Source of the DNA: Mytilus californianus
Taxonomy: Eukaryota
Assembly (NCBI RefSeq): GCF_021869535.1
Contig: NW_026262701.1
Coordinates: 8,432,001-8,496,000, forward strand
DNA length: 64,000 nt
Direction: 5' to 3'
Made by a program: the position numbers and the translations under genes. The notes below the pieces were generated by a model. It ran no database searches, was not told where the DNA came from, and worked only from the letters and a program-made list of their open reading frames with translations. Position 1 is the stretch's first letter. Each line of letters starts with the position of its first letter. Positions 1 through 64,000 of the stretch are shown here, piece after piece.

Positions 1-971
1 TGATGTTGTATTTAATGTAAAAGGTAATGTTTGGAACAGTTAAAAAAAGGCTCAGTCAGATTTATTGTTTGTTGTTTGCTTCATGTCCAGTGGCAAATAT
101 TTCATTCATATTCAGAGTGAAAACAAGATTTTACTGTTGTTATGTGAATAAATGAATGAATAAGAAATATCAAGAGAGCACACTTACTTTCTTTCATATG
201 TTTTCCCTTGGAATATAGTCTTGAATAGGATACTAGTGGGGTTAGTACATTTTGAAAATCTTGTACCAGTTTTGAACAAGGAACAAAAGATACAAAATTT
301 TGTACATGAATGAAATACATGTATTATCCCTATTTTCTGTATTGGATATGTTTTGTACCTTTGTTATATCCCCTCTTTAAAGTTGAAGGTTATACTGCAA
401 TCACCTTGTCCATCTCTCCATTCATCAGCCCGTTTAGCCAACAAATATTTTCTTCTGAATTTTTTCAAAAACTACTTACAGCAGCTTGACAAACAAGAGT
501 TGTAAGGTGTTAGCACTTTTGGGCGCTGTGTGATATCTACTTCCAGTTTGATGACATTAATATTTTGATATGTTAAATGAACTTAGAAAATTTGTTGTCA
601 CACTTTCCAATTCTACTAAAGAGAATGACTTCATATTTGACCAGCAGCTTGACTGTGATGTGTAATAGTGTGTGCACTTTCTGTCAGACACCTACTTCTC
701 GTGGTGGTATGGTGAACATGACATAGTGTTTATTCTAATATTGCAAAGTAATTCCTAGATGTTTTCTGGTTTTTAAAAAAGGTAATACCAAATAAGTGTG
801 ACCATTATGGTGAAAATCTTCATGGTATACAAGAAAAATATAGGGCAAAAATATTATTGTTTCACAAAAGGTTACCATGAACTGGATCCAAAAGCAAAGA
901 TCCCACAAATCTGTAAAAGATTAAGATATCGTTAATATACTTAGTCAAGATCAAATGTTGCTTAACAGCAT

Positions 972-1640
972 ATTTGTCGAGCCTTCGACTTTTGTCGAAA
1001 AAGCGAGACATAGCGATCCTACATTCCATGGTCGTCGGCGTCCACAAATATTCACTCTGTGGTTAAAGTTTTTGAAATTTTAATAACTTTCTGAAACTAT
1101 CCTGGATTTCTACCAAACTTGGACAGAAGCTTGTTTATGATCATAAGATAGTATCCAGAAGTAAATTTTGTTAAAAAAAATCCTGTTTTTCCGAATTTTA
1201 CTTATAAATGGACTTAGTTTTTCTGCCAGGAAACATTACATTCACTCTGTGGTTAAAGTTTTTAAAATTTTAATAACTTTCTTAAACTATCCTGGATTTG
1301 TACCAAACATGGACAGAAGTTTGTTTATGATCAAAAGCTAGTACCTAGAAGGAAATTTTTATTAAAATTTTGTACTTGTTTATCCATATTTTACTTATAA
1401 ATGGACTTAGTTTCTCTTCCAGTTAACATTACATACAGTCTGCAGTTAAATTTTTTAAAACATTTATTAGATTCATAAACTATCCTGGATTTTTACCAAA
1501 CTTGGACAGAAGCTTCTTACAATAAAAAAATTGTATCGAGAGGAATATTTTATTGAATTATTTCCTCATCTCATTTTTGTTGAGCCTGCGATTAACAGCA
1601 AAAGTAGGCGAGACACTGGGTTCCGCGGAACCCTTACGAA
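972..1640 (+). mobile_element. Non-autonomous Helentron-associated (HINE/DINE-1-like) element with internal ~190-bp tandem repeats
   Basis: GCGAGACA subterminal motif near both ends (~1003, ~1608); 3' hairpin GGGTTCCGCGGAACCC followed by a T-rich end; three internal copies of a ~190-bp unit starting near 1053, 1243 and 1437. Boundaries approximate. Confidence 0.65.
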
Positions 1641-1849
1641 TTTATTATACTAAGCATAACAAGAAAATGGAAGTGATATTTCATTTATTTGTGAAAAAAA
1701 CGGCCTCAAGTATGAGTTATAGGTCAAAGTGACTGCATAGTGATGTACTGTACAGTAGTAGTGGAATATAAATGTAATAGCAAAGGATTTTGAGAAATGG
1801 CAGATAACCAAAATCACTATAACAGAAAATTAAGATTGTAGTGACCACA

Positions 1850-2720
1850 ATTTTGACGAATGCTTTTGCACAAGTCCAAGGTGACTGCTATAGTGCAATA
1901 TGATTGACAAATGTACCTATTCATAAAACTTAAAAGAGAGGCGAAAGATACCAAAGGGACATTCAAACTCATAAGTCGAAAATGAACTGACAACGCCATG
2001 GCTGAAAAAGAAAAAAAATACTAACAAACAAACAACAGTACACAAAACACAACATAGAAAACTAAAGACTGAGCAACACGAACCCCACCAAAATCTCAGT
2101 GATCTCAGATCCTCCGGTAGGGTAAGCAGATCCCACTTATTATGCGGAACCCGCCGTGTTGCTCATGTTAGTACAAACCCGGTGATAAGTTCAATTCGTA
2201 GGTCACACTCGGGGGGGACGGGACGGGACGGGATTGTAGTAACGACAATTGGAACATATCCGTTGTCATCTGTGAAACGGATATTCCATAACGATCAACC
2301 AACTCTTGATGGCGTCCTGAAAATTCACAAAGGGATGATTTCAACTGCACCGCTTGGAACTCTAGATTAAATAGCTACCTTGTGAGCAGCAACCATCTAT
2401 CAAGGAAATCATGATAGGAAATACAATCCATGGAATATCGTTTCAACTGGGAGTTATATACTCCGTATGCAGGCGCTGCTGGAATGTTGCTACATAGAAA
2501 TGGAAAGTTCACAATTGTGAAGCTGAAATCATCTCTTGTATCGTAAAGTGTTTTTTTTTCAACCGACCCTCATTGTCAATTTCTAGATTTAAGTCAAGAT
2601 ATGAGGCAGACTTAACTGTATCTGTTGTATCCTTTATCTCAAGTTCGATGGGATAAACGCGTTCAATATAGGTCACCAAAAAGAGATCATCATCTATATA
2701 GCGGAAAGTGACTTAACCCA
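1850..2720 (-). mobile_element. Penelope-like retroelement fragment (RT C-terminus plus 3' tail), degenerate
   Basis: ORF 2168-2350 (LKSSLCEFSGRHQELVDRYGISVSQMTTDMF) resembles the RT C-terminus at 11095-11520. Upstream on the minus strand reads KRDDFSFTIVNFPFLCSNIPAAPAYGVY. Confidence 0.75.
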
Positions 2721-5465
2721 ACTAAATAGTGAGTTTGCTTACTCACAGACATGACTGATGTGTCTACATATGTTTCAGCCATATTTTTGGGGTAAATACA
2801 TCTTTTTTGGTTGGGTTTTTGTTAGTCATACCGAGCCATGATTTTAATAGAAGGGAGAACAATTATTAATGATTTAAGACAGTTTAAACAGTTACAGCGT
2901 CTCCTAAAATTACTTCATAAGCATCAACACAAATTATACCTCCACTACAAAAGTTAGGGCTATTTTGCAATCACGTCCGTCCAGCCATCCATTAGTCCAA
3001 ACATATTTTTGTCTTTTTTTCAGGAACCACGGAACGGAACGACTTTACATCTGGTCAGCAGCTTGGTGGTGATAAGTTATGATATGTTAGCACTTTTCGG
3101 GTCTTATCATCAACCTACTTCCTACTTGCTACTTGCTGATACTTTAAATATTTCATATGTTAAATAAGCTTCAGTATTTTTTTCCGTCACACATCTCTCC
3201 AGTACTATTGAACGAAATTACTTCCGTTGAAGAAAGTTCCCCTGGAAATGTTTTTGAACAAATGATGCGAATGTTGCTTTAGATCGGACCAAATATTAAA
3301 GATGAAGTCTATACTTAAAACTGAAGACCATTAGAGTTCCTCAATTCTAAAGTGCAAAATTGGAAATGTTTTCTTGACATGAAGATCTGCCGGCTATGAA
3401 TCTTCGTCAGTCTAGAATTCACATTTCATATTGAACATTGTCCAAAAGATACGAAAACTATGTTTTTTTGTGTGTAAATCACACGATACAACTGCTTGTC
3501 AAGGGAATAAAGTATTGACAATTCACTTTAAAACCCAACGTATACTCGATTTGTACAAAATAGGCAAAACTGAACAATCATGTTAATCTATTTAATGTTC
3601 TTTGACATTTCAACGTAATCTTCCTTCGCAGTGCTGGATAACCAACTTAAATAAATGTTCTTACAAACATATTTTAATGTAATATGATATGTAACACATC
3701 TTTTGATTGGTTAACGTCTGTCGTCAATTCCACGGTCGTATTGAATGTGCATGACATATTTGCCACTGGACGTTAAGCAAGTACCAATCAATTACTCAGT
3801 TCCACGGTTGACGATCGGAGTCATTGGGAACAACATAGCTCGAACTCAGTCAACTGGCAATTCCAGGATATTCAATTGTCTATTTTGTACTGTTTACTAG
3901 TATTGTATTTCTTAGGAATAACATTCCTGTGTTGGAAGAGTTGTCGCCGTCAATTTGGGATGTAATGGTCTCAAATCTCCATAAAACTACATTGGCGATC
4001 GTCACATCACCAATTAACGATGGCAACTCTTCAAACACTTTATTCCTTATTTGCTGAATCTGCCAAATGCTCCATGAACCCCTTTCCTAATTAATAGTAT
4101 ATTGACATCTATCTCATCAGTCATCTAAACTGGGTTTCAAAGTTACTGTCAAACTACCTACTCCACTGGCAGTGTGAATCAATCCAGGTCCGTTCGCCCA
4201 CTTACATAATTGAACTGCATTAGTTCCAAATGTAAAATAATGTCAGATTTAGTGTTTAATTTCTTGATGTAATCTGAACATTATTGCACACTGGTCATAT
4301 GCACCTGTGATCTTATCGATCGTGACTATTGTGTGTTGTATTACAGCTATCAGGTAACTTTTGTATCATACTTCCAAATTACCAATGATCTTCTTTTTGA
4401 CTTGTCTACATGAATCAGTATAGGCACCAACATTGTGATTGTGTATGATTTAACTGCAATCAGATATTTACTTAGTATTTTACTGTGATTTGCTATAATG
4501 TCTAAGGGAGAATATGAACAACTGAAGACGAAGTTATTAATATGATTTATCTTTATTTAGGTCATGGTACATATACTGTACCTTATTTATGATTGAATGA
4601 GGAGATTCCATTACTGACGTCCATAAATATAATATTTGTCAAAACACACGAGATGAAAAAAGCCAAGCTCACGGTAGGTATAGTGTCCGACTGTGATCGT
4701 GGTTTTTCGAGTGATTTGATCGTTTTTTTTCGAGTGTGACCACTTTTTTTCGAGTGAATATGATCAAAAATATAAACAAACAGACTTCCTTTCTAGTAAA
4801 ACGTGAAAAAAGGTGCTAGAACCTTATATACAATATCATAGAAGGTAAATTAGTATTTTTGATAAAAAGATATCAATCCTAAATTATTTTGTTCTAAAAA
4901 CGTTTAATATAGCCTTACAATGCTTTATTCCAAAATATAGATTAAAGCCATTTTTATACACATGCCAATGCAAATGTCAACGGAAATGTGCACATGGAAT
5001 CCATGTATACTTAGATACACACACCCTTTATAAAAATTCTTGTTTTTGCATTGAAAAGGACATTTTGGAGAGTAAATTCATTTTTATATGTCCGTTTTTT
5101 TTCGAGAGCAGTCTGTGTTTTTTCGAGTGTGTCCTTGTTTTATCGAGTGAAAACATAAAATTCCTCTGGCTTAAATGTAATATGTCAGTGCATTTACGTT
5201 TAAAAAACAATGAAAAGGTTCAAATAAGTGCTTTTAAAGCACGAAACAATGCATTAAACCAGTTTGATAACGTACATTTCATAAAAAGTCATCCTTCAGT
5301 TGCATTCAGAAATCTTCATGTTAGTGTAACGATATGGGTTTCATACAGTAAATATTTAGTGATGTAAACAATCTTTATATGAGCTCAGACATAGTGTGTT
5401 AAGCGGGTAAATGTGTTTTTTTTTTACAGAAAATATATCCTTAATGTTTCATTTACTATTTGTCT

Positions 5466-5632
5466 TGATGGAAATATTAGCTATCTTGGTGTAATCAGGA
5501 GTGTACAGAATTTTACACCGGTGTTGAAAATATATACACCTTGAGGCGCAGCCGAAGGTCGTATGCATTTTCAACACCGGTGTAAAATTCCGTACACCCC
5601 TGACTGCACCGAAGTAACGAATTTATATCTTA
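5466..5632. repeat. Long palindrome (foldback) nested in the TIR element
   Basis: Arms GAATTTTACACCGGTGTTGAAAAT / ATTTTCAACACCGGTGTAAAATTC with further imperfect pairing outward; tip GAGGCGCAGCCGA. Confidence 0.85.
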
Positions 5633-6389
5633 TTTAGCGTTCGTTTACTTTTTTTTATTCCTTGGAACAAAATTGAAAAAAAATCTTATGGCCAACTTCC
5701 ACTACACATTTTTCAACACCGACGTTGCAATGCATTTTTCAAAGATTATCTATTTATTTTTTTTTTATTTGAGGAAAATTTGAAAATTTTATTATCTGGG
5801 ATATATTGGAGAAATTTTTTTTCTTCCTTTGGATTTGTTTTTGTTTTTTTTGGCAAAGAATTTCAAAATTTTATTTTTGTTTAAGCCAAAAAAAAATGTT
5901 ATTATTATTTTTTCCAATTTTGGCAAACATTTTTTTTTTTTGGAAATCTTGGCATATTTTTTTTATCCCCTGGTGAACTAGGGTGGGGTGTCATTTACAC
6001 CCGGGTAATTAACCAATCAGATAGCAAAATTCTTGCTTTATAAGAAATGATGTTTTATCGTTCTAGAAATGGAAATCAAGAACAATGTTCAATTGCTCCT
6101 ACTGTGAAGAGGAGTCTGATCAAGCGTATGCTATGCTTGGTCACACAGTAATAAAGCACCAGCATAGCTAAAAAATTGACAATGTATATTTGTGAGGTGA
6201 ACGCATATTATATACACATTTATTCTTTTATTTATAATTATATCAAAAGGATCGTATTGAAGCTTACAGATTATTTATCGTTGTTTATTGAATACATTCG
6301 ATAAGTTCCCGAGTTTATCATCAGCTCAGTAGTCAATACTTCGGTATTGACATGATTTATTTCAAACCTTTTTAAAATTATTTAATTCC

Positions 6390-6660
6390 AAGGGGGCAGG
6401 GGAATCGAAATATGGTCACTTAAGTCCTCTTCCGACCGACCCTTGCCAAAGTGGGACGTCCGTTTGGCTGCATTGGATGCATTGAACGCAGTCACGTCCG
6501 GTCAGAATGGGGCGTGTAGAGAGAGTGCTACGCTCATTGAACGTTGAGAACCCTTGTAACAGCTCTTTGAAGGGCAAAATGTCTGTCCATATCCAACATA
6601 CTCTCATTTTCAGTGGCTGCTAAATTTCCCGACCTTTATCCCGAACGTCTTCCGTTACAG
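6390..6660 (-). repeat. SINE-like interspersed repeat fragment (related to 50300-50870 and 58950-59480)
   Basis: Shares GCAAAATGTCTGTCC with the 50300 copy and CCGACCCTTGCC / GACCTAC-like segments with the 58950 copy. Strand and boundaries are uncertain. Confidence 0.45.
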
Positions 6661-7869
6661 GACCTACTTGTTAGAATTGTCCGTTTATAAATTTATACAT
6701 TATAAACTCGGAGGCTGAGGTTTCAACTCCATCAGGCAAAGTTGACCTTAAATGGATTTGGCTATTTTTTTCGGTCCTTTTGGTCATACAGCATAAAATT
6801 ATAAAGTGTCGTTTTCATTTTTTATTTATATTCCATTCAATTCAAATGTTATTGTAATTACTCTTTAATTGGGAAGGATTGGTCCTCTTTTAGTAGAATA
6901 TTTGGGTTTATATTGAATTTTTCTGATTGTTTACTCTTTTTCCTTAGTTTTCTTGCTCCTATGTTTTTTCGTCACTGTTATAAACTAGAAAAAGTCACTT
7001 TTTAAGGTAAAAAAACGCCTTATGTCTTATTCACATTGTCTTAAAAAAACCCGGACCATTAGTTTAAAAACCCGGACGTTTTAACTGTTGCTCTCGAAAA
7101 AACACGGACAATGCGAAACACTGAAAATTTAAGTTAAATACAACGAAATTGCCGTCTTTTGTGCTCAAAACATGTATAGTATTCAAAATAAGATGGACAG
7201 TCATGAATAAAACTATTATAATTGCGAAGTAGCAGTTAATTGACCTAATATCACTCGAAAAAACCCGATCTACACTAGAAAAAACACGATCTCCGCCGGA
7301 CACTATACCTACCGTGAAGCTGTTTCTTGTTTTTAATTCGTACCTTCATTAAAATAACTAATTTCAAACTTGCTATATAAAATACGGAAATGTGGTAAGA
7401 TTACCAATGAGACATATATCCGCCATTGTTTTAATGATGTTGATGTAAGCAATTATGGGTCACCGTACGTCCTTTTAACAATGAGAAAAACTCATACTGT
7501 ATAGTCAGCTATAAAAAAGTTTACTAAAACAAGCATGGAGAGATCAACCATAAAATTAATAATACCTTATAACAGTTCTAAATATTGATCAACTTACTGC
7601 ATGCCATTAAAATTTATTCTGATTAATTACCAACTTTTCAAAATAAGAAGTTGTGGTATGATTGCCAACGAGTCAACTCTCCATCAGAGATTAGTCTATA
7701 GATGATATACATTAACAATTTTATTTACACGAACGAACTAAATACATGGATTTATAAAAAAAAAATACTAGTACCATTTACATTCAGTACCGAATTAAGA
7801 TGCATTTGAATTTAAAAGGGGGCTGTTACCAGTGTGAATCAGATGTGGATACTAAAAAATCCAAAGATC

Positions 7870-8400
7870 AGTTAGAAAACAAGGGACACAAATGATGCTT
7901 GTATACAGTCACTCTAATACAAACACACAGTTGTCTGGAACTTACACCATTAAGATACTTGATTTATTATAGACATTGTCTTTGTTGATATTGGTGGATG
8001 TTATTTTTTACCACCCAGTCGGTATTCATTAAAAGAACCAACTATGCTCCTCTTTTCTCCGTCTTCCACTTTTATTTTTATAAGACAGACGTCATGTAAA
8101 GACTTCTCGGGAGGAATGAAAAGAAGCTAGCATTATCCTTGAACTTCACATTCTTCTATAAAGATAAAGGCCTCACACTGAATAATTCAAAGTAGGTAAC
8201 TATGTTGATGGCATCTATCTTATTGAAGACATCACAGAACAGTTAGGACTGCTTCATATCTTAACTTGTATTTAGAAATTTACTGTGAGACTCGTTAAGA
8301 TCATTTCAATTTTCCCACTGTGAACTTTCCATCTCACAACATGTAGCAATATCTTTGCTACACTACGTAAAGAGTCTACATATCTAGATTGATACAATAT
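7870..8400 (+). mobile_element. Highly degenerate Penelope-like RT fragment
   Basis: Eroded RT motifs: GGYYFLP..VGIH..KEPTMLL (from GIPMGTNCAPL) and TTTCAATTTTCCCACTGTGAACTTTCCAT (FNFPIVNFP). Many stops. Confidence 0.55.
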
Positions 8401-10640
8401 AAAATTGAGAATGGAAACGGGGAATGCGTCAAAGAGACAACAACCCGACCAAATAGCAGGAAACAGCCCAAGGCCACCAATGGGTCTTCAACACAGCGAG
8501 AAAATCCCGCACCCGGAGGCGGGCTTCAGCTTGGCCCCTAAAAATAATGTATACTAGTTCAGCGAAAATGGATGTCACACTAAACTCCGAAACATATATA
8601 TGAACCAAAATTACAAAAAAACACACAAGACTAACAAAGGCCAGAGGTTTCTGACTTGGGACAGGCGCAAAAATGTCGCGGGGTAAAACATGTTTTGTGA
8701 GATCTCCCCCCTCCCCATCATACCTTAAGCTAATGTGGAATAAACAAACACATAGCAATACGCACTGTAAAATTCAGTTTAAAAGAAGTCCGAGTCCGAT
8801 GTTAGAATAGGTTACACAAGAAATTAAGCAAAATGACAATAATCAACATAGAATAACAAAATACTACTAGCAGTTATTGACATGCCAGCTCCAGACCTCA
8901 ATTAAACTGATTGAAAGATTATGTCTTCATCATATGAAACTCAAGCACAATCCCTCACGTTAGTGGTTTAGTATCATACAATCATAAAATATACGATATT
9001 ATATAATTATAGTATTAGGTCGATATGAGGTTAAATCGACATATGAGAAGCATATTGAATGAGGATAAAGTCCGAGGTCGATATGCTTCTCTAAGTCGAT
9101 ATAACATCGTATTGACCTCTACCAAAGTCTACAATTGTTATATCATTAATCAACAACTATTGCATGAACAATGTAAAATTTGGGATTTCTAGAATGTATT
9201 TTAGTAACATGCTGTATGCCCTGTGCAATATGATGTTTTTGACCTACGAAAAGCTAAACACAAAAGTATTGGTGTGCAAACTGAGTAAATACAAATGTAC
9301 ATGTGATTATGTTTTAACGAATCACAAATCCTTAAAAATATTCGATTAATGATATAAGAACATAACCCGTATCATGTCAACAACTGGTTTTAGAATAAAT
9401 GTGTTTATTTCCGATGCAAAGACCCTATGAGTGAATCAATATTAATTTTAACAAAACGCCATCTTTAATGACCTGCCAACAGTATCGTAACTATATCCCT
9501 TCTGAATAAGTCTGATTAAAGGTTTGGTTAGCTTTTGAGGTGAACGACTACATTTTTGTGCTTTATATAGAATATTAGCATGAAAGATGGGATGTGAAAT
9601 ACCTGAACGTATAAGATGTCTGCACGTTGATTTATATTTACGAATGATGTCCTTGTACTTATGATAAAATTTAGTAAATGTTTTTACAAGTTTGTGATAT
9701 CGAAAACCTTAGTGTAACAATTTTTCAGTAATACAGAGATTTCTTTCGTTAAAATCAAATACGTTGTTACACACACGAGCGGATCGAACAAGTTGAGATA
9801 TATAAACACCATAAGATGGTGCCAAGGGAACGTCACCATCTAAAAATGAATAATTAACAATAGGAAATGAAAATTCATCTCTTTTATCGTAAATTTTAGT
9901 ATTAAGCTTTCCGTCAAAGATATATATATCAAGATCCAGGAAAGGGCAGTGTTCATTGTTAATTAGCATTATTTAAAGTCAGTTCAGCAGGATAACTATC
10001 TTTAGTGTCCATAATGAAGTCGTCATTATTGAGAGCCAATATATCATCCATATATCTAAAAGTATTATTAAATGTTTGTATTAGATGTTGTTTCGATAGG
10101 TCTTTGCTAATTATAGTCATACATTGTAACTTGAAACAATGCAGAAACAGGTCCGCAATAAGTGGTGCACAGTTAGTCCCCATTGGAATTCCGATAACTT
10201 GACGATATACTGAATCTCCATAGCGAACAACAATGTTATCTAGTAAAAATTCAAGTGCAGTTATCGTATCAAAGCAGGTCCAATTGACATAGTTCTTTTG
10301 TTTGTTGTTGTTACTAAAAACGACATAAAAGAGTTTGAACATATATATTCGCCGATGATTCTGACTTTTTGAATGCCCATTTAATAAAGTATGTGATTTT
10401 TCTAAATGAAATTATGAGGCAAGTTGAATATAGGGTAGAAAAATCAAAACTTTGAACAGATTCGCAATCACCAATATGAGGATGCAATTTATCAAGTACT
10501 TCCAACGAATTTTTGACACTCCAAAAATAATTAATTCCAACGTTTTCAAAGGCCTTATTTGAACAATTTATTACCAGGTTTTTGATTGTACCAAGTGTAC
10601 TAGTAAGTAGAATAGACAGTTTAGTGGTGGAACAATAGCT
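8400..10640 (-). mobile_element. Penelope-like retroelement, 5'-truncated, frameshifted RT plus 3' tail, with a nested insertion at ~8995-9355
   Basis: ORFs 9959-10342 (YRQVIGIPMGTNCAPLIADLFL...FRYMDDIL) and 9709-9969 (FLDLDI...KIYDKRDEFSFPIVNY...SYGVYISQLVR). The tail matches the reverse complement of 30420-31030. Confidence 0.9.
8995..9145. repeat. Imperfect palindrome at the end of a ~360-bp insertion within the Penelope-like tail
   Basis: Arms AGGTCGATATGAGGTTAAATCGAC..GAGAAGCATAT and ATATGCTTCTCTAAGTCGATATAACATCGTATTGACCT; tip GAGGATAAAGTCCGAG. The uninterrupted copy at ~30420-30460 lacks this segment. Confidence 0.7.
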
Positions 10641-10979
10641 TGAAGACGAAATAAATCTATATTTGTAAGCCAGTAAATAGTTGGAACTTTCATGTTATTC
10701 GGTTCTGCTTGTAAAGAGGTAGCTAAACGTTTATGTTTGTTACAGATGTCATTTTCCGAAAATTGAGTCAGTTGGAATGTTGGTGAATTCGTGATTTACG
10801 TTTGCAGAACCTCAATATAGAATTTACGTCAAACAATAATGATATTATGGACAGCCTTATCAGCCGGGACAAAAAAGTCCTTGGAGAGTTCTTTTAGCTT
10901 ATGTTTGATACGAGAAATAAGGCAATTATAGTTGTTGTTAGGAGTAAAATGATGTTCATTACTCGTATGAAGCAGAATT

Positions 10980-12150
10980 CATTCAGAACCTTTTTAAAGA
11001 CAAAAAGCAAAAGCACCTTGCAAAATTCTTTAATTTTACTTTCAGATATATTGATGATGTCCTATCACTGAATAACCCATATTTCAGTCAGTACTTGCAT
11101 CTCAAATATCCCAGTGAACTTGAAATTAAGGATACTACTGATACAAGAAAGACTGCTTCATACCTTGATCTTTTCCTCAATATTGACACAGATGGACGAC
11201 TACACACTAAAATCTATGACAAACGGGATGATTTCAACTTCCCAATTATCAATTTCCCAATTCTCAGCAGTAACATACCCTCTGCTTCGTCGTATGGTGT
11301 TTACATATCTCAATTGATACGTTATGCTCGTGCATGTTCACACCATACTGACTTCATATACAGGAGTGTGCTCCTTACGCAGAAACTGACCCAACAGAGA
11401 TATGAGAAGGAAAGGTTAAAACTGACACTTTATAAATTTTATGGACACCATCACGAATTGGTTGATCAATACGATGTGTCTGTGTCTAAACTAACTATTA
11501 ACATTTTTACCACGTCTTAGATTGTGGTTTAACATCTAAGTCGTCTGTCTGCTAAGTACAGAACGTGACCTATTCCCGAATATGACTGTTATACCGAGTG
11601 TAAATTTGCATTGCTATACGACGTAGTGTCTGTCGTTGATGGAAGATGTTCGTCGTTGTTCTGCGGTTTGCATGTTGTGTCGACTATTATATTATTTGTT
11701 TGTGCGTTTCTCTGTGATGAGTGTTCTTGCGTGTGTTTGTGCTGTATTTCTGTCACGTAATGTTGTCATTTTAGCGATATTTTAAACAGTGTCATAAAAG
11801 CGGGAGGTTTGGCTAGCCATAAAATCAGGTCCAACCCACCATTTTTTCTTTAAACGTCCTGTGCGAAGTCAGGAATATGGCAGTTGTTATCAAATAGTTC
11901 GTTTCTATGTATGTTGGCGTTTGTTTTTGTTGCACTTCAGTGTTCCTATTGTTCCTTTGTTTTCCTCTTATAGTTGATGTGTTTCCCTCGGTTTTAGTCT
12001 GTAACCCGGATTTGTTTTCTCTCAATCGATTTATGACTTTTGAACACCGGTATACTACTGTTGCCTTTATTTTTGAGCTTTTGACTTTGCCATTTTATAA
12101 AGGACTTTCCGTTTTGAATTTCCCTTGGTGTTACGTATTTTTGTTATTTT
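10980..12150 (+). mobile_element. Penelope-like retroelement (second family), 5'-truncated RT C-terminus plus 3' tail
   Basis: TFRYIDDVLSLNN at ~11040, then ORF 11095-11520 (YPSELEIKDTT...SYLDL...KIYDKRDDFNFPIINFP...SYGVYISQLIRYARAC), a stop, and a non-coding tail shared with 26500-27735. Confidence 0.9.
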
Positions 12151-12837
12151 ACTTTTTACTATGAGGATTTCCTTAATAGACTGAGATTGCTGCTCACGGC
12201 AAAGCCGTTGAACCAATTGTTTTTAAATGTAATGTCTTAAATTTTATGGGCGTCATCATTAGTTGGCTGAACATTACGGAATAACTATGTCACAGATGAC
12301 GACGGACATGTTATTTTTGTCGTAACCACATTTCCGTCCTCTTTTTCTCGTTTGTAACATCAAAGAATGCGACTAATTTCCGGATTTTTACCTACAGCAA
12401 TATCAAATGACATGTAAAGTATTTACACAGTTAGTAAAGATAAATATGACAAAGAATACCCCGGAAAAAAGTATTAACAATAATACCCCAACTCCATGGT
12501 AATTAAAAAAGGGGAAGTCCATCAAACCTGACAAAACCAAATGATCGACTATATCAACAAACGGAACGAATGGAAAACAACTATCAAAGATGTCGAAATG
12601 CCTCTACATCATGTCATTCCGTTACGTAACATATTGTTTTAAAATAGTAACAAAGAGAATTTTATATTGTTTAATTCGTCCTTTAGTTCACTTTAACATA
12701 CCATTTAGGATATATGTAAACAAATCAAAATATGATACGGTTTACTTCCTATCAACTGTATAATGTCAATAAAAGTCTTATATACAAAGGTATTAAAAAG
12801 TAAAGATGCACGAGGCATTTGATTAGATTTCAGAAAC

Positions 12838-15800
12838 ATGGAGATGTATGTGGTATTAGCTGTTTTGGTTGTATTCTTTGGTGGAGCACTTTCAAAAGGT
12901 AAGTTGTAATATCACTTACCCAAGAATCTCAACAAAAAAATTAAAAGAAGACAATATTTTCCTTTAACTTCACGTTCCGCTTTACGGATATTTGAATGTT
13001 TTTACGATGTCTATCTCATCTATCCATTTACTGAAAATTCAGAATCTTTTGCGTGCATAATTATTGCGATTTTTCAACACTGAAAAAAAATTGAGATAAA
13101 CTATTGCGATATCAGAGAACACTACACACAAATAATATTTTCAAATTTAAAAAAGCCCGTCCTTCGTGTCCTATCGCAATTTTCTCAGTGATAAAACCAT
13201 CGCAAAAGAAAGAAAAAGATTTACTTTCGATATAATTTTTGTTTTTAATTAGAATGTAGTTGTATATATAAGTTTTGGGTGAACACTTTGTCAAAATCTT
13301 GCAATAGTGCTTTTTACCAATTTTAAGTATCTATAGTTTTATTTGATATGATATAATTTCTGAAATAAAATATTTATGGAACCCAAAAGTATATACACTA
13401 AAGCTGCATACTAGTAAGATTGGATTTTAAATGACCCATGAGAAAAATAAATTTCTAGGGAATAATCCAGCCGCTTTTCTAAAATAAGATGCCACATCAA
13501 CTTCCGAGCGAACGAGATTTTAAAAATGTGCTCACATTGTTATTCTTTCTGTCTTTTTCTTGATGAAAGTGTACTCTCTAATAAAACATGTTCGTCAACA
13601 AACATTTTCCAGACATCAATGTTAGGATAGATCCAGAGAATGTTTTCCTAGACACTGACGACTTGGTGATTACATGCGAGTACAATTCACAGTCTGTCAA
13701 AACTCCAGCCTGGATAACCATTACCAGAAACGGTTGGTATGGAAAACATGACATTGTTACCATGACTGCTGGTAATCCACCAAGTATTGGCTACTTCTTT
13801 AGTGGCAGTGAATTCACAAGCAGGATGGAAGTAACCGGTAGTATTAAAGAGAAAACTGTAAGGGTAGCGATGACAACTGTGGAATGTTTGGATGAGGCTC
13901 ACTACGAGTGTACTGCTGGTGGATTTACTGATCAGGGGAGGCTTGAAACGTTTACAGATTCATATTCCTTAGTTGTAAATTGTAAGTGTATTGCTATAAT
14001 TATGAGTTTCATGAAATTGATTATGTTAACCAATATAATCAAACTATTTCGTCTCATACGAGTATCCGTAATCGAGCTTAGGACTGCTTTCTGGTAGTAA
14101 TAACATTGCCCTTGCACATACCACATCTCCCCATTTTCTTATCAAACAGAAATTTCCGTCCTTAATAAAAAGGTCTTTCAGTAAAAATGGATGTAACTAC
14201 ATTTTACTATATACATTTACATGTATATATAATAACAAGCCAGGCAAAAATGAAATGAATGCATGGTACAAATTGATTCGGGGAAACCAATTTGTGCGAG
14301 TTACGGTCGGAACGATATGGATGCTCCAGCATTTAATCGTATTCTTTAACCTTCATGTTAAACAACACCGATGAGATTGAACGGAAATGAGACAGTAACG
14401 CAGGAACATAATATAACCTAAAATGGACACATTTGATACTTAATAACACACAAGCACCTATCACGTAAAGGTTACCCTTATCATAGACAAATTGTGAATG
14501 AATTCACAGAGACGACCAAATACCTATTACCAAACTGAATTCTCAATGGTCACCATTGAAGACTCCCCTAAAAATAATATAGAGATTGCACAATACGCAT
14601 TTTGAAAAAATGACTGAATTCTTTTGACTTTTATGTATCACAGTTTTTGACTAAATTACCTTTTTCACATAATGAATTATGCACAACAAAGTCAACTTTT
14701 AAGTTGTATTCACATAGACCTAACAAAACATGTATATTGCTAAGTTCTCTCAGTACAAATCAAACTTCCATAGGTTTAGAACATTTATTCATTCTGTGAA
14801 ATCATTACAAATACAAATTATTCTAGTGGGCTTAACCATCCATGATTCGTCCATTGACTAATTATTTAACTACATATCCTATAACAATTGATGCTTATAT
14901 CTGTTATCAATCTTCTCATCCTAATATGGACACTTTTGATTTTGCTTGTATTTGACTCATACACATATACTAGGAAATCTTTCGTAGACTTTATTGTACC
15001 AGTCTAGCATTATATTTTGTATCAAACTATATTATCTTACTAATTATAATATGTTCAGTATGAAAAAAAAAGGATATGTGAGTGATACATCAATGCGACA
15101 GCAGCCCAACGACACAAAAAGTAAAATAAAATAAAACACTTTCAGCACATCGTACTTATATGCACTGTACCTTTAAATAGCTCATTCAAAGAGACCGTAT
15201 GTGAGAATGAATGGTTTAATTGTTCCTGCAAAGGCGCCAATTGGAATAACAAATGGTGATGAGGTGAAAGTGGAATGCAGTGCCTTTGTTGGGAAACCGC
15301 CTAAACCTATGTACTGGTACCGGTATGACAACAATAATGGTTCCTATGTCATTGAGAGGAATATGATAACAAAAAGTTAGTATTGTAGGTTAAAAAAACA
15401 AATTTCATATGATCAAATTGATATCTTCTTCTTTGGAAGTTATTCAGCACTATTTAAAAATGTTATTATTTTATTAATCCTTCTCTTTACACTGTATCGT
15501 TTCGTCTTGGTTGATTTTGTTTGAAAACCTATACCAACGCCTTCTTTCCTCGGAAGGTCGGTAGGTTAGGTGGCGACAAAGCTTTTGTAATAGCTATCAT
15601 TATCACGTTATCATTGATGGAAAAATGCATTTAATTTTGACAACTCTTTGGAAAAAGATATTATTTTCATTGGGCTTCCAGTTGACATTATTCCGTGCCT
15701 TTAGTGACAAGGAATTCAATCTTGGGGATAAATATGTCTGAAGTTGATTCTTTTGAGGGATGGGCGCTCTTGCCACCATAATGAATGAAAATACTAATTT

Positions 15801-16621
15801 CTTGTTCAGTTTCATTTCTTTTCACATCGTTGTTATGAATAAAACTGAATAAAAAGAGAATTTGGCAAGAAAAAAAGTATTGAGAATATGTTTTCGCATT
15901 TGCCGCCATAAAAATAGCATATTTGTTCTCATCGCTTAAGGTGAACCTATCTGTATACACTGTTAACCATTAAATATGAGATTATTTGATTTTTTCCTAG
16001 GTTAGTGGCTCCAAAGCATTGTTAATGCAAAATAAACAATAGTCTCTGTTCCAGTTTTGAGTTCAGATAAAGAAAAATGCACTCATACCACATCTTCTTA
16101 TTTATATCTTCAAGTTTCCATATAATTAAAAAAGTTTGCAGCCCAAGTAATTTTACAACCTTTAATCTCAACGGAACAACCAATGGACTTAGTTTTAATG
16201 TGATTTTGTCATCAACGGACCATTTTTGTATTTAGTATGCAAATCCTTAAAAACTAAACAAGTTAAAACGAAAAAATAATGTTTAGATACTACTTGGGGT
16301 ACAGGTTTGAATTAACTATTAGTATAATATATTACAATCAGCATAATATCCAACAGATTGTGCGATGCCTTTGCAAAATAACTGAGTAACACTATATTCA
16401 CTATCCATTTTTTGTGCGATATTGTGTCTCAATTATACAAAACAATGTTGTATTTTACAGTTGAACGCAGATTGTTGGAAAGAGACCTTTGCAGATGGTA
16501 TACAAAGTTTTCTATTAGGTTTATCGCCTCCTTAAGTACACCGGAAGTAAGACTTAGATGTGCTGTAGGAAACGAAGAGGAGGACGTTTATATTAATGTC
16601 ATACCAGCCATCGGTCCATAG
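12838..16621 (+). CDS. Gene A1: secreted two-Ig-domain protein (signal peptide + V-set + C2-like), ~261 aa, 4 coding exons
   Basis: Exons 12838-12898 (MEMYVVLAVLVVFFGGALSK, donor GTAAG), 13613-13981 (V domain: ITCEY..PAWITI..TVECLDEAHYEC), 15181-15375 (VECSAFVGKPPKPMYWYRY) and 16461-16621 (RDLCRWY..EVRLRCAVGNEEEDVYINVIPAIGP*). All introns are GT-AG and phase 1; the spliced frame is open. No TM segment. Confidence 0.88.
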
Positions 16622-16774
16622 AATATGTTTAACAATGTTATATGACAAATGATGTTTACCATGATCTGTTTTCCCTGCTGTTCAGAGACTGAAACGTCTA
16701 TGACTTACGAGTATTTTTACTCTTAAGAATTTTTGTGAAAAGAGCCGCTGCATTTTGTAATATCTCATCTTTAA

Positions 16775-17355
16775 AGGAGTAGGTCCAGTAAGACCCCTTT
16801 TTGGCCCCAAAATATAGCAGTTTTACAAAATTGCTAAAATGTAAACTTTAAGCTATTTATTGGAAAGTAGAATACTTCTGCTACATAAATATGGGCAGTT
16901 TTTGACCATACAATGCATATATATCGGGTACTAGCATCATTAAGTCATGCTAAATTACGGAAATCTTCACAATTTTAGCATTTGAGTAAAATTTTAGACG
17001 GTTTCCGTCTTAAATGGAAGTGGCCGCATTTGTGTTCGTTCTTAATATTTAAATGCAAGTTGTATTTGATGATAAAACATTAACATATATAAAGGTTGAG
17101 AGTGAACACGGATGCGGTCACTTTCATTTTTGACAAAAACCATTTGAAAAGTGACATATTATGGCATATTTGATAGATTTTTCATATCTAAGCTTGAATC
17201 TGAGCGGCTATAATGATAAAATCAGTTCAAATCCGTCACATAAACTAATTGAATCGACTGAAGTAGACACTTAAGTGTTTAAAAAGTGACCAAAATCTTT
17301 CATCAGATGAACCTGAAATTTGAGGCCAAAATCGGCCCTTACCGGACCTACTCCT
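16775..17355. mobile_element. Kolobok-type MITE
   Basis: TIR AGGAGTAGGTCC(A/G)GTAAG at 16775 with its reverse complement ending at 17355. Left flank TTAA, right flank TTCA (probably a mutated TTAA TSD). Confidence 0.75.
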
Positions 17356-18877
17356 TTCAAAACTTATACAAAACTCTACTCATGTTCAGTTTAGTACCAT
17401 TGTGTAAAGTTTCTTGTTCAGTAAAGTACTTACGTGTATAGTTTCTTGTTTAGTTTTGTACTCACGTGTAAAGTTTATTAGTTGAAAACAAGTCAAAATT
17501 GTCTATTTAAACCACATGGAAAGAAAAAAAGAATTTTGTGGTGCATCAGGTATACCATATTTGTTGGAAAACTTGTAAAAAGATATAAGAAAATGTTTGC
17601 TATGTTGCCTTTTATTATTACATATCTATATAATTATGCAATACATACACACATAAAGTAATAATCTAATTAAGAGGTCCACGACTTACAACGCTAGAAA
17701 AATGGACTTAAAAATAAACAGTATTTATTATTCTCTCGACTTAATTCATGCAAAATCATTCTCGTCTTTTTATAGGGGATAAAGGCCGATGTACATTTAA
17801 ATGAACTAATATGAAAATAGCTAATTCTTACTTATTACCAAAGAAATGATGATTTGACCGATACGGTGGTACTCAGTTTCATTGCTAAGAAGAAAATTTT
17901 AAAGTTCGTGTTTTTTTCATTTTCCTTCTTGTGCGTCAATAAAGTATTAAAGTACAATTTTACATATAAATGTATAGTTATAATTAAGAATGTGTTAAAA
18001 AAAAGGCAAAAAGCTTAAATAATTAAAAAAAAGTTACTGATGCGTACTAAATCTTAACTATGCCTAACCTTTTCCCTTATTCAATAACTTTAATGCACCA
18101 ACCTAACATATATTGCATACCTCTCGAAAGCTTATTATCTATGCTTTCAGATTTGTTTGGTCGTAAAAAATTCGTACGGCGCAATTCTCGTTCAATCAAG
18201 GTCAAAAGCCATTCCTAAATTTTGCAAGAATTGAACAAAATGCTCTTTCCAGGTTCTTGTTTGTTAATCGTTTTCCAAAAATGGTATGAATGTTATAGAA
18301 CAAATCCACTAATTCCTTATCAAGAAATTAATTGCGCAATATTTAAAGAAATTTCAGTTCTTAGAAAATCCTCCCAAAATTATGATATTAGTCTTCAAGC
18401 AATGTCTTTCATGACGGATCAATATTTATAAACCCAAAATAAAGTGTATTTATTGTTTATGGGTCAAGGAAAAATAGGGATCATTTTACTTTTCTGTGTT
18501 TAAATTACACATCGATTGTTGTCAATATCAATATCAAGAAGAAAATAATTTACCTTGATTTAATTTAGCTAGCTATAAACCGGGTTTAACCCTCCATTTT
18601 CCTCGGAAAATGCCTGTACGAAGTCAGAAACATGACATTTGTTTTCAACTCGTTCTGTTAGTTGATAATGTTCGATTTTGTCAGTTTTAATGAACGTCCC
18701 CTTTACCTTGGAGTTCGGTATTTTTGTTATACTTTCTTCAGAAGAGGTAATAAAAGTGCGAAAAGGATTATGCTAGTTATGTATAGTAAAAGTATGTTCT
18801 TCGAAGTCTCACTTATTTTCCCTTTGGAGTCATGTTGAAATGCTAACATGGCGTAATAGTACTGTTCGTTTTTGTAT

Positions 18878-20550
18878 CGCCGGCGGCGAAAGTCCCTGAC
18901 AGCGAGACATAGGGATTACAATGCGGCGGCGGCGGTGACGGCGTAAACCATTTGTTTAAATGCTTTATATTTCAGATGGTAGAAGACCTTGATTCTTCAT
19001 ACCCTATACACAGATACCTCATGTTATGAAGTTTCTGTCTGTCATATGTTCATTGTCCTTGACCTCATTTCATGGTTCAGTGACTGCTTGAAAAAAAAAG
19101 TTTTTATTTGCAAAGTGAAGTACTCACTTATTATGAGTAATAGGATATCTATATTTGGTATATGGTTCCTTGCAACGTCTACATATATAAAAATAATGAG
19201 ATGTGGTATGATTGCCAATGAGACAACTATCCACCAAAGTTAAAATGAAGTGGATGTAAGCAATTATAGGCAACCGTACGGCATTCAACAATGAGAAAAA
19301 CCCAAACGGTATAGTCGGCTATAAAAGGACCCGGCATGAAAAATATGAAACAATTAAATCGAAAAAACTAACGGCCTAATTTATAACAAAACAATTTACG
19401 ACAGACACGAACCAACGACAACTACTGAACTACAGGCTCCTGACTTGGGTTAGGCACATAAAGAATGTGGCGGGATTAAACATGTTTGTGCGCGCTCAAC
19501 CCTCCCCTAATCTGGGACAGTGGTGTTACAGCACAACATAAGAACAAAGTATAAAAATCAGTTGAAAAAGGCTAGTTCAAAGCCAATAACAACTAATAAA
19601 AAAATCATGTATCTAAGACAAAAATATCAATCGGTACACATCCAACATCCAATGGATTTGGTGTAAAGACGTCATTAACAGTCAGATAAAACATGACCTT
19701 CTGTAATTCCAAAATATAGGTATCTACAGATTGTAGTACCGTGAAAGTACATAAGTGTAATATTTAGTATGGTTTTAATTTACTGATAACAAAATCAGCA
19801 TGTCCGTTAGGCGCCAGGTAAGGTTTTACCGGTACTCAACCTCATTTCATGGATCAGTGATCATGGTTAAAATTACGTGGTCAAGTCCGTATCTCATGCA
19901 GATACTATAAGTATTAGGTCAACTATATTTGGTGTATGGAATGATTGTAAGGTTTACATTTCTGACTGGCAGGTTTCATCTGCCCTTGACCTAAATTTCA
20001 CGGTTCATTGGACAATGTTTACTTTTTGGGGTTTGGTCTATTTCTCAGATATTATAAACAATAGGTCAATTATATTTGGTGTATGGAACGATTGTACGGC
20101 GTACATGTCTATCTGTCAGAGTACGTATGCCATTGACACCTCATGTTCATGGTTCATTGGTCAATGACAAGTTTTCGAAATTTTGTCAGTTTATTAGATA
20201 CTATAAGCAATAGGTCAACTATATTTGGTGTATGGAATGATTGTAATTTGTAAATGCCTATCTGGCAGGGTTCATATGACCTTGACCTCCTTTTCACTGT
20301 TCATTGTTCATGTTCAGATTTTGTGGTTTGATATGTTTCTAAGGTACTATTAGCGATATGATCACTATATTTGGTAAATGGAATGATTGTAAGTTGTATG
20401 GTTAATCTGACTGTGACCTCGTTTCATAGAACATTAATAATGTAAAGTTTAAGTGATACTCATAGTTAAACCTCCCTATTACAGACTTTCAACATGAATT
20501 CAATGATAAGTCGAACAGGCGAGACATTTCAGCGTGTGCACTCTTGTTCC
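18878..20550 (+). mobile_element. HINE/Helentron-type non-autonomous element interrupted by another repeat
   Basis: GCGAGACA subterminal motif and (GGC)n near the start; internal ~110-bp repeats (AGGTCAACTATATTTGGTGTATGGAATGATTG); 3' end GGCGAGACATTTCAGCGTGTGCACTCTTGTT. Confidence 0.6.
19185..19810 (+). repeat. Abundant interspersed repeat (AGATGTGGTATGATTGCCAATGAGACAAC family)
   Basis: The same motif recurs at ~7390, 7650, 25830, 33780, 37570(-), 43410, 44300(-), 47900(-) and 60640. Its body resembles the Penelope-like 3' tails. Confidence 0.7.
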
Positions 20551-20935
20551 TTTTTGGTGAAGTATTTTGTGGTATCTTATTTGTATGTTTAACCTCCTTT
20601 TTACTGTTCGTTGTTCATGCTAAGATTTTGTGGTTTGATATGTTTCTAAGGTACTATTAGCGATAGGATCACTATATTTCTAAGATACTATTAGCGATAG
20701 GATCACTATATTTGGTAAATGGAATGATTGTAAGTTGTATGGTTAATCTGACTGTGACCTCGTTTCATAGAACATTAATAATGTAAAGTTTAAGTGATAC
20801 TCATAGTTAAACCTTCCTATTACAGACTTTCAACATGAATTCAATGATAATTCGAACGGGCGAGACATTTCAGCGTGTGCACTCTTGTTCCTTTTTGGTG
20901 AAGTATTTTGTGGTATCTTATTTGTATGTTTAACT
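20285..20935 (+). repeat. Direct tandem duplication, ~310-bp unit x2
   Basis: 20285-20592 is repeated near-identically at 20592-20935; the second copy carries an extra ~30-bp internal duplication. Confidence 0.85.
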
Positions 20936-22025
20936 TCTTGGCTTTTGGTATCTGTGTTTCTTCGACTTATGGTTTGAGATTGTCCTCTTGGTATCACCCA
21001 AATAAAATGTAATCTGTTTACGTCGAGATCAAATATTTGGGAAGCCAAATACCTAAAACGTTTTAGAGCATTAAACCAAAAAGGGCCTAATTAGAACAAC
21101 TTATACAGACTTGGGCTTTTGCAGTCTTATTTTTAGTTACTAGTATACATACATTAATACTGAAAATTTACCAACAAATTGTATCATTTAAATCAGAACC
21201 GGAGCACTGGCTGTTGGGCGGATGGCACTCTCAGAGACTAATAGTCCACTACAATAGTTTAGAAAGACAAATGCATTGAAAGTTTCTAAGCATCAAAATA
21301 GAATTAAAAATCGAGAAGGGTCAACTTTGTCTGAGGGCAAATGCTGATACTACTTTTACGAAGAAAAGTTTGAAAATCAAATAAGATGTGAACTCTCATA
21401 TAGTTAATATGTGGACTTTTGAAAAGAAAAAAAAAACATGCTTTCAATTTAATTGTCAATTGCGAAAGAATATTTTAATCACCTTGCAGTGCCTATTTTA
21501 TTAGTGAACCGTCTATTTAAAGGACTGATAATAAAGCATTTCCAAAGGAGATTCCGTTACGTTGATTTGCTCTCATTATGAAAATTTTTTTTTGTTTTAT
21601 GTTCATTGTGAGTGTTTGGTTTTTTTTTGTCTGTGGAAGATTTGAAAAGTTAAAATTTCGAGTAAAAGTCGTAATGTTTTTTCTTTGAAAAAAAAGTTCC
21701 ATGATTTTGTGTCATGGATGGATGCCCGATATCCTTTGTTTTTCTATTATATAACAATTGCCTGGATGATTGAAGTTTATTTCGACGTTTACCAAATGAT
21801 ACCACGCTATTAAAGTTATATGCATTATTATAAGAATAAAAAAGAATGAGTTAAATATTAATAGAATAATTCATCGTTTGACCATAGGCAGTCAGTGACA
21901 CGAAGTTTACAACCTTCCATAGTTATCTGTAAATATGATATTGTATACTTCCTATCTACTATAATTTAACTAGGACAGGAGAATTTGTTTCAGATATCTA
22001 TTCAGAAACACAAAATTTAAGAAAT

Positions 22026-24570
22026 ATGATAACGCTGGTGAGATCAGCGTTTATAGCTCTTTATTTGGCTGAAGCAGTAACAAAAGGTAAGTCATGACTT
22101 TCTTGAAAACAATACGATAAGCTTTTTATTTCTTTGCTCCACCTACGATAGTATTACGGAATTATGTTTTCTGTTCTTTTTGTCCGTTTGTGAGTCTGTC
22201 TTGTATGAACTTAACGATTTCGGTTAAGGTAGTTTCTAATAAAGTTGTAGTCACATCAGCGTGAAAGCTTTCCAAAATCAGATACTGTGAAATTAGTATA
22301 TTTTCAGGTTTAGTTTTTGGCTAAGGTACCATGGAGATTTGGTCACATTAACTTGAAAATTGAATCATATTTTCATTGTGAGATGTTCTTTTAATATTAT
22401 ATGCTACTTTATAGTTGTTAACCCAATATCTACGGTTCATTGAACATGGAAAGATTATAGTGCGAGCGGGCATGATGTCCCATGCACACATATTATTGTT
22501 TTTCATTTAATGACGTTTGATACCAAGAACTTTCAGAAGTTGCAAATTGTGAGGGGAGATAGACAAGAACATGACCAAAAAGACAGTATTAAATAACCCA
22601 ACAAATTTTTGCAACATAGGGCACAGTCATACTAAGAGCTAATTTATTAACTTGATTTTGCAGTTAATAAATCTATCGGTAATTGGTCTAAGTTTTCTAT
22701 ACAAGGAAGTTTATTCAAATTGTATATTTGGGAGGCCCCAAATAAATGGGCTTCTTTAGACGTTAGAGATCTATCTATTGTCATATTCACAGTAGTGTTT
22801 TACTTATTGTTTTCTTTTGATTTTTTTATTTCCTACATCTAAGAAATATCCTTTAAATCTTTGATTCATTTTCATTAGGAACTTAGATAGAGACAATGTG
22901 ATGTTAAATCTAACAATATACAAATAAAAATAACGTTTATATTTTTTTACATATCAGATATCAACATTAAAATCGTACCAGAGCATGTTTACCTTGATTC
23001 AAGAGATGTTAATATATCATGCGAGTTCAATTCAAATTTGGTTAAATCTCCACAGTGGATGACTATAAGAAGAAATGGTCTGTTCCTATTACATGACGTC
23101 GTTATTGCTACTGGTAATTCAACAGACCTTGGTGAATTCTTTCGTGGCAGTCAATACAGATCAAGGATGGAAATAAATGGAAGTGTTGCAGACCAACGTG
23201 TAAATGTTATGATGAAAACCATGGACTGTGAGGATGAAGGACACTATGAGTGCGTTGTTGGTGGTATGAATGACCAGGGGTCATTGGAAATGTTTACAGA
23301 TTCTTATGCTTTAGTTGTAAATTGTGAGTATGTAGAAAACTTATATCAGTATTTAATATATTTTTGAAAGAACAGACTTTTGAAAATTTTCAGTGTGTCA
23401 TTTACTTTTAAAATAAATGTACTGAAATTTCTCAAGTACATTGAAAAAGTCAAATAAAGAAAAAAGCTGCTAATTTTTGTTGGTATAATCAGCTTAACTG
23501 AATGGTAAATGTGAAAATCCTGTTCATTTATTGATTTTTCATTGTATTTTAACAGCTCATTCGGCAAGACCAAACATAAAAGTAAACGGCTCATCTGTTG
23601 TTAATAAGACATCCATAGGGGTAAAAGCAGATGAAGAAGTTCATATAGAATGTGATGGTTACGTTGGAAAACCTCCTATACCTATGTACTGGTACAGATA
23701 TGATGCATACAATGGTTCATATATCATCGAAAGAAATATGATAGGCAAACGTGAGTCTTTATCTAGAAACGTTATGTAATCAAATTTGTCGAAAAAGCTA
23801 TTGAATAGTACCTGTGGAAATCTATAAACTCGAATCTAATTTTTAGATGGCATTATTTATAAGAATTTTTTTTTCGGAGAGTGTAAGTTCACACATGCTT
23901 GAAATTTTTTTCTGCAGAAAATACAAGCGATTGTCACTTTACAAAAGTATGATAGTCTTTACACAGTTGCACGATATCTAAATTTCAGTCTGAATTTCAT
24001 ATCACCTTAAATCACCTCTTTTATTACTTAAGCTGTATTTGGCACAAACCTTTCGGAATTTTTGTTCCTCAATGCTCTTCAACTTCGTACTTTATTTGAA
24101 ATTTTAACTTTTTTCATTTAAGAGTACACTGATGAAACGTGCGTCTGGCGTACAAAATTTTAAGCCTGGTATCTATGATGAGTTTATTTGTAATAATGTT
24201 CATCAGTCTTGCATCAGGCCTCATAAATAATTATAAGACTGATCTTCCCAGTTTCATAAATCAATCAATTCAGAAAAAATAACATTTAACCTTTAAGTAT
24301 ACTTAAAATAATTGTGGCAACGAATATATCATTTTTCGCCACTAGATTCTCTACTGAAGAGAAAATATTTTGCCGAGTTTGAGATATTTTAAAATTCTTA
24401 TTTTAACGATCTATTTTGCAGCTTCACAACGATTGCTGATGGGAGATCTCTGCAACTATTACACAACATTTCCACTGGGATTTATTGCCTCACTAAGTAC
24501 ACCTGAAGTTAGACTTAGGTGTGCTGTAGGAAATGAACAAGAAGACGTGATTATAAATGTTTCGACCTGA
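22026..24570 (+). CDS. Gene A2: paralog of A1, secreted V + C2-like Ig protein, ~256 aa, 4 coding exons
   Basis: Exons 22026-22086 (MITLVRSAFIALYLAEAVTK), 22958-23323 (ISCEF..PQWMTI..TMDCEDEGHYEC), 23556-23750 (IECDGYVGKPPIPMYWYRY) and 24422-24570 (GDLCNYY..EVRLRCAVGNEQEDVIINVST*). Intron phases match A1, and exons 1 and 3 have identical lengths (61 and 195 nt). Confidence 0.88.
22130..22500 (+). mobile_element. HINE-like element remnant in A2 intron 1
   Basis: TTTGCTCCACCT start, (GTCC/GTCT) microsatellite remnant, 3' GCGAGCGGGCATGATGTCC..CACATATTATTGTTTT end. Confidence 0.45.
24031..24189 (+). mobile_element. Retrozyme-like repeat remnant with a collapsed type I hammerhead ribozyme (A2 intron 3)
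   Basis: CTGATGAAACGTGCGTCTGGCGT at 24129 retains CUGAUGA, AAAC, the short stem III, the GUC cleavage triplet and the stem I 3' arm, but lacks stem II. Flanks resemble mussel hammerhead repeats as recalled (not searched). Confidence 0.6.
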
Positions 24571-26499
24571 GTTAGTCCTTTAAAAATATTAAACAGATCA
24601 AATTATACTAAGGGCCAAACAAAGAACAACCCCTACGTAAAATTCAAACCAGTATATATCATTTGGCAGTTGGTAAATCGTTGTAAGATATTGCAGACTT
24701 CTTATGAGAACATTCCTTTCAGATTATTTTGGCAATTACCAGAGCTTTTCAATTTTGATATCCTTACGTTCACCAATTCCATATTTCTAACTGAAAAAAA
24801 TGAAATTGGAACTTTGGAATGAAATGTTCAACCATATCAAATCCCTCCAACTATGTTTAGCATGCATGATGTTGTTGAAAACTTTCCTTTTGTTTTGTTT
24901 AATTGGATTATATTTAGATAAAATAATGCAATATTTACTGTTGATCCCTAAAGTTTCAGAACTGTCGATTCAAGATCAAACTGTTCAAGTTACATATAGC
25001 CAAATAGAACTCTTACGACACTCATCAATTGTATATTAAAAACATTAAAAACGCAAATTATTTTTACTAAATGCCGTACATCTTATTGTCGCTTTAAAAA
25101 TTGAAATATAATCAAATAAAAAACTTATTTACGTTAAATTAGACCAGACTTCGAGATCTTTGTGTAAAAAACATATTTACTTTGCTTTGTTTTCGACTGC
25201 ATGCTATACCAAAAGAAATGAACAAAAAAGTCTGATCAAAAAGGAACTAAGGAGCCACATTTCATGCACATTTAAAGAAAGTTTCATTAAATTCTGTGTT
25301 ACGGAGGAGAAGCAGATACAATTTACATGGTAGTGTACAGATAGAGCATATGCATGACATGCCAAAGTGTCGGTCTGTTTTCCGTTTATCCGTCTGTCTG
25401 TCGATTTCGTACAAATATCTGTGCCATGACCTGGATACAAGGCAAACTGTAATAAATTAGCCCCAGTAATCAATCGGACACTCCAGGACAAGATAATAGC
25501 TTGTAGTGTATAAAAATGATAATTATGATAATGTTGATGATAATAATAATGATAAAAACTAGAAATTTATCACTTCAACAAAAAGTACCTCTCGACATGC
25601 AGATAACTTCCAAATGCTAAATATCTGAAAGACATACCATTGACTCGACACCTCTTTAAGTTGCCTTATTTTACCATTATGAACGTGTTTTGAAAATTAT
25701 CAAACTTCAAAGCCTCTTTAAGGAAGGAAGTTGATATGTGGAAATAACCTTTCTCATAAAAGGCTAATGCGTGAAACCCTTCGCAAAAAGATCAACCCAT
25801 GAAATCAACATAAAAATGAGAAGATATGGTCTAATTTCCAATGAGACAACTCTCCATTAAAAACAACAAAAAATATGTGACTAATTAATGGCTTTCAACA
25901 ATTAGCAAAACCAATATCGTAAAGTAAGCTATGGGGCCCCGGAATGACAAAATGTTAAACATTTCGATAGAGAAAGATAACGCCCTAACTTACACTTCAC
26001 AATAAACAAACAAAACAATTATGGCAAACAACCAACGACAACCACTTGATTACAGGTTCCTGACAAAACAAGACAAAACAGAAAGGTCATTTTGTGGTGC
26101 ATCTCTTTATTAGGTTTAAAACGTTGAAATTTCTATCATGAATAGTCAAATTGACTCAAATAATAGTACTTGGGATCCAGTATTTGCATTGATAAATGCT
26201 CCCACAACAGGAAATATACAGTAGTCAACATACAGTTTTGTATTTCTCTTTGAAATAAATAAAATTATTCTGTATTGCATTTATTTGTCCTTCTTGTACG
26301 TTACTGGTTATACGAAAAAGCGGGTATGCATAGTTTCTGTTTTCACGTTACATCTCTTCTTTTTCATAAAGATTTTTGCTTTCAATGTCTAGGCTGTAGT
26401 GGCTGATGTCTGTGATGTTTCTTTTGCAATTCGCTATATTGGTTCCCTTGATGACTTGCTCACCAGGTTAACATACAGGATCAGAAAGCAGAATGAATA

Positions 26500-27735
26500 T
26501 AATGAGTTTGATACGTTATGCTCGTGCATGTTCACACTATAAGGACTTCAAATACAGGAGTTTGCTCCTTACGAAGAAACTGCCCAAACAGAGTTATGAG
26601 GAGGAAAGATTAAAAATGACACTCCGTAAATTTTATGGACACCAGATCACGAATTGATTGATTTATACGATGTGTCTGTGTCTAAGCTAACTATATATAA
26701 CGACATTTTTACCACGTCTTAGATTGTGGTTTACCATCTACGTCGTCTGGTCTGCTAAGTACCGAACGTGACCATTTCCCTAATATGACTGTTTTCCCGA
26801 GTGTGAATTCGCATTGCTATTAGACGTGTCTCGGTATTTATACATCCAACATTCATGTATTTTGTTATGATGTTTGGTTTGTAATTTTGGTTGGATATTG
26901 TGTTATGTCTTATCGTTTGTGGTTTGAATTCTCTTTTTTTCATTTTCTATATGTATGTAAAAGTTAAGATAATTAATCAACTAGTTCATTTATATGATTT
27001 TTAGTTTAAAGCTACTATATGATCCTATATGCACAGGATTTATTTGTTTTTACACAATTTTGATTTAAAAAGAAGAATCAAGTTAGTAGAAAAACCGACA
27101 TGGTTAGAAAATACAAATAATTACACCATTACTAACACAATTCTATATTAGTATTCGTGTAATGGTTAGAAAATACATAAAATAACACCATTACAAACTT
27201 AATCCCAATTTTATATTCTACTTTTAGAAATTACCTGTGACGTCACTTTTTGTGGCGTTGATACATTCGTGTGACGCACAACTCATAATTCATTGTGATG
27301 TACATGGGAGGTGTCCGTTGTTATTCTGTGGTTTACATGTTGTAATGTACTTTTATATTTTTTATTTATGTATTTCTCTGTCCTGAGTGTTCTTGTGTTT
27401 ATTTGTACTGTATTCCTGTCACGTAATGTTGTCATGTTAGCGTTATTATTTACATTGCCATATAAGCGAGAGGTTTGGCTAGCCATAAAACCAGGTTTAA
27501 CCAATAATTTTTTTCTTAAAATGTCCTGTACCAAGTCAGGAATATGGCAGTTGTTATCAAATAGTCCGTGTCTATGTATGTTGGCGTTTGTTTTTGTAGC
27601 AGTTCAGTGTTTATGTTGTTCCTTTGTCATTCTCACAGAGTTGATGTGTTTTCCTCGGTTTTGGACTGTGACTCGGATTTGTTTTAGTTAAATCGATTTC
27701 TGACTATTGAACAGCGGTATACTACTATTGCCTTC
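26500..27735 (+). mobile_element. Penelope-like element remnant (same family as 10980-12150), internally deleted
   Basis: TTGATACGTTATGCTCGTGCATGTTCAC...ACCACGTCTTAGATTGTGGTTT closely matches 11315-11530; the tail at 27390-27735 matches 11740-12070. Confidence 0.8.
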
Positions 27736-29183
27736 ATTCATCGGCGTCATTGCGCTCGAGCATGTTTCAATTTGTGTATGTAGTATCTCAAAGGCTATTA
27801 AAATTTAAATAATGTGAACTCTAACATATGAATATGTATGTTATTAACCAGCTAGGGGGTATGAGGTCCTCTGCGATATGCAAACTTGAGGATTTTATTT
27901 CAATGTATTAGTGTATTAGTTTGCATGGCTTGTTGAGAGTCGTATATCACATTAAAGATAATAAGGAATAGGATTATGCGACCTCTTTTTGATGTGTGCT
28001 AACAAAAGGATGTAACTAGAAAAATAAAAGACAGGTCTAAAGAAATTATCCGCTGTGTGATGTAATACGACTTCGGTGTGGAGTGGCTCACAAGACTCTT
28101 TTCTCGTTTTGCATTTTATAGCATGTTATGCCACAATGTGGACTATTCAATCAGTTTGTAATTCAAAAGAAAATAAAATGACACCATTGTGGTAATCAAA
28201 AACCATCAATTGAATGACGAGGTTCGTGTACATGAAAATGTGGTTGGTTCAATCTAGTTTTTTTATATAGATTTTAACCCTCATCTTTTTTATTCTTAAT
28301 CAGTTGAATAACAGAAGGTAGTCCATTAAAGAACATAAACAAACACAGTACAATTAAAATACCATAACGTTATTTAACATAAACAAAACAATATATAACA
28401 ATATCGTATCAAAGGGAATTAGCATTTCTGAAAGCAATCTGAAAATACTTAGCCTGTTCGTAGGAAACCTTGCTGTACTCGACATACTCTAATATCAGTA
28501 GGTGTACTTCGCAGTAGATTCCATGCAGTAAACTCATAAACAGAACAGGCAGATACGACCTTGTGTAATGTCAAGAACAATCACGTACCCTTTTAATGCG
28601 GAAAAACAAACGAATAATTTTAGTCCTTCCTTAAAGTATAGTAGAAGACCGAACAACAGCTGTGTCATTTTAACCTTTATCCATAAATATTAATAGCCAA
28701 ATGGGAAGATTTAAAGGGCCAAGTCCTAAAATTGATGGCGTAAAAAATAACATCACCAGAAACCGCGGATTGAAATACCACTTCTTATTACAAATGTTAA
28801 ATTCCTGCATATGGAATCATCATTGAATTCCATAATTAATTTCTATATTTGTGATAAGATTTATCGGATGTTTTGTATTTTTCATGATATTATTATCTCA
28901 GTTGTAAAACATTTAATTGAGAAAAGTATTCCGTCCATCAAAATGTAAATTCATGGTAATTGAAACACGGTCATATAGAACTAATTGAGAATTGTGCTAT
29001 CCATTAGAAGAGGCCATTTGAATTAAAGGAAATACAGAGGGTATGTACAGAAAGTATGTTAGATGAAGAATTTGGTAGTACTGATACTTGTACTTAATAT
29101 ATGTTGATAAGATAGGTCACGCTTGTTAGTTACTATTTATGAGCTATTAAAGTTCGGAAGTAAACTATATTTCGTCAGGAAAA

Positions 29184-32100
29184 ATGTACAAATTTTGTAT
29201 TATCTTTTATGGTAAGCGTATTTATAAAAAGATGTTGATGCAACTCAGTCCTAACGTCTGTAGTTCCATCAAACTTTTTTATTATTTTTTTCTTTCATTT
29301 TTATGCACGATGATTTTTTAGTATTTTGTTTTCTTATTTTGATATAAACAAGACTGATGTTTAATGTATGTTTTTAATTGCTAAACTGTCTATTCTACTT
29401 ACTAGTACACTTGGTACAGTTATAGTAAAATAATGAATTGCCAAAGACAAAATTTTAATATAACACAATCAAAAACCTGGTAATAAATTGTTCAAATAAG
29501 GCCTTAAAGAAAATAGTGGAGTTAACTACTTTTGGAGTGTCAAAAATTAGTTGGAAGTACTTGATAAATTTTGCTCATATTGGTGATTTCGAATCTGTTC
29601 AAAGTTTTAATTTTTCTACCGACTTTGCCTCATAATCTCATTAAGAAAAAATTAAAAACCGAACTAAATGGGCATTTAAAAGATTCCGTATATCGTCAAG
29701 TTTTCGGAATTCCAATGGGGACTAACTGTGCACCACTTATTGCGGACCTGTTTCTGTATTGTTACGAGTTACAATTTATGACTAAAATCAGCAAAGGCCT
29801 ATCGAAACAACATCTGATACAAAAATTTAATAACACTTTTAGATATTTGGATGATATATTGACTCTCAATGATGACGACTTCAGTACACTAAAGAGATTT
29901 ATCCTGCTGAACTGACTTTAAATAAAGCTAATATCAACGATGAACACTGCCCTTTCCTGGATCTTGACATTTGTATCTTTAACGGGAAGCTTAATACCAA
30001 AATTTACGATAAAAGAGATGATTTTTCAATAACAACGTATTTGATTTTAACGAAAGAAATTTCTGTATTAATGAAAAATTATTACACCAGGGTTTTCGAT
30101 ATCACAAACTCGTCAAAAAATTTACTAAATTTTATCATCGGTACAAGGACATCATTCGTAAATATAAATCAACGAGCAGACATCTTATACGTTCAGGTGT
30201 TTCACATCCATCTTTTATGGTAATTTCTATACAAAGCACAAACATGTCGTCATTCACCTCAAAAGCTAACCAAACCTTTAATCAGACTTATTCAGAAGGG
30301 ATATAGTTACGATACTATTTTCAGGTCATTAAAGATGGCAATTTTTGTTATTAATATTGATTCACCCATAGGGTCTTTGCATCAGAAAAAAACACATTTA
30401 TTCTAAAACCAGTTGTTGGCATGATACAGGTTATGTTCTTCTCGTATATTTTATGATGGTATGATACTAAACCCCTAACAGGAGGGATTGTGCTTGATTT
30501 TCATATGGTGAAGACATAATCTTTCAATCAGTTTAATTGAGGTCTGGAGCTGGCATGTCAGTAACTGCTAGTAGTCATTTGTTAATTTATGTTGATCATT
30601 GTCATTTTACTTAGTTTCTTCTGTTACCAATTCTAACATCGAACTCGGGACTTCTTTTAAACTGATTTTTACTGTGCGTATTGCTGTGTGTTAGTTTATT
30701 CTACATTGGTTAGAGGTATAGGGGGAGGGTTGAGATCTCACAAAACATGTTTAACCCCGCCGCATTTTTGTGCCTGTCCTTAGTCAGGAACCTCTGGCCT
30801 TTGTTAGTCTTGTATGTTTTTTTAATTTTAGTACATTTATGTTTCGGAGTTTAGTGTGACGTCCATTTTCGCTGAACTAGTATGTATACATTTTTGTTTA
30901 GGGGCCAGTTGAAGCCCGCCTCCGGGTGCGGGATTTTCTCGCTGTGTTGAAGACCCAAATGGTGGCCTTGGGCTGTTTTCTGCTCTTTGGTCGGGTTGTT
31001 ATCTCTTTGCAACATTCCCCGTTTCCATTTTCAATTTTATTTTGATATTGTTTACACACAATTATAAAAGATGTTTAAACATTTTTACAAGATTTTTCTG
31101 TTGTGAAACTTTTAGAAATGTTGACTCCGTTTTGCATACAAATAGAAAATTTGATATATAGTATAACACAAAATATCGTAGTGACAATATGTACACAAAG
31201 GCCTGTTAGTATATCTATAAAAAAAATTCTTCAAAGAACTGGAATATTCACATAACCCTTGCTGGGGAACTTTGCACTACTTTGTACAACAATCAAGCAG
31301 ATAAATGAGATATTTTACGTTGTAGTGTTGTTCGGAAGGACAACGGCTTTCTTCAATAATGGTATGCCATGTGACGTCATCAATGGCTTTAATTGTGACA
31401 GGTTCAGTGTAGACACCGATGAAAGAATCTGTGACACAAACGGAATCTTGTATCACAACTTGTGAGTAAATTGTAAAAAGAATAAAGTTCGTACATTTAT
31501 TTAACAGTTAATTATAAAAAGCCAGGCGGGGTTGATGAATGATGTGAAAAGAACAAATAATGGTATGACCGTTTTTGAATGCAACCTGAAGTCATGAACA
31601 CAAATAAAAACTCGAGCATTTTTTTTTTAATATATTTGCATTCATGTGAGAAATAAGTCACATATGGTATGAATTATAAAAAAATATATATCTTTTAAAA
31701 ACAAATATCTGATAAGATCAAAAATATTTTCGACAAACATTGATTTTCATATTTTTCAATTTTCCTAATATAAACTAAATGAAAAAGAACAAAAAATGTC
31801 AACACATATACATATATATATATATATATATCACAATTATATATGCCCCTGCTTGGTTTTTAAAAATAACTGTCCTTAATTGAAACTAGAATCTTTAAAG
31901 AAATATAAAGATGACGAGGGGGTCATTTAAAATTACAATCCGAAGAAGAGACAACACTATAGCAAAGATAAAAGAAAAGACAACGTCCACTAACCCCTAA
32001 ACATACAACTACTGATTTAACAACACGATTCTTTTAAAAACCCATGTATCAGAAGGGAGTTATTAACAACATTTAAAAATTGAAATTATCCACTTTAACA

Positions 32101-34170
32101 TGTTTAACACTAAGAAACCGCAAACTTAGAAACGAAACCTCAGCTTTTTTCTCCATTTTATATTCTGATGGAACAGGATGATTTTGGAAATGAATATTTT
32201 AGTCTGGTAAGAACTGAAAAACATATGTAACCTTGCCCAAAACATGATGAAAGTGAATATTTTGCCCAACAAATTGCAGGAAATGAAATTCTACAAAAGT
32301 AATGAAAATAAATAATTCAACCGACTGGGATCTTTTGAAAATGTTCTATACCGTTTGAGTGATGATACATACTAAATATTACTTTTTTATTTTTATTTCG
32401 GATTCACACTAAAAATAAAAATACTTTGCAGTTTTGTTCGAACACTTTAACATATAAATATAATCTGATAGGCAATTATAATCACTTTAGTTTACTGTAA
32501 TTTTCCCCTTAACTATTATAAGGCCCTCGGTGTCATAAATCACTTTCAAAACATAATATTTTTATACGAAGAATTTCGGTTACATGTTTCATATTTTAGA
32601 ATACACTTTATGTTATAATGTTGTTCTTAACAGCCATTTTCTCTGCTAACTGATGCGTAATACCATTTCTGATCGAAAAATAAAATACTAACAAATATTA
32701 ACTGAGGTAAACGTATGATCAATCCAAATATCTAGTTAACCTTATATTTATCTAGCTGTGCATTCGATCAAGCCGTTTGTAAAGACAGCACAGTAGTGAT
32801 AGACTCTTCATTCTCATGTTTACTGTCGCCAGCAACAGCTACGGTTAAACTACCGACAACCACAACCAAAACGACGACGACGAGTACCACAAAAATGTCT
32901 ACAACAGCACAAATCTTAATAACAGGAACAACGGATTTACCAACAACAACAACAAAGAAAACAACTTTACCGACGACACAGTTTTCTACCATAACTTCAA
33001 ACTTGACATCTGGCAATTTAATGACATCACAAATTCCGAGTAAGACATCGACTAAAAAAATCCAATCAACAACAATGACACATCTTTCAACGACTGTAAA
33101 ACCAAATTCCACGACACCAAAACCCTATTCCACGACACCAAAGCCACAACCAACGACTCCACAACCGAATTCAACGACATCAAAACCCAAACCAACGACT
33201 CCACAACCTAATTCAACGACATCAAAATCCCAACCAACGACTCAACAACCTAATTCAACAATACCAGAACCCCGCTCAACTACAGCACTGCCTTCTGGAT
33301 CATCAACACTCCAGCCTACACGTAGTCAGTTAGAACAAATGTTTTGTGACAATAAAAATATAATTGCATGTCATAATGATCCAAACAAAGTATGTGGTAC
33401 TGATGGCGTTACATATGATAACAAGTGAGTACCACTCATGTTATTTTATATCATTATACTTGAAGTTAAAATGCCTGATTTTGATTGATTAATACGAGGG
33501 AGAGACATTTTATTCTATCCCATGGCTCAGCTTCGCCTCGGTTGTTTTCTCGGGGTAACAATCTGCACTGTCACTCTCTCAGCTATGTGTTATTTGTATA
33601 GTATAAGAATCGTAGCTTTATAAAGTTTGTAAAAATATAACTCATTATCGTAATGATGAAAAACGAGAATTTGATAACGTGCAATAACACAATCATAATT
33701 AATGGTTATGTATGTAAATTAGAACTGCATTTTGTCCGATAATGCAATTATTTTAAAAATTCCACAATATAAAATAAGGAGATGTAGTGTGATTGCCAAT
33801 GAAACAACTATCCACCATAGTTGAAATGACGTAGATGTAAGCAATAATAGGTCATTGTACAACCTTCAACACTGAAAAAAAAACCATACCGTATAGTCAG
33901 CTATAAAAGGCACCGACATTAAAAAATATAAAACAATTCAAACGAGAAAAACTTAACGGCCTGTTTACGACTGTTTTAGGTTCTTTCATTCGCGTGTAAT
34001 CAAACCACGATGTTATTTGTGTCAGCAGTTTGTCATCCCTAGAAGTTTGTAACAATCATTATACCATTTACCCAATTCATATATGCTATTTTTTCAGTTG
34101 TGAGTTTGCCAAAGTACAGTGTGACAATTTCTACCTACAAATAAAAAACGCTGGAGATTGCAGTCCATAG
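29184..34170 (+). CDS. Gene B1: secreted Kazal - Thr/Pro-rich mucin linker - Kazal protein, ~301 aa, 4 coding exons
   Basis: Exons 29184-29211 (MYKFCIIFY), 31326-31461 (VLFGRTTA..CDVINGFNC..ICDTNGILYHN), 32756-33424 (FCAFDQAVC..T/P-rich..FCDNKNIIACHNDPNKVCGTDGVTYDN) and 34098-34170 (NCEFAKVQC..GDCSP*). Intron phases 1/2/2; six-Cys Kazal spacing twice; AATAAA at 34186. Confidence 0.88.
29380..31030 (+). mobile_element. Penelope-like retroelement (same family as 8400-10640) in B1 intron 1
   Basis: ORF 29571-29915 (YRQVFGIPMGTNCAPLIADLFLYCYE...FRYLDDIL) with frameshifts and an internal deletion; full 3' tail to ~31030. Confidence 0.9.
33100..33275 (+). repeat. Coding 21-nt (7-aa) tandem repeat in the B1 mucin linker
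   Basis: KPNSTTP KPYSTTP KPQPTTP QPNSTTS KPKPTTP QPNSTTS KSQPTTQ QPNSTIP EPRSTT. Confidence 0.85.
33500..33580. repeat. Degenerate palindrome in B1 intron 3
   Basis: GAGGGAGAGACA...TATCCC / GGGGTAACAA...TGTCACTCTCTC with tip CTCAGCTTCGCCTCGG (reverse complement CCGAGGCGAAGCTGAG). Confidence 0.55.
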
Positions 34171-35416
34171 ACCATTTTAAAACCCAATAAATATACGTAT
34201 TTCAAGCAATGGTTATTTTGTTAAGAATATTTTTATCATGGTTTTGAAGTGATAAGTTACATAACCAAAAGACATTTAGAGGTCAACACGTGGTCTTCAA
34301 TAACATACGACTGTTCTGAATTCCTTCACCCTATTTGGTTAATTAACAGGCCTAGTCCTTCTTATTGTACACCATTTTTACCTTTGGAAAGTGTAAATAG
34401 CATAAATATGTGTGTATTATCACGCTGTGACACAGTTTATCCATTAACTCGAAATGGAATTTGAAATATGGATTCACAGCTTTTAAGAAATATTTTTATA
34501 TACAAGTTTTTTTAAGTTTTTTCTTGCTCAGAAATTATTAACTTTTTATGAAATCTTTGCCTTGCACAGAAATGTCGTATTTGTTTAATTCGAAATCGTG
34601 TCTTATAATATGGACACTCAGTCTTTTAAATTTTTGAAGACCGTATGTTGTTGAACTCTAAATGTCCATTGTTGTTATTTTGTATTGTTTGGATGGTGTC
34701 TCATTGTCTCTTATCAAATATCTCCTCCTATTCATTTTACAAAATTTCGTCCATTTAGGAACCAGTAATGGTATCTGAACACGGGGACGTATGTTTGATA
34801 GAAGAACTTTGCACGCTGAGAATTTTAAATGCCCATTATAATTATATATATTAATGTCAATTTCAAAATAAACCAAGTATCAACCATTACTTTGCTTTAA
34901 TGTAGGTGGTCGGGTCATAAAATACTTAAATTCTTTTGATTTACAGTTCCTATAAGATCTATTCCAAGTCAACTTCTTTTCATAAATGTAATGTGGCTTT
35001 TAACATAATTTGGAAAAGAAATGAAATGGGTCAGGTTTCGATTAGCTGAATTCCTTAACCATATTTGGTTAATTATCATGCATAGTCCTTCTTACTGTAC
35101 AATATGTTCACTTTCCCTTGTTAGGCATATTACAATATCGTCAACTTATATAACTTAGAAAAGAAATGAAAAGGGGTCAGATTTTTCGTCTATATCTGTT
35201 GTACCACACGACCTTATACACTCCGAATAAATACGATTGCCATGATATGACGGAATAGTTCTACGGATGAAAACATTCCTCGTAGATACAATACAACAAT
35301 AACCAGATTGACTCAGTTCGAAGTCGTCATGATAAGAACATAGATAAGTCACGGATATAGGACATAGGGAACAGTTATAGGTGTGTAAAGGAGAAATAAT
35401 AAAGAACGTCACTAAA

Positions 35417-38400
35417 ATGACTGTGTTAATCAATCTGTGTATTGGTAAGTATAGTATTTTAAATCACTTATCCCCTTTCCAGATTGATTAATATAGTTTA
35501 TTTTGTAAAAGTAGTTCGTCAGATTGTAAAGGTTTTCTGGTATTTCAAAGGATTTTCAACAGCGCTAGAGACCATGGTCTACGCCACATAGGTACTTGGA
35601 GATAGGACAATTTGTTTTACGTTTCCAAAATCCGTCACTAAAAAAAAAATTTTTTAATGAATTTTAGCCTCTCGCGTTTTTTCATGATATACTAAAATAA
35701 CATGTATTTATTTTTTACTATCAATTCCCTAGTTCACTATCCACAGCGGCCACTTATATATAAATATTATCAGTGGCCGCCGTGGCTAGTAAACTTAAAA
35801 TCGATAGTAAATACATAAAATATGTTATTTCTAGTATATATATGTATGTTGATATAATACAGGAAAACGGGAAAATAGTTTGAAAAAAAAAAAAAAAATA
35901 ACGGTTTTTGGAAAAAAAGGGGCTTAAAAAAAATTGTCCTGTCCCAAAGTACATATGGACTCTAAATCTATTGAATAGTAGATGACAGAAACACAAGAAC
36001 AAACAAGTGATAAACAATATTATATATATATTGCCGCATAAAAAAACGTGTATTGATTTAAAGCCAGATCAAAGTACTTAAACTGCCGAACATGTCGTCC
36101 AGCAGCCGATTGTACGAACGTGTCATTAGTCTAATGAGTCATTAAGTCATCATTAGCCTAATGCATCATAAAGGCTTAATGAAGACTTAATGACCAATTA
36201 GGCTAATGCCACTTTCGTACAACCGGGTGCTGCACTCTAATATCGGTTGCTGTGCTATAGATGATGTCGTAAGTAATGTCATAAACAACACAGGAATAAA
36301 ACAATGATACACAACACACAGAACAACAAATCTAATGCATTAAAGTATTGCTTCAAACTTTAAATTATCGAATTGAATCGATTGAATGAACAACAACAGT
36401 CTATCAATAATTCTATTGGGGAAAAGAGAAAGATTTGTTGGACAAAACCTCTATCAATAATCATATTGGGGAAAAGAGAAAGATTTGTTGGACAAAATAT
36501 AAACTTTAATGAATAATGTGTCCGTAAAAACTGGAAGCGAAATACCACTTTTAATCAAATTTATGCTGTTGGAATCAAAAATGCACAATAACAATTAAGT
36601 AAAAGTTTTGCAGAATTTATGATATCTTTATCCGTGCTGCATTTTTTTTTTTAATTCTCTAAATGAAAGATACGCTTGTAATACGAGAAAAATTAAAAAA
36701 TCCTAATTTATATGATGTGACAATACATTTGTGTATTTTAGAGACGAGTTGCAAGTATGATTTTTTTTTTAAGAAATGTATATTGATTTCTAAAGTTCCT
36801 CCTTTGTTTGAAATGCATCCGGTCAAAATCAACGGGTTCAGTTTATATATATTACTAGCAGGTCTGAATTAGCCATTTTCTAATTCAATCCACCATTTTC
36901 TACACAAATAAATGCATGTACCAAGTCAGGAATATGACAGTTGTTTTCCAATCGTTTGATTTGTTTGAGCTTTTGATTTTGCTATTTGATAAAGGACCTT
37001 CAAAAGTGATGATTTTCTAAAAATTAATTGACATTTCACAGTGATATCATACTTTAACTTTGTTTAAACCTGTTTATTTACTTTTGACTTTAATTATTTA
37101 TCCCTTGTAATTTTTTATTAACTGTGTATTTGCATTCAGGTGTCACAGGTCAAATTTATTCGTTCATTGTGTGTTAATTTACGTTTTTTGATTGAGTTAA
37201 GCCTACCAATTGATATTTTATAGTGTGTTTTTCTATGTTGTGATGTTATACTATTGTTTCAGAAAAGGGAGAAGGTTTGGTACCATTAAAACGTTTAATC
37301 CCTCTGCAAATGTTTGCACCTGTCCTAAGTCAGGAATCTGATTACAGTAGTTGTCGTCTGTTTATGTATTTCATACGTGTTTCTCGTTTCTCGTTTTTAT
37401 ATAGATTAGACCGTTGGTTTTTCCGTTTGAATGGTTTTACACTAGTAATTTTTTGGGAGCCCTTTATAGCTTGCTGTTCGGTGTGAGCCAATGCTCCGTG
37501 TTGAAGGCCGTACCTTGACCTATAATGGTTTACTTTTATAAATTGTAACTTGGATGGAGAGTTGTCTCATTGGCACTCATACCACATCTTCCTATATCTA
37601 TTTACGTTTTGAATTATCCTTGGAGTTCGGTATTTTTGTTATTTTACTTTTTTGTTGTATGCCAAAGTCTGTGAAAATGAAAACGTCAAACATTTTGAGC
37701 ACAAGTCTTTTTTCATAGCGGAATCATGATTAATTTTACCGGTCGGAAATATAGTTTTCAACTTGCAAAAGTGTACTTACTAGTGCAATATATAATTTAC
37801 GAAAGTGATGCACAAAACTTAAATAAATGCACAGTTTTACTTACTTCAAAATAACAAGTTTTGATCAAGTTTCCTAGTATCTTGATAAATTTTAAAAATA
37901 TTTAGCAACTCTATATCCCTCGTAGAAAAAACAAACAAATGTTACCTTTCGGTATTACATGGGATACAGTTTATTAAATCATAACGATTCACAATATCAT
38001 ATAGTAAACATTTCGTTATCAAAAGTTCTATTGTATAATAATAAAAGGGATATTGCACGACAAAGGTGAAAATTACCACTTCTCAATATGATAGTGTACT
38101 CTGGACAAATTGCACTAATATCTGTTAACCCTATACACAGGCACTTGTCTCTAAAGAAATAAAATCCTATATACCTCAAAGGTTTAAAGAAAAAAAAAAA
38201 GTGTACGTGACCCTAAATATAAAAAAAACCCACCGTTATGTATTACAGTGATGAGCGTGATCTGTGGAGTATCAGCAACAGTAGGGTTTGAGGATCTTTG
38301 TCGAGAGATAATACTACTTGACTGTAGTCAGCTGACGGTCGATACAGACGAGACAGTATGTGACTCTAATGGAAACTCCTATATAAATTTGTGAGTAGTT

Positions 38401-41400
38401 AATCAATGTTTATATTAAGTTTATGCTAGTATTTGGAAAAAAAGAAGGCAGTGTGAAAGGCACTTGTAATATTACTCAACAAACATACAGAACAGAGTTT
38501 GTAGGTTAATTTAATTATTATTCATTGACCTAACATGGTCAGGGACCATCCTTTAAATGAGGGTGGTAAAAGGGGAGGGGGTCTGAACACGGAAACACGT
38601 GAAATAAAAATCGCAAAAAAGTTGCACGGAAAATAAAAATCGGGAAAAACGAAGCACGAGAAATAAAGTAGTAAATATTAAGGAAAAAAGTACTAGAAGT
38701 TATTACTCAGCCGTTCTTGGAGATCATGCAGTCATTATTAATGGACATGAAGAAACTGCGGTCGGGTTGCACTATGACAGGACGAATGACCGGATTTCGA
38801 CAGGATAATGACCGGATGAGATATAAATGGTCAGAACTGTTTTGTTATTTGGCAGATTGTTTTTTATATTTGGAGACCTTTGAGATTCTAAACTATGTTT
38901 TATGAAAATCTAAATAAAAAGTTAAAAAAAAAATTTTTGAGCAAAAGTTTCATGAAACTAAGAAATCTGCGAGATTAATTAATATTTTATATGACAATAA
39001 AAACTTTATAGTAAAAAAAAATGTTTTTCTACAAAAAAAATTGACCGGTTTACTTTTTAATCAAATGCGGGACAAGCACGAAACACGAAACACGGAAAAT
39101 AAATAAGGGGAAACACGAAGTACGCACATCGAACCAAACACGAGAAAACGAGAAATAAAACGTCAAAACACGAAAACACGTGAAATAAAAAGGCCGAAAA
39201 CGTTGCACGAAAATAACCCTTTACCACCCTCTTTAAATATATCTTTTTGTTTAAAAGACTTACTGCAAAAAGATACTGTTGTTGTTCAATGATTGTGTAT
39301 GGTATTTTTTTATGAATATAATTTCATTTTTAGCTCACTTTCCCATGGAAATGTGAGCTTTTGCCATCACTTGGCGTCCGTCGTCGTCTGGCGTCGTCCG
39401 TCGTCAGCCGTCCGGTGTAAACTATTTCAAACATCTTCATTTCTGAAACTACTGAACCAATTCCAACAAACTTAAGCTGAATGATCCTTAGGGTATCCAG
39501 AATAAAGTTTGTGTTTTATTTTCTGTTTCGTCAAAAAACATGGCCGCCATGGCTAAAAAAAGAACATAGGGGTAAAATGCAGTTTTTGGCTTATATCTCA
39601 AAAACTAAAGCATTTAGAGCAATTCTGACATGGGGGTTAAAGTGTTCATTAGGTGAAGTTCTACCAGCCCTTATATTTTAAGACGAATCTAATAACCCAT
39701 TGATGGGTTGCTGCCACTAAATTGTTAATTTTAAAGAAATTTTGCAGTTTTTGGTTATCTTGAATATTATTATAGATAAAGATAAACTGTAAACAGCAAA
39801 AATGTTCAGCAAAGTAAGATCTACAAATAAGTTTTATATGACCAAAATTGTCAATTGACCCCTTAAAGAGTTATTGCCCTTTAAGGACAATTTTACACAA
39901 TTTGTTTATCATGTTTTCTAACTTTAAAAAATCTTCTCCTCTGAAACAAGAAACATAGCCACTATGGCTAAAATAAAACATAGGAGTAAAATGCATTTTT
40001 TTTTGCTTTTGAAGAAAATATGACTGATACAAAGAACATTTAAATGGCATTTTAAGCAACTCATTTAAAATATATATTGAAAAGCAAAAATAATCATTGA
40101 TGAAAGATTTAAGCAAAAAATTACAAGTGAGCGATTCAGGCTCTTGAGAGCCTCTTGTTTTTATTATTATTGCTAAAATTCTTTACAGGTTTGTTCTAGG
40201 TATTGCACATGAGTGTGTCTTCCTGCGCTCTTTATGCCATTGCTATATATTCTGAAGTTAATCTATTCTGAAGTAAGGCAACCAATATTGGGGTATAGGA
40301 TGGCATGATTTCCTATTTAGTTCTTTGAGTTTGCTTTCAGTAACTATGAACATATTTGGATATGATATTGTTCACTATTGTTTTGTTTGTGGTTGTGTTT
40401 TTATTTTCTTTGTTATCATTATTATAGACTTAAATGATTTCCTCTTGCTGATTTTTATCTTATTTTATCATGCATATTTGAAAGTCCATTGATTGAAAGG
40501 CATAGGAGGACTGCGATCTTAAAAAATTGTATTCCCCCTCCATTGTTTTAACTTTTTTTGTCATATGGGGAATTTGTGTCTAGGGCAGACTTTTTTTTAT
40601 AGTCTTTGTGTTTAATTCATTCACAGATTTTTAAACTCGATGCGGTAAAAAAAGAGCTGGTATATTATTTTATATTATTATTTCCATATTTGAATTTTCC
40701 TTGGCGTTCGGTATTTTTTTGTTATTTTACTTTTTATTTATACTACTGTCTATTGTTGAAGACCGTATGCTGACCTCTATATTTCTTTATGGAACGTTGT
40801 ACTTTTGTCTTATTGATATGTACCCTACATAACCATAAACTTATGTGTAGATTATATAAGTGATTATTTCACTTTAAAAACTATATTTTATCACTTCAAC
40901 TGACGCTTTGATTATCAATTCTCAACATTTTCCGCCGGTGAATGCACTGTTTTATTGAAAATCAAAATCATTAAAATTATGGTAAAATTGAATATAAATG
41001 TATTTATTCTTTCTTTTTAGCTGTGCATTTGATCAAGCCAGATGTAAGGACAAACGTATACAAATAGATGCGGATTTTGGATGTTTGACGACACCCAACA
41101 AGATGTCATCTACAACATATGTTGCCATGACAACCAAAAGGGCAATTCCTACAACAACTACACAAAAACAAACAACTACTACTACAGCTCCAATGCCTAC
41201 AACAACACCTAAACCTACACGTGACCAGCTCGGACAATTGTTTTGTGATAACAAAGACATAGTTACATGTAGCTATGATCCAACGAAAGTTTGCGCCTCT
41301 AATGGAGTTACACACAAAAATAAGTAAGTTTGATATTATACTAAGGGGCGTCAGGCTATTTTATCTTCACAATATTACAGGAACATTTTGTGTCAAGGGT

Positions 41401-42540
41401 GGTTGAACACGTGGTGAGGTATACTGAGATGTGCGGGACGATGTATAATACCTTAAATTTTTCCGATTAGAAGTCAGTTATACATAGACAATAATAGTGC
41501 ATTGACTTGACATATCAACGATATAAGGATGAGGCTTAGAAACGGGGAAATGCGAGGCTCTGCCGAGCTTTTTCTCCGTTTCGGGCCGAATCCTTATATC
41601 GTTGATATGTCAAGTCAATGCACTATTATTGTCTTTATACTGCAATAAAAAAAATAAACATTTTCAATTGTTGTTTAATGTGTTAATGTTATTATTTAAT
41701 TTAAATATTGGGAAACTTCCCCCTTTTATAAAAAGGCCTCATATCATACAGGCAGAGAAATATACAACACAATGAAATGTACATTACCTGTTGAAACCCG
41801 CAATCGATGGTGAACGAATTTGTTTGAGAATGAACTAAAATATCAACAATAAGCATAAAACATAATGATTTATTATAGTTTGCAAACCAAAAATATTAAC
41901 AAGTGAAATATGTTCTTCTAAAAATTGCAAAAGAAATAAGTTTGAGTCGTTGTATACATTGGAAACAAGAACAGGTTGAATAGGTCGTATGAATAATTAA
42001 TTATAATTTCGGCAATTTCTATTTAAATATTCATGAGGAAAAGTGATATCAGGTCAGTGACTGTATATGACATAGAAATATACGGTCAACGCATTTTGAC
42101 TGCTCAAATAGAACGAGTGCAGTATAAATACATCTTAGCTGGTACTAACAATTGGAAAAACATATTATTGGTATTTCATTTGTCTGCCATTAGTGGGATA
42201 AACATTATCTTGCGTCACCACTAAACGCTTTGATGGAAATAAAGGTCCCATCGCCATAACTATGAAGTATAAAGTGCTTTCAAATAAAAAAAAAATAAAA
42301 ACGTTCGGTGATATACCAATGAAATAGAAAAGAAAGTTTCGTTAAATGAATAAATAAAAAGCTTCAGAAAAATCTGATATATATATATTGAATTAACATC
42401 ATAATAAATAAACTGGAAACGCTTTATTCATTTATTAATCTGAATCTAGCAATCTTACTTTTTTCCCTTTCAGTTGTGAATTTCAAAAGGCACAATGTGA
42501 CAACATCTGGCTATCAATAATACACACGGGTAGCTGTTGA
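35417..42540 (+). CDS. Gene B2: paralog of B1, secreted Kazal - short mucin linker - Kazal protein, ~179 aa, 4 coding exons
   Basis: Exons 35417-35444 (MTVLINLCI), 38249-38390 (VMSVICGVSA..CREIILLDC..VCDSNGNSYIN), 41021-41323 (FCAFDQARC..FCDNKDIVTCSYDPTKVCASNGVTHKN) and 42474-42540 (NCEFQKAQC..HTGSC*). Intron phases and the 28-nt first exon match B1. Confidence 0.88.
35717..35812. repeat. Imperfect palindrome in B2 intron 1
   Basis: TACTATC..CTATCCACAGCGGCCACT / AGTGGCCGCCGTGGCTAG..GATAGTA. Confidence 0.65.
36102..36233. mobile_element. Small foldback MITE-like element
   Basis: ~60-bp arms GATTGTACGAACGTGTCATTAGTCTAATGAGTCATTAAGTC / GACTTAATGACCAATTAGGCTAATGCCACTTTCGTACAACC. Confidence 0.7.
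36400..36497 (+). repeat. ~50-bp direct repeat x2
   Basis: TCTATCAATAAT..TATTGGGGAAAAGAGAAAGATTTGTTGGACAAAA occurs twice in tandem. Confidence 0.85.
38559..39231. mobile_element. MITE with GAGGGTGGTAAA TIRs and apparent 7-bp TSD (TTTAAAT), in B2 intron 2
   Basis: GAGGGTGGTAAAAGGG at 38559; CCCTTTACCACCCTC ending at 39231; TTTAAAT on both flanks; many subterminal CACG(A/G)AA repeats. Confidence 0.8.
39327..40160 (+). mobile_element. HINE/DINE-1-like non-autonomous Helentron element, apparently complete, in B2 intron 2
   Basis: 5' TTTTAGCTCAC..GTGAGCT, (CGTC)n microsatellite, 3' subTIR GTGAGCGA, hairpin AGGCTCTTGAGAGCCT, and CTTGTTTTT end. Confidence 0.8.
41484..42129 (+). mobile_element. Terminal-palindrome element, copy 1 (B2 intron 3)
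   Basis: 44-bp perfect arms AGACAATAATAGTGCATTGACTTGACATATCAACGATATAAGGA; near-identical copy at 61612-62225 with unrelated flanks; no TSD seen. Confidence 0.9.
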
Positions 42541-43399
42541 AAACAAAGCTTGGAAAAAGAATGCGATGAACGAAAATATTTCCAAAACAGTATCGTCCAA
42601 TAAAATTGGTCTCCAATACAGTATCGTCCAATAAAATTGATCAGATCACTTAATCAAAGCTTTACAATAACAAAAGTTCAAGAGATGTAAGATATATTGA
42701 AGAAATTAAAAAAATAAATGCTCAATAGAGATTGATTCCAGTTTCTTCGTCTGAGGATAAAGACTTGCCCGAAAAGGGCCTCGATTTAGCTGTGCAGGAT
42801 GTATAAAAACGCAATCGCGTCCGGTATGTCAAAATGTGGAAGCGAAATCCGTTGCGCTTGGGAAACAACGCAACAATTGTTTAAGGGTCCGTAAATGGTC
42901 CGTTTCAAAAAATAAGTGTTTCCTCTTTCCGACATACCATCTTTTCCACTGGAAGTCCAAATTTCTCGTCCTTCATCATGGTCAGCCCAATTTGAAAAGT
43001 TTGCATATTAGATAGGTTGCTAATTTCTTCTCGTTCTCAATATGCACGGAAACTTGTTTGAAGTAAAGCAAACAACAATCAGTACATGTACATAAAATAA
43101 AACATGAAGTAAAACAAACCACATCTTTTTAATATTGGTCCACTATCAAATCAGCAATGCAAAAGGAGAAAAACATTCAATTTCAAATTGCCGCCAGATT
43201 GGGCCTCTTTATGATCAGCGCAAATTTAAAAATTTCCTATGTACGTATGGTTAGGTCACATGTTTTGATTGTATGGTAGTTGTTTAAACCAAGTATGCAT
43301 GGAGAGACATGTGGACAGTTGGGTAGCTATTCAATTGTTTAAGAAAAATCACTGACAGCTGTGAATTATTCAAGCATAACATTCTTTGACTGTTAATAT

Positions 43400-44330
43400 A
43401 AACATAATGAGATGTGGTATGATTGCCAATGAGACAACTATCCACCAAATGACGTGCATATTTAGTATTAGCAATTATAGGTCACCGTTCGGCCTTCAAC
43501 AAACAGAAAAAACCCATACCGTATAGTAAGCTATAAAAGGCCCCGTAATAAAAAAATGTGAAACAATTCAAACGAGAAAACTAACGGTATTATTTATAAC
43601 AATCCAATTTACGAACATCAAATATGATATACGTCATATATACAATCTGTCGATACCTGTATAATGCACAAGGTCATGTTTTTCTCTGACTGTTTATGCC
43701 GTCTTTACACTAAATCCATTGGATGCTGGGTGCGTACTGATTGATATTTTAGTCTTAGATGCAGGATTTTTTTTTATTAGTTGTTATTGGCTTTGAACTA
43801 GCTGTCAGTAACTGCGGGTACTCTCAGATCTGTACTTAAAGTCTTTTTGGTGCGGGGATGTGCAAGTACCCTGCCACGTCCACTCTGTGTTTTTGTTAGA
43901 ATTATTTCTATTTGTATCCATCTGAAGAGTTAAGCCTTTTTTAACTGATTTTTATAGTTTGTTCTTATGTTGTATTATTACATCACTGTTTCATGTTCGG
44001 GGAGGGTTGGCGCCTTCAGGCTAGTTTAACCCCTCCACATTCTATACGTGCCTGTCCCAAGTTAGGAGCATGTAGTTCAGTGGTTTTCGTTTGCTGCTGT
44101 GTATCATATTTGTTTTTCGTTCATTATTTTGTACATAAATTAGGCCGTTATTTTTCGCGTTTGAATTGTTTTACATTTGTCATTTCGGGGCCTTTTTTTA
44201 GCGGACTATGCGGTATGGGTTTTGCTCATTGTTGAAGGCCATACGGTGACCTTTAGTTGTTTATTTCTGTGTTAATTGGCTCTTGTGTAGAGTTGTCTCA
44301 TTGGCAATCATATCACATCTTCTAAATTTT
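43400..44330. repeat. Two opposed copies of the AGATGTGGTATGATTGCC interspersed repeat family
   Basis: Plus copy ~43400-43620; minus copy ~43640-44330 (reverse complement of 19185-19810). Confidence 0.65.
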
Positions 44331-45139
44331 ATATTTTTCAATATATGTCTAGTTATGTTATATTTTTTTTTAAAAATCAAAAAAAAATCAATGTTAGTAG
44401 CGATAATGTCTAAAGATTTTACTACAGTGTTGAATTGATAACCTTAAAAATAAGTTTATTAAATTGGTCAATGAGTTTACATCGATCGTATTTAAATTTA
44501 CGGGATCTTTAAACCACATCACCATAAAAAGAAGAATATGATATCCCGTTTTTAGAAGAATTTTACAGATACAGCAAAACTACCTAACCAACTCTTTGTA
44601 TCTTTGAAATGCTTTAGTAAAAGTTTAAATTAATTTGTGATAACGAAATCCCTGACTTAATTATTTACCAGTTATACATGAATTATGTTAATTGAAATCT
44701 AAAACGCGACTACAGACACCGTACAAAGGGGCCAACAGCACATCATCGTCTAAAAACAGAAAATTTCCAATACGGAACGAAAATCGTCCCTTTTGTCGTT
44801 TATTTTTGTATACAGTTTCCCGTGTGAAACTGAAATATCCAAATCTAGAAAATTACAATTATTGGCTTGCTGTCTGTATTAGATTCATTTACAGTAAGCT
44901 TTTTTGGGGAATTTTCCACAGTGAAATTAGAAAATTCTCAATTATTTAAAGCAAAAATGTCATCAGAGTAACGGTAAATGTTTTAAAATTTATCCATTAC
45001 TGATCTTTACTGAGTTTGGTCATAAACTGTGATTCATAATAATACAGGAACAAGTCTGCTTTTAAAAGCGTAATTGGTGCCCATAGGAATGCCTACAATC
45101 TGTCGATAACTTAATTGCCGACACGTACATGAATGTTGT

Positions 45140-47190
45140 CATGTAAAAAATTACAGATTTAATCAACTCGTCACAGAAGGGAAAATGTGGATATATATAT
45201 ATACGTGTGGTACAAAAATGCAACGGCTCATGTTCAGTACAAAACAATTACTAGTAAAGTGTTTAAGATCGAACAAGGAGTCGGTCAAGGACGTGTAATG
45301 TCTGCTTGGCTTTTTTCACTTTTTATTAACGATATGAATTACCAGCTTATAGAGTCTAAGAGTGGATTGATCATTGAACATTTACATATTCCGTGTGTTC
45401 TTTTAGCAGATGACACTACCTTGTTGAGTAGCTCAAATAACGGATTACAAATACTTTTAAGTATTGTTCACGAATATGTACAAAGATGGAGACTTAAATA
45501 TAATGCTTTGAAAAGTAAATTTTTACTTTTTAGTCCCAAAAAATATATGCAAAAACCTGATTACGTGTTTTCATTCGGTGATGCTACAATTTTGATGAAT
45601 GCTACAGTTACTTATGCTGGAACTCTGCTAGACTGTTTGAGAAGAACTTTCGGAAGGACAGATATTGCTTGTAAGAAATTAAAGCCAAATTTGCATTCGC
45701 TGTATAATATTGGTGTGAATCCAAATGGCATGTCACCGATCGCAAATACCGTTATATGGAAGAAGAGTTATCCTTCCTTGTGCACTTTATGCCTGTGAAC
45801 TTTGGGGACATTTAAATTCAACGGAGATTGGAATGTTAGAACAAGCACAGAGATATTTCACACGTTTTATCAAAGATCACCAAATGACTCTTGTATAAGT
45901 AATTTAGATCTTTGGACAATAGAAGGTCTCAATGACAAATTTAAGATTTTATTTCTTGGTAAATTATGTAGAGCGTCTGTTACAACTACTCATAAGCAAC
46001 TGTTTAATTTACGACTCAGTCAAATACTCTGTGGGGAATTGGCGAAATCATCATTAACTTATGATCTTATACAAACTTTAGCGAAATATAATATGTTATC
46101 ATTCCTTGAAAGTTATATCGAGGAGGCATATATTCCAGATAAAAGACTTTGGTCCAAAATAGTTAGTCAGTCAACAACAATTTTTGAAGAAAATAGATGG
46201 ATACTGTCTGTTCAACGTCGACCGGAACTCAACCGTTATTTTAAAATAATTTAATTTTGGATGTAACGCGTCTTCTGATTGGCTGACGTTGTTTTGTTTA
46301 TCAGCTCATAGACATAATTTTGTCATGTGACCGTGACGTCATCAACGTTTTTTCATGGTTTACTACGGTTTAAAATGGAATTTATAATTAAATTATAAGA
46401 AATGACTGTAATATTTTGTCTGTCTATTCGAAATAACATAAAAAATGTGGTGCACACTTTAAAATAACCCGCTACGCGGGTTATTCAGTGTGCATCACAT
46501 TTTTGATGTTATTTCTTCATAGACAGAAAAAATATTACAGTCATTCCTTAAATACATTCTTGTCTTACAGATCATAGACTTGTCAGACTTTCAGCTACGG
46601 ACCCTTTTTTCACAAGAGGTCTTTTACTTCTAATTCGTTTAGGATCCGTTGCCATTGAGAGTGGACAATGTACTATATGTAATCATTATACTGATGATAT
46701 TGTAAAACACTTAATTCTAAATTGTGAAAATACTATAATATTCTAAATGAAATGTTCAATGCGATAGTCGACTTATTGTCGGTACAAGATTCTGTAGGAC
46801 TATTTCAGCAGGACGAAGACGATATGCTTGTGACATTACTTGGTGGAGTAAATGATTATGTAAAACAACTGAACTCTGATGTGTGGAAACAATTGATGCT
46901 GTGCTTAGCGGGTCATATGTTGAAATTGTACAATCACTTCAAAAGTGTTTTATTTTACCATAATTTTAATTTTGGTCACTAAATCGGCAAAGTTGTATGT
47001 GCATTTGTTCTCTATTTTTTGTATTTATTATGTGTTGGACATTATAATCATCATGTAGTGTAATGACCTTATTGTCATATTGTGTTCATAATATTTTGTA
47101 TATAGCTTGTTAATTTCCTTTTGTATGTATTAACTATATGTCAGTCTTCATATATTGGAGTAAATAAAGACAATCAATCAATCAATCAAT
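45140..47190 (+). mobile_element. 5'-truncated non-LTR retrotransposon (LINE): RT, C-terminal CCHC knuckle, 3' UTR and (CAAT)n tail; frameshifted
   Basis: ORF 45187-45798 contains GVGQGRVMSAWLFSLFIND and LLADDTTL; LYACELWG lies in an adjacent frame; CTICNHYTDDIVKHLILNC at ~46670-46725; ends AATAAAGACAATCAATCAATCAATCAAT at ~47190. Confidence 0.9.
46249..46554 (-). mobile_element. Terminal-palindrome element (306 bp) inserted in the LINE ORF
   Basis: ~75-bp arms at 46390-46553 around CCCGCTACGCGGG. Removing 46249-46554 joins YFKI to HSCLTDH in frame. No clear TSD. Confidence 0.85.
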
Positions 47191-48676
47191 TAGGGTTCTT
47201 TCAAATGCTGAATCTAAACCTGTATTTAAATTTTGGATTTTTGGGCCCAGTTTTCAAGTTGGTCAAAATCAGGGTCCAAAATAAAACTTTGTTTGATTTC
47301 ATCAAAACTTGAATTCTTGGGGTTCTTTGATATGCTGATTCTAACAATGCACTTAGATTTTGGATATTGTACCATAAAAGGTAAATGTCCAATTTCAAAT
47401 TTTTCAGTTCTTTGGCCACATTCATTTTGTGTCACAAACCTATGCTGTGTCAAATATTCAATCACAATCCAAATTCAGAGCTGTTTTAATCTTAAATGTT
47501 GTGTCCATACTTGCTCAACTGTTCAGGGTTCGACCTATGGAGAAAAATCCGGTTTGCTGTCACTCTGACAGCCTCTTGTTACAGGTGATCTTATGTTGTG
47601 CTGTTAACCCACTGTCCAAGGTTAGGAGAGGTTTGAGCATATGCCTGTTCCAAGTCAGAAACCTGTCAGTGGTTGTTGTTGGTAGGTGTCTGTGATATTT
47701 GTTTTTCGTTTATTGTTTTGTTATAGATCAGGCCGTTGGTTTTATCGTTTTTTTTTCTTACATTTTGTCATGTCGAGGCTTACATTTTGTCATGTCGAGG
47801 CTTTTTATAGCTGACTATACGGTATGGGTTTGTGTCATTGTCGAAGGTCGTACGGTGACCTATAGTTGCTTAACTCCTCTTCAGTTAAACTATATTGGAT
47901 AGTTGTCTCATTGACAATAATACCATATCTCCTTATTTAATATATTCTATCACGCAGAGAAAATGATATGTGCTCATACATTTTGGAGTGCAAAATACTA
48001 GATACATAACACTTTTATTATAACTTGTAGTATACAAGCAGGTTCACAAAACACTACATAGAAAACCAAAGACAGAGCAACAGAAATCCACAAACACCGG
48101 GTGTTAAATGGTGTTTAATGTATTCAGTTCTTCATAAAAACATTCGTTACTATTCGTTTACCAACATTTCACGAGTACAAGATGACAGGATTACAAACTG
48201 TAGTTATACCATTCAGTGCATATGACTTAAGCCAGGAATCAGACGTTCAGTTTTTTATTGTAATGTTTACGGTACTTTGATTATAGAAAGATTTCGATCT
48301 TGTTCTAAGGTCTTTTTCAAATGACCTGATTGGTTACCGTTGGTTATCCATATGTATTTCCGCCCATAATTAATGTGTTCTTTTAAAGTCGTATACTGTC
48401 TCGTGAATTTCTACCTTTTATCTGGTATACTATATATAAAACTAACACTATGTTTTGTTTATATAAATTACACTGCACCAGACGGAAAAGATGCTTAATA
48501 TCCGTCGTGTTTACCTCGAACAATCCACTCGGGATCTCGTAGAACATGGTACTTGGCAGTAAGTTGCAAATATTCATTAATGTCAGAACTAGGAAGACGT
48601 TATCTTCATTTTTGGTGTCGACACAACTTTATTAGTGAAATCCAAAATAATTTAATATATATAATAATGTCAGATT

Positions 48677-51600
48677 CTACAAATAATAGCATTTGCGGAC
48701 AACAATTTGATCCCCTTGTTTTGTCCTTTCGTAAGACGGTTTAGGTGTTTTATACTTCTTGTGTCGTTTTGGTTTAGAGACTGTAGGTTTGTCACGAGGG
48801 TCTATATTTGATGATTTAGCAATTATTGTACTTCCAAAACTAAGTTCGTCATCAAATGACGGATATAACTGGTCGTTGGATATAGTTGTTGTATTTTCCG
48901 GAGATAAGTAAACACCTGTGTCTTTCAACGTGTAGTTAAGCTTTCTCCTGGTACTCTTCAAGGGAAGATAACTACTGACATACGACAGTGTATCTTCGTT
49001 GTCATCAAGATTATAACTTTTGGCTACAGATCCAACAATGTCATTTTTCGACTTAAGTGATGCCTGCAGATTATCATAACACTCTGTCGAACGATAATAG
49101 TTCTGTAAACTACATACACTGGTTCTTGATTTCTGTTTCCGGTAAGCTACCATGCGTCCGCTATCCGAATTTGATCTCTGTAAGGTAGCATGATCTCCAA
49201 TCTTTGGTATCTCATTTCCGTTAGGGACCTCATTTGTACCTTGAATTAATCTTGTCATACTAGTTTTTATTCTTGTTTTACCATATCGGATAGACAGTTC
49301 ATCTTCGGTGCTAGTTGCCTCGGACAAATCGACATCGAGGCCACTGTCAAGTTTAAATTCGGATAAATCGACATCGAACTCGCCATCCAATTTGAAATCT
49401 TTTTCCGACATACTTTTAAGTGTCTGTTTTGCTGTTTGCAAGTTCATTTCCAAATTCGATAATTTAGATGCTTTCTGAAAAATTAGTAATGAATAAAATA
49501 AAAATACAAAACGGTTCTAGAACTAATTTGGTTATTTCTTTAAAGAACACACAGTTTCAAAAATAGATAGATGATAAATTTTATTTAAATACATTCGATG
49601 TTAACGTGACGAATACAATAAACTTTGTCCAAAGCGGTATGTAAAAATAAGTAATTTTTGTATATTCTAATAAATCTAAACTTCTAACGAAATTCCATAG
49701 ATTAAATGAAAAAGTGAGGCGAACGATATTCAAACTTATAAGTCGAAAACAAACTGACAACGCCTTAACAAAAACGAAAAACGACGTAAAGACAAACAAC
49801 AGTACAAAAAACACAACATAGTTTTTGTGTTGTATGTCTCATTGACGTATATCCTACATCTCCTTTCATGAATATCATCAATAATATGTTTTATACTCTA
49901 TTAACGATTACCTCAGTCAAAGACTTTTTAAGAGCTCTGTTTTCTGCAATAAGTTGGTACATTTCCTCTTCCGAGTTTAGCCCTCCATATTCATAAACTG
50001 ATGTTGACAGACGAACGGGATTCTCAATTGGAGTCTTCCACCAATACAGAACCTAAAATATTGAAATTGATTTTATGAAAGCTGATTTTTGTGTTCAACA
50101 TTTTTTATATGATTAGAAGCTGAAAGATAAAACTGTAACGTATATGAATTTAATGGTGTATATTAAAATGGATAAAAAAAATTCTTTGATATTGTATTTT
50201 TATCATGATAAGAACATTATAATCAGAAGCATATATTTCCGATCTTGCGTGTATGTCCGAGGTTCATGTAATAGGTACCTTTACTGAATATTTTATAACA
50301 CAAAAAGAATAAATAAACGACAAATTAGAAATGCACATAGACGGCTATATAACTGACCTGTAGACAAATCTATATGAAAAGGCTTACAAAGAAAAGTACA
50401 TGATATATAGAAATGATAAAGATTTGTAAAATGCATCTCAAGGGTTGACTGGGGAATAGAAATAGGGTTATCCATTAGACTTCTCTCGTTCCAGTAGTAC
50501 AACCCTTGCTTAAGTGGGCGTCTGTTTGGCTGTAAGGGATGTATAAATATGCAGTCAAGTTTCGGTCTGAATTGGACATTAGATCCGATGCCTCGTGAAG
50601 AGAGAGTGCCATGCACTTTGCAGATGAAACAGCTTTCTGAGGGGCCCGTAGGTGACCTGTTGCAAGGCAAAATGTCTGTCCCCATCAAACATACATTTAT
50701 TTTCAAGTGGCAGTCCAAATTGTTCGTCCTTCATTCCGGGCGACACCTTCTTTGCAGAACATACCTTTATTATTAATTGTTATAATTTGTTTTAAGGCCT
50801 GAAAATGCATGAAATATTTGCCACTGAACGTAAAGCAAACAATAATCAACCAACCAATAAAACAAATGCAGTGTAAGAACCAGACGTTTACATGTTAATA
50901 GGATTATAATTGGAAGTCTTACCTTTGGCAAAAATACGGTTATTTGAATAATCACACAACAAATGGTTATCGATAATATATGGAGAACATAAACTGCATC
51001 CGGGTCGTGACGTAATAATGATGACAAAACAACAACTAATGATGTAATAGACATGCTGAAAATAACACTGATAATGATACTTGGTGAATCTTTCATTGGA
51101 GGCAACAAGACGTTTCTCGTTTTCCAGGCTATATAAAGTCCATAGGAAAATATAAGCGACTTCCAGATAAAGATGAGGCTAAGCCATACGTCTACCCTTC
51201 CACACGTGCATTCTTGAATATAACCAAGATCATGAAGACTCTGTGTGTTGTTTGTATATGATTTCTGAAAGAGATTTAAGTAAACTGATTGTTAATAAAC
51301 AGAAAAACTCGCTAAGAAATTACAAACAAAATGATGATAACAAAAATCAATTATAAGCAAAACCAGTTGTATGTTTACGTTTATTTTACATACCTTTCAT
51401 AAGTTGCATCATTTAACAAATTTCAATGGATAGTTGGAGAAATAGTCGTTCGAAAAGTAGAATTTACATATCTTCGAAAAGTAAAATTTACATATCTACG
51501 AAAAGTAAAATTTACTTATCTTCGAAAAGTAAAATTTAAATATCTTCGAAAATACAACTAGATGGACAACAAAACTTAAGTGACCTGCAAATTTATCTCG

Positions 51601-53306
51601 TTTTACAACCCTGCATACTATCGGTAACCACTTAAGGGATCTCTACCTACACGAAACTTTAGAGGCGTTGGTTCAGCAGTTCTTTATTTATTTCTTCGAA
51701 ATGTAGAATTTACATACTCTTTTTTCATTTGTGGATATACTTATGGACTAATTTCACATACCTTTAATAAGACGGCCACAGGCTTTGATTGGAACAGATC
51801 AATGATCTGCCAGAGGAACAGTATGAATGCATCCAGACACAACACAATACCACAGATCATAAACAGTTTCTTGTCTTTTATTACCTTTGAATTGTAAAAT
51901 ATTCAAATTTAGTATGAGTGATTTTTTCTATCATTTATTTATTTATACTAGTATTCAATATTCAATATTTTTATTTCTACTAGGTTCAACCGTAAAATAA
52001 GTATAGTGAACTTTGAACTTTGCTGATCAAATGTAACAAGCAGTATCATTGACTAGAAATACATTGAAAGTGTATAAATACAAACAATCGCGTAACAGAG
52101 AAATAAAGATTGACTGGAAAAATAATTACCACTTTCTTGATGCCAGCATTCCGAAATATCTTGTACACTCTCCAGTTTTTAGAGAAAATTGGTCCAAACA
52201 CCAAGGATACACCAAATACTATCATCCAAAGTCTCATCTGAAAATAAAAATTCATGTTTAAAGAAAATATATCAATAATGTTTGTCGACTATTAAAAGTC
52301 CTGTTCCGTTAGTTAATGTTTACAATTTCTATGGCTTTTAGACATTTTAAACAAAGTATAAATAAAAACAATAACAATTTTTTGAAGTCATCGTTTTTAT
52401 AATTTTGATCCTCTACAAACAGTACCACGGTTGCCTATGACACAATAGCGGAAATCAACATGGTTAAACAGTTGATATTATAACAAAACTGTCCGTTCTC
52501 ATGTACGCTGTTCCATTTTAACTCCTTTAACTCTGATTGTAGGATCAGATGGGGATAAATTTCGAAAAGAACAAAAGCAAATTCAAAATCACCTTTATTA
52601 CATGGCGTCGAATTGGAGATTTAAGACTAATTGGTATTTGGAGATAAGTTGATTCATAGAAAAATCTCAAAGTTTTAAGACAAAAAAAAAACCATAACAT
52701 TCCTGCATACCTGACATGTTACTGTAGCCTCGTGATACCGCTCTACAAAGAAATAGTCCATTCCATACATTAAACAGACAATATTTAACAGTATTCCACC
52801 AACGCTGATCAGTATATTGAGATTCGGACTCGACATTTTCATAAATCTGCAAAAGAGAAAATGAAACTACATATCTGCATATTGCTTCAGTCTATACAGA
52901 ACGGTAGCCTGTGTGTTAATCTACATATGGTACAAGATAGATCGCTTAACATTGAAAACAATTTGATTGATAATAATTCAACTTGATATCACTGAACAAG
53001 CCATCGCATTTCTTGGTCTTTTTCTCAACTGATTTTTCGGCAGGAAAGAATTAATATTTTTTTTACAATGTAAATATTCGAAATTGATATATAATGCAAA
53101 ATTGATATAAAAAAAATGAATAGCGGTAATTTCAGCTGAGTCTGTTCTTTATTTACTAGATACGAAATTAAAGATTCCTACCTTTTATTTCTGTGAAACA
53201 AATTAAAAGTGAGAAAACTGACAGATACAACGACTCCAATAGTGGTGGCAAAACAAGACGTCACGAAAGTCCCCACTGATACAGTTCTGGTCTCCATTGT
53301 CAGCAT
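48677..53306 (-). CDS. GPR156-like: Gene C: class C GPCR, GABA-B/GPR156-like 7TM with C-terminal coiled coil and long tail, ~590 aa, 7 coding exons
   Basis: Minus-strand exons 53329-53182 (ATG at 53306; TM1 ..FLTFNLFHRNK), 52846-52711 (RFMKMSSPNLNILISVGG), 52237-52130 (FGPIFSKNWRVYKIF), 51884-51762 (VIKDKKLF..LFLWQIID), 51264-50923 (WKSLIFSYGLYIAWKTRNV..VFLPK), 50052-49912 (EEEMYQLIAENRALKKSLTE) and 49474-48677. All GT-AG with consistent phases. The family assignment is strong; the specific ortholog is uncertain. Confidence 0.9.
50300..50870 (+). repeat. SINE-like interspersed repeat with GCCACTGAACGTAAAGCAA..CAACCAAC tail, in GPCR intron
   Basis: Homologous to 58950-59480 (opposite strand). 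Tail motif CATGAAATATTTGCCACTG(G/A)ACGT also occurs at ~60-110(-), ~3750-3790 and ~55200(-). Confidence 0.7.
51451..51552 (+). repeat. 24-bp minisatellite, ~4 copies
   Basis: Unit CGAAAAGTAAAATTTACATATCTT. Confidence 0.85.
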
Positions 53307-54702
53307 TCCAACAGCACTGTGGTTCTTAACTGAAAAGTACATAGTGTAATGTTATTATTGATCATGCATGTTTTAGCATATATTATCACACAAGAAATAA
53401 AATGATAGAAACTGCTTTCAACTGTGATAAACGTATCAATTTTAGCTCGAGCAAACTTGTAATAAATAAAAGTGTCGCTTCTATTTGCTTTCAATTCGCT
53501 TTTCGTTCTTATCATTTAAATGTTTGAAATTAGTAAATATGAATGAAAGAAGAATATGTAAAGAATATTTTTGTTTTTGTTTTAAATCATTTAAATAGTT
53601 TTGGAGATTTTATCATAGCTTATCGAGATTTAAAACCGACAGAAGAAAGAGTCATGGGAAACAAACAAGAATTAACTGTAAAATGATACTGTCTTTGTGT
53701 ATACTATCGTATTCCTTACAAACATTTATCTTATTTTCTCGAAAGTTAATGAAATGAATTTAAAATCAAGATTTTTTTCATCGATTTTAAATGAAAATTT
53801 TAAAGATAAATATCTACAGACAGGTACGTGAACCCGACAACTCGATTTGATATAAACAATGTTCTAATTTAAATTACAATTTGTCATGTTATACATTTGT
53901 TTCAATTGAAAATTACAAAAAAACAAGCACTGTTTTCACTATTTATTTCACATTTTATGCATTCTTAACTTGATAAATATGGCTTTATTTTGCAAATGAA
54001 ACCACACTTCAAAATCATCTTTAGTTTGACATTTTAAAAGAATGATGAAAAATCTATTGAAATATTCAAAATTTTATAAATTCATTGCATTTTCTTTCCT
54101 TCAATAAATGAAGATGAACTATTGCGCAACGAAAGCAGTCACATTTCTGATTTCAACGAACCTATTCATAAAAATTGGATCTGGAAAATAATCAAATAGC
54201 TTACCAATTCTATGCTGTATATTTCAAAAAGAGAAATATCTAAAATATAAGTTTGGAAATAAATATTGATATATATATATATGTTATATATGTATAATGT
54301 TTCTACTTTGCTACCGCATTAAGGAGAGAATTTCAACAATAATGATCAGATTTCTCGTTGATGGGTTTTTATACTATAGATTTTAATGATGTGTGACTTA
54401 TTGATCCCTTTTAAAATACTAATTATTGTTGAACTGATAAGTATGTATTGTTTACACCCTCTTACAACAAAGTAAACAATTGGAGGCACTAACAGGAAAC
54501 AATTATCATGTTAATCAGAAATTACAATTCAATTATTTTAATTAGGCACAAACAGGATATATGTTACTATCATTCTATACTATCGCCTTCAGACATTGAT
54601 ACAAATACTTATCATCTTGTATCACACATTTAATCATAAATAAAATAAAATTGATTTTAATAAGTTTAACTATAAAAAGGAAAGAAATTACAATTTACAG
54701 AC

Positions 54703-54740
54703 CTGTTCACCAATAATAAAACTCCTACGTAACAGTCTTT
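54703..54740 (-). other. Probable 38-nt 5' UTR exon of the GPCR gene
   Basis: TTTCAG acceptor and CAG/GT donor on the minus strand. When spliced to the TM1 exon it places in-frame stops upstream of ATG 53306. Confidence 0.45.
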
Positions 54741-56285
54741 CTGAAATTAATATAACATTACTTAAAATTAACTTCTCCCAAAAAAAGACTGTCTAAAATA
54801 TAATATATGCTTTGAGATTTCAATAAGTTATTTATTTACTAAAACCTCTGATATAAATACCCGAATAATAGAAATAAATTCAATTCATAAATTAATTACA
54901 AAAACAACATGTCAAACGGATTAAATCTTTTACGGTTGTGTCAAAACATTTTGTACTTTTTATTTTACGTATCAATTATTATTCAATTCATCTGTTTCTA
55001 TTTTTTACATATTACCATTAATAAAAGAATATTACGTGTGGGTCAATAAGACTTCCAGGGTGGGAGAGGAGGCATATTTTTGCATACTATAGATAATTGC
55101 AATCCCATCGTTTTGATGTCCACATTATAGGCTGATAGAAGATCCAATTAGGCGTGTATTTTAAAATGTAATGAACATCTCACACAATTGTATAGATTGA
55201 TTGTTGGTTGCTTTACGTCCAGTGGCAAAATTGTATAGAGGTCACGGTTAAAGTTTGTTACAGTGCAAAGGCTAATATATCTTTATCGAAAATAAAATGA
55301 AAAGTAGTGTTGAAAAAAGCTGACAGAAAACAATGAACAGAAAGATATTATCGTTTTGAATGAACCAATTAATCTACTTAAATTCTATTTGGTCGTACAT
55401 GAGAAAAGTTTAGCTTTGATCAAAAACCAATTTAAAAGGTTATTGTTTTTTTTGCAATATCAAATTTCACTAATGCTGTCAAATCATGCAAGTTAGATAT
55501 ATTTTAAAGTTATATCAGTAGAAATCATGGTATTTGTCACTGGACGTTTAGCAAATAAAATAAAAAAATCAATTTAAACAATACTAATAAAGTATTACAG
55601 AGTGGTTGGTCGTATGGACCACGACATGTAGTAACTTTCAAATTGGCCTTTCCTACACCGGTCTAGTTGGAAATTAATCTTTCCTACACCGAACTAGTTG
55701 CAATTAATCGATTCATTTCTTTTTCTATTACCAAACTTTTCTTTCAGTATAACAGACATGAAAAGATAAAAACTGTAGACTTCAAACTTGTCAATCTAAG
55801 TTCAAAATTAGTGTGTATTGTAAATCTTCACCCGTAACTATCTTTTGTCTTTCCGTCGTCACTTCGTAACATAACTTAACACCACAATATTATGTTTACA
55901 ACCGATTACCCAAGGTCTAAATCTGATATGTCCGTGTTAACATTGATACTCGAGGGTCTATACATCATAACGCTCAGATTCTATTCTATCATCAACTTAA
56001 AGATGACAGTTCGAAGATCTAACTTCACATCACTGCAGTTTTAATTTTTCTAATCCTGAAGTACAAAACACAACATTTTTGTAATGTTCGATATACATAT
56101 GAGATTATTATCTTCCTTGACATAGAGCCCCTCGTTTTAGCTATGCATGAAATAAGTTACTTAAACAATATGATAGGAGACAATTATGTCATGATTTTAC
56201 TTAAGCAAATGTTAATAAGTTATGTTGATAAATATTAGGAAATAATTTATAGTTTCAAATATGGATATACTATTAAGATAACACC

Positions 56286-59200
56286 ATGATGTTTTGGCAG
56301 GGATTGTTTATGATTCTGTATATTTCACAAACAACAGGTAAGAAAAACTTTTTAAGTTGATGTGGAAAAAAATATAAACTCCATTGAAAAGGTCTCAAAG
56401 ACACCAGAAAATATGACAAAACTAACATATATGAAGCTAACAATACTGTCCTCATTTGGCTACACAAATAGAAATAAGTTACTAGAAGTATATGATAGGA
56501 GAAAATTATATGTATAGCAAAGCTGATGTTAATATGCAATGTCGATAAATTAAATAAATGTGTTTGGTAGAGGATATATTTAAATATATTATATGCACCC
56601 TGGCCTAACAGCAGTCAAATATATGTTTCAATGAAACCCAAATCAGTTAAATTTAACCAACATTTTTCTAAAGACATCTGTCGTCTTTTGTTTTAAAACG
56701 AATCAACATTGTCAATGCGGAAAAAAACCCAGTTTTCAGTTTATCTTGTGTTGTTAAATAAGTGAATACCATTGTATTCCCGCCCTTTCTCCTTATACAA
56801 CACCCGTACCAAACTAGAGCACCACCGATAGAGCGACACCCGTACCAAACTAGAGCACCACCGATAGAGCGACACTCAGCTAGAGCACCACCGATAATGT
56901 CTAACAATTATGATAACGTGCGTTGATGTAAGGAAATAAAAAATAACCCAACACATTTTGTGTAGATGCCAAGTCAGGCTATTGTATGCCTTTTTTTTTA
57001 TGTTTGTAAGAGGGTCTTGCTTGCACGAGCTTGTATTTATTGGTTACTTCTGTTTACTGTCGTGTTATTTTTTTTTTGTGTGATTCATATTATATTTTAT
57101 AAAGTCTTCATGCACACCTGTACTAATTTCCAGGGTATGTCGATATTGAAACTACAGATAACCCTTTATGGATAAAGAAATCCAGATCGTTCAATCTGTC
57201 ATGTAGCGGAGATAAAAAAATGTTTTGGTCCAAAAGTTCCGAACCATTGGAAAGCAATGATAATGTAGTTATCTCGAAGCAACGTTTGGTAACAGGAAGT
57301 ACAGAAAAACACGTGACGAAGATTGCGATCGGCAAAGCCACTTCATCAGACAGTGGAATTTACAACTGCTCAGATGGAATAGAACAAAAAAGCATAGAGG
57401 TCAAAGTTGTTCAAGGCAAGATAACTTGAATAATTTTCACATAAATTCGAAAAGACAAATGTTGTATTGTTCATTATAAAGAGCGTTTTAGTAAAAAGCA
57501 AAATAACAAAAATACCGAACTCCAAGGAAAACCCAATATTTTTTAGAGTACATTACAAAAATGATACTGTTACGTATGATAAATAAATAATAAGAGTATG
57601 AATACAGACTATAATTTTTGTTTTGGGCCTCTGATGGTCAACAAGACACTTGCACTACAGTTTTGGTAGAGATGAAATAGCCCTACAATGCAATCACAAA
57701 ATCATTATATAAAAACACATACTTTGTCATGCTGTATGAGAGACAGGACCAAAGCTATTAAATTAAGTGCATAACTATTATAGCGAAAATAACACTATCA
57801 AATTCCATCTAAGCTATTAACAGCTGTATACTAACAATACAGTTCATGTCAATCATTCAATCATACCACAATTACATTAGACAAAAAGAAATATCCCGAA
57901 TTCATTCATTTTAAGGTCGTGTAAAGATATACCCCTCCAGTGGAATAACAGCATTTGAAGGTGAAACGTTAACCCTTGTTTGTGAGTATGAAGGGGATAC
58001 TAGACTGGATGTAAACTGGTACAAAGACCAGAAAGAATCACTCGCTAGTTACGGATTTGTGTCCAGCAGACGAACGGTGTCCAATCAGAATGTGAAAACT
58101 ACCTTACAAACAACTAAAACCCGACTATCAAGATCTGATAGAAGTTCTTATTACTGTGAAGCTGGTCCGTATATCAAGACAATTGCAATAAATGTTCTTA
58201 CAGGTTTGTATTGTCAGTTTATCGTACAAAAACACAACATAGAATAAAACAATCTACTGTATTGTATTATAGGTGGGAAAAGGTTAGGAATAAGATATGA
58301 ATAAAAGGGGATGCGGGATTATACGTCAATGAGACGACAACTCAACCACAAAAATGACCAAAAGACATCTAGACGTAAACATAAGTTCTCGATAATAGAC
58401 ATCTAAAAGGAAGATTTGTGTTCTGATATTCTGAGGATTTTGTTCCCGCTTCATCATACATGGACCTCATAACATATTTTTGTGTATGATGTGAAGAAAA
58501 TATTTTCCTTTGATAAAAGTAAAAGTAATCTATACAAAGATATATTCTTTGATTTTAATGGAAAAGAATTGAAGATTACCGAACGCAAAGGACGGTTAGT
58601 TTATGTTAATGAAACATACTGACACTATATATTATAGATTCTTGTAATAATCGACTGGTTTCTGGTATGAATGGTGTACCAGATGACAAGATCACAGCTT
58701 TATCATACTACAAAGATATTTTGCATGATGACTCGCCATATTGCGCTCGTCTCAATCATACAAGCAAACCTTTCTGTGGAGGATGGTCTCCTATCGCTAT
58801 GAATACGAGACAGTGGATACAGGTATATCCCACATGTCATTTTATTCATACGATATCTTTCATCAGGTGATGTACATTATCTTCACTCTAGTAAACTGGC
58901 CTCCAATATAGAATGTTAAATTACCACGTAATCCGTAATTAATAATCCATTGCAAAGATTGATTGATTTTTTTTTTATTTTCTTAGTACAGTGGCGAATA
59001 TTTCATTTATATTCAGAACGAGAACCAATTAACAATAAGTATGAAAAATAGGTTCTGCAAGGTAAGGGTCGACCTGGATGAAAAGGGGGAAGAGGACATT
59101 TGGACCGCCGCTGGAAACGTAGGGTATTTTGGATAGGGACATAAATTTTGCCTTGCAGCAGGCCACCTACGGACCCCAAAGAGAGTTGTTGCAAGGATTC

Positions 59201-62200
59201 TTTAACGTGCACTGAGCTTGGCACTATCCTTACACGAGGCATCGGATTGAACGTCAACATTTCGATCGGCTGTGGCTGCGTATTTAACTATTTATACATC
59301 CCGCACTGCAAAGCAGACGCCCTATTGTAGCAAGGGTTTAACTGCCGGTACGGGAAAAGTCAAGGAATGACCATATTTATATACACATTGGAGATCTTTT
59401 GCAAATATAATGGTCTTTAAATGTTGAAAAAATGAATAGAAAGAAGCACAAAATATATAGATTTTGTAAAATGATGTACTAATTATATGTACTAACATAT
59501 TTGACTTTACATTTATGCATTTTAAATTGCCACTGCTGCTTACGATCTACTAGTTAAGTATTCAATTTAACACAGAAAAAGTCATTCTTGTTGGTTGTTA
59601 TCAAAACTCTCTTTTGCAATAAATCTTAAAACACTTCTGCAGGTGTCATTTCCACATTTTACAATAGTACGATCTATAGTGACTGCTGGGAGGTATACAA
59701 ACGAACCACGAAATGAATGGGTAACGGCTTACAGAGTTATATACAGTAAGGATGGAATAAACTGGGATAAATACAAAGATACCAAAGGCAAGATAATGGT
59801 GAGTAGAAATGTTAACCTTAGAAATGCATAAGTCGATTTTACTTTTATTTAAAATATTTGTCACATTTCTTTGCAGCTTGTTCGTGAAGTAAATACTAGT
59901 ATCTCTGATATTAATTGACATAAAATCTCACGAATACTAGTATACCGTGATGTACACAAAATAATATTTTCGAACTATAAATAATCTGCCTTACTTGGTT
60001 AGTTTGTTGGGATGCTGTCTCAATAACAAAATCGAGATGCAATTCATTGGGATTTTTATAAAAATTTGATCATTTTGATAATAATATCTATAAATTCAAT
60101 GTTATGATAAAAGGAGGCTTAAATTTTACAAAACGTTAAATAGAAATTTGCAGGATCAAAACTTGTGTAAATTAATAAGCTATAGACGTACAGAGAAAAG
60201 CGTGACACTTAACCTGGTCTACTTCCCTTGGAAAGAACAAAATTAAGGGAATATGGAAACTCTAGTTAAAAACTTCAAGGGAAAAATTATATATATTTCA
60301 AGTATGCATTTATTTTTTAAAAGATCTAAAAGATAAAAAGGACACTGGAAGAGTAACGTCAGATTATTAATATATTACAGGATTTTGTAGCCAACTTTGA
60401 CAAATCGACCCCGGTATCTACTGAACTTCCCATACCAGTTGTTGCTAGATATCTACGCCTACAACCAATATCATGGAGTCAGAAGATATCTCTCAGATTT
60501 GACGTGGTTGGATGTTTACTACCCACTGGTAATTTTTTATTTACAAATGATTTTGCATGTAACTTGTATTTTGTGACGTTATTCTGTTTTTATCGATTTT
60601 ACAAGCATTATGAGAAAAAAGAACAAAATAGAAATAAGATGTGATATGAGTGTCAATGAGAGAACTCTCCATCCAAATCACAATGTGTAAAAAGTAAACA
60701 GTTATGTAGGCCAAATGCATGTTTATGCGTAGGAACTATTTTGTTTTAAATATGCACTACTTTCCAGTATGTTCTTTTTTGACAGGGTCCGATTAGGTGG
60801 TGTCACATCTTACAAAGTCTATTCAAATTATTTTTGCAAAAAATTCCGCTCAGTCGGTGCTAGGGGCCGTCTTAAACGTGCAGTGAGGTGAGAGTGTGGA
60901 TACCCCATATCCTTTGTTTTTTTTCTATTATAATGGATAGTTTAATATTCCATATAAGAAACACACTTACTAGACAAACCTGAACTATTATCAAATTGTT
61001 ATTGGCCAAGTAAGAAGTTTAAAATGTTATTTCAGAGTTGCGTATCACACAGGAAGACACTGGGAAATTAAACTTGCTCATCCCGAACCAGTTAGATCTT
61101 AAATGTAGCTCCACTGGTCCATTCAGACCTAATATTGTGTGGTATAAAGATGGCGTTAGAATCTTGGACAGTTCTGGATTCACTCAGACAGTAAATACGT
61201 CGTGGCTAGATGACAAGATTGTGTCTACAGCTTCTCTCACAAGGGAGATAACTATGTACAATGATTCAGGACTGTATACTTGTGTCGACAGAACGAGTAA
61301 ACAAAACAAGTCTGTAACAGTGGAAGCTGGTAGGTTCTGGGAAGTCACAAAAAATATTTTTGTTCAGTAATGATTATAAAACAAGATGGCATACAAAGAG
61401 TATGACAGCGAACAGTTTTCAGATTACAACAACTTTGACATTTATCTATTACCATTTACTTAAATTCTCTACAAGTTGTTTATCAAATGTTATATTACAA
61501 AATTCCACCTTTTTTTGAAGTTTATTTTAAATCTGTAAAAATTACCATTCGCAAGAAAATTGGTTGATGAAGAAATATGGTTTTCGCAGTCAATTATGAT
61601 AATTCTAATATATAGACAATAATAGTGCATTGACTTGACATATCAACGATATAAGGATGAGGCTTAGAAACGGGGATATGCGAGGCTCTGCCGAGCTCAT
61701 TCCCCGTTTCGGGCCGAATCCTTATATCGTTGATATGTCAAGTCAATGCACTATTATTGTCTTTATACTGCAATCTAAAAAAAACACATTTTCAATTGTT
61801 GTTTAATATGTTAATGTTATTGTTTTATTTAAATATTGGGAAACTTCCCCCTTTTATAAAAAGGCCTCATATCATGCATGCGGAGAAATATACAACACAA
61901 TGAAATGTACATTACCTGTTGAAACCCGCAATCGATGGTGAACGAATTTGTTTGAGAATGAACTAAAATATCAACAATAAGCATAAAACATAATGATTTA
62001 TAGTTTGCAAACCAAAAATATTGCAAAAGAAATAAGTTTGAGTCGTTGTATACATTGGAAACAAGAACAGGTTGAATAGGTCGTATGAATAATTAATTAT
62101 AATTTCGGCAAATTCTATTTAAATATTCATGAGGAAAAGTGATATCAGGTCAGTGACTGTATATGATATAGAAATATACGGTCAACGCATTTTGACTGCT

Positions 62201-62955
62201 CAAATAGAACGAGTGCAGTATAAATTCAGTTATTGTTATTCCCTCATGCAAACTAGCCATGCCATGTGGTTTATCCTATTGTATCGGTTACCTGATTTTA
62301 TTTTAATTTAACTATAATAAAAACTATCATACTTACATGTAACCAACCATACTTCCTTCTAGTCCATACAAACTGTCGAAAACAGAACATGTAAAAACAC
62401 AGAAAACACACAAAGAGCTTATTTAAAAAGTGCTATTTTCATTCATATACAAAGTTGATGTTCCACGAAAAAGTCTGTTAATGATATATAGGTAAAACTA
62501 CATGCAACAATAAAAAATCTATGACCATAAGATATATGTTTAATGCAGAACTGTTTGTAAGCACTAATGATTATAACATACCATCTTAATTTCCATTTAC
62601 TGTTATATCTAACTGTATTCTCATTTCAATGCACATTTAAATTATTTTCTTTTGTTTTCAGCACAATTGAAAATGAGCCCAACCTTTAAACGAGTATGGG
62701 TTCTAAAGAATACAGAACTTACAGTTTCTTGTGAATATTCTGGTTCAAAGACCAAACGAATAACTTGGAAACACAACAGAAATAAAAATGTACAAAGTTT
62801 AGGTTTTCATGTGGTTACAAACACCAAATTTGAACACAGTGTTTCACACACTACATCGACAATAACAAAGGACACTACGACATTAGATAATGTAAACAAT
62901 ATTACATGTTCTGAAGGGGATCTGTCCAGGACTGTACAAGTGAGAGTGTTGTCAG
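56286..62955 (+). CDS. Gene D (probably partial): signal peptide - Ig - Ig - F5/8 type C (discoidin) - Ig - Ig ... protein
   Basis: Exons 56286-56337 (MMFWQGLFMILYISQTT), 57134-57415 (Ig1, DSGIYNC; GC donor), 57916-58203 (Ig2, WYKD..SSYYCEAG), 58638-58822, 59643-59798 and 60381-60528 (discoidin: SPYCARLN..GGWSP..QWIQV..EWVTAYRVIYSKDGINW..ARYLRLQPISWSQKISLRFDVVGC), 61036-61329 (Ig3, DSGLYTC) and 62662-62955 (Ig4). The last exon ends in a phase-1 GTGAG donor, so further exons are expected but were not found. Confidence 0.88.
56801..56895 (+). repeat. 36-bp minisatellite, ~2.5 copies, in gene D intron 1
   Basis: Unit CACCCGTACCAAACTAGAGCACCACCGATAGAGCGA. Confidence 0.85.
58950..59480 (-). repeat. 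SINE-like repeat (family of 50300-50870) in gene D intron
   Basis: TTGATTGAT..CAGTGGCGAATATTTCAT tail in antisense. ORF-track peptides at 59003-59260 and 50549-50776 align (PMPR..LS.G.VG.LLQGK..VPI) only because the DNA is homologous. Confidence 0.7.
61612..62225 (+). mobile_element. Terminal-palindrome element, copy 2 (gene D intron)
   Basis: Near-identical to 41484-42129 except for a ~30-bp internal deletion and a few substitutions. Confidence 0.9.
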
Positions 62956-63059
62956 GTGAGCAAAACATATATGTGAAATGATTTATGTCGACTAGAATAA
63001 TGTCCGTTTTGTTGTTTGTCCGTGTGCAAGTTAAGGGGTGTAGTTGTTTCTTCCTACGA

Positions 63060-63400
63060 CTGATTTTGTGTTTTTTCGTACTTTATAAAAATCTTTTTGT
63101 CCGTACGTCAATATTCTTGTTTGTCCGTATCCATGTCTTTTTTGCTGTATGTCCGTATGTTTGTTTTATTGTTTGTCCGTACGTCTATTTTAATGTTTGT
63201 CCGTATGCCTGTTTTGCTGTTCGTTCCTATGCCTGTTTTGTTGTTTGTCCGTACGTCTGTTTTGCTATCTTTCCGTATGACGGATTTGTTGTATCGCCAT
63301 ACGACTGTTTTGTTGTATCTCCGTTGGCTGTTTTGTTGTTTCTCCGTATACATGTTTTGTTGTTCCTACTAACATCTGTTTTGTTAGTTTTGATTTGTAT
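63060..63400 (+). repeat. Degenerate 24-bp minisatellite, ~12 copies
   Basis: Unit approximately TTTGTCCGTA(C/T)G(T/C)CTGTTTTG(C/T)TG. It generates the spurious Cys/Val/Phe-rich ORFs. Confidence 0.85.
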
Positions 63401-64000
63401 CGTTCTTATTTTTTTCATTTTGATTTCGATTTTTGATTCCTCATTTAACGGAAGTTCGTATAATCTACACCGTTACATCCCGTCCCTCGTAAAAAACCCG
63501 ATTGCATGCAACATGGGATTTAACACCTTTATATAATTTGGAATTTGTGCTGAATCCATGAATTGTCTAGAGACTTAAAGTTTTGGATTTTTTTCCGATT
63601 TGAAGAAATAAATTGTGACACTGAAAGCGGCAATTTATTTTCGTTCCTTATCATAGTTCAGTATAGTGTTTTTACTGTAAGCAGTTTAATCCACTCTAAC
63701 TTAAGAAGGCAGTGTAAAAAAAAACTCCTCTTATTCTTTTCAAATTTCACGCCGAATATATTATGTACCTTGACAGCAGGAATGCGTGTTTTCTGGGGAA
63801 AGAAAGGACACTTTACATCTTTTATCCATTTCTGTACATAAAAAGTAATGAGTGCAGGTGTTTTAAAATTGATATTCTGTTGTTTTAACAAATTATGTTT
63901 AATCAAATTCCAGAATTTGAAATTGAAAGACTGCATAATATTTCTTATGTTGTACTGTTACACCACTGTCCCAGGTTAAGGGAGGGTTGGCGCCTTCAAA

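Follow-up and report, generated by a model that had tools for sequence, protein, structure and literature searches.

Within a 64,000-nucleotide stretch of Mytilus californianus DNA (referred to throughout as the window), several palindromes with unrelated arms carry very similar tips, each of which resembles a small, unusually stable hairpin of single-stranded DNA. The locus thus raises two questions: why palindromes that differ in their arms should end in the same way, and which enzyme such ends might serve. The window is AT-rich eukaryotic DNA (about 32% G+C), taken from an assembly of 1.65 Gb. All six of the tips listed in an initial annotation of the window are present in its sequence, at or near the places reported, and they are collected in Table 1 together with the elements that carry them. 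The elements are labelled mini-Cryptons, in keeping with the explanation favoured below. Table 1 also lists eight autonomous elements from other species, which are discussed further on.

Table 1. Tip-bearing elements of the window, and autonomous elements with the sense-strand tip of each
Feature	Window position or species	Strand	Tip	Other features
Mini-Crypton A	5474..6009	+	5543-5555, GAGGCGCAGCCGA, enclosed by ACCTT...AAGGT; T-GA-GGC-GCA-GCC-GA-A	~536 bp, non-autonomous; palindrome 5476-5622, arms 5476-5537 and 5561-5622 (62 nt each, complementarity 82%); far end reads ...CCCGGGTAAT
Mini-Crypton D	9017..9357	+	9061-9075, GA-GGA-TAAAG-TCC-GA	palindrome ~9017-9118; left boundary approximate; repeat TTATATCATTAAT at 9138-9150, inverted copy 9345-9357
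Decayed tip	33527..33539	-	GAGGCGAAGCTGA, GA-GGC-GAA-GCT-GA; one mismatch	decayed copy; right arm broken; intact copy of the family is L001
Mini-Crypton B1	41484..42127	+	41554-41566, GAGGCTCTGCCGA; GC-GA-GGC-TCT-GCC-GA-GC, with a second, outer GA-GGC...GCC-GA level	644 bp; palindrome 41484 to ~41636; repeat TTTATACTGCA at 41634-41644, inverted copy 42118-42128
Mini-Crypton E	46244..46549	-	46468-46480, CCCGC-GTA-GCGGG, without G.A flanks	306 bp; palindrome ~46401-46549, the 5' end on the minus strand; repeat ATAATTTAATT, inverted copy at far end
Mini-Crypton B2	61612..62223	+	61682-61694, GAGGCTCTGCCGA	second copy of family B
L098	M. edulis		GA-CC-GAA-GG-GA	
L100	M. coruscus		GA-CC-GTA-GG-GA	
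L096	M. edulis		GA-GCCC-GGA-GGGC-GA	
L101	Saccostrea cucullata (oyster)		GA-GGGCC-GTTA-GGCCC-GA	
L102	Patella caerulea (limpet)		GA-GGC-GATA-GCC-GA	
L104	Haliotis asinina (abalone)		GA-GGGGC-GTA-GCCCC-GA	
L105	Gigantopelta aegis (vent snail)		GA-GGGC-GAA-GCCC-GA	
L103	Dendronephthya gigantea (octocoral)		GA-GGCGC-GCA-GCGCC-GA	

The tip is far more common than its composition would predict. At up to one mismatch, GAGGCNNNGCCGA has five matches in the window, where 0.26 would be expected, and none of 100 shuffled sequences contained five or more. Enrichment across the genome, on which the initial annotation had made its interpretation depend, is clear, with 1586 occurrences of GAGGCNNNGCCGA against 195 of the reversed control. 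The two results together exclude chance. A second version of the tip, GA-GCCC-GNA-GGGC-GA (the type found in L096), occurs 738 times in the genome, and its control does not occur at all. The bare core GGCGNAGCC is not enriched (8193 occurrences in the genome against 31,280 of its reverse), but among the first 100 such cores on contig C1, 17 have GA..GA flanks, where about 0.3 would be expected; it is therefore the whole design that is selected. In 352 kb of sequence chosen without regard to the tip, a generalised form of the design was found 11 times and its reverse twice, and 148 kb of Helitron loci contained no match to it. One region, G000:C1:455173-557403, contains eleven GGCGNAGCC cores, all on the minus strand (ten GGCGCAGCC and one GGCGAAGCC). 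Nine of them lie at 455173-490720, spaced 2-8 kb apart, and two near 549859-557403 follow after a gap of 59 kb. They are probably a tandem array of some longer unit.

The arms of the palindromes are indeed unrelated in sequence, as had been stated: representatives of the different families share only about 30 nt around the tip in BLAST comparisons. The organisation of the elements is nevertheless the same. A survey of layout was made using the first 60 tip instances of the genome, with 1 kb on each side, and those of the window, giving 64 instances. All except three fall into five BLAST clusters, which hold at least eight palindrome families; L007 and L008 are non-palindromic, chance-like instances of the tip. 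The carriers consist of a terminal palindrome of 100-160 nt with a short repeat alongside it, and an inverted copy of this repeat at the opposite end. When the G.A strand is placed on top, the homology within every cluster stops 48-76 nt to the left of the tip, which is the outer edge of the left arm, while to the right it continues for 430-940 nt. The left terminus of the clustered elements reads TATA.... The repeat of 9-15 nt (TTATCCCCGG, TTTATACTGCA, TTATTAATTAACTAC or TTTAGAACA) follows directly after the palindrome, and its inverted copy forms the far terminus. As an example, Mini-Crypton A belongs to family c1b (copies L009-L011, L022, L054 and others), whose homology reaches about 69 nt to the left of the tip and about 455-493 nt to its right.

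Read with the G.A strand uppermost, the carriers all have the palindrome at their 5' end, and Mini-Cryptons D and E of the window agree with this. In E the palindrome is at the right end on the plus strand, and the G-T-A loop reads on the minus strand, so that the palindrome is again 5' on the strand of the loop. This fixed orientation relative to the body of the element bears out the suggestion that the G.A motif is strand-specific. The proposal that the tips have converged has to be given up. Every carrier has the same layout and the same polarity, and the design is also present in autonomous Cryptons of molluscs and of an octocoral; the tip is an inherited hallmark of one superfamily, and not a series of independent inventions.

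None of the six elements in the window has a recombinase gene inside it, and they are therefore non-autonomous. Elsewhere in the genome mini-Cryptons occur in small groups: three copies (L043-L045, G000:C1:46179078-46191958) lie 5.2-5.6 kb apart inside a repeated unit, and L005 comprises two copies in opposite orientation, 1.36 kb apart. The window also has two long palindromes, at 36097-36235 and 35731-35795, with arms of 59 nt and 28 nt and A/T-rich centres, that have no G.A/G-N-A cap, and the Crypton type thus does not cover all of the palindromes present here.

The structure of the tip is best understood by comparison with the DNA mini-hairpin d(GCGNAGC)/d(GCGNNAGC), whose published rules are matched here by the loop, the closing pair and the last two pairs of the stem (PMC13037366, PMC3201870). 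The rules are strict. Among the 64 possible triloops only G-N-A works, and of longer loops GABA, GBAA and GTTA, with GATA among those tolerated; the last two stem pairs have to be GC..GC or CC..GG, CG or GG failing, and the closing pair is 5'-C..G-3' (PMC13037366), a pair whose effect on hairpin stability is documented (PMC3201870). The structure is far more stable as DNA than as RNA (PMC13037366). The stems found here, of which there are seven variants (CC, GGC, GCCC, GGGC, GGGCC, GGCGC and GGGGC), differ from each other and co-vary so that complementarity is kept; the initial annotation had proposed a check of covariation in the arms. In all seven the last two bases ahead of the loop are GC or CC, with 5'-C..G-3' as the invariant closing pair, and the loops of the autonomous elements and of the generalised design are GAA, GTA, GGA, GCA, GATA and GTTA. 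The mini-hairpin rules are followed by all 11 matches to the design in the 352 kb not selected for the tip, and by the GGC families.

There are exceptions to the loop rule. Family B has a TCT loop in both copies, at 41.5 kb and 61.7 kb, and the loop of element D is TAAAG, of 5 nt. In the first 100 genome matches to GAGGCNNNGCCGA the loops are GAA in 25, GCA in 21, GTA in 21, GGA in 1, TCT in 13 and others in 19, so that a hand count gives G-N-A loops in 68 of the 100. The GNA triloop is thus a shared feature of most tips, as had been claimed, but it is not obligatory: family B has been mobile recently with its TCT loop, from which it follows that G-N-A is dispensable.

The flanking GA/GA pairs are mostly in a pyrimidine-GA-purine context, and in this they match the tandem sheared G.A pairs known as 'CGAG blocks' (PMC10085684). 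Most autonomous palindromes, and several of the mini families, have further GA/GA blocks lower in the stem. In the seven autonomous palindromes that were folded, GA/GA internal loops are found on the sense strand at one to three levels, always including the block at the tip, and T.C/T.C was never found on the sense strand. The sense strand is predicted to fold more stably than the antisense strand in 7/7 autonomous and 8/10 mini palindromes, the gap being small, at 2-8 kcal/mol. Oligonucleotides, phage origins and promoters are where mini-hairpins and CGAG blocks are known, and to cap the end of a eukaryotic transposon in conserved form, as the design does here, is not a role known for them.

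The most informative elements are those that carry genes. Long, gene-bearing copies attached to such palindromes, which the initial annotation had suggested seeking, do exist: the eight autonomous elements in Table 1 were picked from public assemblies by protein similarity alone, the pieces of recombinase ORF being searched singly and not as a joined spliced model. In all eight, a distance of 200-1300 nt separates the gene from the palindrome upstream of it, and the design is on the sense strand of the gene. The recombinase gene is flanked on one side by the palindrome-adjacent repeat and on the other by the inverted copy of this repeat. Least certain is the far end of L096, for which an exact or one-mismatch search was ambiguous; the best candidate, at about 10428-10443, has one mismatch and one indel. 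The ends of the elements outside Mytilus were defined from single copies. The repeat of the octocoral element is 22 nt long and starts with TTATATACCG, like the mussel repeat. The catalytic residues R-K-HxxR-H-Y are invariant in eight of these recombinases (R237, K275, H368, R371, H394, Y402), and DUF3504 and Phage_integrase domains are found across L095-L105, which identifies the autonomous relatives as tyrosine recombinase elements of the Crypton kind.

A further relative, L095, is located 9.43 Mb downstream of the window on the same contig. It has a terminal palindrome as well as TTATATACC, with GGTATATAA at the far end, and its ORFs, on the same strand, have DUF3504/QRICH1 domains; related Mytilus proteins have DUF3504 together with Phage_integrase. 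Its palindrome is an internally deleted version of that of L098/L100, and the tip has been lost. No second copy of the L095 recombinase was found by tblastn among the loci retrieved for the analysis. In the genome as a whole there are at least 150 scored DUF3504 matches, out of 580 candidates. In one case a GA-GCCC tip is 3.3 kb upstream of a DUF3504 match on the same strand (C1:138550860/138554165), the arrangement seen in L096. A second pair of coordinates, the only such link for the GA-GGC-GNA-GCC-GA tip (C1:73540167, with a DUF3504 match at C1:73541269), is on opposite strands and is ambiguous. In L097 a palindrome with a tip is 4.2 kb from a gene, and was kept apart from that gene. The autonomous element with the exact GGC stem is that of Patella.

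The miniature elements and the eight autonomous elements share layout, polarity, tip design and TTAT-type repeats, and Cryptons of this kind are the candidate partners of the families in the window. Every readable partner with this layout encodes a tyrosine recombinase, and of the two enzymes that had been named as candidates, a Crypton-like tyrosine recombinase and a HUH protein, the evidence points to the former. Two observations on the surroundings of the autonomous elements may be added. Just downstream of the octocoral Crypton there are two palindromes of about 1.2 kb (L103 8074-9236 and 9744-10951), and the flanks of this Crypton are alike (tagaatcatgtaa...), which places it inside a repeated or nested structure. 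The ENA contig with P0036 has two recombinase genes of identical length (408 aa), 2.65 kb apart; the same two small ORFs (81 and 76 aa) come before each of them, and the genes are therefore those of tandem Cryptons.

Empty sites were sought in public reads, and two were resolved. A contig from run X16 joins 41483 to 42128, and is therefore an allele without exactly the 644 bp of B1, with a 3-nt identity, ATA, at the joint. Contigs from X1 and X3 read into the element, and so the B1 insertion is polymorphic in the species. For element E, a joint between 46243 and 46550 is present in contigs of four runs and carries a 5-nt identity, AAATA. These contigs have many differing sites and a depth above that of unique sequence, and so represent paralogous copies without E. 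The surrounding stretch, 45177-46950, is moderately repeated, its contigs being 3-10x deeper than the unique flanks with about 4% of sites differing, and its other copies do not have the 306-bp element. The empty sites read ...tatac|atacat... and ...atttta|aaatac.... Both are precise, and identities of 3 and 5 nt agree with the published account of Cryptons, whose termini have short direct repeats (PMC3212892), rather than with a duplication of fixed length or the T|T target of Helentrons.

On the basis of these observations, we favour with moderate confidence the explanation that the palindromes are 5'-terminal hairpin modules of Cryptons and of their gene-less miniatures, moved by a Crypton-type tyrosine recombinase, and that the function of the tip is to fold the sense strand. 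In outline, an element would consist of a short A/T-rich stretch identical to the target (ATA or AAATA at the sites resolved), the 100-160-nt palindrome, a repeat of 9-22 nt starting TTAT or TTAA, the body, and the inverted copy of the repeat. In autonomous copies the body would hold the recombinase gene, on the same strand as the G.A motif. In the tip, a loop of the form G-N-A or G-N-N-A would sit on a GC or CC stem, with 5'-C..G-3' as the closing pair and tandem sheared G.A pairs as flanks, often with one or two more G.A/G.A blocks lower in the stem. The non-Watson-Crick features are all on one strand, and only that strand gains stability from them, so the tip most likely nucleates and locks the folding of the sense strand, into a hairpin or into one cruciform arm. 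Extrusion of the palindrome would bring the two short inverted repeats together, creating a palindromic core (for example ...GTATAAA|TTTATAC...) of the type used as a recombinase site, and strand exchange would then take place at the base of the hairpin, where element and target have a few A/T bases in common.

The sequence rules argue strongly that the sense DNA strand folds on itself, and from them we infer that it does so in vivo; the folded form would then be the substrate of the recombinase or of a complex containing it. A more specific proposal, which we make only tentatively, is that animal Cryptons transpose via a folded single strand: the recombinase would recognise the sense hairpin by its shape, to which the mini-hairpin cap and the sheared G.A blocks contribute, one strand would be exchanged with an A/T-rich target, and replication would resolve the product. 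If this were true, recombination as at integron attC sites or in the CTX phage would have its first counterpart in eukaryotes, and it would be explained why the ends of Cryptons were never defined.

Four other explanations have to be weighed against this one. An unlikely one is that the hairpin is an origin of second-strand synthesis on a single-stranded Crypton circle, where host primase or polymerase starts as at phage G4-type origins, with the recombinase acting only on the short inverted repeats. Such mini-hairpins are reported at G4 and ssiA origins and at N4 single-strand promoters (PMC13037366), strict polarity on a single strand would be compatible with such a role, and if the palindrome were looped out the two short repeats alone would make up a complete palindromic core site. 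However, the element begins on the left at the outer edge of its palindrome, where the crossover identity also lies, which puts the base of the palindrome itself at the recombination joint. Moreover, we know of no single-stranded intermediate of Cryptons.

Also unlikely is a role confined to duplex DNA, in which the palindrome would be a platform for binding recombinase multimers, and the GA/GA pairs and odd-length centre would supply only an orienting asymmetry, without folding. The difference in free energy between the strands is modest, and classical tyrosine recombinases do use duplex sites with an asymmetric spacer (PMC3212892). A protein that reads the duplex would be expected to conserve sequence and not pairing, whereas the seven stem variants co-vary and retain complementarity alone. 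The rules for loop and closing pair are relevant only to intrastrand DNA hairpins, and the asymmetry is always G.A/G.A on one strand, at up to three levels, and never T.C.

It is very unlikely that the palindrome functions at the level of RNA, in a transcribed leader of the recombinase gene, as a hairpin that has a regulatory role or is a source of small RNA. In 8/8 autonomous elements it precedes the gene and is on its sense strand, as would suit such a leader, and tandem G.A pairs are found in RNA too. Against this, the GATA and GTTA tetraloops are not GNRA, an RNA version of the mini-hairpin is markedly less stable than the DNA (PMC13037366), an Rfam scan of the window gave no match, the outer edge of the palindrome is the terminus of the element, and derivatives with no gene still have the module, in the same orientation to the end repeats.

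The elements can hardly be Helentrons/HINEs or Helitron2 rolling-circle elements driven by a HUH Rep/helicase, despite a layout resembling that of published HINEs (PMC4067079, PMC7492417) and at least 126 Helitron_like_N matches in the genome, because the tip and palindrome are absent from two full-length Rep/Hel elements (2596 and 2685 aa) and 30 Rep loci, the empty sites have 3-5-nt identities and are not T|T, the palindromes of HINEs have stems of 5-10 bp against 100-160 nt here, and the readable genes with this layout are those of tyrosine recombinases. The likeness is real: the elements here do have a 5' repeat, an inverted copy of it near the 3' end and a terminal palindrome, as Helentrons/HINEs and Helitron2 do, and the miniatures of these are abundant in bivalves. 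This layout is however also that of the Cryptons described here, and it does not separate the two. A Helentron/HINE identification had been adopted on the basis of layout, and was dropped in view of the Rep loci without tip, the sites that are not T|T, and the tyrosine recombinase partners. The HUH enzyme proposed as the second candidate is accordingly left with no link between the tips and Helitron Rep genes in these elements and loci. The two Rep/Hel loci (L091+L093, G000:C157:193000-212999, and L092+L094, G000:C143:53849500-53869499) each have a Helitron-type gene, of 2596 and 2685 codons respectively, that looks intact and encodes OTU or Herpes_teg_N protease, DUF6570, Rep and PIF1 domains; no element ends and no long palindrome were found at either.

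The Crypton-type explanation agrees with what is known of animal CryptonA (DUF3504-type) elements in most respects: the autonomous relatives encode a single tyrosine recombinase with a full catalytic set, there are no long terminal repeats, and the joints have short A/T-rich identities with precise empty sites. Published Cryptons are described as low-copy, with no terminal inverted repeats and only direct repeats of 4-6 bp (PMC3212892, PMC8969392, PMC13465315). In contrast, the elements described here have an asymmetric end, with a 100-160-nt palindrome and a strand-specific mini-hairpin cap, and inverted repeats of 9-22 nt, and their miniature copies number hundreds to thousands. No description of a palindrome or hairpin at the ends of Cryptons was found in literature to June 2026, of which our coverage was incomplete (PMC3212892, PMC8969392, PMC13465315).

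The closest parallel in logic is the attC site of integrons and its recombinase IntI, also a tyrosine recombinase, in which arms of unrelated sequence fold alike and non-canonical features on one strand determine the choice of strand (PMC2727003, PMC5027507). The attC sites differ in being bacterial, of 60-140 nt, and marked by extrahelical bases and an unpaired spacer and not by G.A blocks and a G-N-A cap. Nor are the recombinases closely related, and single-strand use is proven for attC, where for the Cryptons here we infer it. In the CTX phage, folding of attP(+) into a single-stranded hairpin creates a XerCD site, and integration takes place at a few identical bases. This system is bacterial as well; the phage relies on recombinases of its host, and a mini-hairpin cap is absent.

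Among the orders of eukaryotic DNA transposons, Cryptons are understood least, and reviews up to 2026 give them no defined ends and a mechanism that is only proposed. A DNA fold that is strand-specific and conserved in an octocoral, gastropods and bivalves, and is carried by elements still inserting in mussel populations, is a testable clue to how Cryptons move, and a concrete substrate for biochemistry. Cryptons are also the origin of conserved vertebrate genes, namely ZMYM2-4, QRICH1, KCTD1 and KIAA1958. In practice, Cryptons can be annotated by searching for the tip together with the layout, and so can the mini-Cryptons, which are very abundant and in bivalves are easily taken for MITEs or Helitron-like elements. 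Should the folded strand prove to be the true substrate, recombination of single strands by tyrosine recombinases would not be confined to bacteria.

It is worth adding that the window contains, at 43400-44400, an extremely high-copy repeat, with a summed contig word depth of about 10^6 in 4/4 runs against 10-60 for the unique flanks. Many of the joints in this repeat turn back or switch strand, and this suggests a very abundant element with an internal inverted structure.
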